From: Phyllobates terribilis
Lineage: Eukaryota
Assembly: GCF_046119375.1 (NCBI RefSeq)
Contig: NW_027363092.1
Location: forward strand, 186,001-250,000
Direction of reading: 5' to 3'
Length of the DNA stretch: 64,000 nucleotides
Shown here: positions 1 to 64,000 of the stretch, one piece after another
Position numbering within the stretch: position 1 is the stretch's first letter
How the letters are laid out: each line of letters opens with the position of its first letter
Position numbers and translations under genes: made by a program
The notes under the pieces: generated by a model
Databases searched by the model: none
What the model was told of the DNA's origin: nothing
The model's input: only the letters and a program-made list of their open reading frames with translations

Positions 1-69
1 TCTGCATGAGACCCAAAGCTTCAAAGCTTATTATATATTTCTTTTATCATAAGAGATTAATATTTTACA

Positions 70-357
70 ATAGCCCATGTCCCCTCACACCAGCCACCTG
101 GACGCCCCTCTACATAACCAATGCCCCCTCACACCAGCCACCTGGACGCCCCTCTACATAGCCTATGCCCCCTCACACCAGCCACACGGTCCCCTGGATG
201 AACCTCTACATAGCCCATGCCCCTTCACACCAGCCACACAGTCCCCTGGATGAACCTCTACATAGCCCATGCCCCCTCACACCAGCCACACAGTCCCCTG
301 GATGAACCTCTACATAGCCCATGCCCTCCACACAGTCCCCTGGATGCTCATCTACAA
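70..357. repeat. Minisatellite, ~42-52 bp unit (atagcccatgccccctcacaccagccac...cctctac), about 6 copies
   Basis: Unit visibly repeated with small indels; explains the His/Pro-rich 217..627 ORF. Confidence 0.9.
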
Positions 358-763
358 CATTTATTCACATGGTCAATTCTCCCCATCTCAGTCAACTCCG
401 AATCAGCACTAGACGAGCTCAGGATCAACAGAGTCCTCGCTGAACACGAGCTCCTCAGCAGAGTTCTCGTCAGGGCACAGGTTGTTGCACACAGCTCAGT
501 ACAGGAACCTCAGCAGAGTCCTGGAGTCCTCTCCACAGCACAATTCAGGATCAACTACAGGAGCTCCTCATCACCAGTCCTCCTGTCCCGGCACAATGTG
601 CACACTGCTGCAGCTGCAAGGGAATAGTTTCCACTGGACTGAGAAGGAGCCGCCCCTTCCGGTGACATAATGATTTCATGAAATCACTCCTCCCCCTCCA
701 GAAATCAACTCCAATCTAGATACTACCGTCACTTAGCTCCTCTAAAATAGCAAGTAATATTAA

Positions 764-3700
764 CCACTTCGCGCCAGAGCCTGTTTTTGCCTTCGTGACC
801 GGGCCAATTTTTTCAATTCTGACCACTGCCAGTTTATGAAGTAATTACCCTGGAACGCTTCAACGTATTCCCCTGATTCTGAGATTGTTTTTTCGTGACA
901 TATTGTACTTCATGATAGTGGTAACATTTCTTCGATATCACTTGCGTTTATTTGTGAAAAAATCGGAAATTTGGCGAAAATTTTTAAAATTTTGCAATTT
1001 TCAAACTTTGAATTTTCATGCCCTTAAATCAGAGAGATATGTCACACAAAATAGTTAATAAATAACATTTCCCACATGTCTACTTTACATCAGCACAATT
1101 TTGGAACCCAAATTTTTTTTTGTTAGGGAGCTATAAGGGTTAAAAGTTGACCAGCGATTTCTCATTTTTCCAACAAAATTTACAAAAACATTTTTTTAGG
1201 GACCACATCATATTTGAAGTCACTTTGAGGGGTCTTTATGACAGAAAATACCCAAAAGTGACACCATTCTAAAAACTGCACCCCTCAAGGTGCTCAAAAC
1301 CACATTCAAGAACTTTATTAACCCTTCAGGTGCTTCACAGGAATTTTTGGAATGTGGAAGAAAAAAATTAACATTTAACTTTTTTCACAAAAATGTTACT
1401 TTAGACCCAATTTTTTTATTTTCACAGGGGTAACATGAAAAAATGGACCCCAAATTTTTTTGTGCAATTTCTCTTGAGCGTGCTGATACCCCATATGTGA
1501 GGGAAAACCACTGTTTGGGCGCACGGCAGGGTTCGGAAGGGAAGGAGCGCCATTAGACTTTTTGAATGTAAAATTTGTCTGAATAATTAGCGGACGCCAT
1601 GTTGCGTTTGGAGAGCTCCTGATGTGCCTAAACAGTGGAAACCCCCCACAAGTGACACCATTTTGGAAACTAGACCCCTTAGGGAACTTATCTAGATGTG
1701 TGGTGAGCACCTTGAACCCCAAGGTGCTTCACAGAAGTTTATAATATTGAGCTGTAAAAATAAAATTTTCACATTTTTCCCACAAAACCGTTTTTCATCC
1801 CTTAATTTTGCATTATCATAAGGGTAATAGGATAAATTGCACCATGAAATTTGTTATGCAATTTCTCCTGAACACGCTGATACCCCATATGTGGAGGCAA
1901 ATTACTGTTTGGGCACATGGCAGGGTTTGAAAGGGAAGGAGCGCCATTTGACTTTTTGAATGTAAAATTTGTTTGAATAATTAGCGGACGCCATGTCACA
2001 TTTGGGGAGCCCCTAATGTGCCTAAACAGTGGAAACCCCCCACAAGTGCCACCATTTTGGAAACTAGACCCCTTAGGGAACTTATCTAGATGTGTGGTGA
2101 GCACCTTGCACCCCCAGCTGCTTCACAGAAGTTTATAATATTGAGCCGTAAAAATAAAATTTTCACATTTTTCCCTCAAAAAATGTTTTTCATTCCCTAA
2201 TTTTGTATTATCATAAGGGTAACAGGATAAATTGCACCACGAAATTTGTTGTGCAATTTCTCCTGAACACGCCGATACCCCATATGTGGAGGCAAATTAC
2301 TGTTTGGGCACATGGCAAGGTTTGAAAGGGAAGGAGCGCCATTTGACTTTTTGAATGTAAAATTTGTTTGAATAATTAGCGGACGCCATGTCACATTTGG
2401 GGAGCCCCTAATGTGCCTAAACAGCGGAAACCCCCCACAAGTGCCACCATTTTGGAAACTAGACCCCTTAGGGAACTTATCTAGATGTGTGGTGAGCACC
2501 TTGCACCCCCAGCTGCTTCACAGAAGTTTATAATATTGAGCCGTAAAAATAAAATTTTCACATTTTTCCCATAAAAAATGTTTTTCATTCCCTAATTTTG
2601 CATTATCATAAGGGTAACAGGATAAATTGCACCATGAAATTTGTTGCACAATTTCTCCTGAGTACGCCGATACCCCATATGTGGGGGAAAACCACTGCTT
2701 TGGTGTACGGCAGGGTTCGGAAGAGAAAGAAGCGCTATGTTGGCTGGGATAGGCAGCAGACACCATGTCACATTTGAAGAGCCCCTGACATGCCAAAACA
2801 GCAGAAACCCCCACAAGTGACCCCATTTTGTAAACTACACCTCTCAAGGAATTCATCTAGGGAAGTAGTGAGCATTTTTTAATTTTTAAGTTTATACCAT
2901 TGGGCAGTGAAAAAAGCATAATTATATTTTTACCACAAAAAAATGTTTTACCCTCAGATTTTACATTTTCACACAGGGCAATGGGTAAAAATGGTGCCGA
3001 AATGTGTCACACAATTTCTTCTAAAAGTGTCAATACCCCATATGTGGCTGTATCGTACCACTTAGCCATACGGTGAGATTTGAGGGGGAAGGAGCGCTAT
3101 TTGACAATTGGAGAACAAATTATTGTAGAATAGGCATTTGGATTTGGGAACACAAAATTTTCTGAATTTCTTTTGGGGGGCAAGGACCATTTTGCTTTTC
3201 CAGAGCCTTTCTGCTACCAGTAACTTGGAAGTCCCTTATATTTTTAACAGATGACGGGCCTGAGTGGGGACTAGCTTTTTTTGAGGACTGAGTTGAAGCT
3301 TTTATTGGGAACATTTTACGTAACATTTATCTGGCGCTCTAGACTGAGCACTTACATCGGGGTTTCCATCTAATTTTCCAAGTGATGTAATCAGATGAAA
3401 CCCCTGCGGGATCCATTCACTGTAATGAGGCAGCAGAGTTACTCTGGACTCCGTCTGGCCTCTGTTTAGTGGTGTCCTTTTTTTCAGAAGTGCACAAAAC
3501 TGTGGCCAACCGCACTTTTATGCACGCCTAAAACAAATGACACCGTGGGATCCCAGGCTAGACGGCATCCACAGTGGCCTATATCTGCCTCATTACAGGG
3601 AATCTTCCATCATGGGTTCTGGCTGAATCACGTATTTCAGAGATTTACATGGAAACTCTGGTGTAAGTGCTCAGCGCAGAGCACAGGATAAATGTGAGCA

Positions 3701-5213
3701 GAGCCTTACTGGGATCTTTGGGAGACATAATAAACAAATCAGTAGCAGGTGAATAATATTTGTTTTATTTATTTTTTATGCCGTTCCTCGTGTGATATAA
3801 CTGATTAGATTACTTTATTCTTCGGGTCGGTGCGATTACAGAGATACCAGATTTATATCGGGTTTTTATGACTGACAGCTGTCACACACTAAAATACGCT
3901 TTTTTTGCAAAATCTAGTTTTTGCATCACCATATTTTGAGAGCTATAATTTTTCCATATTTCGGCCGATAGAGTCATGTGACGGCTTGTTTTTTGCGGGA
4001 CGAGTTGACATTTTTATTGGAACCATTTTTGGGCACGTGACATTTTTTGATCGCTTTCTATTCCGTTTTTTGGGAGGTAAAGTTAACAAAAACAAACACT
4101 TCAGGAATTGTTTTTTGAGTTTTTTTTTATGCCGTTCTGCGTGTGGTAAAAGTGATCAGGCAGCGTTATTCTTCGGGTCAGTACGTTTACAGCGATACTA
4201 CACTTACTGTATTTTTTTATGTTTTGGCGCTTTTACACAATAAAACAATTTTATAGAAAAAAAAATATTTTTTTTGCATTGCTTTATTCTGAGCGCTATA
4301 ACTTTTTTATTTTTCGGCTGATGGAGCTGTATGGCGGCTTTTTTTTGCGGAACAAGATGACGTTTTCAGCGGTACCATTTTTATTTCTATTCTGCTTTTT
4401 GATCGCATTTTTTTCCACTTTTTGTTTGGCGATATGATGAAAAAGCATATTTTTTTGCTCCGTTTTTTATTTATTTTTATTACGGTGTGCACAGAAGGAG
4501 TTAATTAGTGTGACAGTTTTATAGCTCGGGTTGTTTTGGACGCGGCGATACCAAATATGTGTACTTTTTTTGGTTTTGTAATAATTTACGGATTTATTGG
4601 TTTAATATTTTATTTATTTATTTTGTGATTTTTTTTTTTAATAGTTTAAAAACTTTTTTTTTACTTTTTTTTACATTTTTACTTAGTCCCTGTATGGGAC
4701 ATTAATTTTTATTTTTCTGATCACTGATCTCATGTAATGTAATAGACATATATTACATTACATGAGATCTTCCCTGACTGTTTCAGTCAGAGTCTCCTGT
4801 CTGGTATCAGCTACATACAGGCTGAAGCCAGACAGGAAGGACACCATATATGGCAGAGCTGGAGGCGGTCATGTGACCTCCAGCTGCCATAGCAACCCCA
4901 GGTCCTTAAACGAAACGGAGGTCTTTGGAGGTAAGTAAGACGACCCCCTCTCTTCCTGCTGTCTCCTATATGCCGCGATCACTATAGATCACAGCATATA
5001 GAAGACAGCAAAGGGTTAACATCACTGGGACCTGATCTAATCAGGTCCCGATAATGTACCCTGTCAGAGCTAACGCTCTGCACCGGAATCGCAGTGCTTG
5101 CAGGACCCTGGGGGTCCTGAGCACTGCGAGACCACCCACCGTTTTTAAACGTCGGCGCTGCACAGAGCCCAGGCAGCGCGGACGTTTATCTACAGTGGGC
5201 GGTCGGGAACCGG
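764..5213 (+). mobile_element. Large non-autonomous TTAA-flanked DNA transposon (piggyBac-like), probably composite
   Basis: TTAA at 760-763 and 5214-5217; imperfect termini CCACTTCGCGCC / revcomp CCGGTTCCCGACC; left end homologous to the reverse complement of the right end of the 35193-37676 element; no transposase ORF. Confidence 0.7.
1400..2890. repeat. Internal tandem repeat of ~395 bp (about 3.5 copies) inside the TTAA element
   Basis: tttgaatgtaaaatttgt recurs at 1561, 1955 and 2350; near-identical ORFs 1802..2104 and 2197..2499. Confidence 0.9.
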
Positions 5214-5388
5214 TTAAACAAAACCTAAAGCAGCTCCACCAGCGGTCCCAAAGGGACAAACAGTAGAAAGTAATGCAAGTACGCCAGTGATCTTAAGCGT
5301 TAGGCTGATGGATGGGGATATAAAACCGCTGAATAAGACAGGGGTAAATGGTCAATTGAGACCTTTTATTAAAAAGCCTTGTATAATC

Positions 5389-5430
5389 CACAACGCGTTT
5401 TGACAGCACGCAGGTCGTCTTCATCAGGTG
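5389..5430 (-). ncRNA. Degenerate minimal hammerhead ribozyme motif (Penelope-like element remnant)
   Basis: Minus strand reads cac-CTGATGA-a-gac...gtc-AAAA-cgcg-tt-gtg; GAAA core mutated to AAAA. Confidence 0.5.
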
Positions 5431-5681
5431 ACAAGTCTCTGTTATTAAGCATTCATATTATATTATCTGAATTTATAGGGTCTGTGGCTCCTGATGAACC
5501 GATTATCAGGAGAAATGCGCTCGCGTAGAGCGATTCATACCTGCATCTGTATTTGAACTTAGCGGTGTAGTTGTGGGTTGGTCTATTTGCATTTCTGATC
5601 TTGTCTCTATGAATAGGAGGGTCCAAGAACACCTCCATACTATATCTCTTGATTTTCTGGCTGACTAGTGATTGATGTCGG

Positions 5682-6000
5682 TGGTCGCGTGACCAGTCAC
5701 ATTACTAAATGACATCATGGAAGGTCCTTTTACACCATTGCGTGCCGCCGAAGACACTGGAGAAGGAGACCGGGGGCCATCAGAAGGTAAGTATAATGTA
5801 TATATTTATTTTCTTTTTTTTACAGGTCCTATGGTACCCAGGTCTGGAGGAGAGTCTCCTGTCCTCTACACCCGGATACCATCTGCACATTGAACCGTGT
5901 GATATCCGCATGTGCACACGTAGTCATGTTGATGTTATGCGGTCCAATGCAAGTCAATGGCGACGACTATGCAAAATTAACAGTTGTGCTGTGGATTTTT
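5682..6000 (-). mobile_element. Partial Harbinger-like hairpin MITE (same family as 46929-47719)
   Basis: Shares ggagaccgggggccatcagaagg and the ggtacccaggtctggaggagagtctcct hairpin with the intact copy. Confidence 0.75.
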
Positions 6001-6855
6001 CCACAGCACATTGGGAAACATGGCTGACAACTTAAGCCTTTTTAATGTGCTTTCGTGGCGTGTTCTTGAACACTCCTGTGTATGTATGTGGGTGAGGTGT
6101 ACGTGAATACAGGATGAGTTATGTGTGTGTAGTTTTTTTTTTTGCAGGTTCTGCCTCCAGCGTATTCTGTGGTGAGGTGAAGGTGGGTGAGTGGGCTTTC
6201 CACGAGCAGTTTAGTCTCCACATCCGTGCACACTGGAGCTGCTGGAGGGAAGACATTATGCAAGCAGCTTCCTCACCAGATACAACCTCGCTGACGATTT
6301 ATTGCAACACTTTTTTTTAACTTCCCGCTTTGGCTGCGTCGCTTAGCGCCAGCATGAGGCCCGTCCGGCAACAACTGCCTATCAAATGTGCTGTGTAATC
6401 ATGGGCCAATCACTGTTTCCGTGTCATACAGAGCATTTTTACAAACTCAACAATTGGCTTTCAGCGTCGAATGCTATTGGTGGCCATGGAATATGGGCGT
6501 GGCTACACATTGCGGGCTGTGTTCTGAAGACAAGCCGTGCACATCCGCCGGGTTTGAGCGGCGTGTCCGTTGCTGGAGGTGATCGTCGTTATTTCCTGTG
6601 CTCGAGTGCAGGTAATGTTATTGCTGGAGGTCTAAGGTCTAGTGTAGGGACAGATAAGTGGCACCGACTATATGCTCCAGGATGATGTTATGTGCGTGAA
6701 GTGTAGCTGCAGGAAAACTAGATTTTAAAGTACCTATCGCTCATGTTTAATTATGCCTTTAGCTTTACCTTGCTAGACCATGAAGCACAAAAACAAATGT
6801 TTTCTAGCGCCTGTAATTGTAAATGTGCCGTCATTTGTCTCCTTGTTCCCTGCAG

Positions 6856-7087
6856 GGTGTGGTGGTGGTGATGGTGGTGTGCGGTGGTGTGCGCAGGGTG
6901 CGGTGGTGATGGTGGTGTGCGCAGGGTGCGGTGGTGATGGTGGTGGTGGTGGTGTGCGCAGGGTGCGGTGGTGGTGTGCGCAGGGTGCGGTAGTGATGGT
7001 GGGGTGCGGTGGTGTGCGGTGGTGGTGGTGGTGTGCGCAGGGTGCGGTGGTGTGCGCAGGGTGCAGTGGTGGTGTGCGGTGGTGATG
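6856..7087. repeat. Degenerate GGT / ggtgtgcgcagggtgc simple repeat
   Basis: Direct inspection; generates the His/Pro/Thr-rich ORFs at 6751-7215. Confidence 0.9.
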
Positions 7088-7088
7088 G

Positions 7089-8166
7089 CATACCTCCCAA
7101 CGTTTGAAGAACAGGAAGAGGGACACGCCATGTGGTGCACACAGCAAATTTTAGCCATGCCCCCCTGGCCACACCCCAATCCACGCCCATTTACCATTTC
7201 TTTCTCCCCCGGCAAGAGAAGTGGTCAGTGGAGCGCTGGTAATGAAGGGAAATTCAGCAGACGTCTGAGACTGCAGGGCGTAGACCCAAATCCAGGACTG
7301 TGTGCTGTATCTGGGACAGTTGGGACTAGACATGAGCGGATGGATTCCGGGGTCTCTGGTCCAGCATCCAGGTCAGTGGTACCTGGCGGCTGGACAGCAG
7401 GCTGTGAATCTCTAACCATCCGGCAGATTTTGATCACCCGAGGCAGCCTGACGTCATCTGTTTGTCCATTCGGTACGGGCCCCATAGTATGTACACCCCG
7501 TAGTATCAGGGCACCACAGATCCCAGCAGACGCTGGTTGCTATAAATCTCCACTGGACAGAGATCATTGTTGTGTGGTAACGATAACAGGAATTTAGTTC
7601 TTACAACAATAATCTCTGTCCAGTGGAGATCTATAGCAACCAGCGTCTGCTGGGATCTGTGGTGCCCTGATACTAGGGGGTGTACATATTATAAATAATA
7701 CCACAGATCATGTCACTTTCTATTCGGGGCTGGAGGCTGCACTAGAACCTGCCCTTACAGGTCAGCCGGACATCCATGGTCTGATGGCTGCTCCTCTGAT
7801 CCTTTCTACACTACAGCTCAGGTAAAAACTATTTCTGGTGTACTAATGCTGCCTGAAGTAGAGGAGACAATCCATCCTCAGGGTGCCCTCAGCAGCAGCT
7901 CCGTTGTGTGGCTGCTCTGAGACTCAGAAATCGTGCACGTGCTGCTGCTGGAGGGAATCATTTATTTTGCTTCTGAAAGTACCTCACAGTCCAGGAGAAC
8001 GCTGGAATGATAAGCAGTGAGCTGCTCTCGGTGAACAAGGAGACAGAGGGGGCGTGTTGGCTTCACACTGCCTTCTGGGAGGAGAAGCAGCGTCCTGGCC
8101 AGGACTGCGGGACGGAGGCTCAAAATCGTGCAGGTCCCGCAATATGCGGGACGGTTGGGAGCTATA
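7089..8166. mobile_element. Non-autonomous TIR element (catacctcccaac ... gttgggagctata), possibly hAT-like
   Basis: 13-bp imperfect TIR; the GGT repeat continues on both flanks; TSD ambiguous because of the repeat. Confidence 0.5.
7488..7688. mobile_element. ~200-bp hairpin MITE with ~88-bp inverted arms and TA termini
   Basis: tatgtacaccccgtagtatcagggcaccacagatcccagcagacgctgg... pairs with ...ctgctgggatctgtggtgccctgatactagggggtgtacata. Confidence 0.8.
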
Positions 8167-8385
8167 TGGTGGTGTGCGCAGGGTATGGTCTATACTATTG
8201 CCCAGGCCCTACTCCGGCCCTCTCCCAGCTCTGGGGATCCCATCCGTGACAGAGGTGACTCTGTGTCGGTTGCACCAGCTGATATATGGAATATTGAAAG
8301 GAAGCTGTCATTACATTCGTGCTGCCTGAACCATGGTCAGCAGGAATCGCAGCCTGGCTGCTTGATTGTGGACAGATATGTCTGA

Positions 8386-9216
8386 GGATATGTTCACACG
8401 ATCAGGAAACGCTGCGGATTGGACGCAGCACACTTGCACTGCGTGCAAACCGCAGCATTCTACCTTACAAGCAAAGTGAATGGGATTTCAAGAAATCCCA
8501 TGTCCACTATGCGTACCTGCGGATCATACGTGGACATGTGACGCGTCTTTCCATACAGCTACATGTCACTTTATCTTGCTAAGTCACTAGTCTCCGCAAG
8601 AGAAATTATATCAGTGCAATGTATAGAATGCGGAGAATCCGCGTGGTTCAATGAACACATACAAATTCACCTGCGTGCAGCGCTTTGGACACAGCATAAA
8701 GTATACTGCATTCAAAGTGCTGACAGTTTGGATAATGTGCACATACCCTTAGGGCTCGCATTCACTTGCGATTAAATCAGACGAATGCAATCCGATAAAA
8801 AATAGGATTGCGTTCATACCAATTTAATCCTATGATGCTGTGTTCAGTGGCGTTTTTTTTTCCAACTCCGATCAGATTGCGATCATGCTAAAAAAAAAAA
8901 TTGCAGCCTTCTGTGATTGCATGCAGGACTCTGATTGCACGCACCCATATAAGCCTGTGGGTGCATGTTAAGCATCACACTGCACTTGGAGATCACCTGA
9001 GTGGAGTGCGATTCCTGCTGACGCCAGAAACAGAAGAGATGGAGTAATTATTTTCTCCGTCTCCTCAGCTGTGCTGTGATCCTTTCTGTGTGAGAGAATC
9101 GGAGCACAGCGCACTGACCCTCAGCGCACACTCACAGCAGAGCAGGAGCTGAGCGTCATTAGCATATCACATCCGATGCTATCGCATTGGAGGTCATACG
9201 CTAGTGGACCCCGGCC
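8386..9216. mobile_element. Two adjacent Harbinger-like MITEs (8386-8748 and 8752-9216)
   Basis: Termini ggatatgttcacac/gtgcacataccc and gggctcgcattcac/gtggaccccggcc with TWA-like flanks. Confidence 0.6.
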
Positions 9217-10366
9217 TCTCTCTGAATGCTACCGCGTTTCAGAGAAAATATATTTGGGAAGGACGTGGTTACCTCAGTGCAGCCTCGGCCTGCTTCTCCC
9301 CATCCCAATCCAGTTAATTGACACATGTGAGTCTTGTCAGTCAACTAGAAAAAGGGCACAGAGAAGCAGGTCTGGGGCCGGGCTGGGCCGCCAGACTGCC
9401 GGGCCGGTCTAGGCCTGTTGGGTATGTCCCTGTTGTGCCCGGCTGACTCTTCGTGTGGGTGTGAAACATCCCAACTTATGGAGGAATACATTTTCGGATG
9501 CTCTTGCAAAGCCACGTTCTGCTTCATAATGCCTGTGGTTTGAGTAGCTTAACGGGTTCCCTTTTAAAGGGGTTTCCTATTATATTAAAAATGGGTAAAT
9601 TCATCCAAGTTGTAAAAATAAACAATTGAATATAGTTAATTTTTAAATAATTGACCCCCTTTTACTATTGTATACGACATGAATGTTTTGTTAGGCTGCA
9701 TGCCCACTATGCGTTTTTGCTGCAGAATTTCTGCATTGAAAACGCTTAAACGCTTGGTAATAAGTCCCCCCTATGGTTCCCAATGATAATCCGCATGTGC
9801 TGTGCACATGTTCTGGAAATTTAGTGGATTATCATCGCAGAAAAATTCCCAGTATGTCCGTTATTTTTGCGGACACGCAGCGTAATTGCCGCCATTGACT
9901 TGCATTGAATTGCTTAATATCCGCATAACTACATGTGCACATGCGGATATTAAGCGATTCAATGTGAGGATGGTACCCAGGTCTGGCGAAGAGGAGACTC
10001 TCCTCAGACCCGGGTACCATAGGACCTGTAAAAAAATAGAATTAGACTTACCTGTAATTCGGTTTCTAATAACCACCACGACGGCACCAAAGGAGGATGT
10101 CACCCCACCCTAATAGGGACCGGAAACACAAAAGAGGTTAAATAGCTCCTCTCTCATCCTCCTTCCAGTGTTTTTATAAAGGACCGCACAAGTATGGATG
10201 CTTCAAATTATATTTATTCAAATTAAATGATTGGCTAACCAAGCCTGGGAGGGAATTACCAGTGCTGTCGTGGCGGTTATTAGAAACCGAATTACCGGTA
10301 AGTCTAATTCTATTTTCTTCAATAACCCCACGACAGCACCAAAGGAGGAGTACCAAAGACTCATGT

Positions 10367-12270
10367 TCAGGGTGGGACAATGGCCTGAAGCACTTTCCGC
10401 TCAAAGGCCAAGTCTTTAATGGACATTAAGTTTAGTTTGTAATGCTTGGTGAAGGTATGGACCGAAGACCATGTAGCTGCTCTGCATATCTGCTCGAGGG
10501 AAGCGCTAGCCTTTTCTGCCCAGGAGACGGACATGGCTCTTGTAGAGTGTGCTTTCAGTTTCTCTGGTGGTGAGAGATTTTGGATCTGATATGATTCCAC
10601 AATTGCTTTCTTGATCCAAGTAGCGATGGTAACCTTTGAGACCCTTTTCCCTCTGTTCTGACCAAATGGCTGAACAAAGAGGTTCTGATCTTTTCTCCAG
10701 GCGTCTGTCCTCTGGAGGTAGTGAAGAACAACCCGTCTTGCATCCAAAGTATGGTATTCTTCTTCTCTTTTATTATTTGGGTCTTGACAGAAAGAAGGCA
10801 GAATTATGTCCTGAGACCTATGAAAGTCTGAGATTACCTTTGGTAAGAAAGATGGGTCCAATTGTAGAATAATCCTAACATCCAGGATTCTCAGATAAGG
10901 GTCATTCACTGAGAAGGCTTGGATTTCTCCTACTCTTCTAGCAGTGGTAATTGCTATTAGAAGGGTATGTGCACACGATGCAGAAATGAAGCAGAAAATT
11001 TCTGCAGCATTTCTGCATCTCCCTGGCAGAAAAAACACATGCAGATTGTGCATGCGTTTTTCCTGCAGAATACATGCGGATTCACATGCGTTTCCGCATG
11101 CAGATTGACAAGCGCTTTCCAGGCGATTTTAGCATCACCTGGAAAGTGCTTGACAACTAGGTCACACTATATAAATCCATGCAAACAGCATGGATTTATA
11201 TAGTGTGACCCGAGAGAGTGTATATACTTACCTCCGATGGCCCCCGGTGTCCCGCTCACTCCGTTCTGCCGGCAACTTTGAACTGAAAGACCTGCCGACG
11301 TCAGCGTCACGTGACCCGTCACATGACTCTGACGTCAGCACAGGTCCTACAACTCACTGCAAGTGCCGGGAAGCAAGCACGAGCGCTGCGCGGGCCGACA
11401 GATGGTAAGTATATATATATATTTTTTATTTTATTCTTGTTTTACAGCTTTTTTAATGGTACCTGGGTGTGGAGGAGACTCTCCTCTCCTCCACACCCGG
11501 GTACCATCCGCACATTAGAACGCACCAATTACGCAAGTACAGATGCAGTCTTGCGGAATTGGTGCGTTCTAATGCAAGTCAATGGCGGCGAAAACGCCGC
11601 GTTTACGCAAGATTAAATGACATGCTGCGGATTTTTGAGCGCAGCGTTTACGCTGCGGAAAAATCCGCATCATGGGCACGGCACATGCGGATTTCCATTG
11701 GGGAACATTGCTTCCCTTCTACCATGCGTTTTTCATGCGTTTCCGCGGCGTTTACGCAACTGCAAAAACGCCGTGGAAACGCATGAAATACGCATCGTGT
11801 GAACTCAGCCAAAATGTTGTTTTCCAAGCTAATTTATCCAGCTCTATTGAGGCCAAAGGTTCAAATGGTGGTAGTGTCAGACTTTTAAGGACAATATTAA
11901 GATCCCAGGAGGGAACGTGGTTAATTATTCTGGGACGCAGACGAGTAGCTGCTGTCATGAACCTTTTTACCCATCGGTGTTCGGCAAGGCTCTGGTCGAA
12001 GTAGATACTCAGTGCCGCAATCTGAACTTCTCCAGCCCTTCTTGTAGAAAATCCAAGATCTGGGTCATGTCAGGATGCCGAAGATCTGGTATATTTGGTT
12101 TATACCATGCTAGGAAGGTCTTTCATATCTTGCTGTATATGGAGTTTGTGATTTGTTTCCTACTTTTTTGTAGGGTATGAATTACTCGGTCTGAGAGCCC
12201 TCTAGCCTTCAGGAATGTGAATTCAGAAGCCAGGCTGCTAGATGGAGGTTCTCTGGATCTGGATGGAGTA
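10367..12270 (-). pseudogene. DIRS-A tyrosine recombinase, interrupted by MITE
   Basis: TTARR...FLPKV...AHSTRAMS...ATW...HY motifs; removing the MITE restores WKTTF-LIAITTARR. Confidence 0.9.
10963..11810 (-). mobile_element. Harbinger-like MITE inserted in DIRS-A YR
   Basis: gggtatgtgcacacg ... cgtgtgaactcagcc termini, imperfect 3-bp TSD (gaa/aaa), same internal hairpins as 46929-47719 in reverse orientation. Confidence 0.85.
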
Positions 12271-14072
12271 TTGGACCCTGATAGAGAAGGTTTCTGATTG
12301 CTGGTAGAATGAGGGGTCCCTCTATGCTTAAATTGTTTAGTGCACTGAACCAACTTATTTTGGGCCAAAGCGGGGCTATCAAGATTATCTTTACCTCCTC
12401 GGTCCTTACTTTCTGAAAGGTTCTGGGTAGCAATGGAATTAGGGGAAAGGCGTAAGCCAGATGGAAACGCCATGGGTGAGCGAATGCATCTATCCCCAGG
12501 CATGCGTCGTCTGAATCTAGGGAGAAGTATTTTTTTGCCTTGGTGTTCTGGCGTCTTGCAAAGAGGTCCACCTCCGGACGACCCCATCGTTTGGTCAGCA
12601 TGTGGAAAATGTCTCAGTCCAGCTCCCATTCTCCCGGATGCATATTCCTTCTGCTCAGAAAGTCGGCCTGGGTGTTGTCTGAGCCTTTTTATGTGCAACC
12701 CTGATAAGGAACGAAGATGTCCTTCTGCCCAGAAGAATATTCTTGCCGAGATACTCTTTAGATTCTAGTACCTTGTGCTCCCTTGATGAGATAGATGAGC
12801 TACGGTAGTCATGTTGTCTGAGTAGACTTTTACGTGTTTGCCCGTAATGATTGGAGCCCATATTTCGAGCGCTTCCTCCACTGCCTTTAATTTGCGGAAG
12901 TTGGAGGATTTCTTGCTGGTTTCTTTTGTCCAGACCCCTGAAGGGGGTTTGAGCAACAACGGCTCCCCATCCTGTTTTGCTGGCATCTACCGTGACTGTT
13001 ACCAGAGGGAACTGAGACCATGGAACCCCTATTCATAGGATCCTTGGGTAGAGCCACCATGATAGGGATGTCTTCACATAATGAGGGATCATGATCTTCC
13101 TGTCTAGTGAGTTTGGGGATCCGTCCCACTGTGCAAGAATATGAGTCTGCAAAACTCTGGTGTGAGCCTGAGCCCAGGCTACAGATTGAATGCAGGCTGT
13201 CATGGAGCCGAGGGTTGACATGACAGACCTTAGGGACACTCTGTTCAGGGTCTTTAGATTCGATATCTTGGATCTCAAGAGTATCTGTTTGTCCTTTGGT
13301 AGGAAGGAGGTCTGGCGGAATCTAGTAGAACCCCCAGGAACGTTTTTTCTGTGGCAGGGACCAGGTCTGACTTTTGATGATGATTTATCAACCACCCTAG
13401 GGTGGTCAGGATCTGGATTGTTCTTTGCAGATCTGCCTGGAGTGATTCTACTGAGGGACTTACTAGTAAGAAGTCGTCGAGGTAGGGAATGATGTAGATT
13501 TTCTCTTTCCTGATTGAAGCCACTACTTCTGACATAATTTTGGTGAATATTCTTGGTGCTGAAGATATCCAGAACGGCAATACGTTGAATTGGAAGTGTA
13601 ATGTCTGATCCTCTTGAACCACTGTAAACCTTAGAAATTTTAGATATGTTGGATGTATAGGGACGTGATAGTATGCGTCCTGTAAGTCTATGGTTGCCAT
13701 CACATACCCCTGCCCTATTAAGGGAACTGCTGATTTGATGGACTCCATCTTGAATCTTCGGTAGACAATGTACTGGTTTAAGGGTTTCAGATATATTATT
13801 ATTCTGTATGTGCCGTTTGGTTTCTTTATCATAAACAGGCGTGAATAGTGACCTGTGTATCTTTCTGTTTTTCGAACTGGTGAAATAGCCCCCAAGGATA
13901 GTAGGTCTTTTAGGCCGGACATCAGAGCGATTTTTAATCTTGTAGAGTTTAGATGAGTTATCCTTACTCTTCTGGGAGGATATGAGGAGAATTCGATCTT
14001 TACCCCTTCTTGAATTACATTTAAGACCCACCGATTGGAGCAGATCTTTTGCCATTGGGGAAGGTATTTCAT
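12209..14072 (-). pseudogene. pol: DIRS-A RT / RNase H / methyltransferase-like ORF (frameshifted)
   Basis: IDLQDAYYHVPI, LPFWISSAPRIF, YLDDFLL (RT); SDNMTTVAHLSHQG (RH); VDLFA...AYAFP...APLWP (MT-like). Confidence 0.95.
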
Positions 14073-15460
14073 GATTCGTCACCGCTTCTGTTGTCGTTGT
14101 CCTTTTGGGGAAAAAATATTCCTATCTTTACCCCCTTTGGGGTAGCTCCATCAACCGGACTTGCTCTTCCCGTTGTATTGGGGATTCTGTTCCTGAGGGT
14201 GGCGAAAGGGGGTCTTCTTATAGTGTCTAGGTTCAGGCAAGGATTTCTTTTTGTCAGCCTCCTTTTCCAGGAGGTCGTCAAGGGCCTGGCCAAACATATA
14301 TTCTCCCTTGAAGGGAATAGAACAAAGTTTTATTTTAGAGGCCACATCACCGCTACACGATTTCAGCCATAGTGCTCACCTTGTGGCGTTTGATAGGACT
14401 GCTGCCCTGGCGGTTACCCTCACGGATTCTGCTGAAGCGTCTGCCAGGAAGTCAGTGGCTTTCTGCAGTAAAGGTAGGGAAGCTTGTATCTCCTCTCTGG
14501 ATGTGCCCATAGCCAGGTGTTCTTCAAGCTGGTTGAGCCATCTTGACATGGACCGTGCAACACATGTGAAGACTACATTTGTGTTCATAAGGACTGCTGA
14601 TGTTTCCCAGGATTTCTTGAGAAGGCTGTCCATCTTACGGTCCAGAGGATCTTTTAGTTGAGAGGAATCTTCGAATGGCAATACTGTTTTTTTAGCTACT
14701 CTTGCCACTTGAATGTCGACCTTGGGTATCTTTGTCCAACATTTTGTGGTTTCTTCATCTACGGGAAACCTATTTTTCATTTCCGCTGGTGTATTCAGCC
14801 GTCTTTCAGGGTTTTCCCATTCGTCCAGGATTAGATCCTGAATGTTTTTATGTATCGGGAACACCATCCTTTTCTTTGAACGGAGACCACCGAACATCTC
14901 TTCCTGGACTGATCTAGTGGGCTTCTCTTCTTCCACTTCCATCTTTCTTCTTACTGCTGAGAGGAGGTCTTCCATAAATTCCATTGAAAAATAATATTTC
15001 TTATTTTCCGGACCTTCCTCTGCTGAACTAAGTTCACCTTCCTTTGTAGGGTCTTCTGGAAGGAATGTCTCGTCCTGGGAGTCCGAGTCTCCTTTTTCTT
15101 CCAGGGAAATTTTCCTCTTTTTTGCCTTTGGAGGCGAATCAGAAGTGGATCGGGAAAAGGAGGCCAATGAAGACTGAATCTCCTGCTGGACTATCCCTTT
15201 GATTTCGTCCATAAGGGACGGCTGCTCTTCCCTCATAATCTTTTCTGTGCATTTCTGGCATAAATATTTTTTGCTGGAAGAAGACAGTTTTTTTGAACAT
15301 ATAGCACACTTCCGGCTAGATTTATTTCCTGGTGCAGGATCCTTGTCCCCCTAAAAAAGAGGGAGAAGGGTAATTAAATATTAATTCTAACCTGCACCTA
15401 GGAAAGGACCCCCAGTGCCAGACTTACTGGGACTGGAATCGTGCTGGGCTCCGCAGACAT
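14069..15460 (-). pseudogene. gag: DIRS-A gag, spliced model: exon 15460-15428, intron 15427-15351, exon from 15350; one late frameshift near 14376
   Basis: MSAEPSTIPVP|gtaagt...ttttttag|GDKDPAPGNKSSRKCAIC-x12-CQKC joins in frame with the 14376..15236 ORF. Confidence 0.8.
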
Positions 15461-15539
15461 GGCAAAGATAGACTTCTGACATCCAATGTAGCAAACAAAT
15501 GGATTAGGTCCTACCTTAGCTGTCTTTAGTCCAGGGCTG

Positions 15540-15546
15540 TTATATA
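15540..15546 (-). promoter_or_regulatory. Putative internal TATA box upstream of DIRS-A gag exon 1
   Basis: TATATAA ~80 nt before the ATG; equivalent boxes in C (29658), H (52667), E (45228). Confidence 0.5.
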
Positions 15547-16721
15547 GGCGACTGGACTCAGCGCTCCTTCCCTTCCCTGGGGAGGGGAGTGGTGTAGCTC
15601 CTCCCCCTGGGTCCAATTTGGTGAAGCAGGAACACCTGCGGGGTTATTCATTTATTTCCCCCTTTCTCTTTTTTTGAACAGATCGGAAGTGACGTCAGGG
15701 ACCCATTTCCGGTGTCACACGCAACTTTCCGGCCGCTTTGTTTTTTTGCTTTCCAGGGTGGAACGCATACCGGAAGTGACGTTCCCGGCGGTCCGTGTCA
15801 CTTCCAGGATTCCACACGTGGCGCTCCGTTACGGAGACCGCTGGAGGCCGCTTAGAGGGGGGAGAGGAGCGGGGCTGGAGAGCTCGAGGAGGCCTCCAGC
15901 CCGACACCCACCGGACCTTACCCGCAGGCGCGGACACGGTGGGGACAGGAGTCCCGAGTCCCAGAGGAGACGGGAGCAGCATCAGGGAAGGAGGAGAAAA
16001 CTGCCCGGTCCCAGCTGCCCGGCTTTAACAGGTATGTCAGGTGTCTGCCGCCGGCACAGAGCACCCTGGATGACCTCTTCATCCCAATAGGGACAGGAAA
16101 AAACACTGGAGGGAGGATGAGGGAGGAGCTATTTAACCTCTTTGTGTTTCCTGTCCCTATTAGGGTGGGGTGACATCCTCCTTTGGTGCTGTCGTGGGGT
16201 TATTGGAGAAAAAGAATTTAAAATAAAAAATAAACATTATACTCACTCGCCTTCCGATGTCCCCCGGTCTCTTCTACGGCTTGCGGTGGTCTAAAAGGAC
16301 CTTCCATGACGTCATTTAGTCATGTGACATCGGCGGTCGCGTGACCTGCCACATGACTAAATGACGTCATGAAAGGTCCTTTTAGACCATCACGAGCCGT
16401 ACAGGAGACCGGGGGCCATCGGAAGGTGAGTATAATGTTTATTTTTTACCATTTTTATTCTTTTTTTAACTATTAACTTCATGCCGGTTGCATGGATTTA
16501 TATAGTGTGACCAAGTTGTCAAGCACTTTTCCAAGTGATACTAAAATCGCTTGCAAAGCGCTTGTCAACCCGCATGCGGAAATGCATGCAAAAACGCTTG
16601 ACAAACGCTTCTACCTGACAGGAAAAACGCATGTACAATCCGCATGCATTTTTCCTGCCAGGGAGATGTGGAAAAAATCTGCAGCATTTCTGCATCGTGG
16701 GCACATAGCCTAACATCTCAT

Positions 16722-16883
16722 TTATTGTTTAATGTCCAGATCTATTGAACACAATGGAGAATCGGGATGGATACGAAGACTCTGGGTTCCAGCAGCCAAC
16801 AGGTCTGTGATCCACTCTTGGTACACTTTCCTTGTTTTTTGCTCATGTAGACTTATAAAATCTGGTATTACTCTTTTCAGAAA
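16722..16883 (-). other. Candidate terminal coding exon (53 aa FLKRVIPDF...DLDIKQ*)
   Basis: cttaac...gacag| acceptor-like site, open frame to TAA overlapping AATAAA; no homolog recognised. Confidence 0.25.
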
Positions 16884-17039
16884 CTGTCATGGGAGCAGTT
16901 AAGCTTAAGCATGGCAGCAGTTCTTCCTACAGTGAGTGGCAGACTCCTCAAATGTCAGTAAAACCTCTCAGAACTTTTGCATCTGATGTAACCCAGATAG
17001 AATCAAGTCTTCCTGAGGGAGTTTCTGAACAAGCTGATG
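16881..17039 (+). other. Candidate internal coding exon, 159 nt, phase 1-1
   Basis: ctcttttcag| acceptor, G|GTGAGT donor, open frame TVMGAVKLKHGSSSSYSEWQTPQMSVKP...EQAD in the only non-repetitive-looking island. Confidence 0.4.
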
Positions 17040-17896
17040 GTGAGTTATAATGTAAAATCTCTTAATGGGAAAGTCCCAATTGGAAAACCTCTGTTCTTAT
17101 GTCCCTCTGTTCAGAACACCCCATCCACTGTTAGCCATAGCAGAGAACCACTGCAAATAGTGGTTACATCTCTGGTAGACTTGGCTCTTCCATATATGTA
17201 ATGAGCGTCAATTTTAAAGCAACACTCCAGCTTGTTTTTTCTTATTTCAGCACTGGAGTGGTGCCACTAACATAAGTTTCCTGACCCTACTATTATACTT
17301 ACCAGCTGCTATCTTCAGCCTTCCCGGCTCTGGCCCTGATCTGCCATCTTGTGACTGCAACTTCTGACTGACTGAAAGGCCGAGGTAACGGTCACCTGCT
17401 CTCCGTGTAAGTCTGAGTGCCTCGTTCTGTAAAGAGAGGAGAGAACAAGGCGCAATGGGTGACTCAGTATTGCAATTGTTAGAGGGGTGTGAGGATGGCT
17501 ACTAACCTTATGAAGTTGTGCACCTCTGCACAACCCCAGTGTAAAGCTCCACAAGCTCCGCTCTGTTGGTGGCTGTCATCTATTTCCAGCGGCGTTCACA
17601 GATCCTGATCTCACGGTGGTGGATCACGTGGTCAGGTTAGTTGCATGTAACGCCGAGATGGACGCCCAGCTTCACCAACACCCCAGGCAGCGCTCCGGAG
17701 GGGTTAGGGCAGCGCAGCTTGGAAAACCTGGGTAGTGATTCTAATTAAATTCCTCCCACAGGTGAAAGAGCAATAAATTAAAGGCAGCTCTACCGCACCC
17801 CAACAGGGGGAAAAAGGACAATAAATGGATATGAATAGCGGTACCAGAGCGCCAATAACAGGGCAAAAATATTAAAAGGACTGATTTATTAATATA

Positions 17897-17940
17897 CACA
17901 CAACGCGTTTCGGTGGACACAGCCACCTTCATCAGGTGTG
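17897..17940 (-). ncRNA. Minimal hammerhead ribozyme (3' pLTR)
   Basis: cacac-CTGATGA-a-ggtgg(ctgtgt)ccacc-GAAA-cgcg-tt-gtgtg. Confidence 0.85.
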
Positions 17941-18508
17941 ACAAGCAGCAAACAATTGATCCTTATATACATTTGACTAGGTATACAATTACTTAAAAGG
18001 GGCGGGGCCAGATACAGAGTAATACCTCTATATTAACCCCTTGAGTTCATATATGCTCAATAGAGTAAAAAGGATTGTTATAAAATAATGCCTAATGAAG
18101 CATATAGGGTTCTTATAAAAAGGATTCGCTGTAAAAAAACAACAACTTGTGAATCCTATAATCTTAATACTTCATAGAATATATTGTCATCTACCACCCT
18201 ATATTTTAGATTATATAAAAAAATAATAATAATTTTTACATACAACATAAAACAATGCATAAATATAAAGTATAAAATTACAATCAGTTTCTATCATTAT
18301 AATTAGGAAAAGTAGACGAAGAAAGGAAAGAGAAAAAAAAAAGAGAGAAAAAAAAAATAAAAAAAAAAAAAAAAAAATAAAAAATTTTTCTTTAAATTTT
18401 TTCTCCCTTCTCTCTCTCTCCTCCCTCCTCCCCTCCCTCTCTCTCTCCTCCCCCTCCTCCATATAAAAGATATATATAATAAATTTGCTAAAATATGAAA
18501 ACAATTAT

Positions 18509-21016
18509 TTAAAAAGTTGTCTTCTCTATATTAAGGTTCAAACCTTCAGGAGACAAGGTTCCCATTTTGAAAATCCAATAATTTTCACGTGTAATGAGAC
18601 AATTTAGTCTATCAGGGTGTGTATCAACTATATGATCAATGATAGTTAGTTTTAGGTTATTAGGATTTTTTTGATGTTCTTTTAAGAAATGATTAGAAAC
18701 ACTATGTAGGGGAAAGCCGTTTCTAATATTTTGGCGATGTTTATTTAATCTGGAGTGCATTTCCTGGATAGTGCGGCCAATGTATTGCAGGCCGCAGGTG
18801 CACTGGAGCAGATATATCACATATGAGGACTGACATGTAAGTCTAAAGCGAATGGGATATATCTCTCCAGTGACCGCAGAGACGAATGTTTTGGCTCCGT
18901 TATCAATGGATTGACAGCATAAGCATTTAGGGACATTACATTTATAACATCCATTATTGCTAATAGGAACTGAATGGTTCGGTCTTCTACCAATTGTTGT
19001 ATTGCTAGGGGCTATATAGTTTCCTAGATTTTTACTCCTCCGATATATGACATGAGGAAATTCCGGTAAATGACCAGTTAATATTGGATCATTACTTAAA
19101 ATGAACCAGTATTTTTTTAATAAACTGGATAACACTTGCGTAGGTTTACCATAGGTAGTAATCAGATTTAAACTGAAATCGCTGTATGGCTCTTGGCTGG
19201 TATTCTTGGATTTGTTGATACACAGGTTCTGTGATAGGGATCTAGTTTTGGAGAAAGCATCCTCTAATAATTTCCGGGGGTATCCCTTAGCTCTAAAACG
19301 TTTTTGTAAAACCTTAGATTCCAGAAAAAAATCCGAATCATGTGTACAATTTTTTCTGACACGCCAATATTGACCGTATGGAATATTTCTAATCCAGCTG
19401 GGTAGATGGCCACTGTCAAATTCAAGATAGCTATTTACATCCACTTCCTTAAAGTGGGTAGATGTGGATATTTTACCCGAATTGTCTATATTTATCTGAA
19501 GGTCAAGATATTGAATATTACTCTCAGATATGGTAGAGGTAAAGGAAAGACCCCAGTCGTTAGAGTTTAATTCATCAATAAATTTGGCAGCCTCCACAGT
19601 ATTTCCCCTCCATATAATAAACAGATCGTCTATAAAGCGGCGGTACATAACGATGGATTTATCGGCGCCGAGGGATTGCGCGATGTGGATAGACTCGAAT
19701 GCCCCCATATATAGATTTGCATAACTGGGGGCAAACCTCGTCCCCATCGCGCAGCCCCTCAGCTGCCGATACATCACCCCCTCAAAAGAAAATACATTGT
19801 TCTCAAGAATGAAAGTTATACCCCTCAATAAAAAGTTTTTTTGAGGATCTTGTAAGTTAGGGTCCTCATCTAAGAATTTTTTAATTGCCTGTAAACCCAA
19901 TACATGTGTGATATTGGAATAAAGAGAGCTTATATCGAGTGTAATAAGAAGACAGCCTGGAAGAGGGGGTAATTCTCTCAATAGTCTAATTAAATGTGTG
20001 GAATCCTTTAAATGAGAATCTAGGGATAAAACGTACTTCTGTAAAAAAAGATCAATATAGTGGGATAAGTTGGATGTGATAGAATTAATACCAGAAATAA
20101 TAGGACGTCCAGGGGGATTAAATTTATCTTTATGAATTTTGGGTAAAAAATAAAAATAAGGGACTTTGAATTTTTTAATGTCTAAAAAGGATTTTTCTTT
20201 TTTATTGAGGAAGCCAGCTGTAGAGGCCCCTGCTACAAGTCCTTTGTACTCCAAAAAAATGGTTACAGATGGGTCTGCTTCTAATTTCACGTAGTAGTTT
20301 GAGTCGTCTAAGATTCTGAGGCCCTCCTTGATGTACCAGCCTCTGTTCATTATCACAGTCCCCCCTCCCTTATCTGCTCTCTTTATAATTATTTCTTTAT
20401 TATCCTGAAGGGTTTTTAATGCACATTTCTCCTGGTAGCTCAAGTTATTCACTTTTTTAGAAATTGGGGGGAATGTCCTAAGGTCCCTCAAAATTAATTG
20501 TTGGAAAGTTTCAAGGTGTGAACCTTTGTGATGTAATGGATAGAAATTATTTTTCCCCTTCACATTTACATGAGTGAAAGGGTCCAGTAATGGGGGGCCT
20601 GGTATATTAGATTCTTGAATGGAGGGGGATACTGTTGAGCATGAACTAATAGGATGTGATTTTCTCTTATCTTCCAATAGAAAATGTCTTTTTAGTGTCA
20701 ATTTCCTTATAAATTCATTTAAATCACAGAACAAAGTGAAATTATTAAATGGGACAGCTGGACAGAAAGATAATCCTCGACCTAACAAGGATCGTTCAGC
20801 TTCAGATAGCACATAGCTAGAAATATTAAAAATGCCCCCACAACCGATAGGGGTTTCTATCTGCAGGGAATTTGTATTCTGGTTCATTGGCAAGATTTCA
20901 TTTTCTTTATATTTGGATTGTGTCTCAATTTCGGCATTTGGACTATTTTTGTTATTGAGGCCTCGGGTTTTTCCACTCCCTCTACATCCCCTAAATTTCT
21001 TTTTCGTTTTGGACAA
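18509..21016 (-). CDS. Penelope RT + Cys-rich linker + GIY-YIG endonuclease, 835 aa, uninterrupted
   Basis: ADKGG, LPKIHK...PGRPIIS, GCAMGTRFAPSYANLYM, RRFIDD; CYKC..C..C linker; VIYLLQCTCGLQYIGRT. Confidence 0.95.
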   Translation of the reverse strand: MSKTKKKFRGCRGSGKTRGLNNKNSPNAEIETQSKYKENEILPMNQNTNSLQIETPIGCGGIFNISSYVLSEAERSLLGRGLSFCPAVPFNNFTLFCDLNEFIRKLTLKRHFLLEDKRKSHPISSCSTVSPSIQESNIPGPPLLDPFTHVNVKGKNNFYPLHHKGSHLETFQQLILRDLRTFPPISKKVNNLSYQEKCALKTLQDNKEIIIKRADKGGGTVIMNRGWYIKEGLRILDDSNYYVKLEADPSVTIFLEYKGLVAGASTAGFLNKKEKSFLDIKKFKVPYFYFLPKIHKDKFNPPGRPIISGINSITSNLSHYIDLFLQKYVLSLDSHLKDSTHLIRLLRELPPLPGCLLITLDISSLYSNITHVLGLQAIKKFLDEDPNLQDPQKNFLLRGITFILENNVFSFEGVMYRQLRGCAMGTRFAPSYANLYMGAFESIHIAQSLGADKSIVMYRRFIDDLFIIWRGNTVEAAKFIDELNSNDWGLSFTSTISESNIQYLDLQINIDNSGKISTSTHFKEVDVNSYLEFDSGHLPSWIRNIPYGQYWRVRKNCTHDSDFFLESKVLQKRFRAKGYPRKLLEDAFSKTRSLSQNLCINKSKNTSQEPYSDFSLNLITTYGKPTQVLSSLLKKYWFILSNDPILTGHLPEFPHVIYRRSKNLGNYIAPSNTTIGRRPNHSVPISNNGCYKCNVPKCLCCQSIDNGAKTFVSAVTGEIYPIRFRLTCQSSYVIYLLQCTCGLQYIGRTIQEMHSRLNKHRQNIRNGFPLHSVSNHFLKEHQKNPNNLKLTIIDHIVDTHPDRLNCLITRENYWIFKMGTLSPEGLNLNIEKTTF

Positions 21017-22053
21017 CGTCCGGGGACCACGTGAAAAAAATGTGTAATTTTCGTTTTATTAGTTTGGGATGCAACTGCATTCTGTGTTTGAGGATTTATC
21101 AAGATACTATTTTCATTCAAAATCGGAGATAATTCCAAGGATGTCATTCTGTTTATAGGGGGTTTTATGTGGTTTATACCATTTGTTTTATCAGAAGGTC
21201 TCCCTTGATTTAAAATATTCAGTGTATCCGCTATCGGGATCTGACCAGATGACTCCCCAGCAATAGGAGTCTGTGTTGCACTAGAAAGCTCTGAGATATT
21301 AGATCCACTATGGGATATCTCCTGTGTGTTAATATGTAATGTGAAGTTCAGTTCATCAATATCTGCTACTTGTGTGGAAATAGTAGACGGATTAGCAATA
21401 AATTCTACATCTGCTGCTTGTGTGGATAAAATAGGTGGATCAGTAATCAGTATGGAGGGAGGAGTAATTTCCATACACATTCCCTCTATTATAAGGTCAT
21501 TATTTTTTTCCAAATTAGAATTAAATGCAGTATTTTTCTTGTAATTATTGTTAATGGATAACTTCTTTTTATGAGTCTCATATATTGCTTGTTGTTTTTT
21601 ATTCATAAAAAACTGTTTTTGAAAACTATTCACTTGTTTTGTATGGTTATCAGGATCATTGCTTAGAATAGGGGATGATGGATTATCCCTAGTTGTTCTC
21701 TGTATAGAGATGATGGGAACAGGTGAAATTTGAAGTGGTGATTGGATTTTTTCTTTTTTAGAGTCTTTTATATCTCTTTCATATTTTTTGGCTTTTTTAT
21801 TTATTAAATCATTTTCAAACTTAGCCAGTCTTAGTTTTACCTCATTATCTGTGGCAAAATATTCCGCAGATGAAGAAAAGAACTCCAAATCCCCTTTAAT
21901 TTTAGCTATTGTTTCTAAAGCATGCATAGCCAGAGTATTCCTTTTATCAATCAACAATCTGATCAGTGTTGTTGAGCAATCAGAAATACACCTGTCCCAT
22001 CTTTCAGTAAAAACAATATCCTGAGGAAAGGATGAATTGAGATTCATTCTCAA
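20884..22053 (-). CDS. Penelope upstream ORF (389 aa from first Met; 5'-truncated), overlaps RT ORF by 133 nt
   Basis: Open frame extends upstream as FLEHYIKDNIIPKGLR (PLE N-terminal IPKGL motif), followed by a helical region and low-complexity tail. Confidence 0.7.
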   Translation of the reverse strand: MRMNLNSSFPQDIVFTERWDRCISDCSTTLIRLLIDKRNTLAMHALETIAKIKGDLEFFSSSAEYFATDNEVKLRLAKFENDLINKKAKKYERDIKDSKKEKIQSPLQISPVPIISIQRTTRDNPSSPILSNDPDNHTKQVNSFQKQFFMNKKQQAIYETHKKKLSINNNYKKNTAFNSNLEKNNDLIIEGMCMEITPPSILITDPPILSTQAADVEFIANPSTISTQVADIDELNFTLHINTQEISHSGSNISELSSATQTPIAGESSGQIPIADTLNILNQGRPSDKTNGINHIKPPINRMTSLELSPILNENSILINPQTQNAVASQTNKTKITHFFHVVPGRCPKRKRNLGDVEGVEKPEASITKIVQMPKLRHNPNIKKMKSCQ

Positions 22054-22135
22054 TCCCTTGGGTATTATGTTATCCTTAATGTAATGTTCTAAAAACTAGT
22101 CAAATGTATATAAGGATCAATTGTTTGCTGCTTGT

Positions 22136-22179
22136 CACACCTGATGAAGGTGGCTGTGTCCACCGAAACGCGTTGTGTG
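22136..22179 (+). ncRNA. Minimal hammerhead ribozyme (inverted 5' pLTR), identical to the 17897 copy
   Basis: CTGATGA 22141-22147, stem II ggtgg/ccacc, GAAA 22165-22168, palindromic ACGCGT stem III. Confidence 0.85.
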
Positions 22180-22290
22180 TATATTAATAAATCAGTCCTT
22201 TTAATATTTTTGCCCTGTTATTGGCGCTCTGGTACCGCTATTCATATCCATTTATTGAGTGCCTCGTTCTGGCCTTGTTCTAGCTCTCTT

Positions 22291-23556
22291 AAGACGCCGT
22301 CACACTTAGCAGCGCTGCAACGATCCTGACAACGATACGACCTGTCAGGGATCGTTGCTGCGTCGCTATGTGGTCGCAGGTGAGCTGTCAAACAGGCAGG
22401 CTCACCAACGATCAGGGGAGCAGCGACATCGTGGAAAGAATCTTTCCACGATGTCCTGCTCCTGGTTACGAGCCTGCTGAAGCAGGAGCAGGCTGGTAAC
22501 TATGGTAAACATCGGGTTACTAGAGACACACGCGCTCCTAGTAACCCGCTGTTTATCATGGTTACCACTCTGCTACTGTGAGCGGGAGGTTACCGCTCAC
22601 CGTAGCAGAGTGGTAACCATGATAAACAGCGGGTTACTAAGTGCGCGTGTGCCCCTAGTAACCCGATGTTTACAATAGTTACCAGCCTGATCGCTGCTCC
22701 CGCTGGTCACACACAGCAATGTGTGCTGACCAGCGGCAGAGCAACGACCAAAAAATGGTCCAGGACACTTTGCAGCGATCAGTGACCTCACAGCAGGGGC
22801 CTGATCGTTGCAAAGTGTCACACACAGCGACATCGCTGGTGAGGTCGCTGTTGCTTCACCAAAACCGTGACACAGCAGCGATCTCGCTAGCGATCTCTCT
22901 ATGTGAGACTGGGGCTTTAGATTTAAGCCCCTGTCTCACATAGCGATATCGCTAGCGAGATCGCTGCTGAGTCACGGTTTTGGTGACTCACCAGCGACCT
23001 CACCAGCGATGTCGCTGTGTGTGACACTTTGCAACGATCAGGCCCCTGCTGTGAGGTCGCTGATCGCTGCAAAGTGTCCTGGACCATTTTTTGGTCGTTG
23101 GCCTCCCGCTGGCCAGCACACATCGCTGTGTGTGACCAGCGGGACCAACGATCAGGCTGGTATCCATGGTAAATATCGGGTTACTAGGGGCACGCGCGCA
23201 CTTAGTAACCCGCTGTTTACCATGGATACCACTCTGCTACGGTGCGCGGAGGCTCCCTCGCACCGTAGCAGAGTGGTATCCATGGTAAACAGCGGGTTAC
23301 TGGGGGCACACGCGCACTTAGTAACCCGATGTTTACCATAGTTACCAGCCTGCTCCTCCTGCTTAAGCAGCAGGCTGGTAACGGGAGCAGGACATCGTGG
23401 AACGATTCTTTCCACGATATCGCTGCTCCCCTGATCGCTGGTGAGCCTGCCTGTTTGACAGCTCACCAGCGATGTATTAGCGACGCAGCAACGATCCCTG
23501 ACAGGTCGTATCGTTGTCGGGATCGCTGCTGCATCGCTTAGTGTGACGGGGCCCTT
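22291..23556. mobile_element. Two ~620-bp Harbinger-like MITEs in inverted arrangement (22291-22917, 22924-23556)
   Basis: Termini gccgtcacac/atgtgagactggggc and gcccctgtctcaca/gtgtgacggggcc; mirrored ORFs 22719(+) and 22923(-). Confidence 0.8.
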
Positions 23557-23762
23557 ACATTGAGTAGTGACCTCCAGCTCCTCCAGCAAACAGTGGAACA
23601 ATCCAGGAGGTCATAAACTGCAGAAGACTTAGCAGAGCAGTGATAAGAGCTGAAGACACCGGCTGGTGAGTATAATACTAGGGGCAGGTAACTTGCATTA
23701 GTGGTACCACTTCAGAGGTGAAATAAAAAAAAAAAGCAAAAACTGCTCGAGTGCTGCTTTAA

Positions 23763-24380
23763 CCCCTTCATCCCTGGGCCATTTTCATTTTTTGCTTTTT
23801 TTTTTTTTTTTGGCTCCCTGACTTCTCAGAGCCATAACTCCCCCCCCCCCATCAATATGGCCATGTGTAGGCTTGTTTTTTGTGGGACAAGTTTTACTTT
23901 TGAACGACACCGTTGATTTTACCATATAATGTACGGGAAACAAATTCCAAGTGCATTGAAATTGCATAAAAAGTGTAATTCCACAATTGTGTTTTTTTTT
24001 TTTTTTTTTTAAACCCATGTTCACTAAATGCTAAAACTGACCTGCCATTCTTATTCTCCAGATCATTACGAGTTTGTAGATACCAAACATGTATAGGTTC
24101 TTTTTTTATTTAAGTGGTGAAAAAAAATCCAACTTTGTATTTAAAAAAAAAAAAAGCACCATTTTCAGAGACCCATAGTGTCTCAATTTTTTGGGGTTTA
24201 GGGCTTAGTGAGGGCTTATTGTTTGCATGCTGAGCTGATGTTTTTATTGATTGCATTTTGTTTTAGATGCAATGTTTTGATTGCCTATTAATGCAATGTT
24301 ATGGCCATCAAAAAAAATAACTCGTAACCGTAATGTGTTTATTTTGAATGGGTCGAAAGGGGGGTGATATGAAAAAAAAA
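23763..24380 (+). mobile_element. Left part of a piggyBac-like TTAA element sharing its TTAA with the Kolobok-like MITE
   Basis: TTAA|ccccttcatccctgggcc; right end not located. Confidence 0.55.
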
Positions 24381-24691
24381 AAAAATGTATGTTACACATA
24401 CACAATATTTTGTGTTTTCCATGAAAACTCATACTTTTTATTATCAAATGAGTTGCAAAATGATTAGAAAATATAGTCCAGACATTGAGAAGGTTAGAAA
24501 TAATGATTTTTATTTAAAATAATAATTTTCTCCTTCAAACTTTGCTTTCGTCACAGAATGCTCCCTTTGCAGCAATTACAGCATTGCAGACCTTTGGCAT
24601 TCTAGCTGTTAATTTGCTGAGGTAATCTTGAGAAATTTCCCCCCATTGCTTCCTGAAGACCCTCCACAAGTTGGATTAGCTTGATGGGCAC

Positions 24692-26639
24692 TTTATTCTG
24701 TCTCCCATGACAGCACCACGTGAGAGAAAGGATCCGCCCATCAAGGACAGGAAACCTACAGGTTAAAAAGGGCGGCCCTCTCTTCCCGCCTCAGTTTAGG
24801 TTTCCTGTCCATGATGGGAGACCTCGCAGGTTTACCTGCAGAAGTTGGACTCCTGTCCCAGAGAGGGCCACAGCAGGTGGTTGGAGCCGGTCCTCTGGAG
24901 ACGCCACGGCAGGGCTCTGGGGCGGCTCTGTGAGCGTTGCGGCGGGCGCGACATCGCCTCACGGGGAGGTAGTTGTCCGCCAGGTGTGGGGCCGCTAGCG
25001 GGCTTCCTCCCCCCGCTACAAATCGCAGGAGATCCAGGTCGCGCCGGTGGATCAGGGCAGACTGGGCCAGAGTGATACTTATATGCCCCTTTTGGCCCAA
25101 AAGACCGTGGTTCCCTTGTCTCCGGAAGATGTCCATATCAGATCCCTGGGTTCTTCTGGAGATTCCAGACCTCCTCACTCAGGGGCCACTTTCCCATCCT
25201 CCAGCCCCGTGTCTACATTTGACGGCGTGGAATTTGAGAGGGTGTTATTGACCAACAAAGGATTCCCCGCAAATGTAGTGAATACTCTCCTGGCTAGCAG
25301 AAAACCTGTTACCACCCGTATTTATGCCAGGACCTGGAGGAAGTTTCTGTCCTTTGCAGAACTTAAGGTGGAGGAGGGGCCCCCTATTGGGAAAATTCTG
25401 GAATTTCTGCAGCGGGGCTTAGAATTGGGTCTCACTACCAGTACCTTGAAAGTACAAGTGTCGGCTTTGGGAGCTTTATTTTCTTCCAATATTGCAGATA
25501 ACTATTGGATAGCCCGTTTTATAAAAGCTTCCTTTAGGTGTAGACCCATTACCAAAGTAAAGATGTCTCCCTGGGATTTGAATTTTGTCTTAGATGCCTT
25601 GACCAGTCCTACTTTTGAACCACTAGATTTAGTCTCCCCCAAAATTATTTTCCTAAAGACTGTCCTGTTAGTAGCCCTAACTTCAGCAAGGAGAGTCAGT
25701 GACCTACAGGCCCTTTCAATATGCCCTCCATTTACGCAAATTCTGGACGATAGGATTATATTAAAACCTGATCCAGCCTTTCTTCCTAAAGTGGCCACTC
25801 TATTCCATAGAACCCAGGAGATAGTTCTCCCGTCCTTTTGCTTCCCGTCCAAAAATCAAGAGGAGGAGAGGCTTCACACTTTAGACGTTAGGAGGTGCTT
25901 ACTAAAGTACTTAGAAGTATCACGTGGCTTTAGAAAGGATAAGTCCCTATTTATATGCTATCAGGGGGCTAGAAAGGGTTGTAAGGCCTCAAAGGCTACA
26001 ATCGCTAGATGGATCAAGGAGGCCATTTCCCTCGCATACTCCTCAGGGGATAAAGAGATACCGGAGGGATTGAGGGCGCATTCTACCAGAGCGGTATCAA
26101 CCTGGGCGGAGAAGACAGGGCTCTCCATTGAGGAAATCTGTAAGGCTGCCACTTGGTCCCTCTACTTTCTATAGGCACTATAGATTGGATCTGGGTGGCT
26201 CTGCAGATCTCACTTTCGGGAGATGGGTGCTTCAATCTGTGGTCCCTCCCTAATTTCCTTCGTCTCTGTAATTCTCACGTGGTGCTGTCATGGGAGACCG
26301 AATAAAGCCTTAGTTACTTACCGGTAACGGGATTTTTCGGAGCCCATGACAGCACCTTTATATTCCTTCCCTTCACTGGTGTTGTGCACTCCCGTAGAGT
26401 TGATTTCTTTTTGTGCACCCTTGCGGGAAATTGATGAAAAGTAATGTACTTAATGTGATTGTTTTGTTATAACTAACCTTGGCGGTACTCTCATGCTCTG
26501 TTAACTAAACTGAGGCGGGAAGAGAGGGCCGCCCTTTTTAACCTGTAGGTTTCCTGTCCTTGATGGGCGGATCCTCTCTCTCACGTGGTGCTGTCATGGG
26601 CTCCGAAAAATCCCGTTACCGGTAAGTAACTAAGGCTTT
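24692..26639 (+). mobile_element. DIRS copy D: 1.95-kb internally deleted element (5' UTR + MT tail + YR + ICR + ITR)
   Basis: tttattctgtctcccatgacagcacc start, ICR 26270-26350, end ...ggtaagtaactaaggcttt; TTT at both junctions. Confidence 0.93.
25047..26174 (+). CDS. DIRS-D tyrosine recombinase, 375 aa, frameshift just before the catalytic Tyr region
   Basis: SARRVSDLQAL, FLPKVA, AHSTR, ATW; HYRLD...FGRWVLQSVVPP follows in another frame. Confidence 0.85.
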   Translation: MDQGRLGQSDTYMPLLAQKTVVPLSPEDVHIRSLGSSGDSRPPHSGATFPSSSPVSTFDGVEFERVLLTNKGFPANVVNTLLASRKPVTTRIYARTWRKFLSFAELKVEEGPPIGKILEFLQRGLELGLTTSTLKVQVSALGALFSSNIADNYWIARFIKASFRCRPITKVKMSPWDLNFVLDALTSPTFEPLDLVSPKIIFLKTVLLVALTSARRVSDLQALSICPPFTQILDDRIILKPDPAFLPKVATLFHRTQEIVLPSFCFPSKNQEEERLHTLDVRRCLLKYLEVSRGFRKDKSLFICYQGARKGCKASKATIARWIKEAISLAYSSGDKEIPEGLRAHSTRAVSTWAEKTGLSIEEICKAATWSLYFL

Positions 26640-27537
26640 TTGCGTACCATACGGTCAAGCTATTCCCACAACAGCTCAATGGGGTTGAGATCTTGTGACT
26701 GCGCTGTCCACTCCATTACAGATAGAATACCAGCTGCCTGCTTCTTCCCTAAATAGTTCATGCGTAATTTTTAGGTGTGCTTTGGGTCATTGTCCTGGTG
26801 TAGGATGAAATTGGCTCCAATCAAGCACTGCCCATAGGGTATGGCATGGCTTTGCAGAATGGAGTGATAGCCTTCCTTATTCAAAATCCCGTTTACCTTG
26901 TACAAATCTCCCACTTTACCAGCAACAAAGCAACCCCAGTCCATTACATTACCTCCACCATGCTTGACAGATGGCGTCAGGCACTCTTCCAGCATCTTTT
27001 CAGTTGTTCTGCGTCTCACAAATGTTCTTCTGTGTGATCCAAACACCTCAAACTTTGATTCGTCTGTCCATAAAACTTTTTTCCAATCTTACTCTGTCCA
27101 TTGTCTGTTCTTTTGCCCATATTAATCTTTTCCTTTTATTAACCAGTCTCAGATATGGCTTTTCTTTGCCACTTTGCTCTGAAGGCCAGCATCCCGGAGT
27201 CGCCTCTTCACTGTAGACGTTGACACTGGCGTTTTGCGTGTACTATTTAATGAAGCTGCCAGGTGAGGAGCTGTGAGGCGTCGATTTCTCAGACTAGAGA
27301 GTAACATTAAAACACTGGAGTCGTGGTTGTTGGAAATGGGCCTTTATACACTTATGTAGATATTGCAATAAAAAAAAGACGTTTGCAGCTAGAGTAGTCA
27401 TTTACCACATTACCAATGTATAAAGCGTATTTCTGATTCATTTAATGTTAGCTTCATTGAAAAAAAAAAGTGCTTTTCTTTCAAAAATAATGAAATATCT
27501 AAATGACCCCAAACTTTTGAACGGTAGTGTGTATGTG

Positions 27538-27696
27538 AGCTGTAGGGTCTCCTCAAGGACAGGAAACTACTGAGGCATGACAGAGGGCTCCGCCTTTTAA
27601 ACGTATGTATGTATGTAAGTAACATACATACGTTTAAAAGGCGGAGCCCTCTGTCATGCCTCAGTAGTTTCCTGTCCTTGAGGAGACCCTACAGCT
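27538..27696. repeat. Perfect inverted repeat, 75-bp arms, 9-nt loop, at the DIRS-B 5' end
   Basis: 27538-27612 is the exact reverse complement of 27622-27696. Confidence 0.95.
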
Positions 27697-28997
27697 TACC
27701 TGGCGCTGCCGGGTGGGGAGAGGGGAGTGAAGAAATTACCAGAGAAGCGCTGCGGAGGCTCCCTTGCAGACCTGGTGTCCGGGTTCTCCAGGGGAGGCAG
27801 GCGGCGCTGCTCAAGATGCCAGCCGCTGGAGCGGTGGAATCACGTGTGCGGAGGTTGACACAAAGGCATCTCTGGGCTGGCGTGGCGGTAAAAGAATATG
27901 CAAGGATTGCATAGAGAGAACCTTGTTGGAAGTGTCCCCCGCATTGATGGATAATATGCGATCCATGATTAGAAGTGAAATTAAAAAATCTGTTAGCCAG
28001 GGAAGCTAACGGGAACTCTAGTTCAGAAGACGAAAGGGAGGAAGGCCAGCTAGGAAGTTTTGATACAGGTTCCACATCGTCATCATCCTCTTCAGATCGT
28101 GACGAGGACCCCTCATGTTTTCTCAGGCGGAAAACTAGTAGGCTAGTGAAAGCGGTTAGAGCTACTATAAACGTGGAAGAGGTGAAGGAGCCCAGGACCA
28201 TACAGGATCAAATGTTTGGGGGTCTAGAAAGCAAGAAACATAAGTGTTTTCCAGTTCACAAAACCATTACCCAGCTAATCAAAAGGAAATGGGGGGGGGA
28301 GGGGGCACAGAAAGGCTTACATCCTTAAACTGATTAAGAAAAGATACCCTTTCGGAGCAGAGGACTCAGAAGTTTGGGACAAGGCACCCAAAATGGATGT
28401 GGCGGTATGCAAAGTCTCCAGAAACTCCTCCTTCCCATTTAATGATGCAGGACTCCTGAAGGACCCTCTTGATGGGAAAGTAGAGTGTGTTCTGAAAAGA
28501 GCTTGGGAAACAGGGGCTCCAACATTCAAGCCGAACATAGCAGCAACATGCACATCTAGATCCTTAAGTGTATGGCTGGCTCAATTACAAGACCAAATCT
28601 GGAATAAATGCCCTAGGGATGAGCTGCTGATGTTTTATGGCCAGTATAGATTTCAAAGACTCCTATTACCATGTTCCCATCTTTCTAGGTCATCAAAGAT
28701 TCCTAAGAGTGGCAGTCGACATCAAGGGGCATTTAATGCATCTGCAATTCCAAGTCCTCCCCTTTTGGATTATCCATGGCCCCAAGGGTCTTTACAATAA
28801 TAGTGGCTGAAATGTCAGCACACGTTAGGGAAGCAGACGTGATTTTCATCCCGTACCTGGACGACTTTATCGTAGTAGGAAAATCTGAGTCCGAATGCAA
28901 TCTGGCAGTATCACAGGTCTCAAGAATCTTAGCCTCCTTGGAGTGGCTAATAAACTTAAAAAAAAGTCCCGACTAGAGCCAAGAGAAAAACGAATCC

Positions 28998-31900
28998 TTC
29001 TCAATACGCCTTCCACGACAGCATTGGAGGATGTTGTCCACGCCCTATTGGGGGACAGGAACACAGATTAAAAGCCCCTCCCCACCGTCCGTCCCCAGTG
29101 TTTTCCTGTCCCCCTTGGGGCATGGAGAGATCCTGCAGTGCTGTCGGGCCGGCAGGGCAGTGCTGTTTTTTCCTACCTGTGTGCCGGGCAGTGGTCGGTC
29201 GGGGTGCTCCCTCCTCCCTCCTTGCTGCCCCCCCCTTTGGGGGGGGACCACCCTGGCTTCCTGCGCCCCACTGAGGGTAAAGCTAGCCGGGGGATCATTC
29301 ATGCTGGAGGCCGCTCCCGCCCTCCGGCATCTCCCCTTTCCTGGAGTGCGGTTGCCGCGCGCACTGGCGTCCCCGCGCGCGTGCTGGATGTGACTTTGCC
29401 GCGCGCGCACACACCGGAAGTGGTGTCGCCGCGGCCCTGCCGCTCCGGCCGGAGCATTCCACGCTATCCCAGGCTCCTGAACCGGCGGGCGGTTGGGCGC
29501 GCGTGTGCGGGTGACGTCATGGCCTCCATCGCTCCGGTCGGCCGTTCCATGAGGGACGCTGAATGAAGGACCAAAGGCCCATACCGAACCTGGATTGGCC
29601 CTTTAAAGTGACTGGAAAGGGGAGGGGACTGAGGTCCCTTGCTGGGAGGCACGGTTTTATTTAAAAACCCGCCTGAAGACGCCAAAGGTAAGGCTATTCC
29701 CACCATATTCCCACTATGGAAGGTGATAGGTCCTGTACCCCTGCATCTGCAGAGCCCAGCATGCCCACGGCTACAGTGAGTAGTACCTGGGTGGTCACGA
29801 TGAGGTTATCTCTGCCTCCTTTGAGATGACACTAGATCTCCCCTCCTTCTATTTCACACGGGTCCCCTTCTCTCCCCTTTCTTAGGAGGACAAGGCCCCC
29901 GCTTCTAAGAAGGATAAAGACCAGCCACGTAGATGTGGCATCTGTACAAAAAAGCTGTCCTCATCCTGCAAGAAGAAGTTGTCAGCCCTTGTACGGATAA
30001 AATAATTAGAGAAGAAAACCCCTCACTGATCGAGGAGCTTAGATCACTCGTTAAACAGGAAGTCCAGGTGGTTAGACAGGAGGTCCAGGCCTCCTTTGCT
30101 GCCCTGCCTGTCTATTCCTCCTCCAGGCCCTCTCCCCCTAAGAAGAGGAAGATCCAAGAGTTAGACTCTGATGTGGTCTCTATGGACGCTAGTAGCTCAG
30201 CCTCTGATGATTTTGAGGAATTGGCGTCCGTGGGGCCTGCCAAACCAATCGAAACCGGTAGATATTATTTTTCCTCGGACAACTTAGAGGAATTACTGGA
30301 CGCTGTTAGAGGCACTATGGGGCTGGAAGAAGTGGAGGTTCCCTGTTCTGTTCAGGATGAGATGTTTAGGGGTCTTAAAACCAAAAAACAGACTGGGTTT
30401 CCAGTCCATGAGGTAATTGGGGATCTCATCCGACAGGAATGGGAGTCCCCGGAAAATTGCTTTTCCACCCCTTCTGAATTAAAACATAGGTTTCCATTAG
30501 AGGGTGATGGTTTTGAACGGGAAGTCCCAAAGTAGACATCCAGGTGGCTAGGGTACTGAGAAAAACCTCACTTCCCTTTGAGGACTCGTCCCAATTAAAG
30601 GATCCTTTGGCCCGCAAATGGAAAGCGTCCTTAAAAAATCATGGGAAACCTCCTCTGCCTCTCTTAAAGTCAACATTTCCTTGACTTGTGTGGCCAGATC
30701 CCTCTTCAAATGGCTGACCCAACTGGAGGAACACCTGTCTCAGGGCACGTCCAGGGCAGATCTACTTGACTCCATTCCTCTCCTTCAAAAAGCCACAGGT
30801 TTCTTAGCGGACGCCTTGGCTGAGTCAGTCCGTATCGCGGCTAGGGCAGCTGTCCTGTCCAATACCGTTCGCCGTGCACTATGGCTCAAAACATGGAGTG
30901 GGGACGTCACCTCTAAAGTCAAGCTCTGTTCCATTCCATTCCAGGGAAAATATATATTTGGCCCAGCCCTGGATGAAATCCTGGAAAAGGCCTCGGACAG
31001 GAAGAAAACACTTCCTGAACAGAAACAGCCTAAGAAACGTTCCTTTCGGCCTCCCCAAAGTCAACCCTCACAGTACAGAGGAAAGGGAAAATCTGGGCGC
31101 TGGAGCTATCCCAAAGGCGGCAAGGGTCGCAACATCCTTGTACCCCAGCAACAACACCAGCAACAGGACAAACAATGACTTGGTCCGTGTAGGAGGGCGG
31201 CTTTCGAATTTCTTTCCCCAGCGGCAGGCAATATCTTCCTGCCAGTGGATTCTCAATACCATCGAGGAGGGTCTTTTATTTGAATTCGAGAGTCGCCCAC
31301 CTCTGATCCTGAGGGTCACGTCCCTTCCCTCTCGGGGGGGGCTCAGGATCTCCTATCAGTCGCCCTAAAAAACCTTCTGGATTCGGGAGTGGTGTCTCTA
31401 GTTCCCCCTGGTCAGGAGGGGACGGGTCACTACTCAAAAATATTCCTAATACGGAAGCCATCAGGGACCCCACGCATCATAATCAATTTGAAGTCCCTAA
31501 ACCATCACATCAAATATCGACGTTTCAAGATGGAGTCTATAAAGTCCACTATTCCCCTAATAGGGAAAGACTTTGTCATGGGTCGACTTAGTCCAGGGTT
31601 CTCACATCAAGATTCTCTTGGACAACATGACCACAGTTGCCTTCCTTCATCAAGGAGGTACGAATGTACACAACCTAAAACAGATTGCAGTCCGAATATT
31701 TTTTTGGGCAGAAAGTCATCTCCTATCACTTTAAGCAATCCACCTGAAAGGCTCAAACAACGTCCAAGCAGACTTTCTAAGCAGGGAAGATATCCAGCCA
31801 GGAGAATGGAGCCTGAATCCTCAGATCTTCCAGTCGCTGTAGCCAAATGGGGTCTCCCCGAGGTAGATCTCTTTGCCAGTCAGTCAAACACAAAACTTTC

Positions 31901-33526
31901 CCTCTTCTTTTCCTTGGACAGACAAGACAAGGCCATGAATTTGGATGCATTAGCCCATCACTGGCATTTCAGGCTGGGCTATGCGTTCCCTCCGATACCG
32001 CTGATAGCAAGAACCATCCAGAAAGTCAGGATGGAGAGAGTGGCAACAATTCTGGTGGCCCCTCTCTGGCCCAAAAAGCCTTGGTTCGGGGCTATCACAG
32101 AACTTTGCCTAGAGGGTCCGGTAATACTACCACATGTCAACAATCTTCTCTCTCAAGGGCCCCTGTTCCATCCCCATCCTCAATGGCTAAACCTGGCAGC
32201 CTGGTTACTGAAGCAGAGATCTTAAGATCCAAAGGTCTCTCGGAAGAAGTTATAAAAACTCCAACAGAGTAGGAAACCAGTAACCAACGCGATATATGAT
32301 AAAAATTCCTATCTTGGTACGCTTCGGATATTCCTGACACCTCACACCCCAACATTGCTTGGATCCTTCATTTTCTACAGTGGATTGGAATTGGGTCTCA
32401 AACCTAGCACTCTTAAGGTGCAGATTTCAGCCCTAAGTTCCATATTCGACCAAGATTTAGCCTCTCATAGGTGGATCAAGAGATTCATAACTTCAGCACT
32501 CTGGCTTCACCCAAAAATTCAGTCTCAGGTCCCATCCTGGGATCTAAATGTGGTACTCAAGGGTTTAACCCTCTCTCCCTTTGAGCCTCTAGCTCAATAC
32601 AGACTCTCTCTCATAAGACTGCCTTCTTAGTAGCCATCACTTCAGCACGGAGAGTAGGAGAGCTTCAGGCCCTTTCTATCAGGGAACCTTACGTGAACGT
32701 GACCGAAGATAGGATTACGCTTCGCCTGGACCCTTCCTTTCTCCCAAAGGTAGTTACGGACTTCCATCGTTCCCAGGAAATCATCCTTCCCTCCTTCTGC
32801 CAGAATCCTTCCAATCCAAAGGAAGCAGAGTTCCACCTCCTAGATGTCTGCAGAACTGTCCTTTATTATCTTCAACAAACTGAGTCTTGGAGATTGGATG
32901 GAAACCTATTTATACAACACTCAGGGCAGAACAGAGGAAGGAAGGCAGCTAAATCAACTATAGCAAACTGGATCAAAAAGGCAATTGGGGAAGCTTATAG
33001 CAATCAACAAATGAATCCACAGATTGCCTTAAAAGCTCATTCTACCAGATCCACATCAACTTCATGGGCCAAAAGAGCGGGCGCTTCTACTGGGCAGATT
33101 TGCAGGGCAGCTACATGGTCTTCCCTTCATACGTTCTCTAAACATTATAGATTAGACTTATCATCCACTAGGGATTTAGCCTTTGGTAGGAAAGTCCTAC
33201 AAGCTATTGTCCCTCCCTAATGAAATATCGTTGGTATTCCTCCAATGCTGTCGTGGAAGGTTTATTGAGAAAATAGAATTAGTCCTTACCTTTAATTCGG
33301 TTTCTAGAAGCCTTCCACGACAGCACAAATTTCCCTCCCTATGGATTCCATATAACGGTCAGGTAACCATTTTTCCAGGTGATCTTGGTAAACACTGGGG
33401 ACTGACGGTGGGGAGGGGCTTTTAATCTCTGTGTTCCTGTCCCCCAATAGGGCGTGGACAACATCCTCCAATGCTGTCGTGGAAGGCTTCTAGAAACCGA
33501 ATTACTGGTAAGGACTAATTCTATTT
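28998..33526 (+). mobile_element. DIRS copy C, with RT/RH internal deletion near 31580
   Basis: ITRs 28998-29105 / 33390-33526, ICR 33238-33326, gag 29761-31178, MT 31850-32225, YR 32215-33220. Confidence 0.93.
29761..31178 (+). pseudogene. gag: DIRS-C gag, spliced model: exon 29761-29775, intron 29776-29885, exon from 29886
   Basis: MPTAT|gtgagt...ccctttcttag|EDKAPASKKDKDQPRRCGIC; frameshifts in the zinc finger and near 30535. Confidence 0.75.
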
Positions 33527-33848
33527 TTTGGGAATCCGGTTGGATTAAAAAAAGCAGATGTCTTTTCTTCCGGAATTAAAAAAAGCAAAAAATAAAGAGA
33601 CTGGCTTTGGAGCTGATTAAACAACCCGGAGACTACCCGAAGAAGGGCTATGTCCATCCTAGGATCCCTGACTGCATGCATCTCGGCAGTGACTTGGGCG
33701 AGATTCAACTTCAGATCTCTCCAATGAGATGTCTTGAGAGTAGAGGAAAAATCGGGAGGAAATTTTAAACGCAAAGATGGTGATATCAAAGGATACTCAA
33801 CTATATCATTAAAATGGTGGACAAACGAGACAAATCTCCAAGGGGTTC

Positions 33849-34279
33849 TGTTATGATCTACAACATAAACTAAGGAAAGATAGGGGAAAGCTGTCCCTAC
33901 AGTAAGACAAAGCTGAATCCCTACGATGTAGCGGGCTGCCTGTTCCTTGTGAACAGACCCGCCTTTGTCCTCGGCTAGTCTGAACGAAGACCTATAGAAT
34001 TAAGGAAGGGGTCCCTAAATGAACGAAGGACTGGAACAAAAATGGGACACCACCTAAACAGAAGTTGTTGCCGAGCACAAAAGACAAACTGACAAAAAGT
34101 ACTAGAGGTCCCAGAGGACCAAGCGAACTGACAGAGAGAGGCACCGAAGCACCTGGCTAGAAAGACAGTCAAAACACTGAAGTCCAGCAAAGCCAGAAGG
34201 GCGGAGCTAGAATATATAGGCCGATGGTCAAGTGACCGCAAAACACAAGATAGCAAAAACTAACAGGAGGGTTCTAACA
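33849..34279 (-). repeat. 3' LTR (431 bp)
   Basis: 4 substitutions + 1 indel relative to the 5' LTR. Confidence 0.95.
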
Positions 34280-34291
34280 GTACCCCCTCTT

Positions 34292-37200
34292 CTATGAGGA
34301 TCCTCCAGGCCCAGGCCTATCAGGAAACTTCCTGTGGAAAGCTTTAACAAGCCTAGGAGCAGAGACATCATCCGTCCTTACCCAGGAATTGTCTTCGGGA
34401 CCGAAACCCTTCCAGGAGACAAGATACTGTAATTTCCCTCTATGCCATCTAGAATTCAAAATACGAGAAATGTCATATTTGCCGTCTTCCACCACAGGAG
34501 GAACTGTGACAGTGGCGTCCCTATCAGATATGTCTGCCTTTTTCAACAAGGAAACATGAAACACAGGATTAATCTTCCAGGAAGTAGGGACATCCACCTA
34601 ACCGCAGATGGGTTAACAACCTGAAGCACTTTAAATGGACCCACAAACTTAGGACCCAGTTTTTTAGAGGGAATCCTCAACCGCAGGTTCTTCGAGGACA
34701 ACCAAACCATGTCACCCACAGTAAACAAAACCTCCATACGTTTCCTGTCAAAATACTTCTTGGACTTCTTGTTAGCCTCTTGAAGGTTGCAATGTACATT
34801 AGTCCAAACTCTCTCCAAATCACCGGAAAAATTCTCCTCCTCCGGCACGGCCGACCCCAATTTTCAGAACGAACCAAAAGATGGATGTCTCCCAGTACAA
34901 CAAAAAAAAGAACACCCAGCAGAGGAGGATGTATGATTAAGAGCAAATTCTGCAAGAGGCAGAAACTCAGACCACACCTCTTGATTGTCTGCCACAAAAC
35001 AACGCAAAAACTGTTCAACATCCTGGTTCTTTCTTTCAGTCTGTCCATTAGACTCAGGATGATAACCAGACGAAAATGACAAATGAACTCCCAACCTGTC
35101 AAAAAAAGCACGCCAAAAGCGAGCCACAAACTGAGGTCCTCGATCAGAAACAATATCAGTGGGAATGCCATGGAGCTTGACAATCTCCTTAACCCCTTTA
35201 AAGCCCATGACGCACTAATACTCTTCTGTGCCCTGGGCTTTAAGCCTGACCCGTATTAGTACGTCATCGCGATCGCGCGCGCACACAGGCTGTGCGGGCG
35301 CGATCGCTGCCGGGTGTCAGCTGATAGTACCGGGTGTCAGCTGTGACAATGTGCAGGGAGCGGTCCCGCACCGCTCCCAGCACATTAACCCCCGCAATGC
35401 TGCGAGCGAAGTCGATCGCAGCATTGCGGAGGCAAGGGGATGTGATCGGTATACGCGCCTCCTCTTCCAGCCTCCAGCGCTGTCTGCCGCGGCTTCCCGG
35501 GTGTTGCCATGACGACCCAATGTCGTCATGACAACATCCGGGTCACCAGACAGCAGTAAGATTGTTTGGACATGCGCAGTGCATCTCCAAACTATCTTCT
35601 CCCTGTCCAGCGCTGATTGCCTGCATGGCACAGGGATGGTGCTCCATCCCTATGCTGTGCAGGCGATCAGAATTAAAAAAGTGAAAGTCCCACAGTGGGA
35701 CAAAGTAAAAAAGTGTAAAAAAAAATCCCAGAAAGTGAAAAAAAAAAAAAAAAAAAAAAAAAAATTGTAAAAATATAAAAAAAATGAAATAAAAAAAAAT
35801 AAAAATATAATGTACCCATCAATAAATATTATTATGAAACAAAAACCAAACCATAAAAGTACACATATTTGGTATCACCGCGTCCGTAACGACCTGGCCT
35901 ATAAAACTGTTCCACTAGTTAACCCCTTTAGTAAACACGGTAAAAAATAAAAATAAAAAACCAAGCAAAAACAATGCTTTATCATACCGCAAAACAAAAA
36001 ATGGAATAACACGCGATCAAAAAGACGAAAATGGTACCGCTGAAAACTTCATCTCGTCCTGCAAAAAAACAAGCCGCCATACAGCTCCATCATCCGAAAA
36101 ATCAAAAAGTTACAGCTCGGGTATGCACTGAGTATCGCGGGTGCTCGAGTCTCCGCCCCATATGCTTCGCGGCCAAAAAAACCTTGCGGGGATTGCCTGC
36201 CATGCACGAGCGATCCCCGCATGTTTTTTTTTTTGGGGTGTCTGATAACCGTGAAACATGCGGGCGGGGACTCGAGCATTTCACTTGAGCACCCGTGATA
36301 CATGGTGCATACCTGAGTACCCGATGCCATCTCAAGTAGCGAGCACTTGCGCTCAAGAGTAATGACAACTTATTCAATATGATGACCTAATGTTATCAAA
36401 TTCTGTGTCGTACCTCTGGGTTCAAAATGTTCACTATACCCCTTAATAAAATCCTTGAGGGGTATAGTTTCCAAAATGGGGTCACTTGTGGGGGAGCACA
36501 TCAGGGGCTCTCCAAACGCAACATGGTGTCCGCTAACAAATTGAATGGAAAATCGGCTCAAATTGTTAGCGGACACCATGTTGCGTTTGGAGATCCCCTG
36601 ATGTGCCTAAACAGTGGAGCTCCCCCACAAGTGACCCCATTTTTGAAACTACACCCCTCAAGGCACCTATCTAGATGCATAGTGAGCACTTGGAACCCTC
36701 AGGTGCTTCACAAATTGATTTGAAAAATGAAAAAGTGGAAAAAAAAATACTTTTTCATTTTTACGAATCAATTTGTGAAGCACCTAGGGGTTCCAAGTTC
36801 TCACTATGCATCTAGATAGGTGCCTTGAGGGGTGTAGTTTCCAAAATGGGGTCACTTGTGGGGGAGCTCCACTGTTTAGACACACAGGTGCTCTCCAAAT
36901 GCAACATGGTGTCCGCTAATTATTCAAGCAAATTTTACAATCAAAAAGTCAAATGGCGCTCCTTCCCTTCCGAGTCCTGCCGTGCGCCCAAACAGTGTTT
37001 TTTCCCCACATATGGGGTATCAGCGTGCCCAAGGGAAATTGCAGAACAAATTTTGGGGTCCATTTTTTCCTGTTACCCCTGCGAAAATAAAAAAAAAAAT
37101 TGGGTCTAAAGTAACATTTTTGTGGAAAAAGTTAAATGTTCATTTTTTTCTTCCACATTCCAAAAATTCCTGCGAAGCACCTGAAGGGTTAATAAAGTTC

Positions 37201-39938
37201 TTGAATGTGGTTTTGAGCACCTTGAGGGGTGCAGTTTTTAGAATGGTGTCACTTTTGGGTATTTTCTGTCATAAAGACCTCTCAAAGTGACTTCAAATGT
37301 GATGTCCCTAAAAAAAAAAATGGTTTTAGAAATTTTGTTGGAAAAATGAGAAATCGCTGGTCAACTTTTAACCCTTGGTTCCAAAATTGTGCTGATGTAA
37401 AGTAGACATGTGGGAAACTTTATTTATTAACTCTTTTGTGTGACATATCTCTCTGATTTAAGGCCATAAAAAATCAAATTTTGAAATTTGCAAAATTTTC
37501 GCCAAATTTCCGTTTTTTACCACAGTCATGAAGTACAATATATCACGAAAAAGCAATCTCAGAATGAGAGGGATCCGTTGAAGCGTTCCAGAGTAATTAC
37601 CTCATAAAGTGACTGGTCAGAATTGTAAAAATTGGCCTGGTCATTAACGTGCAAACCACCCTCGGGGGTAAAGGGGTTAACAAACGCGAATGTCTTGGCG
37701 TAGGGCAACTTAATGAATGGAACCAAATGACACATCTTACTAAAACGGTCCACGACCACCCAGATGACAGTAAAACCCTCAGACACAGGAAGATCAGTAA
37801 TAAAATCCATAGTGAGATGCGTCCAAGGCGCACTAGGAACCTCCAGAGGGCAAAGCAACCCCGCAGCAGGAGTATGTGAAGCCTTTGACCTAGCACACCC
37901 AGTACACTGACACACCCACTTGATGACTTCCTTCTGGCATCCAGGCCACCAAAAACTGCGACTGATAAGTCTCTTGGTCTCCGAAACTCTTGGATGACCT
38001 GCCAACCGAGACTCATGACACTCCACAAACAAATCTCTCCTAAAGGCGCTAGGCACGAACATCCTCCCATGGGGAGTGTTAGATGGAGCATCATCTTGAG
38101 CATTCAGAATCCCATTCTCCAAAACGAGAGTCCAATGCCGCCACCACAACTCCTTTCTGCAAAATGCTCTCCTCCTCCTCCTCATCACCGACCATAGGAG
38201 AGAAGCTGCAAGATAAAGCATCGGCTTTAACATTCTTAGTACCAGGGATATAGGTTACAGAAAAATGAAACCGAGAGAAAAAAAGTGCCCACCTAGCTTG
38301 ACGGGCATTCAAGCGCTTTGCAGCATCCAGATACATCAAATTCTTACGATCTGTGATAACCTGAATAGGAAATCTAGCGACTTCCAAAAAATGATGCCAG
38401 TGTTCAAACGCAAGTTTAATAGTCCGCAACTCCCGATTTCCAACATCATAATTCAGTTCGGTTTCCGAAATTTTTTTCAAAAAGAAGGCACAAGGATGTA
38501 CTCCACCTTTTGTTCTCCTGAGACAAAACTGCTCTGACCCCCACTGATGAAGCATCGACCTCAACCAAAAAAGGCTTGGTCTCATCAGGCTGCATAAGGA
38601 TAGGGGCAGAACTGAACCTCTCTTTGAGATATTCTAACGCTTCAATGGCCTCAGTAGTCCACTGGGCTGTATTCGCACCTTTCCTGATGAGATCGGTTAG
38701 GGGTTTAACAATTACAGAAAAATTCTTAATGAATTTCCTGTAATAATTGGCAAAACCCCAAAATCTCTGTATAGATTTCAAACCAATAGGCCTAGGCCAT
38801 TCCTGCACAGCCTGAACCTTCACCGGGTCCATCTCAAAGCCCTCGCTGGAGACAATGTAGCCCAAAAAACTAATTTTCTGCACAGCGAACTCACATTTCT
38901 CCAGCTTAGCAAAGAGTGAATTATCACTCAATAACTGCAAAACTTCACACACACTCTGCCAATGGGACTCTAAATCTGGTGAATAAATCAAAATGTCATC
39001 CAAATATACAACTACATTCTTACCAATCAAAGGTCTCAGGATGTCATTAATAAGGTTCTGAAAAAATGCAGGTGCATTGGTAAGACCAAAAGGCATCACC
39101 AGATTCTCAAAATGACCTACCGGAGTGTTAAAAGCAGTTTTCCATTCATCACCCTCCTTCACACGTAACAAATTGTATGCCCCTCTGAGATCAATTTTTG
39201 AGAACCACTTGGCTCCCACTAACTGGTTAAGCAAGTCAGGAATTAACGGCAATGGGTAGGAATTGCGTACGGTAAGCTTTATTAATTTCACGAAAATCCA
39301 GACATTGACGTAAACCGCCGTCCTTTTTTTTAAACAAAGAATCCAACTGTCACAGGCGACTTAGAAGGTCTAATGTGACCAGCAGCCAGGCTAATCTGTA
39401 TGTACTCCTCCAAGGCCTTTCTTTCAGGGATAGTCAGATTAAACAAGCGACTTTTGGTAAGAGTAGCACCCGGAACAAACTCAATGGCGCAATCATAATC
39501 CCTATGAGGAGGTAAACTTGCGACTCCTCCTCTGAAAAAAACCCTCCAAAAATCTTGAATAGGTACTGGTAATTCCCCTTTTTCCACAGCCGCAATGCGA
39601 CCATTACAACATTTATCATAGCACTTCGGACTCCAAGACTTAATCACATTAGTAGACCAGTCGAATAAAGGATTGTGCAGTTTTAACCAACGCAATCCTA
39701 GAACAACTGGAGAGGGTAAATTATCCAAAACAACAAAGTCCAAAATTTCTTGGTGACCTCCATTGATAGTGAGAGGAAATGCAGCAGTCTTGTGAGTAAT
39801 ACATTTCAAAGGAGTGTTATCAATTGCAAACACAGAAATAGGTGATGACAAAGGTTTGGATTTTAATTTAAGGTTTTCCAAAAACCCTTTATCAATCACA
39901 TTGTGTTGAACCACAATCCACAAATACCTGAAATTCAA
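34292..39938 (-). pseudogene. pol: Gypsy pol fragments: protease, RT, RNase H, integrase, chromodomain
   Basis: KIDLRGAYN, MPFGLTNAPA, YLDDILIYS, VDAS, H..H/C..C zinc finger, MDFITDLP, SDRGPQF, QYLVSWKGFGPEDNSW. Confidence 0.95.
35193..37676 (-). mobile_element. piggyBac-like non-autonomous element inserted in the Gypsy integrase
   Basis: TTAA|cccctt ... aagggg|TTAA; removal restores ttc gcg ttt gtt aag gag att gtc = FAFVKEIV. Confidence 0.9.
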
Positions 39939-40039
39939 TCAAATCTCCCTGCAGAGTAGTACTCCCAGAAAGAAACACTCCTGCAGAGCGTAAACAAGCT
40001 ATATGGGCGTAACTGACCTTTTTTTTTCCTTTACTTAAA

Positions 40040-40797
40040 CGACACTCACAATACTTAATCAAATGGTGAGCTTTACCACAATAAAGACACAAACTTTGAA
40101 TTTCCAATCTCTTTGTTGAGAGCGGAGTGACATCGCCTCAACCTCCATTGGTTCTCCACTGTCAGAGCAGATTTTCTGGAAACTAGGACCTGAAGACCTT
40201 ATGCTCCTGTCCACACGAACAGCTAACTGCATAGCTTCCTGCAGAGTATCAGGTGCAGGGAATGCAATTAGCAAATCCTTAACCCTTTCACTCAGACCAG
40301 CAAGAAATAAACATCTCAGTGCAGAATCATTCCATTTAACTTCTGAGGCCCATCTCCTGAAGTGTGTGCAACAATTTTCAACATCATCTGACCCCTGATT
40401 CAAACGTCTAAGTTCTGATTCAGTAGATGAGATTCGATCAGGATCGTCATATAATGGCCCCATAGCAGAAAAAAATTCTTCAACAGAACTTAAACACGGA
40501 TCATTAGGTTGGAGAGAAAAGACCCACCCCTGTGTGGGTCTTTGCGTAAAAGTGACATAATAAAACCAATGCGCTGTGCTTCATTCCCAGAGGATCTTGG
40601 TCTCAAACAAAAATATAACAAACATGCATTTTTAAAGGAAAAAAAAATCTTGCTGTTTACCATAAAAAAACATCAGGCAGTCGTACCTTGGGTTCGACAA
40701 AATGCGCTCCAGGACAGCTACTCACGTGTTGCTGAAGCTCGGCCACCTCCAGAGACAATCCCTGCAGGCGTTTAGCCAAATCCTGGATGGAAACCAT
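40040..40797 (-). pseudogene. gag: Gypsy gag (frameshifted)
   Basis: MVSIQDLAKRLQGL...EPKVRLPDVF; LNQGSDDVENCCTHFRRWASEVKWND; terminal CxxC zinc knuckle. Confidence 0.85.
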
Positions 40798-40835
40798 ACT
40801 GATCCCCGAATTTCTTCCCTTTCAGTTTTTTTGGG

Positions 40836-40844
40836 GCTGGACTT
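40836..40844 (-). promoter_or_regulatory. Self-priming PBS (AAGTCCAGC) complementary to the predicted transcript 5' end at 41187-41179
   Basis: 2 nt downstream of the 5' LTR; its complement GCTGGACTT lies 30 nt downstream of the LTR TATA box (41217-41211). Confidence 0.75.
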
Positions 40845-40846
40845 AC

Positions 40847-41278
40847 TGTTATGATCTGCAACATAAACTAAGGAAAGATAAGGGGAAAGCTGTCCCTACA
40901 GTAAGACTAAGCTGAATCCCTACAATGTAGCGGGCTGCCTGTTCCTTGTGAACAGACCCGCCTTCGTCCTCGGCTAGTCTGAACGAAGACCTATAGAATT
41001 AAGGAAGGGGTCCCTAAATGAACGAAGGACTGGAACAAAAATGGGACACCACCTAAACAGAAGTTGTTGCCGAGCACAAAAGACAAACTGACAAAAAGTA
41101 CTAGAGGTCCCAGAGGACCAAGCGAACTGACAGAGAGAGGCACCGAAGCACCTGGCTAGAAAGACAGTCAAAACACTGAAGTCCAGCAAAGCCAGAAGGG
41201 CGGAGCTAGAATATATAGGCCGATGGTCAAGTGACCGCAAAACACAAGATAGCAAAAACTAACAGGAGGGTTCTAACA
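40847..41278 (-). repeat. 5' LTR (432 bp)
   Basis: Matches 33849-34279; TATATAT at 41211-41217. Confidence 0.95.
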
Positions 41279-43459
41279 GGTTCCATGGGAAATAAAAAAT
41301 CCTGTGATACTCACCACATACTCAAATTCCTGGGGGCGAGGGGCCCAAGCGGACGGAAGCATTCTGCAAGGGAGATAGCCACAAGATCTGATGGATGCGT
41401 CTTCCAACAGCAAAGAATTAGCAGCCGTAGGATTGGCCTTACGGAAGATCCTGCCAGTGGTCAAAACACGACATCTAAGAATACTCTGACAACAAAACAG
41501 CGGTAGCCTACATAAACAAGCAGGGGGGAACAAGGTCAAGAGGTCTTATGGCAGAGTCACAGTCTATTTAAAAGGGTCGGAAAACATAAAAGCTGATTTC
41601 CTGAGCCGTCAGAGTAGATCAGGACAAATGGTGCTTGAACACAAATCTTCCAGAAAATAGTAATCTCTGGGAGGGTTCCAAAAATAGACCTATTTGTGAA
41701 CAAATTGAACAGGAAAGTTCAAAAATTCTTCTCAATGAATCCAAAAGACCTTCTTCCCTTGGGGGTAGACTCCCTTCTCCACGAATAGCCAGGAGGTCTA
41801 CTCTATGCTTTTCCCCCTCTACAACTGATTCTAGCAGTGCTCAGGAAAGTAAGTACAGAGTGGGCCTAATTAATTCTAATAGCACCCTTCTGCCCCAGAA
41901 GGTTGTGGTTCACCTGGCTACATCGCCTAACAGTAGCAACTCCATGTTTACTTCCAGAAATTCCAAACCTCTTATCCCAGGGTCCCAAACATCACCCCGA
42001 CATAAAGAAGCTTCATTTAACGGCTTGGCGCTTGAGCGGCAGCTTTTGACAGCTAACGGGTGTTTGGAAAATGTAATATCCACCCTTATTAAATCAAGAA
42101 ACAAAACAACATCGATCATATATTACAGGATATGGAGAAAATTCCTGTATTTTTCAAGGATAAATCCTTTAAAAAAACATGGGGTCCCATATGTCGGAAT
42201 TCTGTAACTCCTACATAAGGGTTGGGAAATGGGGCTAAAAATGAGCACCCTTAAGGTTCACTCAGCGGCCTTGGGAATCCTCTTTTGGAGGGAAGGTCGC
42301 GGTCCACCTCTTGATTGTCAAATTTTTTTTTAGAGCAGTCAGTCGCTCGGAGTCTGTTCCACAACTGAGAGCCGCTCCTTGGGACTTAAACCTGGTCCTT
42401 AAGGCTCTTACTAAGCCTCCCTTTGAGCCCATATCAGATTGTTCATTAAAAAATGTAACCTTTTAAAACGGCCCTCCTGGTGGCCCTTACATCAGCTAGA
42501 CGGGTGGGGGAGATTCAGGCTCTGTCAATAAAACAGCCCTTTACTCGGTTCCTGTCAGTTATTCTTTCCCCGGACCCTGCCTTTGTTCCAACAGTAGTGT
42601 CCACTTTCCATTGATCACAGGATATAGTTTTACCATCATTGTGCAAGAACCCTAAAAATGAAGGGGAAAGTGAGTTCCATACTTTAGATGTCAAGAGATG
42701 TCTATTTCAATATATGGAGTCAACCAGTGGAATCTACCTCCTTGTTTATTCTCTTCCAGGGTCCCAGGAAAGGCCAGGCAGCATCCAAAGGATCCATAGC
42801 AAGATGAGTCAGGACAGGGATTGCTCTGGCATACACTTCAGGGGGTTTTTCCCCTCATAAGATTAAAGCACACTCCACGAGGGCTGGCTCTACTGCCTGG
42901 GCGGAAAGGGCAACTGCTTCTCTGGAGCAGATTTGTAGGGCTGCTACGTGGTCTTAACCCTCCACTTTTTTCAAGCACTACAGAGTGGATCTGGATGTTG
43001 GAGATCTGTCTTTCGGAAGGAAAGTCTTACAAGCGGTATTCCTCCTTAGGGGATTCCTTTGCAATCTTTCCTTGCGTGCTGTTGTGGGGAATGGGAAAAA
43101 TGATGATTTCTTACCGTTAAGTGGAGGATGCACATGTAAATCAAATGGTGTCGCCAAAAAAATAAAAAAGCATACATGTGTGATGTATATACAAATATAT
43201 ATTTATACCTTCTCGTCTGGGGTCCCCACATGTTTACGATGCTCCGCACTAAATTCATAATGTTTGGAGATTCCATGTATGAATGTACTGTCCAAACTAA
43301 CCAAACGGGATTCCTCTGATGCTCGGCAAACCACTGAGGCATTACAGAGGGCTCTGTCTTTAAACCTGTAGGGTTTCCTGTCCTTGGGGCGGATCCCTCT
43401 CTCCTTGGGTGCTGTCGTGGGTTCTGGAAAATCCGATTACCGGTAAATAATATATATAT

Positions 43460-44440
43460 TTTTTTATCTTTTTACTGGCTTCAATAGTTCCCTTAGAATA
43501 CTTGAAGCTCTGATCGTCTGATTGCTTGTGTTACACATAGCAGGGAATGTAGCTAAATAGAGAATGAGCCTGCACCACCTTCTAAATGCATAATGACCGC
43601 ACCTGAATCTTGACGGCAAATGCACATTGTATAAACTTGCGGTGCCAGCTTTAAAATGCAGAAACAATAGTCCAATAGAGAGGAGATGATGAAAAACTGC
43701 ACTCACCATTTATGTACAAATAAGAGTCCTTTTATTTCATATTTGGATAAAATGAATGGAAAGCAGGGCGTGCGGGGAGGAGGTGGACGACAGCTGTTTC
43801 ACACTATGGACCCGCAGAAGCGCTAGTTATAACAGTGAAACAGCTGTCGTCCACCTCCCCGCACTCCCTGCTTTTCATTCATTTTATCCGAATATGAAAT
43901 AAAAGGACTCTTATTTGTCCATAAACGGTGAGTGCAGCTTTTCATCATCTCCTCTCTATTACACATAGCAGGGCTTGTGCCCTGCTATGTGTAACTAAAA
44001 TGCTCCTCTGCTGTAAATGCCGACCGCTGGGCGGCGCTCATAGCAGATCGACTTTAACAACCACAGGGATCTTCTGCACATGTGCTTTGATGCGCTATAT
44101 TCCCCGCGCATGCACAGTGAAGTTGGTAATCAGTCTCGCTGCGCAGGCGGCCGGACATATACAGGTGCGCCTGCGCCCCACAATATCCTCGCTTGCTGGG
44201 AGCAGGATTCAAATACATGGGCGGCGCCACCACTGAGTGAATGCTGTGTCTGCCCATGACTGAATATGACAAGCACGCCCCTATGACTGAAAAGGCAGGT
44301 AGAATCTAAGTATATTAAACGTTATAAAATCATTATAGCTGCACCAATTTTCATGAAAACAGCTTGTTAGTGATGCACATTGCATCACTAACAACGCTAT
44401 GGGGCAGTCTACAGGGCAGCTACGACGTGACAGGTTCCCT
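43460..44440. mobile_element. Right part of a Kolobok/T2-like element containing a fold-back insertion
   Basis: Ends tgacaggttccct|TTAA (44441-44444). Confidence 0.55.
43674..43960. repeat. ~130-bp-arm inverted repeat within an insertion flanked by a 15-bp direct repeat
   Basis: Arms 43674-43802 and 43835-43960; ttacacatagcaggg at 43531-43545 and 43959-43973. Confidence 0.8.
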
Positions 44441-45738
44441 TTAAATGCTGCTGTCGGAAATTGACAGCGTCATTTAACATCAGATCAGCCGTGTCGGGAA
44501 AGATGCGGGCTCAGCTCCGGAGCCCACATCAAAGGTGGAGACATGACATGTGCCTTTTGTTTTAGGACATTCATATAAAGCACCTGTGAAGTGGTAATAC
44601 TGCCCCACTTGGTATACAGCAGGAGCCATCACACAGCATTATATAAATATTCATTCATTATAGGTAAATTTTATCGATCACCCATGACAGCACCACAAGA
44701 GTGGATCCGCCCACCAAGGACAGGAAAAACCTACAGGTTTAAAAGGGCAGGCACTTCTCCCTTGCATCAGTTTGTTTTCTGTCCATGACAGGGGAACCTT
44801 GTGAGGCCTACCTGTATCCGTGGAGTAAAGATGAAGACAACATTTTTTTTTTCCCCAGGCCTGGCCGCCTGGTTCAGGCAGGTATCCCTTCTCTGCCTCA
44901 GCCAGCGCAGGGTCTTTGGAGGCACCACAGTGGGTCCAAGGGGTCTTTCACACGTGAGCGGCATCTCCAGGCAAGTGATGGACTGTGTTTCCTCCTCACA
45001 GTGCTGTATTACTAGCATGGCTGAAACTGGAAATAGATCGGCTCCTGGAAGTTAACGGGCGCTTACCAGTGATGCGCCCGTAGAGCGTGAGCGCACCAGG
45101 AGGAGATGCCGGGAGACCTGTTCCCAAGATGTGGGGTGTTTGAATGATGGCGCCAAAAGGCGGATGTGACGCAGGAGCCACGTGACCCGGAAATGCCGGG
45201 GGTACCGGTAGACAGCACAGAGGGCAGTATAAAATAGAAGCTGGCACCACTGCTCAGGTGCTTCCCAGCTCGCCTGTCCCCTTCAGGAGGATGGCGACCG
45301 ATGCGGAGCAGCAGCAGCCACAGTAGCTGGATGGGAAGCCCCAGGTGCAGATGCGACGTCCCCGTGCCAGACCACAGAGAGACGGAGATCTACAACAAAA
45401 AGCAGATCCAGGCAGCAAAGCTCCAGCAAGGTGGAAGAATCTGCAGCCTCCAGTGATGACATACTGTCTTAGACATGTCCTTCCTTTAGACCGGTACCAT
45501 TCGATTGCATCAGGGTGGTAAGTGATCTTCATGAAAGAATCCCCTTCTCTTTTGTCATTTATTGTCAGGGAAAGAAGTGTATGGCTTAAGCCAGGCACAA
45601 TGAGTGTGCACTTTGTAAGACCTTATTGCCTGACTCCCATCAGAGGAGGCTTTGTCAATTTTACATAGAGCAGACAGTGGCACATGAGAACCTTAATTTC
45701 GCCACTGACTTATGATCCCTCATGAAGGCAGACATTAA

Positions 45739-46858
45739 CCCCTTTCTGACATGGAGCGTAATAGTACACCTTATGTCAGATCCCCCTCCTTGGTGCTCGC
45801 TCCAGCGCTGAGCCCGCACCTTTCCGGGCACATGTTAGATGTATAGATCAGCTGACATGTGCCCGCAACTGACGTGGGTAGAATCGCGATCCACCCGCGG
45901 CTGTTAACCAGTTAAATGCCACTGTCAATCTCTAACGGCATTTAACTCGCGCTTCTGGGAGGTGCGTCATAGGCCCCACCCATCGGCGACCCCGTCACAT
46001 GATCGCAGGTCGCCGATGGGTTGGCATGACAACCCTAGGTCTGCAGGACCCCCCTCTGGTTGTCACTGCCAGATTGGTATGAGCGCCACCCAGCGGTCGG
46101 CGCTGTTAGCAAGTGAGCAAATCTGCTACACACAGGGATCTGATGATCGCCTGTGTGTAGTACAGTAGATCAGACAAGTGCTGCTTCTAGTCTCCCATGA
46201 AGACTATTGAAGCAAGCAAAAAGTAAAAAAAAAAAAGTTTTTAAAAGTATATAGAAGTTTAAATCTCCCCCCTCTCCCCATTCAAAATAAAACAGTAAAA
46301 AAAAACACATACACATTTGGTATTGCCACATTCAGAATCGTACAATCTATCAATAAGAAAAAAGATTTAATCCGATCGGTAAACGGAGTAATGAGAATAA
46401 AAATTCTAAACTCCAGAATTTACGTTTTTTTGTCGCCGTAACATTTCAATAAAATGCAATAACGGGCAATCAAAACATCCTATCTACCCCAAAATGGTAT
46501 CAATAAAAATGTCCACTCGGCACGTTTAAAAAAAAAAAAAAAAAGCCCTCATCCGGCCCCAGCTCACGAAAAATGGAGATGCTATGGGTCAGGTCAGTTT
46601 TAGCATTCAGTGAACGTGGTTAAAATAAAAAAAATCAATTGTGGAATTGTACTTTTTTTGCAATTTCACCACACTTGGAATTTTTTCCTGTATTCCAGTA
46701 CACGATGTGGTAAAACCAGTGATGTCGTTCAAAAGTACAACTTGCCCTGCAAAAAATAAGCCCTCACGTGGTCATACTGACCGAAAAATAAAAAAAAGTT
46801 ATGGCTCTGGGAAGAGGGGAGGCAAAAAAACCCAGAAAATGCTCTGGTCATAAAGGGG
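45739..46858. mobile_element. piggyBac-like MITE, 1120 bp, in E gag
   Basis: TTAA|cccctt ... aagggg|TTAA. Confidence 0.88.
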
Positions 46859-46928
46859 TTAATAAGCGAAGAGAAGAAGGATAAAAAGGGGCTAGGGAAG
46901 TTTCCCACATGTCGGATGCTTCCTTTAA

Positions 46929-47719
46929 GGCTGCGTGCCCACTATGCATTTTTCAAGCGTTTTTGCCGCGGAATTTCCGCAGCAAAAACGCTTGGTAATA
47001 CGTGCCCCATGGTCCCCAATGATAATCCGCATGTTCTCTGCACATGCTGCGGATTATCATTGTGGAAAAATCTGCAGCATGTCCATTACTTCTTTGGAAA
47101 CGCGGCGTAATTGCCGCCATTGACTTGCATTGAATCGCATAATATCCGCATGACTACATGTGATATTAAGCGATTCAATGTGCGTATGGTACCCGGGTCT
47201 GGAGAAGAGGAGACTCTCCTCCAGACCCGGGTACCATAATACCTGTAAAAAAAATAAATAAAAATAAATAACATTTAACTTAAAAAATAAACATTATACT
47301 CGCCTTCTGATGGCCCCCGTCTCCTGTACGTTGCTTCCTGGCTCCCTGGCGGCTCGCGATGATGTAAAAGGACCTTCCACGACTTCATTTAGTCATGGAA
47401 GGTCCTTTTACACCATCACAAGACACCGGGGAGCCAGGACACAGCGGAGAGAAGACCGCGAGCCATCAGAAGGTGAGTATAAAGTGTTTTTTGTTTTATT
47501 TTTTTTATATTAGCATTTTTATTCTTTTTTTAACTATTAACTTGGTCACAGTATACAAGTCCATGTCGGTTGCATGGATTTATATAGTGTGACCAAGTTG
47601 TCAAGCATTTTCTCAGCATCTCCCTGGCAGGAAAAACGCATGTAAAATCCGCATATGTTTTTCCTGCCAGGGAGACGCTGAAAAAATCTGCAGCATTTCT
47701 GCATCGTGGGCACATAGCC
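46929..47719 (+). mobile_element. Intact Harbinger-like MITE, 791 bp
   Basis: Perfect TAA TSD; TIR ggctgcgtgcccac / gtgggcacatagcc; internal nested hairpins. Confidence 0.92.
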
Positions 47720-47796
47720 TAATTCAGAGTTCAAGGACGAATCGGCTGGTTCCTCCTCTCCGGCCTCCTCTGCAGATAGCGGCTCGGGCGCCATTG

Positions 47797-50700
47797 TTTT
47801 TCCCATTTCCCACGACAGCACCATAGAGAGAGAGAGGATCCACCCCAAGGATCGGGAACCTTGCAACTTTAACCCTCTATCACGCCGCTGGGCGAGTGAA
47901 GAACCTACCTGGTCCAAGGGGCTGAAGGCGCTGCAAGAAGCCGACCGTCAGATCAGTGACCTCTCCGGGAGCACTGGGGACGCCCGTGGCGCCGTTTCAG
48001 AAGCCGACCGCCGGATCAACAGGAGCATGGTGGGAGACATCGCGCGTTGTTGGGCAGGCAGAATGAATGACGTTAGTTCCGGGGGCATGGCCTAGTTCGG
48101 CATAGTGCTTCCCCGAAACCCCGTGCGGCGTCTTGACGTCATTTCCGGCGGTGCGATGCATCCCGTAGTGGTTAGTGCATCCCCGGGATAAGAGCGGTGG
48201 CATTATCTGGGGGGTGTGGCCTGTATTGGCTCTGTGCTTCCCCAGTGAACAAAGACTGTGGCCACTCCTATTTCTGGCTGGGGCAGTGTGGGGAGGGGGA
48301 TATAAAATGAAAGCCGCACAACCCCCCCCACCCCCATTCCCCTTTATTCTTCGGGTCGGCACGATACCAGATTCATAGTGGGGTTTTATGATTGACAGCG
48401 GTCACACACTAAAAGATTTTTTTTTTTGCAAAGAATAGTTTTTGCATCGACATATTTTGAGAGCTATAATTTTTCCATATTTCGGCCGACAGTCGTGTGA
48501 CGGCTCGTTTTTTGCGGGACGAGTTGACGTTTTTATTGGTACCATTTTCGGGCACGTGACACTTTTTGATCGCTTTCTATTCCGATTTTTTTGTTTTTGT
48601 TTTTTTAATGCAGTTCCACGTGTGGTAAAATTTATAAAGCAGCTTTATTTTTCAAGTCAGTACGTTTACAGCAATACTACATTTATAGTTTTTGTTTTGG
48701 TGCTTTTACACAATAAAAAAATATATATATACATATTTTTTAGAAAAAGTAATTTTTTGTGTAGCTTTATTCTGAGAGCTATAACTTTTTTATTTTTCGG
48801 CTGATGGAACTAATGGCGGCTTGTTTTTTGCGAGACAAGATGACGTTTTCAGTGGTACAATTTTTATTTGCATTTGTCTTTTTGATCGCAATTCATTGCA
48901 TTTTTTGTTTGGCGGTAAGATAAAGCATCGTTTTTATGCGTCTTTTTTTTTTTTTTTTACACTGTTCACTAAAGGAGTTAACTAGTGGGACAGTTTTGTA
49001 GGTCTAGACGCAGCGATAGCACATATGTGTACTTTTTTTTTTTTTTTTTTTTTCATAATTATGTATGGGTACAGTTTTTTTTTTTTTTTTTTCCTTTTTT
49101 GTAAAAAAAACTTTTACTATTTAATTTTTTTCACTTTCTGACACTTTTTGACCTTTTACATATTGTCCTATGGAACTTTCACTTTTTTACTCTGATCGCC
49201 TGTGTAGCATAGGAATGCAGCAGCACCCCCTGTGCTATACAGGCTGTGAGAGCTGCACAGGTAGAAGTTACTTTGATCTTGCACTGTGCATGATCAAAGT
49301 AACTTCTTGCTGTCTGGTGACCCTGATGTCGTCATGACAACCACCGGGTCCCGGCTCAGACATCGCGGGAAGCCGGAGAGGAGGTATCGGGCTCTTACCT
49401 CCCCTTGCCACCGGAATGCTGTGATCAACTTGGATCACACCATTTCGGGGGTTAATGTGCAGGGAGCGGTTCGGGACCGCTCCCTGCACAATCAGCTGAC
49501 ACCCGGCGACTATCTCTCCCGCACCGCTTGTGTGCAAGCGTGATCACAGTATGAAGTAATAGCACATCCCTGTCCCAATAGGCCCAGGTCACCATGACTT
49601 ACTATTACCATATATGTACATATGTCAGAAAAGGGGTTAATCTCCACCCCTTGTAAATTCTAGAAAAAAAACTACATCAGATATTTATTCCAGGATATGG
49701 GGAAAATTCCTGGAGTTTTCTGGGATAGATACTCTAAAAAGCTTCGGGGACCCGTGGATCTCTGTCCTGGAATTTCTGCAGAAGGAGTAGGAGATGGGAT
49801 TGAAAAAGAACATCCTTAAAGTCCACACGGCAGCTTTAGGAGCTTATTTTTTACAAAAAAATCGTAGACCATCCCTTGGTAATTAAGTTCTTTAAGGCAG
49901 TCAGTCTCTCGAAGTCTATTCCTCAGACAAAAGCTGCTCCTTGGAACCTAAACCTAGTCCTTAAAGCACTGAGCCTATATCAGGTTGTTTGATAAAAAAA
50001 TCTGACCTTAAAAACTGTCCTTTTGGTGGCTCTCACACTGGCTGGAAATGTGGGGGAGATACATCTCGGGGGAGAAGATCTGCCCTTTACTCTGTTTCTG
50101 CCAGACAGAGTTATAATTACCCCGACCCTGCCTTTCTCCGAAATGTAGTTTCTACCTACCATAGATCCCAGGAAATAGTATTACCGTCCTTCTGCGAGAA
50201 CCCAAAGAATGAAGGGGAAAGGGAATTCCACACCCTGGATGTTAAAAGATGCCTTCTGCAATATTTGGAATCAAGCAGGGAATTCAGGAAATCTACCTCC
50301 CTGTTTGTTCTTTTCCAGGGTCCCGGGAAAGGCCAGGCCGCTTCCAGAGGATCCATAGCCAGATAGGACAATCCCTATCCTGACCCATCTACACTTCGGG
50401 AGGTTTCCCCCCTCCCGATAATATTAAAGCACACTCCACAAAGGCAGTCTCTACATCATAGGTAGAGAGGGCTAATGCTTCTCTAGAACAAATCTGTAGG
50501 GCTGCCACGTGATAAGATTTGGGTGCTGGGGACTTGTCTTTCGGAAGAAAAGTCTTACAAGCTGTGGTCCCTCCCTAGGGGATTCCTTTGAAATCTCTCT
50601 CTATGGTGCTGTTGTGGGGAATGCGAAAAATGCTGATTACTTAACGGTAATCGGATTCTCCAGAACCCGCGACGGCACCATTACTTATTCCCTTCCTTCT

Positions 50701-51020
50701 TACCTCTCCTTGGTGAATGGTGCACATCTGATTTGCAGGGTTTTGCAAAGAAAAAAAAGCAGATGGATATACCTTTTCACGCATTTAGTCAAGTATAAGC
50801 TGTGATATGGCACCATTACAATGTCATGAATTTGAAAAACCGTATGTGTGTCTATCTAAACTAATAAACAGAGTTCATCTAATGCTATGTAAACCACTGT
50901 GGCGTGATATAGGACTACTCCTTTTTAAAGTTGTAGGGTTTCCTGTCCTTGAGGCGGATCCTTTCTATGGTGCTGTCGTGGGTTCTGGAAAATCCGTTTA
51001 CCGATAAGTAATCCTCATTT
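47797..51020 (+). mobile_element. DIRS copy I: 5' UTR + YR remnant + ICR + ITR (gag/RT lost)
   Basis: Start ttttcccatttcccacgacagcacc matches the ICR junction (50600-50672); YR fragments 49640-50580; TTT junctions. Confidence 0.88.
48170..49636. mobile_element. Right part of a piggyBac-like element within DIRS-I
   Basis: Similar to 3800-4700; ends aaaagggg|TTAA; left end missing. Confidence 0.7.
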
Positions 51021-52121
51021 TCCACTAGAAGTGGATAGACTGGTAAAAGCAGTCAGATCCATGATGGACATTATGGACACTAGGCCTGAAAAATCTGTGC
51101 AGGATATAATGTACCGGGGGCCTAGGTCAAAGAAAATTGAAATCCTTTCCGTTAAATAAAAGGACCTGGGCTTTAGTACAGAGTGGAAGAAACCAGAAGA
51201 GAGGCTCTCTTCCTCCATCCTTCAAAAGAAAATATCTATTTGAGCCTTCCTTATCATTTTTGGATAAAGCCTCTAAACTGGACATGGCAAGAACTAAGAA
51301 AGCGGATTCTTTTCTTAAGGGTACATGGGAGACATCCGCAGGAGCCCTGAAACCGGCAGTTGCAGCAACATGTACTGCCAGGTCCTTGATGATCTGACTG
51401 GATTGGTTGGCATACCAGTAAAAGGACAGAGTGGCAAGGGATAACATCTTGGCTACTATTTTGCTTATACGGGGGGCAGCTGCTTTCCTATGTGATGCTT
51501 CTGCAGACTCTGTAAGGTTGCTGGCTAGATCGTCGCCCTTTTTAATGCTGCCTGAAGGGCTTTGTGGCTAAAGTGCTGGCCTGGGGACTTTCAGGCCAGA
51601 TCGAGACTGTTCCATCCCGTGTGAGGGAGAATAACTCTATGACCTAGCCCTGGACGAAATCCTGGGGAAAATGGGGGATGCCAAAAAGGGATTCCCTAGT
51701 CTGTCTATTCCTATTTACAGACGATCCTTCCGAAAGAAGAAGTTTGTCCGAAGGAGACCTCCCAGGGAACAAGGAAAATGGGATGATTGCAGAAGGAAAG
51801 GTGGAGGCCTCATGTTCTGAACCTCTTTGCAGGAGACCAGGAAATCTGGTCAATGACTCCCGGCCCAGACAGGGGGAAGGCTTTCGTCCTTCCCTGCCTG
51901 GGAGGGTATTTTGGCCAGTTGGTAGTTCCTCAACCTGTTTTGATCCAGATTGAGATTGGAACTCCAGTTGGACCCACAAGGAAGATTTGTTTTGACTACT
52001 TCCCTCTCATTCAAATAAGCAACCCTTACTGTAGTCCTGAAGGAAATCTGAAGGCTCTGAACAAACTCCCAAAGGTTCAGTCCTTTTAAGGTGGAATCCA
52101 TTAAATCAGCAATAAAGTTGC

Positions 52122-55100
52122 TTTCCAGGATGTCCCTCCTGACAGCACCTCAGGAGGATGTCTTTCATATCTGGTAGGGACAGGAAACAGAGTTTAAAAG
52201 GGGCCACCCTCCACCCATACCTTCAGTGTTTTTCCAATCCCTATCGGAGACAGGACGCAGGAGCTCCTGTTGCTGGATGCAGGAGGATCTGGATGGGGTC
52301 CTTGCACTCCTCCCCTTCCTTCTGACGCTGTCCGGAGGCCAACACCCTGCCAGACAAGGGGTCCCTCAGCCTGGCCGGTCGAGCGGTGGCTCCCGAAGTG
52401 GACTGTTTTCCCCCGCAAAGAGGGGGCTCTGTGTCCATGTTGCTGCAGCCCTGCGCCCGGTCCTGATGCGCGCACGGAAGAAGACTATGCGGCACTTCCG
52501 GTTACAGAGGCAGTGGAACGCATGCCTCTAGTAACCTGCGTGCGTTCCACGCTGAAACGCACTTCCGGTTCCTGTTTTTGTTTGAAAAAATGGGCTCCTA
52601 TCCGAAAATTAAAGGAGAAACTCCTGAATTGACGAGTCAGAGGGAAGACAGGTGAGACCAAAAAGCTATTTAAACCCCAGTATGCTCTGGGGCTGGATCT
52701 GAGGTATCACAGTGTCTTGGTCACCAGCCATGGAAGGATTAACCACTGGTCTCCCTGATAAGCCAGCAGAAACCCTGATACAAGTAAGCCTGGACCTAGA
52801 CAAAAAAGACCCTGATGGGAGATGGAATCTAGTTCTGAGGAGGATGAGGAACGGTCAGTTTACTCCGACCCTAAACAGGATGAAGGAGAAGGCTCTATTT
52901 CAGTTCCCCCAGAAGAAAGGAATAAAATTTTATTTTTTCATGGGAGAACACTGAACCACTTTTATCAGCGATCAGGTTGACTATGAAAGTTGAAGACCAC
53001 CTCCAGCCCTCCTCGATACAAGATGAAATGTTCGGAGGGTTGAGAACCCGAATGAACAGTATTCCCGGACAAAAATCATATTAAAGCAATGATCTTTGAG
53101 GAATAGGAGGAAGTAGTGAAGAGCGTAGTCATTCCTAGAAGTTTCAGATCCAGTTTGCCTTAAGAATCAGAAGAAATTAAGCTGTGGGAAGAAATTCCAA
53201 AGATTGACTTTCCAATAGCTAGGGTAGCAAAGAAAAATGTTGATTCCTTTTGAAGACTCGTCATGCTTAAAAGACCCTATGGACAGGAAGGCAGACAACT
53301 CAAAAAGACCTTTGAAACCGCAGCTTGTGTAATCAAAAGAAACATTGCAGCAACTTCGGTAGCAAGATCCATGATAATTTGGTTGGAACAATTGGAAGGC
53401 CATCTGAGAAACAAAACCTCCAGAGGAGATCCGAGACTCGATCCCTCTACTAAGAATGGCAACAGAATTTATGTCTGACTCCTCAGCTGCATCAATAAGG
53501 TTTGCCGCAAAAAATGACGCTTTAGCTAGTACAGCCAGACGAGCAATATGGCTAAAAACCTGGTCTGGAGATAACCACTCCAAAAACAAGTTGTGCTCCA
53601 TACCTTTTTCTGGCCTTCGAGTGTTCGGCCCGGTTCTAGGTGATATGCTAGAAAAGTCCTCGGACGAAAAAGGTTTTCCGGAAGAAAAACCCAGGAAAAC
53701 ATCCTTTCGGAGACCACGTCCCCAACAGAGACCAGAATACTCTGGGAATGGAAAATCGGGTAGATGGAACTACCTGAAAGGAAGTAAAAGCAGGAGTTCC
53801 TTTCCTAGTTTGGGAAATGGCTTGTCTAGCCAATGACGCTATTAGAGTAGGAAGGAGACTCAAACACTTTCTAGGGGCTTGGTCGGGGTATCCAGCAGTC
53901 CATGGATACTCCGGTTAATTGCAGATGGGTACAAGTTAGAGATGGTAAAGGTTCCTCAGGAGAGATTCCATCTAACAACTGCACAGTCCCCATTAGTCCA
54001 ACAAAGATTGCTGACGTCAAGAAACTGTTACTAGCAGGGGTAGTAATACCGGTGCCAGTGGCCGAACAGTTTTCGGGAAACTACTCAAGCCTGTTCTTGA
54101 TTGTTTTTTAAAAAAAATCGGGAGGTAACTAACGTACAATTATAAACCTAAACTCGTTAAACAGGTCAGTGGCGTACAAAAAATTCAAAATGGAATCCCT
54201 CAGATCCACCATTCCCCTGGTCAGAGAGAACATGGTGATGTGCATGTTGGACCTCAAGGAGGCATATTATCATGTACTCATTCACCCCCACAGCCAGAAA
54301 TATCTAAGATTCGCATTGGAAGTCGGGCACAATGTCCAGCATTCATTATCAGCTCCGATGCCTCCTGTTTGGTCTCTCCTCAGCTCCACGCATTTTCACC
54401 AAACTAGTAGCTGAGGTTATGGCTTTCCTAAGAGAACAAGGAGTTCTGATAGTCCAGTACCTGGACGATTCCCTTCTAATGGCAGATTCTCCCTAGCATT
54501 TAAGAGCCAGTTTATCATCAACCTTAGTTCTAAAGAATCTAGGTTGGATTACAAACTGGAAAAAAATCAGATTTTTTTTTTACCGGGAATAGAAGATTTT
54601 TCTAGGGATTCTTCTGGACTCGGAAAGACAGATGTCCCTCCTTGCGGAAGAAAAACGAACGGATCTCAGAGACAAGATCATCACCTTTGGGAAGAAATCA
54701 AAGGTGGCAATCAGAGAATGCATGAAGATCTTGGGTCTGACAGCCTCCACATCTGCGGTTCGGTGAAGCCAATTTCATTCAAGGCCTCTTCAGCACCAAA
54801 TCCTAACATCCTGGAACAGAAAGATGGATGGTCTGTACAAGAAGATAATCTTGTCAGGAACAACAAAGGAATCTCTGAAGTGGTGGATTTCAAGAACCAA
54901 CTTAGAGAGGGGAGTTATGTGGAAGTTGACACGATTCATCACCCTTACCACCGACGCAAGCAGCAAAGGCTGGGGAGCACAGGTGAAAGATCGGTACCTA
55001 CAAGGCACCTGGGGGGCACAATACCTTCTTGCATCATCGAGCCTAAGAGAACTCCAACAGTCTGGAAAACATTGAAAGCATGTCACATGGATCTGAAACA

Positions 55101-57869
55101 TCAACATATCAGAGTCCTGTCAGACAATATGACGACTGTGGCTTTCCTCAGATATCAAGGGGGGCCAAGACCTCATCAACTGCAACCCTTATTGAACAAA
55201 ATCTTTCGGTGGGCCGACAAGACTGTACTTTCAATAACTGCTATATATCTGAAAGGTTTTCAGAACTGTGGCAGACTTCCTCAGTCGGAAGACTATACAA
55301 CATAGCGTGGGAACTGAATTGGATGGAGTTCCATCGCATAGAACTCAGATGGGTTCTCCTCAATTCGATCTAGAAAGAATGCAAAAACAAAAGAATCTTT
55401 CTCCCTCATCCCAACAGACAGACCAACAGGAGTAGATGCTCTGTCCCAGAAATGGAACATGGACCTTGCTTACGCATTTCCTCCTCTACCCTTAATTCCA
55501 CTAGTGTTAAGGAAGATACAGGAAGAACGGGCCAAGGTAAGAATAATCCTACCCTTCTGGCCCAAGAGGAGCTGGTTTCCTTTGCTGAAGAAGATGGCCC
55601 TGGAAGATCCAATTATTCTACCAGAAAAAGATCTATTCTTCCAAGGACCATTATACCATCCCAAGGTAAAATGTTTACAACTTTTAGTCTGGATCCTGAA
55701 AGGAAGATCCTAAGGTCCAAAGGACTCTCTGATGTGGTAATATCAACAATGAAAAATAGTAGAAAACCTGTAACATCAGCAATCTACACAAAAATATGAA
55801 AGAAGTTTTGTACGCTATACGGGGAATCTGCAATGGAAGATTCTAGTCGTAATATCTCAGAGGTATTAGAATTCCTGCAGGCTCGTTTTGACAAAGATCT
55901 AAGACCTAGCACTCTAAAGGTGCAGGTTGTTGCTCTGAGTGCTGTCATGAATTTCCCCCAAGCACGTCATCCATGTATCGAGAGGTTCATTAAAGCCACA
56001 ACGAGAATGAGACAGACAGTAAAAAATCATATGCCTCCTTGGGATTTGAATGCAGTCTTAAGTAATCTGTGCAAACAACCTTATGAACCCCTTGGAGAGG
56101 TGAGTTAAAAATTTCAAGACTGCTTTTCTAGTGGCTATAACAATGGCGAGACGCATCGGAGAGATACAAGCTTTCTCAATAAAAGATCCCTACTTAAAGA
56201 TTCTGGACGACTGTATCATCCTCAGACTTGATCCAGCATTTTTGCCAAAAGTGGTTACACCGTTTCACATGAATCAGGAAATAGTTCTGCCCTCGTTTTG
56301 TCAGGACCATAAAAAATGAACAAGAGCTAGCCTTTCATTCCCTAGATGTCAGAAGACTAGTTCTTCAGTATTTAGAAACTACAAAAGACTGGCAAGTTGG
56401 CTCTAATCTGATTGTACAATTCGCAGGTAAAAACAAAGGGAAAAAGGCATGAAAAAATGACTCTGGCAAGGTGGTTCACATCGGTGATACATTTTGCCTA
56501 TTCTTCAGAAGGAAAAACTCTTCCAGGTAATATCAGAGCCCATTCTACTCGTACAATGGCCACATCATGGGCAGAACGAACTGGTGCATCTATGGATCAA
56601 ATATGTAGGGCTGCAACATGGACAAGCCTAAACACCTTTTGCAGACACTATAAGCTGGATGTTCTGTCTAATCAAAAAATGGCTTTCGGCAGGAAAGTTC
56701 TCCAAGCTATAATCTCTCCCTGAGGCTGCGTGCCCACGTTGCGTATTACAAGCGTATATGCTGCGGAATTTCAGCAGCGTAAACTCTTGTAAAACGCATG
56801 TATATCCGCACCCCATGGTCCCCAATGGCATTCCGCAATGTCAGTGCCCATGCTGCGGATTTTTCCGCAGCGTATATGCTGCGGTCAAAAATCCGCAGCA
56901 TGTTCATTAATTTTGCGGAAGCGCAGCGGAATCAATGTGCGGATGGTACCCAGGTCTGGATGAGAGGAGACTCTCATCCAGACCTGGGTACCAAAGAACC
57001 TGTAAAAAAAATAAATAATAAAGTTTATACTTATCTTCTGATGTCTTCCCGGTGTTTTCCCGCCGTCGCGCTGTTGTATGAAGGACCTGCGACGTCATTG
57101 AGTCATGTGACCCATCACATGACTCAATGACGTCACCGCAGGTCCTGCACACAACAGCGTGAGCAGCTCAAAACTCCGGACGGGGCAGAGAATGCATCGG
57201 AAAGTGAGTATAAACTTCATTTTTTTTTTTTTTTTTACCATTGATTCTTTTTTTTTTAACTATTACTTGGTCACACTATATAAATCCATGCCGGTTGCAT
57301 GGATTTATGTAGTGTGAACAAGTTGTCAAGCACTTTTCCAAGTGATGCTTAAATCACTCGGAGAAGTGCTTGATAACCCGCATGCGGAAATGCGTGCAAA
57401 GGCGCCTCACAAACGCTTCTACCTGGCGGGAAAACCGCATGTAAAATCCGCATGCGATTTTCCCGCCAGGGAGAAGCGTAAAAAATATGCTTCAGTTCCG
57501 CAACGTGGGCACATAGCCTGAATGTATACTCTGGTAATCTCCTGAGGTACTGTCAGGAGGGATGTCCTGGAAAGTAGGTATTAGACCTACCGGTAATGGG
57601 TTTTCCAGGAGTCCCTCATGACAGCACCCATTACATCCCCCCCCCACTAATATACCAATCTACTGTGTGATGTCAACATAGATAGAAGGAAGCTAAATAA
57701 AATAGCGTTGCATCCATCCTTGTGTGGTACTTGGAAAATCATTGAAGTTATGTCTGGAGGAGGGGTGGAGGGGCTTTTAAACTCTCCTGTGTTTGAAGGA
57801 CGTCCTCCTGAGGTGCTTTCATGAGCGACTCCTGGAAAACCCATTACCGGTAGGTCTAATACCTCCTTT
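52122..57869 (+). mobile_element. DIRS copy H (decayed, most domains present)
   Basis: tttccaggatgtccctcc start, ICR 57540-57630, end taatacctccttt; gag 52730-53836, RT/RH/MT 53840-55713, YR 55700-56723. Confidence 0.92.
56724..57518 (+). mobile_element. Harbinger-like MITE inserted at the YR stop codon of DIRS-H
   Basis: Perfect TGA TSD (56721-56723, 57519-57521) equals the stop of ...QAIISP*. Confidence 0.92.
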
Positions 57870-57929
57870 TTCCTGGTTGTTTCATGGTAGTCCTGGATTT
57901 TAAAGATTCATACTATCATGTACCTATAC

Positions 57930-58330
57930 TGTCACGCCAGGGCAGAGATGCGCCCAGCGTGCGACACAAAGGGAGGTGGTGAGGGAGCTGGGAAAGTAGA
58001 GCTCTGACTATGGGGAGAGGGAAAAGATGGTGACCCCTTAAAGGGAATCTCTCACCCCCTGGGAGTTATCAGACCTCTAATATGGGCGTACAGGTTATAG
58101 AAATGTAAATCTATACATACCTGTATGTCTCATATTAGCGATCTGATTGCAGAGAAATGTCTTTATAAAATCCATTTTCATATGCTTGGCGCCTGGGGGA
58201 CGCCAAGAAATCCCTGCCTATCTGCTTAATTTCCATATCCCTCCCCTCCCCTGCACGTCACAGGGCCCTGTGACGTGCACTCTTCTCGTTCTCATCCCGC
58301 GCATGCGCAAAGCGCCTCTAACGTGAGGCA

Positions 58331-58381
<51 letters not shown>

Positions 58382-59011
58382 CCCGGCCCCATTTTTCCCT
58401 GCAGTGGGTCTAGTGCGCATGTGTTGGGGAGTCAGATTTAACACTCACCTCATACTGAAACCTGTGCTTACTATCGCCTTATACGGGTTCTTCACCCCAC
58501 CCATGTTCTGTCATGTTCCTAAGCCCCAGCTGACCTTGGGTCGTAGCTCTAGATAGTGAGCTGGGCAGAAAGACACTAGTCTTACTACTACCATCATCAG
58601 ACAACACAGGGAAAGTGGCAGACAGGGGAAACACACAAACAAATGGAAATCCACGTTAATCAAAAGGAACACAAACAACTTCTCTAAGGACTCTAAAGCT
58701 TCTCGAGGAACACCACAGCTACAAAAGGTAAGGAAGGCACAGGATAGAAAAACCTATTTCTGGCATGGGAGGAAGCCAAGAGTAAGCTTAAATAGTGATG
58801 GAGTAGTACCTATAAGCAGCAGCTGAGACCAAAGCCAAATGGAATCTCAACAGACTTAAAATAATAATTTAACACCTTCCGTACCAAAAGAAACAATAAA
58901 CCTGCATCACTCATGTGAATGGACATGTAGACTCCAAAAAGGACCTGTGATCAGCTAATCTCAGTGGTCTTTTGATCACAGGTCCCAGCAGGGTGCGGCA
59001 CACTCATGACA
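57930..59011. mobile_element. Probable solo LTR (TG...CA) with a nested Kolobok-like fragment from TTAA 58038
   Basis: tgtcacg...catgaca ends, imperfect 5-bp TSD tatac/cataa, host RT frame restored on removal. Confidence 0.7.
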
Positions 59012-60036
59012 CATAAATATAGAACATCAAAAATATGTTAGAGTTGCAATAGCCATTGACTGGGTGGTTAGGCACTTTCAATTTAGGGCCCTCCCATTTG
59101 GACTGGCGGTAGCACCTGTGGTCTTCACAAAGGTGATTACGGAGGTCATGGCTCATCTCCGGGAAAAGGATGTGTTGATCATCCCATATCTAAATGATTT
59201 CCTGGTGGTAGGTAAATCAATCCTCCAGTGTAAGAGTCTGCTAGAAGAAGTGATGACTACTCTAAAGAGCGTGGGCCAACTATTGAATCTTAAGTCTAGA
59301 TTAGAATCCCAAAAGATTCAAGAGGTTCTGGGACTCCTTTTGAACTCGGAAGTGCAAGAGTGTCACCTCCCAGTGATTAAAATAGAAAAGATCCAGTGCC
59401 TAGTAAAGCGAGCCATAGAAATCCCTTAGGAGTGCAATGTCCCTACTGGGTACTTTAATCTCAGGCTTTCCGGCAGTCCTGTGGGCCCAGTTTTATTCCT
59501 GGGTTATGCAATGGGACGTTTTGCTTAGCTAGGTCCTCCCCTAGGGGGCACCTGGAAGGCAGGATGACTCTATCCCTTCAGACAGTGCATTCCCTCTTGA
59601 GGTGATTAGATGGATGAAACCATCCTCTAAGACAGTGTTTCCCAAACTCCAGTCCTTACTTCCCCCACAGGTCATGTTTTCAGGATCTCCTTAGTATTAC
59701 ACAGGTGAGAGAATTCCTGATGCTTTGATAGTATTACACAGGTGATGGAAATACTAAGGAAATTCTGAAAACATGACCTGTGCGGGCCGTGAGGACTGGA
59801 GTTTGGGAAAGACCGCTCTAAGACCAGGGCAATGGGAGCCGAGTCAGAACATCTTCAATAAGAGAGTTCGGATTTGGGTCTCCCGGTATAGACCTTTTTG
59901 TCAGCAAACTAAACCAAAAGGTGAAGGAGTTATGCTCCTTGGATCCTAGAGAGAATGCTTTAGTGGTAGATGATTTCCTGGCCCCGTGGGATTTCAGCCT
60001 GGCTTATGCCTTCCCTCCAGTAACCCTGATGCCAAA

Positions 60037-61167
60037 CAGGTGCATCTCACTAAATTAGAATATCATGAAACCATTAATTTATTTCAGTTCTTCAATACAA
60101 AAAGTGAAACTCATATATTATATAGTCATTACAAACAGTGATCTATTTCAAGTGTTAATTTCTGTTAATGTTGATTATTATGGCTTACAGCCAATGAAAA
60201 CACAAAATTCATTATTTCAGTAAATTAAAATAATTGACAAAAAACACCTGTAAAGGTTTCCTAAGCATTTAAAAAGGTCCCTTAGTCTGTTTCAGTAGGC
60301 TCCACAATCATGGGAAGACTGCTGACTTGACAGATGTCCAGAAGGCAGTCATTGACTAACTTCACAAGGTCCCAGAGTCTGGAGGAAGAGTGGAGAGGCA
60401 CAGAATCCAAGCTGCTTGAGGTCTAGTGTGAAGTTTCCACAATCAGTGATGGTTTGGGGAGCCATGTCATCTGCTGGTGTAGGTCCACTGTGTTTTATCA
60501 AGACCAAAGTCAGCGCACCCGTCTACCAGGAAATTTTAGAGCACTTCATGCTTCCCTCTGCCGACAAGCTTTTTGGAGATGGAAATTTCATTCTCCAGCA
60601 GGACTTGGCACCTGTCCAAACTGCCAAAAGTACCAATACCTGGTTTAAATCAACAGTATCACTGTGCTTGATTGGCCAGCAAACTCGCCTGACCTTAACC
60701 CCTTAGAGAATCTATGGGATATTGTCAAGAGGAAGGGAAGATGAGACACCAGACCCAACAATGCAGACAAGCTGAAGGCTGCTATCAAAGCAACCTGGGC
60801 TTCCATAACACCTCAGCAGTGCCACAGGCTGATCGCCTCCATGCCACGCCACATTGATGCAGTAATTGATGCAAAAGCAGCCCCAACTAAGTATTGAGTG
60901 CATTTACTAAATGTACATTTCAGTAGGCCAACATTTTGGATTTTAAAAAACGTTTTTCAAGCTGTAGTTAAGTATTCTAATTCATTGAGATAATGACTTT
61001 AGTGTTTTCATTGGCTGTAAGCCATAATCATCAACATTAACAGAAATAAACACTTGAAATAGATCACTCTGTTTGTAATGACTCTATATAATGAGTATCA
61101 ATTTATTCAGTTCTTCAATAAAATAAGTAACTTTTTGATGATATTCTAATTTAATGAGATGCACCTG
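60037..61167 (+). mobile_element. Tc1/mariner element, internally deleted
   Basis: TIR caggtgcatctca ... tgagatgcacctg|TA; transposase fragments [30 protein letters not shown]. Confidence 0.92.
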
Positions 61168-61790
61168 TAGTTATAAGAAAAATCAGGGAGGATGGGGCAG
61201 GGATCATGTTAATTGGCCCTTTCTTGCCCAAAAGACACTGGCTTTCATTGCTAAGGATAATGTCTGTGTCCGATCCATGGGTTCTTCCGGGGATCCCAAA
61301 TCTCCTATCTCAAGGGCCAGTGTATCATCCTCGAGCAGCCAACCTCCACTTGAAGGCATAGAATTTGAAAGGGCGCTGTTAAGGGAGAGGGGGTTTTCCC
61401 TTAATCTCATCCCCAGCCTGCTTCAGAGTAGGAAAGCAGTTGTGACCAGGATTTATGCTAGAACTTGGAGAAAGTGTTGTTTTTTTTTTTTTTGTTTTGT
61501 TTTTTAATATCCTCTTCAAGGTCTAGGGTCCAGGATGGGAACGCCTGTGGCCGAGGTTTTACAGAAAGGTCTTGAGTAAGGGTTGTCCTCCAGTACCCTA
61601 AAAGCACAAGTTGGGGGGCTCTGTACAGCTGGGTATCACTGTTTATAAAAGCATCGTTGAGATGTAGGCTCATTTCCAAGGTAAATTTGGTACCATGGGA
61701 TTTAATTTTTGTCCTGACAGCCTTAAAGGACGTACCATTGAGCCCATAGTTTGCAACCCTTAAGGTTCTTTCATTCAAAACAGCCCTATT

Positions 61791-64000
61791 GGGGGGCATG
61801 GCCTGGACATGACGCCGAGCGGTCGCACTCTAAGAGCTCTGTCTTCACAACCCCTCTGTAGCTTTATCATTTGCCTACAGCAGCAAACACCATAACCCTG
61901 ATGAAGGGAAAGACCGGTCTCCGTTCCCAGGACTCTCCCATAGAAGCCGCAAAACAAGATATCACAAGGTACCTGGCGGCCTCGGGGAGTGCTGGCAAGC
62001 TTTCCACACTCCCAGTTATGGCGGAGGCTTTGGACGCATCAAACCAGCAGCGATCAGGCGGGAATTGCCCTTCCACATCTCCCGTTGGCCCGACTTCACA
62101 GCGACATACCCCAGGGGGACAGATGATCGGTCAGAGACTGAAGCGGTCGGAGGTTAATCTGACATCGGCGGGAGGCGCCATGAGAACTGGTGAGAATGAA
62201 GATAAACGCCATTCCTTCCCTCCCTCAACAACATCAGCGGCACCATAGCTCCCCGCCTCACCATCTGCAGTAGGGGACCACCGGGCTCCTGTTGGGACTC
62301 CCTCTTCGGTGCCTTCCCCGGATACCATCACAGGGGACGTAGGAGATATGTTGGACAGCCTCACAGCTTCTAATCAGAATCCGATTATTAACAACCTTTC
62401 ATGGGGCTTCTCAACCACATACACTTACTGTCTCCATGGATACTATGGGCTTCCTGTCTGGAGACCGGGACATAGAGGATCTACGTGCTCTGATTGGAGC
62501 CATCCCCACTAAGACAGACATGGAGGGGTGTATCAGTAGACTTGAGGCTGTTTGTAAGTCTGAGATAAGATCTCTTAAAGAAGACATGACACAACTCAAT
62601 AGCACTGTTAAAACTCTGGAGACTGACGTAGCCAACCTTAATACGCAGCAAAAAGCACAACAACAAATTCTAGATCAACACTCACAAAACTTTAAGCTTT
62701 TATTTGATATGATGAAAGACTCAGAGAATAGAAACCATAGAAACAATATTAGGCTGCGAGGGCTCCCGGAGTCAGTAGAAGCACGTGAACTGACACAGGT
62801 CCTACTGCATATCTTCAACTCCCTGCTGGGAAGACCCTCGGATACTCATATTGAAATGGATAGATTCCACCGCGCCTTGGGCCCTAAAAGCACTGATTCG
62901 AATAGATCTCGTGATGTTTTCTGCCATATACATTTTTTCCAACTAAAAGAGGATATAATGAAGGCAAGGGACAAAGCTGCTATAGACAACGACGGTTCGG
63001 AGCTCCATTTACTTGCTGATCTCTCCCGTCTGACCCTTGCTAAACGGAGAGCCCTGCGCTCACTTTTGGAGGTCCTACGTACAAGAGACATTAGTTATTC
63101 TTGGGGATATCCCTTTCAACTACAAGTGCGCAAAGATTCTGAGATGATGACTCTGCGATCCCCACGAGATATTCCAGAGTTCTCCTCAGCCCTAGACTTG
63201 CCCCCAGTGACCCTTTTGGAGTGGCCTCAGATGACCTCACTTTTGCAATGGGGGCCTCGAAGAGACCGCTTCCGGACTCAAAAGAAGGGGAAACAAAGAC
63301 CCCGACGTCATGCTGACGGGCCTGCCGGTAACACCTGAACTGTCTCCTGGTCCTCGAGATCGGATATTGTGAAGGTTTCGTCATTATAGCTGCCTGTTTA
63401 AAATGACCGCCAGGAGACACTTCTTCTTTTGTCTGATGGGTTAGCGGAGTTGAGCAGCAAAAGATGAGTGAGAATCCTTCTCACATTGGTTTTGACTTTG
63501 AGACCATTATAATAATGTTTTGCTGTTGTTATACCTATAGCTTCACTCACTTACTGTACCTTCTCTTAGACAACCTACTTAATCTAATATGTAGGCTAAG
63601 GTCTTTCCCCTCTCCACTCAACCTGGGACCGTTTGGATTCCCGTTTCCTTTCTTTCTTTCTTTTATTATACTAGCTGCAGAGGTTAAGTTGTTAAGAGGT
63701 GCTCTGTTTTAGTCACTCCCCACAGTCGGGTGTGTCTTTGACACTGTTCTACAGAGTTCTCTCTGTTCTAATTGTATATCCAGAGGCTTATTAGCCTCTG
63801 GCCTATCAGAAGTGATCAGCCAACTTGGCTGTTCCTCCTGATTCCTAGGTTCTTTTCTCCTAATTTCTCTATCATCTTTCTAACCCTTCTTTTCGGTCTT
63901 CTTTATCTCCAATTTCGGGAGACTCCCTTCCCACCTTCTTCACCTATCTGCCTCTTTCTCCCCCCTCCATTTAACCTTCCGACTACTGCTACCCTTGCCA
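61791..64000 (+). mobile_element. 5' portion of an L1-clade LINE (5' UTR, ORF1, inter-ORF spacer); continues beyond window
   Basis: gggggg-cat-ggcc 5' start truncating the G YR; L1 ORF1 motifs. Confidence 0.85.
62436..63338 (+). CDS. L1 ORF1p (coiled coil + RRM + CTD); N-terminus from ~61901 is frameshifted
   Basis: ENRNHRNNIRLRGLPES, MDRFHRALGP, LLADLSRLTLAKRR, YSWGYPFQL. Confidence 0.88.
   Translation: MDTMGFLSGDRDIEDLRALIGAIPTKTDMEGCISRLEAVCKSEIRSLKEDMTQLNSTVKTLETDVANLNTQQKAQQQILDQHSQNFKLLFDMMKDSENRNHRNNIRLRGLPESVEARELTQVLLHIFNSLLGRPSDTHIEMDRFHRALGPKSTDSNRSRDVFCHIHFFQLKEDIMKARDKAAIDNDGSELHLLADLSRLTLAKRRALRSLLEVLRTRDISYSWGYPFQLQVRKDSEMMTLRSPRDIPEFSSALDLPPVTLLEWPQMTSLLQWGPRRDRFRTQKKGKQRPRRHADGPAGNT

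What the first reader, a model, noticed from the sequence alone, without database searches (positions are those of the whole stretch)
15351..15460. DIRS1 gag appears to carry a conserved phase-0 spliceosomal intron
Seen in sequence: in A, ATG(15460)-MSAEPSTIPVP is followed by CCA|GTAAGT, a 77-nt intron with a pyrimidine tract ending ttttttAG, then GDKDPAP...CAIC-x12-CQKC in frame with the main gag ORF. Unspliced, the zinc-finger segment has an in-frame TAG immediately upstream and no Met. The divergent copy C has the same layout (SAEPSMPTAT|GTGAGT, 110 nt, cttAG|EDK...CGIC; 29776-29885). H has MEGLTTGLPDKPAETLIQ|GTAAGC (52784, phase 0; acceptor deleted). E has GTG|GTAAGT (45518) and ttgtcAG|GKK...CALC (45568). 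Established: reverse transcription of spliced RNA normally purges introns, so retention implies an unspliced genomic RNA alongside a spliced mRNA. I do not know whether this has been described for vertebrate DIRS1, so novelty needs a literature check.
Basis: partly seen in the sequence, partly recalled or inferred. Interest (0 to 1): 0.85.

Follow-up and report, generated by a model that had tools for sequence, protein, structure and literature searches.

The report
Retained splice-type intron in frog DIRS gag
A group of frog DIRS1-type retrotransposons keeps a tiny intron just after the start codon of its gag gene, which is unusual for elements that copy themselves through RNA; it is well supported by comparison but has not yet been seen as spliced RNA.

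Summary
In copy A (minus strand), ATG 15460 plus 10 codons is followed by GTAAGT, a 77-nt stretch ending TTTTTTAG (15427-15351), then the gag ORF in phase 0. An in-frame TAG lies directly upstream of that ORF, and there is no Met before the invariant CxxC-x12-CxxC knuckle. Copy C has the same layout with an unrelated 110-nt stretch.

I found the same design in eight further lineages with DNA in hand (Dendropsophus, Engystomops, three Logan-contig families). Bufo bufo and B. gargarizans show it by gene-length arithmetic. All ten lineages with DNA are phase 0, 75-110 nt, and 6-31 codons upstream of the knuckle. RefSeq already models these genes as two exons.

The layout arises in 0.1-0.3% of shuffles per locus. 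Flanking DNA is unalignable, so the splice signals themselves appear to be conserved.

Two limits apply:
- No spliced RNA was seen. The only read-laying run used short contigs and showed only the unspliced form.
- The intron is not universal. One Xenopus tropicalis family has an uninterrupted gag.

No paper in the searchable library describes it.

Verdict: very likely a real retained intron in one clade of anuran DIRS1 elements, and a new variant of a known kind. First-stage readers flagged the same thing on other pieces of this genome.

The parts
15428..15460 (-). Copy A gag exon 1, coding part: ATG plus 10 codons (MSAEPSTIPVP)
   Evidence: Read directly. It is the only in-frame ATG that can reach the zinc knuckle.
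15351..15427 (-). Copy A intron, 77 nt, phase 0: GTAAGT ... TTAAT branch-like motifs ... CCTCTTTTTTAG
   Evidence: It has stops in all three frames and a length not divisible by 3. The layout is rare in shuffles (14 of 5000).
14376..15350 (-). Copy A gag exon 2: G-D-K-D..., CxxC-x12-CxxC knuckle, LAP2alpha-type domain. It ends at a premature stop at 14376-14378, and gag similarity runs on in the same frame to about 14082.
   Evidence: Pfam PF11560 at 1.2e-7, above its cutoff. tblastn of frog gag proteins runs through the stop.
15540..15546 (-). TATATAA box 86 nt upstream of the gag ATG (inferred mRNA promoter element)
   Evidence: TATA-like boxes lie 48-125 nt upstream of the ATG in six of the ten tabulated loci (copy H, not tabulated, has one too). 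Function not tested.
15676..15830 (-). Cluster of ETS/CRE-like motifs (GGAAGTGAC, GTCACTTCCGG, CCGGAAATG, TGACGTCACTTCCG) upstream of the TATA box
   Evidence: The same TGACGTCACTTCCGG motif is repeated three times upstream of gag in L005. This is inference only.
16099..16212 (-). Left inverted terminal repeat of element A
   Evidence: Inverted repeats I4, I8 and I10.
10030..10175 (-). Right inverted terminal repeat of element A
   Evidence: Inverted repeats I4, I5 and I8.
10262..10349 (-). Internal complementary region: complementary to the outer ends of both terminal repeats, the DIRS1 hallmark
   Evidence: I5 (10030-10087 with 10262-10319) and I10 (10313-10349 with 16176-16212).
13275..14072 (-). 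Reverse transcriptase ORF fragment of element A (pol is broken downstream)
   Evidence: Pfam RVT_1 at 5.1e-19.
10367..11053 (-). Tyrosine recombinase ORF remnant of element A
   Evidence: Pfam Phage_integrase at 0.007, below its cutoff. The translation shows HSTRA and an FTKHY tail.
29716..29775 (+). Copy C gag exon 1 (MEGDRSCTPASAEPSMPTAT)
29776..29885 (+). Copy C intron, 110 nt, phase 0: GTGAGT ... CCCCTTTCTTAG. The last 20 nt before the AG are all pyrimidine.
   Evidence: 11 of 5000 shuffles.
29886..31142 (+). Copy C gag exon 2 (EDKAP...RRCGIC...), frameshifted in several places
52730..52789 (+). Copy H exon 1 (18 codons) and donor GTAAGC at 52784. The rest of the intron, the acceptor and the knuckle are deleted.
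   Evidence: Gag similarity resumes at 52902-52926.
45518..45568 (+). Copy E intron-like remnant, 51 nt (GTAAGT ... TTATTGTCAG), directly before a decayed knuckle region (45569-45790)
   Evidence: tblastn matches start at 45569. Weak evidence.

Best explanation
The stretch 15351-15427 is a genuine spliceosomal intron that has been carried along through retrotransposition in one clade of anuran (hyloid-frog) DIRS1-like elements.

Proposed mechanism:
1. A Pol II transcript carries a short first coding exon. This exon supplies little more than the AUG (1-25 poorly conserved codons).
2. A 75-110 nt phase-0 intron is removed.
3. The AUG is thereby joined to the gag body, which begins G-[D/E]-K and carries an invariant CxxC...CxxC zinc knuckle with no start codon of its own.
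4. Spliced RNA is therefore the Gag mRNA.
5. RNA that stays unspliced is the template for reverse transcription, which is why every copy still holds the intron.

Shown: the layout, its conservation against an otherwise randomised background, and the need for it to reach the knuckle.

Inferred: that splicing happens in vivo, and that genomic RNA and mRNA are separate species. That separation may be helped by a promoter-like block (ETS/CRE-like motifs plus a TATA box) lying just upstream of exon 1 and about 550-650 nt inside the left terminal repeat.
For: The element is DIRS1-like:
- Inverted terminal repeats plus an internal complementary region matching both outer ends.
- gag with a LAP2alpha-type domain.
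- Reverse transcriptase and a tyrosine recombinase remnant.

The same intron occurs in ten lineages with DNA in hand. Intron lengths:
- Window A 77 nt, window C 110 nt.
- Dendropsophus 75, 89 and 81 nt.
- Engystomops 86 and 84 nt.
- Logan families 80, 102 and 78 nt.

Shared features of those ten:
- All are phase 0 and lie 6-31 codons before the knuckle.
- Seven donors are GTRAGY.
- The last 20 nt before the AG are 75-100% pyrimidine in eight.
- Five lengths are not multiples of 3, and seven introns carry in-frame stops.
- Only two (the Logan families L007 and L008) could be read through.

Other support:
- Bufo bufo and B. gargarizans gene ranges exceed the coding length by 77 and 79 nt.
- These are RefSeq XP_ models.
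- The cysteines are invariant across the A1 alignment and at least 90% conserved across A3.
- Leader, exon 1 and intron DNA are at random-alignment identity between families, so only the signals are kept.
- The layout is rare in shuffles, 4-15 of 5000 per locus.
- Related Logan families have a conserved exon-2 start (GDDIPKR, GEENPKR, GEDIPKR), while the read-through 'peptides' before it are unrelated and of different lengths.
- No intron-less copy was found among the models of this clade or in the window.
Against: - No spliced molecule was observed. In one search no contig joins 15428 to 15350, and one contig (X6, record 31) spans the intron unspliced.
- All Logan contigs of eight protein clusters are unspliced.
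- These data are weak. The contigs are short, the runs are only guessed to be RNA, and contigs show presence, not absence.
- RefSeq models can be built ab initio, so they are not independent proof of splicing.
- Three donors are poor (GTACCA, GTAACA, GTATTG).
- One X. tropicalis family has no intron, so the feature is not needed by DIRS1 gag as such.
- Copy A has a weak out-of-frame AUG 22 nt upstream of the gag AUG.
Confidence: 0.8

Rival explanations
1. No splicing takes place. Gag is translated from unspliced RNA by a non-AUG start or from the first internal Met, and the GT...AG layout is a look-alike that gene predictors turn into a short intron to obtain an ATG.
For: - No spliced contig was seen.
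- Two families could be read through in frame (L007 and L008).
- Three donors are weak.
Against: - A look-alike would not keep GTRAGY, the pyrimidine tract, AG and phase 0 at the same place in about ten lineages whose surrounding DNA is randomised.
- A start at the internal Met would leave the invariant zinc knuckle untranslated, which does not fit its strict conservation.
- Most introns have in-frame stops or shift the frame.
Confidence: 0.08
2. The splice signals are real, but their main role is not to make Gag from the element's own AUG. The acceptor serves to capture upstream host exons when the element sits in a host intron (a gene-trap-like way to be expressed), and exon 1 is secondary.
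For: - A Ranitomeya imitator model joins FAM69-kinase exons to gag exactly at the acceptor (P0004...RLR|GDKEPTSG).
- An earlier scan note predicts a BRMS1-Gag fusion (s1-224860).
- Abascal et al. 2015 (PMC4495291) inferred that the DIRS1 gag sequence that became LAP2alpha carried a splice acceptor.
- Many copies lie inside host genes.
Against: - A matching strong donor and an in-frame ATG exon are conserved in the element itself.
- A promoter-like block lies just upstream. Neither would be needed for pure exon capture.
- The fusion models are predictions and were not shown to be expressed.
Confidence: 0.07
3. The intron-bearing copies are host genes (domesticated LAP2-like genes with an ordinary intron), not retrotransposon genes.
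For: RefSeq names them 'lamina-associated polypeptide 2-like'.
Against: - They are multicopy, with identical proteins at several loci.
- They are followed about 40 nt later by a 930-976 aa pol ORF.
- In the window they are flanked by DIRS1-type terminal repeats and an internal complementary region.
- The window copies are decayed.
Confidence: 0.02

Closest known systems
Penelope-like elements (intron retention; Arkhipova et al. 2003; Craig et al. 2021, PMC8557442)
   Same: A retroelement that keeps a short intron through retrotransposition. In Penelope it is a 75-bp intron at the 5' end, associated with an internal promoter. That size and 5' position match what is seen here.
   Different: It belongs to a different order (GIY-YIG endonuclease, target-primed reverse transcription, pseudo-LTRs). 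The Penelope intron sits in the 5' UTR, whereas here it splits the coding sequence in phase 0 and is needed to supply the AUG. Craig et al. call intron retention 'highly unusual among retroelements' and attribute it to the PLE mechanism, which does not apply to DIRS.
Retroviruses, and Drosophila copia or plant Ogre LTR elements, which use splicing (from my own knowledge, not checked here)
   Same: Unspliced RNA serves as the genome or template, while spliced RNA serves as mRNA for a subset of proteins, so splice sites persist in the integrated copy.
   Different: In those elements Gag is made from unspliced RNA (retroviruses), or splicing removes pol to give a gag-only mRNA (copia). Here the Gag reading frame itself needs the splice, so the template RNA would be the one form that cannot make full Gag.
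Canonical DIRS1-like elements as described (Piednoel et al. 2011, PMC3266345; Xenopus survey, PMC9210276; fungi, PMC3783388)
   Same: Same order and architecture: inverted terminal repeats, internal complementary region, gag with a LAP2alpha-type domain, RT/RNase H and tyrosine recombinase.
   Different: Those papers describe three uninterrupted ORFs and never use the words intron or splicing. A Xenopus tropicalis family I checked indeed has an uninterrupted gag.
LAP2alpha (TMPO) and ZNF451 exons derived from DIRS1 gag (Abascal et al. 2015, PMC4495291)
   Same: The same gag domain (Pfam PF11560; hhalign probability 98% to a mammalian thymopoietin over gag positions 156-387). The authors inferred that the colonising sequence carried a splice acceptor.
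   Different: Those are domesticated host exons. The N-terminal part of the mammalian exon is not alignable to the frog gag N-terminus, so identity of the acceptors could not be tested.

Membership tests
DIRS1-like retrotransposon (order DIRS) | Inverted terminal repeats | tested here: met
   10076-10175 pairs with 16099-16197 at 96%.
DIRS1-like retrotransposon (order DIRS) | Internal complementary region matching the outer ends of both terminal repeats | tested here: met
   10262-10319 pairs with 10030-10087 (93%), and 10313-10349 pairs with 16176-16212 (97%).
DIRS1-like retrotransposon (order DIRS) | Reverse transcriptase plus tyrosine recombinase instead of a DDE integrase | tested here: met
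   RVT_1 at 5.1e-19. Phage_integrase scores only 0.007, below its cutoff, but HxxR and a C-terminal HY are visible in the translation. Both ORFs are broken in copy A.
DIRS1-like retrotransposon (order DIRS) | ORF1 (gag) with a LAP2alpha-type domain | tested here: met
   PF11560 at 31.8 bits against a cutoff of 25.
Spliceosomal (U2-type GT-AG) intron | GT...AG ends with a U1-complementary donor, a pyrimidine tract and a branch-point-like motif | tested here: met
   GTAAGT, 95% pyrimidine, TTAAT 24 and 31 nt upstream of the 3' splice site with an AG-free zone. No trained splice-site scorer was available.
Spliceosomal (U2-type GT-AG) intron | Position and phase conserved in homologues while the intron sequence and length drift | tested here: met
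   Ten lineages, all phase 0, 75-110 nt, DNA identity at the random level. Two more are supported by length arithmetic.
Spliceosomal (U2-type GT-AG) intron | Removal from RNA in vivo (junction-spanning reads or cDNA) | tested here: inconclusive
   No joint appeared in the contigs of four runs, and one unspliced contig was seen. All Logan contigs are unspliced. The data are not fit to show absence.
Intron-retaining retroelements (as known for Penelope-like elements) | The intron is present in many dispersed, independently inserted copies | tested here: met
   Two window copies plus remnants; identical intron-bearing copies at three Engystomops loci and eight B. bufo contig records; several first-reader notes elsewhere in this genome.
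Intron-retaining retroelements (as known for Penelope-like elements) | Penelope-type machinery (GIY-YIG endonuclease, pseudo-LTRs) | tested here: not met
   The element has DIRS1 architecture. It therefore works like a PLE in this one respect only and is not a member.

The most novel reading that the evidence does not exclude
The intron is kept because it does something in cis for the element, not merely because unspliced RNA happens to be the template. Three ideas fit this, and they could be true independently:
1. It separates roles. An mRNA from the internal promoter is spliced and makes Gag. A longer RNA from the terminal repeat stays unspliced, cannot make Gag, and is reverse-transcribed.
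2. It marks the transcript as 'host-like', lessening the surveillance that vertebrates apply to intronless mobile elements (HUSH; Seczynska et al. 2021, PMC8770142).
3. Its ready-made acceptor is what let DIRS1 gag be exonised into host genes, including the events that created LAP2alpha and the ZNF451 LAP2alpha isoform in mammals.
Probability: 0.2. Interest if true: 0.8.

Novelty: new variant of a known kind. Interest (0 to 1): 0.6.

Why it matters
Retrotransposons copy themselves through RNA, so introns should be lost. Long-term retention is regarded as a peculiarity of Penelope-like elements (Craig et al. 2021 call it 'highly unusual among retroelements').

A second, unrelated order that keeps a coding-phase intron over deep divergence (gag proteins about 35-50% identical) would have three consequences:
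- Spliced mRNA and template RNA must be kept apart in DIRS elements, whose replication is poorly understood.
- It gives a concrete, testable handle on that separation: the junction coordinates and the two candidate promoters.
- It would explain why genome annotations list hundreds of 'lamina-associated polypeptide 2-like' two-exon genes in frogs.

It may also explain the splice acceptor that Abascal et al. postulated for the birth of LAP2alpha. In addition, it warns that TE libraries which treat ORF1 as uninterrupted will truncate Gag.

Tried and rejected
- **Read laying.** Four runs were held as short Logan contigs. No 15428/15350 joint was listed. The listed joints have non-GT-AG ends and short sides and look like repeat chimeras. 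A loose end at 15352 had only 0.61 agreement and could not be interpreted.
- **Spliced ORFs in Logan clusters.** All members are unspliced or N-terminally truncated.
- **Antisense ORFs upstream of gag in L005, L007 and copy A.** They share no similarity and are spurious.
- **RNA structure around the donor.** Small hairpins can be drawn, but z-scores are -2.7, -0.4, -1.3, -0.3 and +0.1. There is no consistent structure.
- **DNA identity by segment.** The families are too diverged for any segment to stand out. The result only shows that the introns are unalignable.
- **Alignment of frog gag to a mammalian thymopoietin.** Only the C-terminal domain aligns, so homology of the acceptors is untestable this way.
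- **Taxonomic breadth beyond frogs.** Two profile searches and one exhaustive search returned only anuran proteins among those I could name. For Bombina there was no DNA, and the gene range was 2805 nt longer than the coding sequence, which is uninformative.
- **Literature.** Seven searches were run and the DIRS papers, the LAP2alpha paper and a Penelope paper were read; none describes a DIRS gag intron. Goodwin & Poulter 2001 is not held; Poulter & Goodwin 2005 and Poulter & Butler 2015 did not turn up in the searches and were not read.

Full report
**What is there**

On the minus strand of the window, ATG 15460 opens 11 codons (MSAEPSTIPVP). They are followed by GTAAGT and a 77-nt stretch ending CCTCTTTTTTAG (15427-15351). 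The main gag frame then starts at 15350 with GDKDPAPGNKSSRKCAICSKKLSSSSKKYLCQKC.

- In the gag frame the codon just upstream is TAG, and the first Met lies after the zinc knuckle.
- Read through from the ATG, the frame stops after 20 codons.
- The body scores as a LAP2alpha-type domain (PF11560, 1.2e-7, above its cutoff). This is the known signature of DIRS1 ORF1.

The surrounding element has full DIRS1 architecture:
- Inverted terminal repeats at 16099-16212 and 10030-10175.
- An internal complementary region at 10262-10349 that matches both outer ends.
- A reverse transcriptase ORF and a tyrosine recombinase remnant.

Copy A is a dead copy:
- gag has a premature stop at 14376, which frog homologues read through for about 120 more residues.
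- pol is broken, and other repeats are inserted in it.

**Other copies in the window**

- Copy C (plus strand) has ATG 29716, 20 codons, GTGAGT at 29776, and 110 unrelated nucleotides ending CTTAG at 29885, followed by EDKAP...RRCGIC.
- Copy H keeps 18 codons and GTAAGC at 52784 but has lost the rest up to about gag residue 120.
- Copy E has a 51-nt GTAAGT...CAG remnant directly before a decayed knuckle. I count it only weakly.
- Two further gag fragments (27764-28629 and 51016-51781) are 5'-truncated and uninformative.

**Is it more than chance?**

I asked for an ATG, an open frame, GTRAGT, 60-150 nt, a pyrimidine-rich tail and an AG that joins in frame to the fixed ORF. This appears in 4-15 of 5000 dinucleotide-preserving shuffles of the 250 nt upstream, at each of five loci.

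**Relatives**

The exon-2 protein finds only frog proteins, 43-58% identical. Most are RefSeq XP_ models named 'lamina-associated polypeptide 2-like'. They are multicopy and are followed about 40 nt later by a 930-976 aa pol ORF, so they are DIRS copies, not host genes.

Gene ranges exceed coding lengths by one short intron:
- 77 nt in Bufo bufo and 79 nt in B. gargarizans, with no DNA available.
- 75, 89 and 81 nt in three Dendropsophus families, and 86 and 84 nt in two Engystomops families, with DNA.
- 80, 102 and 78 nt in three families known only from Logan contigs.

In all ten lineages with DNA:
- The intron is in phase 0 and lies 6-31 codons before the knuckle.
- Seven donors are GTRAGY, and eight have at least 75% pyrimidine before the AG.
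- Seven have a branch-point-like motif with an AG-free zone.
- Five lengths are not multiples of three, and seven introns carry in-frame stops.
- Exon 1 ranges from 1 to 25 codons, and its peptide is not conserved.

Between families, DNA of the leader, exon 1, intron and even the exons aligns no better than shuffled sequence. The knuckle cysteines are invariant in A1 and at least 90% conserved in A3. In the related Logan families the exon-2 start is conserved (GDDIPKR, GEENPKR, GEDIPKR), whereas the read-through 'peptides' before it differ in sequence and length. So the boundary of constraint lies exactly at the acceptor.

**Limits**

1. *No spliced RNA was seen.* The single read-laying run used four runs held as short assembler contigs, two of them only guessed to be RNA. 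It listed no 15428/15350 joint, and one contig crosses the intron unspliced. All members of eight Logan protein clusters are unspliced.
2. *The intron is not a property of DIRS1 gag in general.* The X. tropicalis model XP_031754978 translates without interruption. In a gag tree, all verified intron-bearing families form one clade with 100/99 support, made up of hyloid-frog and Logan sequences. The intron-less Xenopus family lies far outside it. The state of X. laevis, Rana, Pelodytes, Spea and Bombina families is unknown.

**How it most likely works**

The spliced RNA is the Gag mRNA. Unspliced RNA is the template for reverse transcription, so the intron is inherited. Because exon 1 contributes only an AUG and a variable tail, the protein does not need the intron. 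An intron-less copy would have an intact ORF, yet none was seen. This suggests either that spliced RNA is excluded from reverse transcription or that the intron is useful in cis.

A promoter-like block sits just upstream of exon 1. It consists of several ETS/CRE-like motifs, including TGACGTCACTTCCG, followed by TATATAA 86 nt before the ATG. It recurs in other families, for example as three TGACGTCACTTCCGGTTT repeats in L005. In copy A it lies 550-650 nt inside the left terminal repeat. An mRNA starting there could not be a full-length template, which would give a simple way to keep the two RNA roles apart. All of this paragraph is inference.

**Comparison with what is known**

- Craig et al. 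[quoted passage not shown] They describe a 75-bp 5' intron overlapping an internal promoter in Penelope. The resemblance in size and position is striking, but the element here fails PLE membership and passes DIRS1 membership.
- The DIRS1 overview, the Xenopus DIRS survey and the fungal survey never mention introns or splicing.
- Abascal et al. [quoted passage not shown] A native gag acceptor would fit, and a Ranitomeya model joins host exons to gag exactly there. I could not test whether the acceptors are homologous.
- HUSH targets long intronless transcription units, and introns protect against it (PMC8770142). That paper also reports that short, efficiently spliced stuffers did not protect, so this idea is weak for a 77-nt intron.

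**Verdict**

RefSeq gene models already contain the intron implicitly, but I found no description of it in the TE literature I could search. First-stage readers of this scan flagged the same phenomenon on several other pieces of this genome; none of those notes carried a check.

Noticed in passing
window 15540-15830 (minus strand); L005:330-430; L008:280-340: A promoter-like block lies directly upstream of gag exon 1. It holds several ETS/CRE-like motifs (TGACGTCACTTCCG and relatives) followed by a TATA-like box 48-125 nt before the ATG, and it recurs in diverged families. It lies well inside the left terminal repeat, which suggests an mRNA promoter separate from any promoter for full-length RNA.
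   Followed up: partly
L016:1501-2961 (Xenopus tropicalis, XP_031754978): This DIRS gag is an uninterrupted 486-codon ORF with its own ATG. It is an intron-less family far from the intron-bearing clade in the gag tree.
   Followed up: partly
window 14376-14378 (minus strand): There is a premature stop in copy A gag. Frog homologues have Arg-Arg there and continue for about 120 residues, and similarity in the window continues in the same frame to about 14082.
   Followed up: yes
P0004 (Ranitomeya imitator gene model): FAM69-type kinase exons are predicted to splice into DIRS gag exactly at the gag acceptor (...RLR|GDKEPTSG), giving a host-Gag fusion model.
   Followed up: no
window 16245-16431: A palindrome with 85-nt arms (89% complementary, 17-nt spacer) abuts the 5' end of element A. 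The bin 16161-16250 has word depth 600-2000 in all four runs, so this is a very high-copy repeat.
   Followed up: no
window about 10960-12100, with 16474-16711 and 9773-10005: Sequences inside the pol region of element A form inverted repeats with sequences outside the element, so other repeat families have inserted into pol.
   Followed up: no
L015:1773-1880 (Dendropsophus, XP model P0068): The RefSeq model has a second, 108-nt phase-2 GT-AG intron inside gag after the knuckle. It could be real or a patch over an insertion in that copy.
   Followed up: no
window 15481-15483 (minus strand): An out-of-frame ATG in weak context lies 22 nt upstream of the gag ATG of copy A.
   Followed up: no
L005-L011 (Logan contigs of runs SRR5149381-SRR5149512): Many runs of one series hold 2-5 kb contigs with the leader, unspliced gag and pol of several DIRS families. 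If these are RNA libraries, unspliced full-length RNA is abundant. The organism and library type are unknown to me.
   Followed up: no
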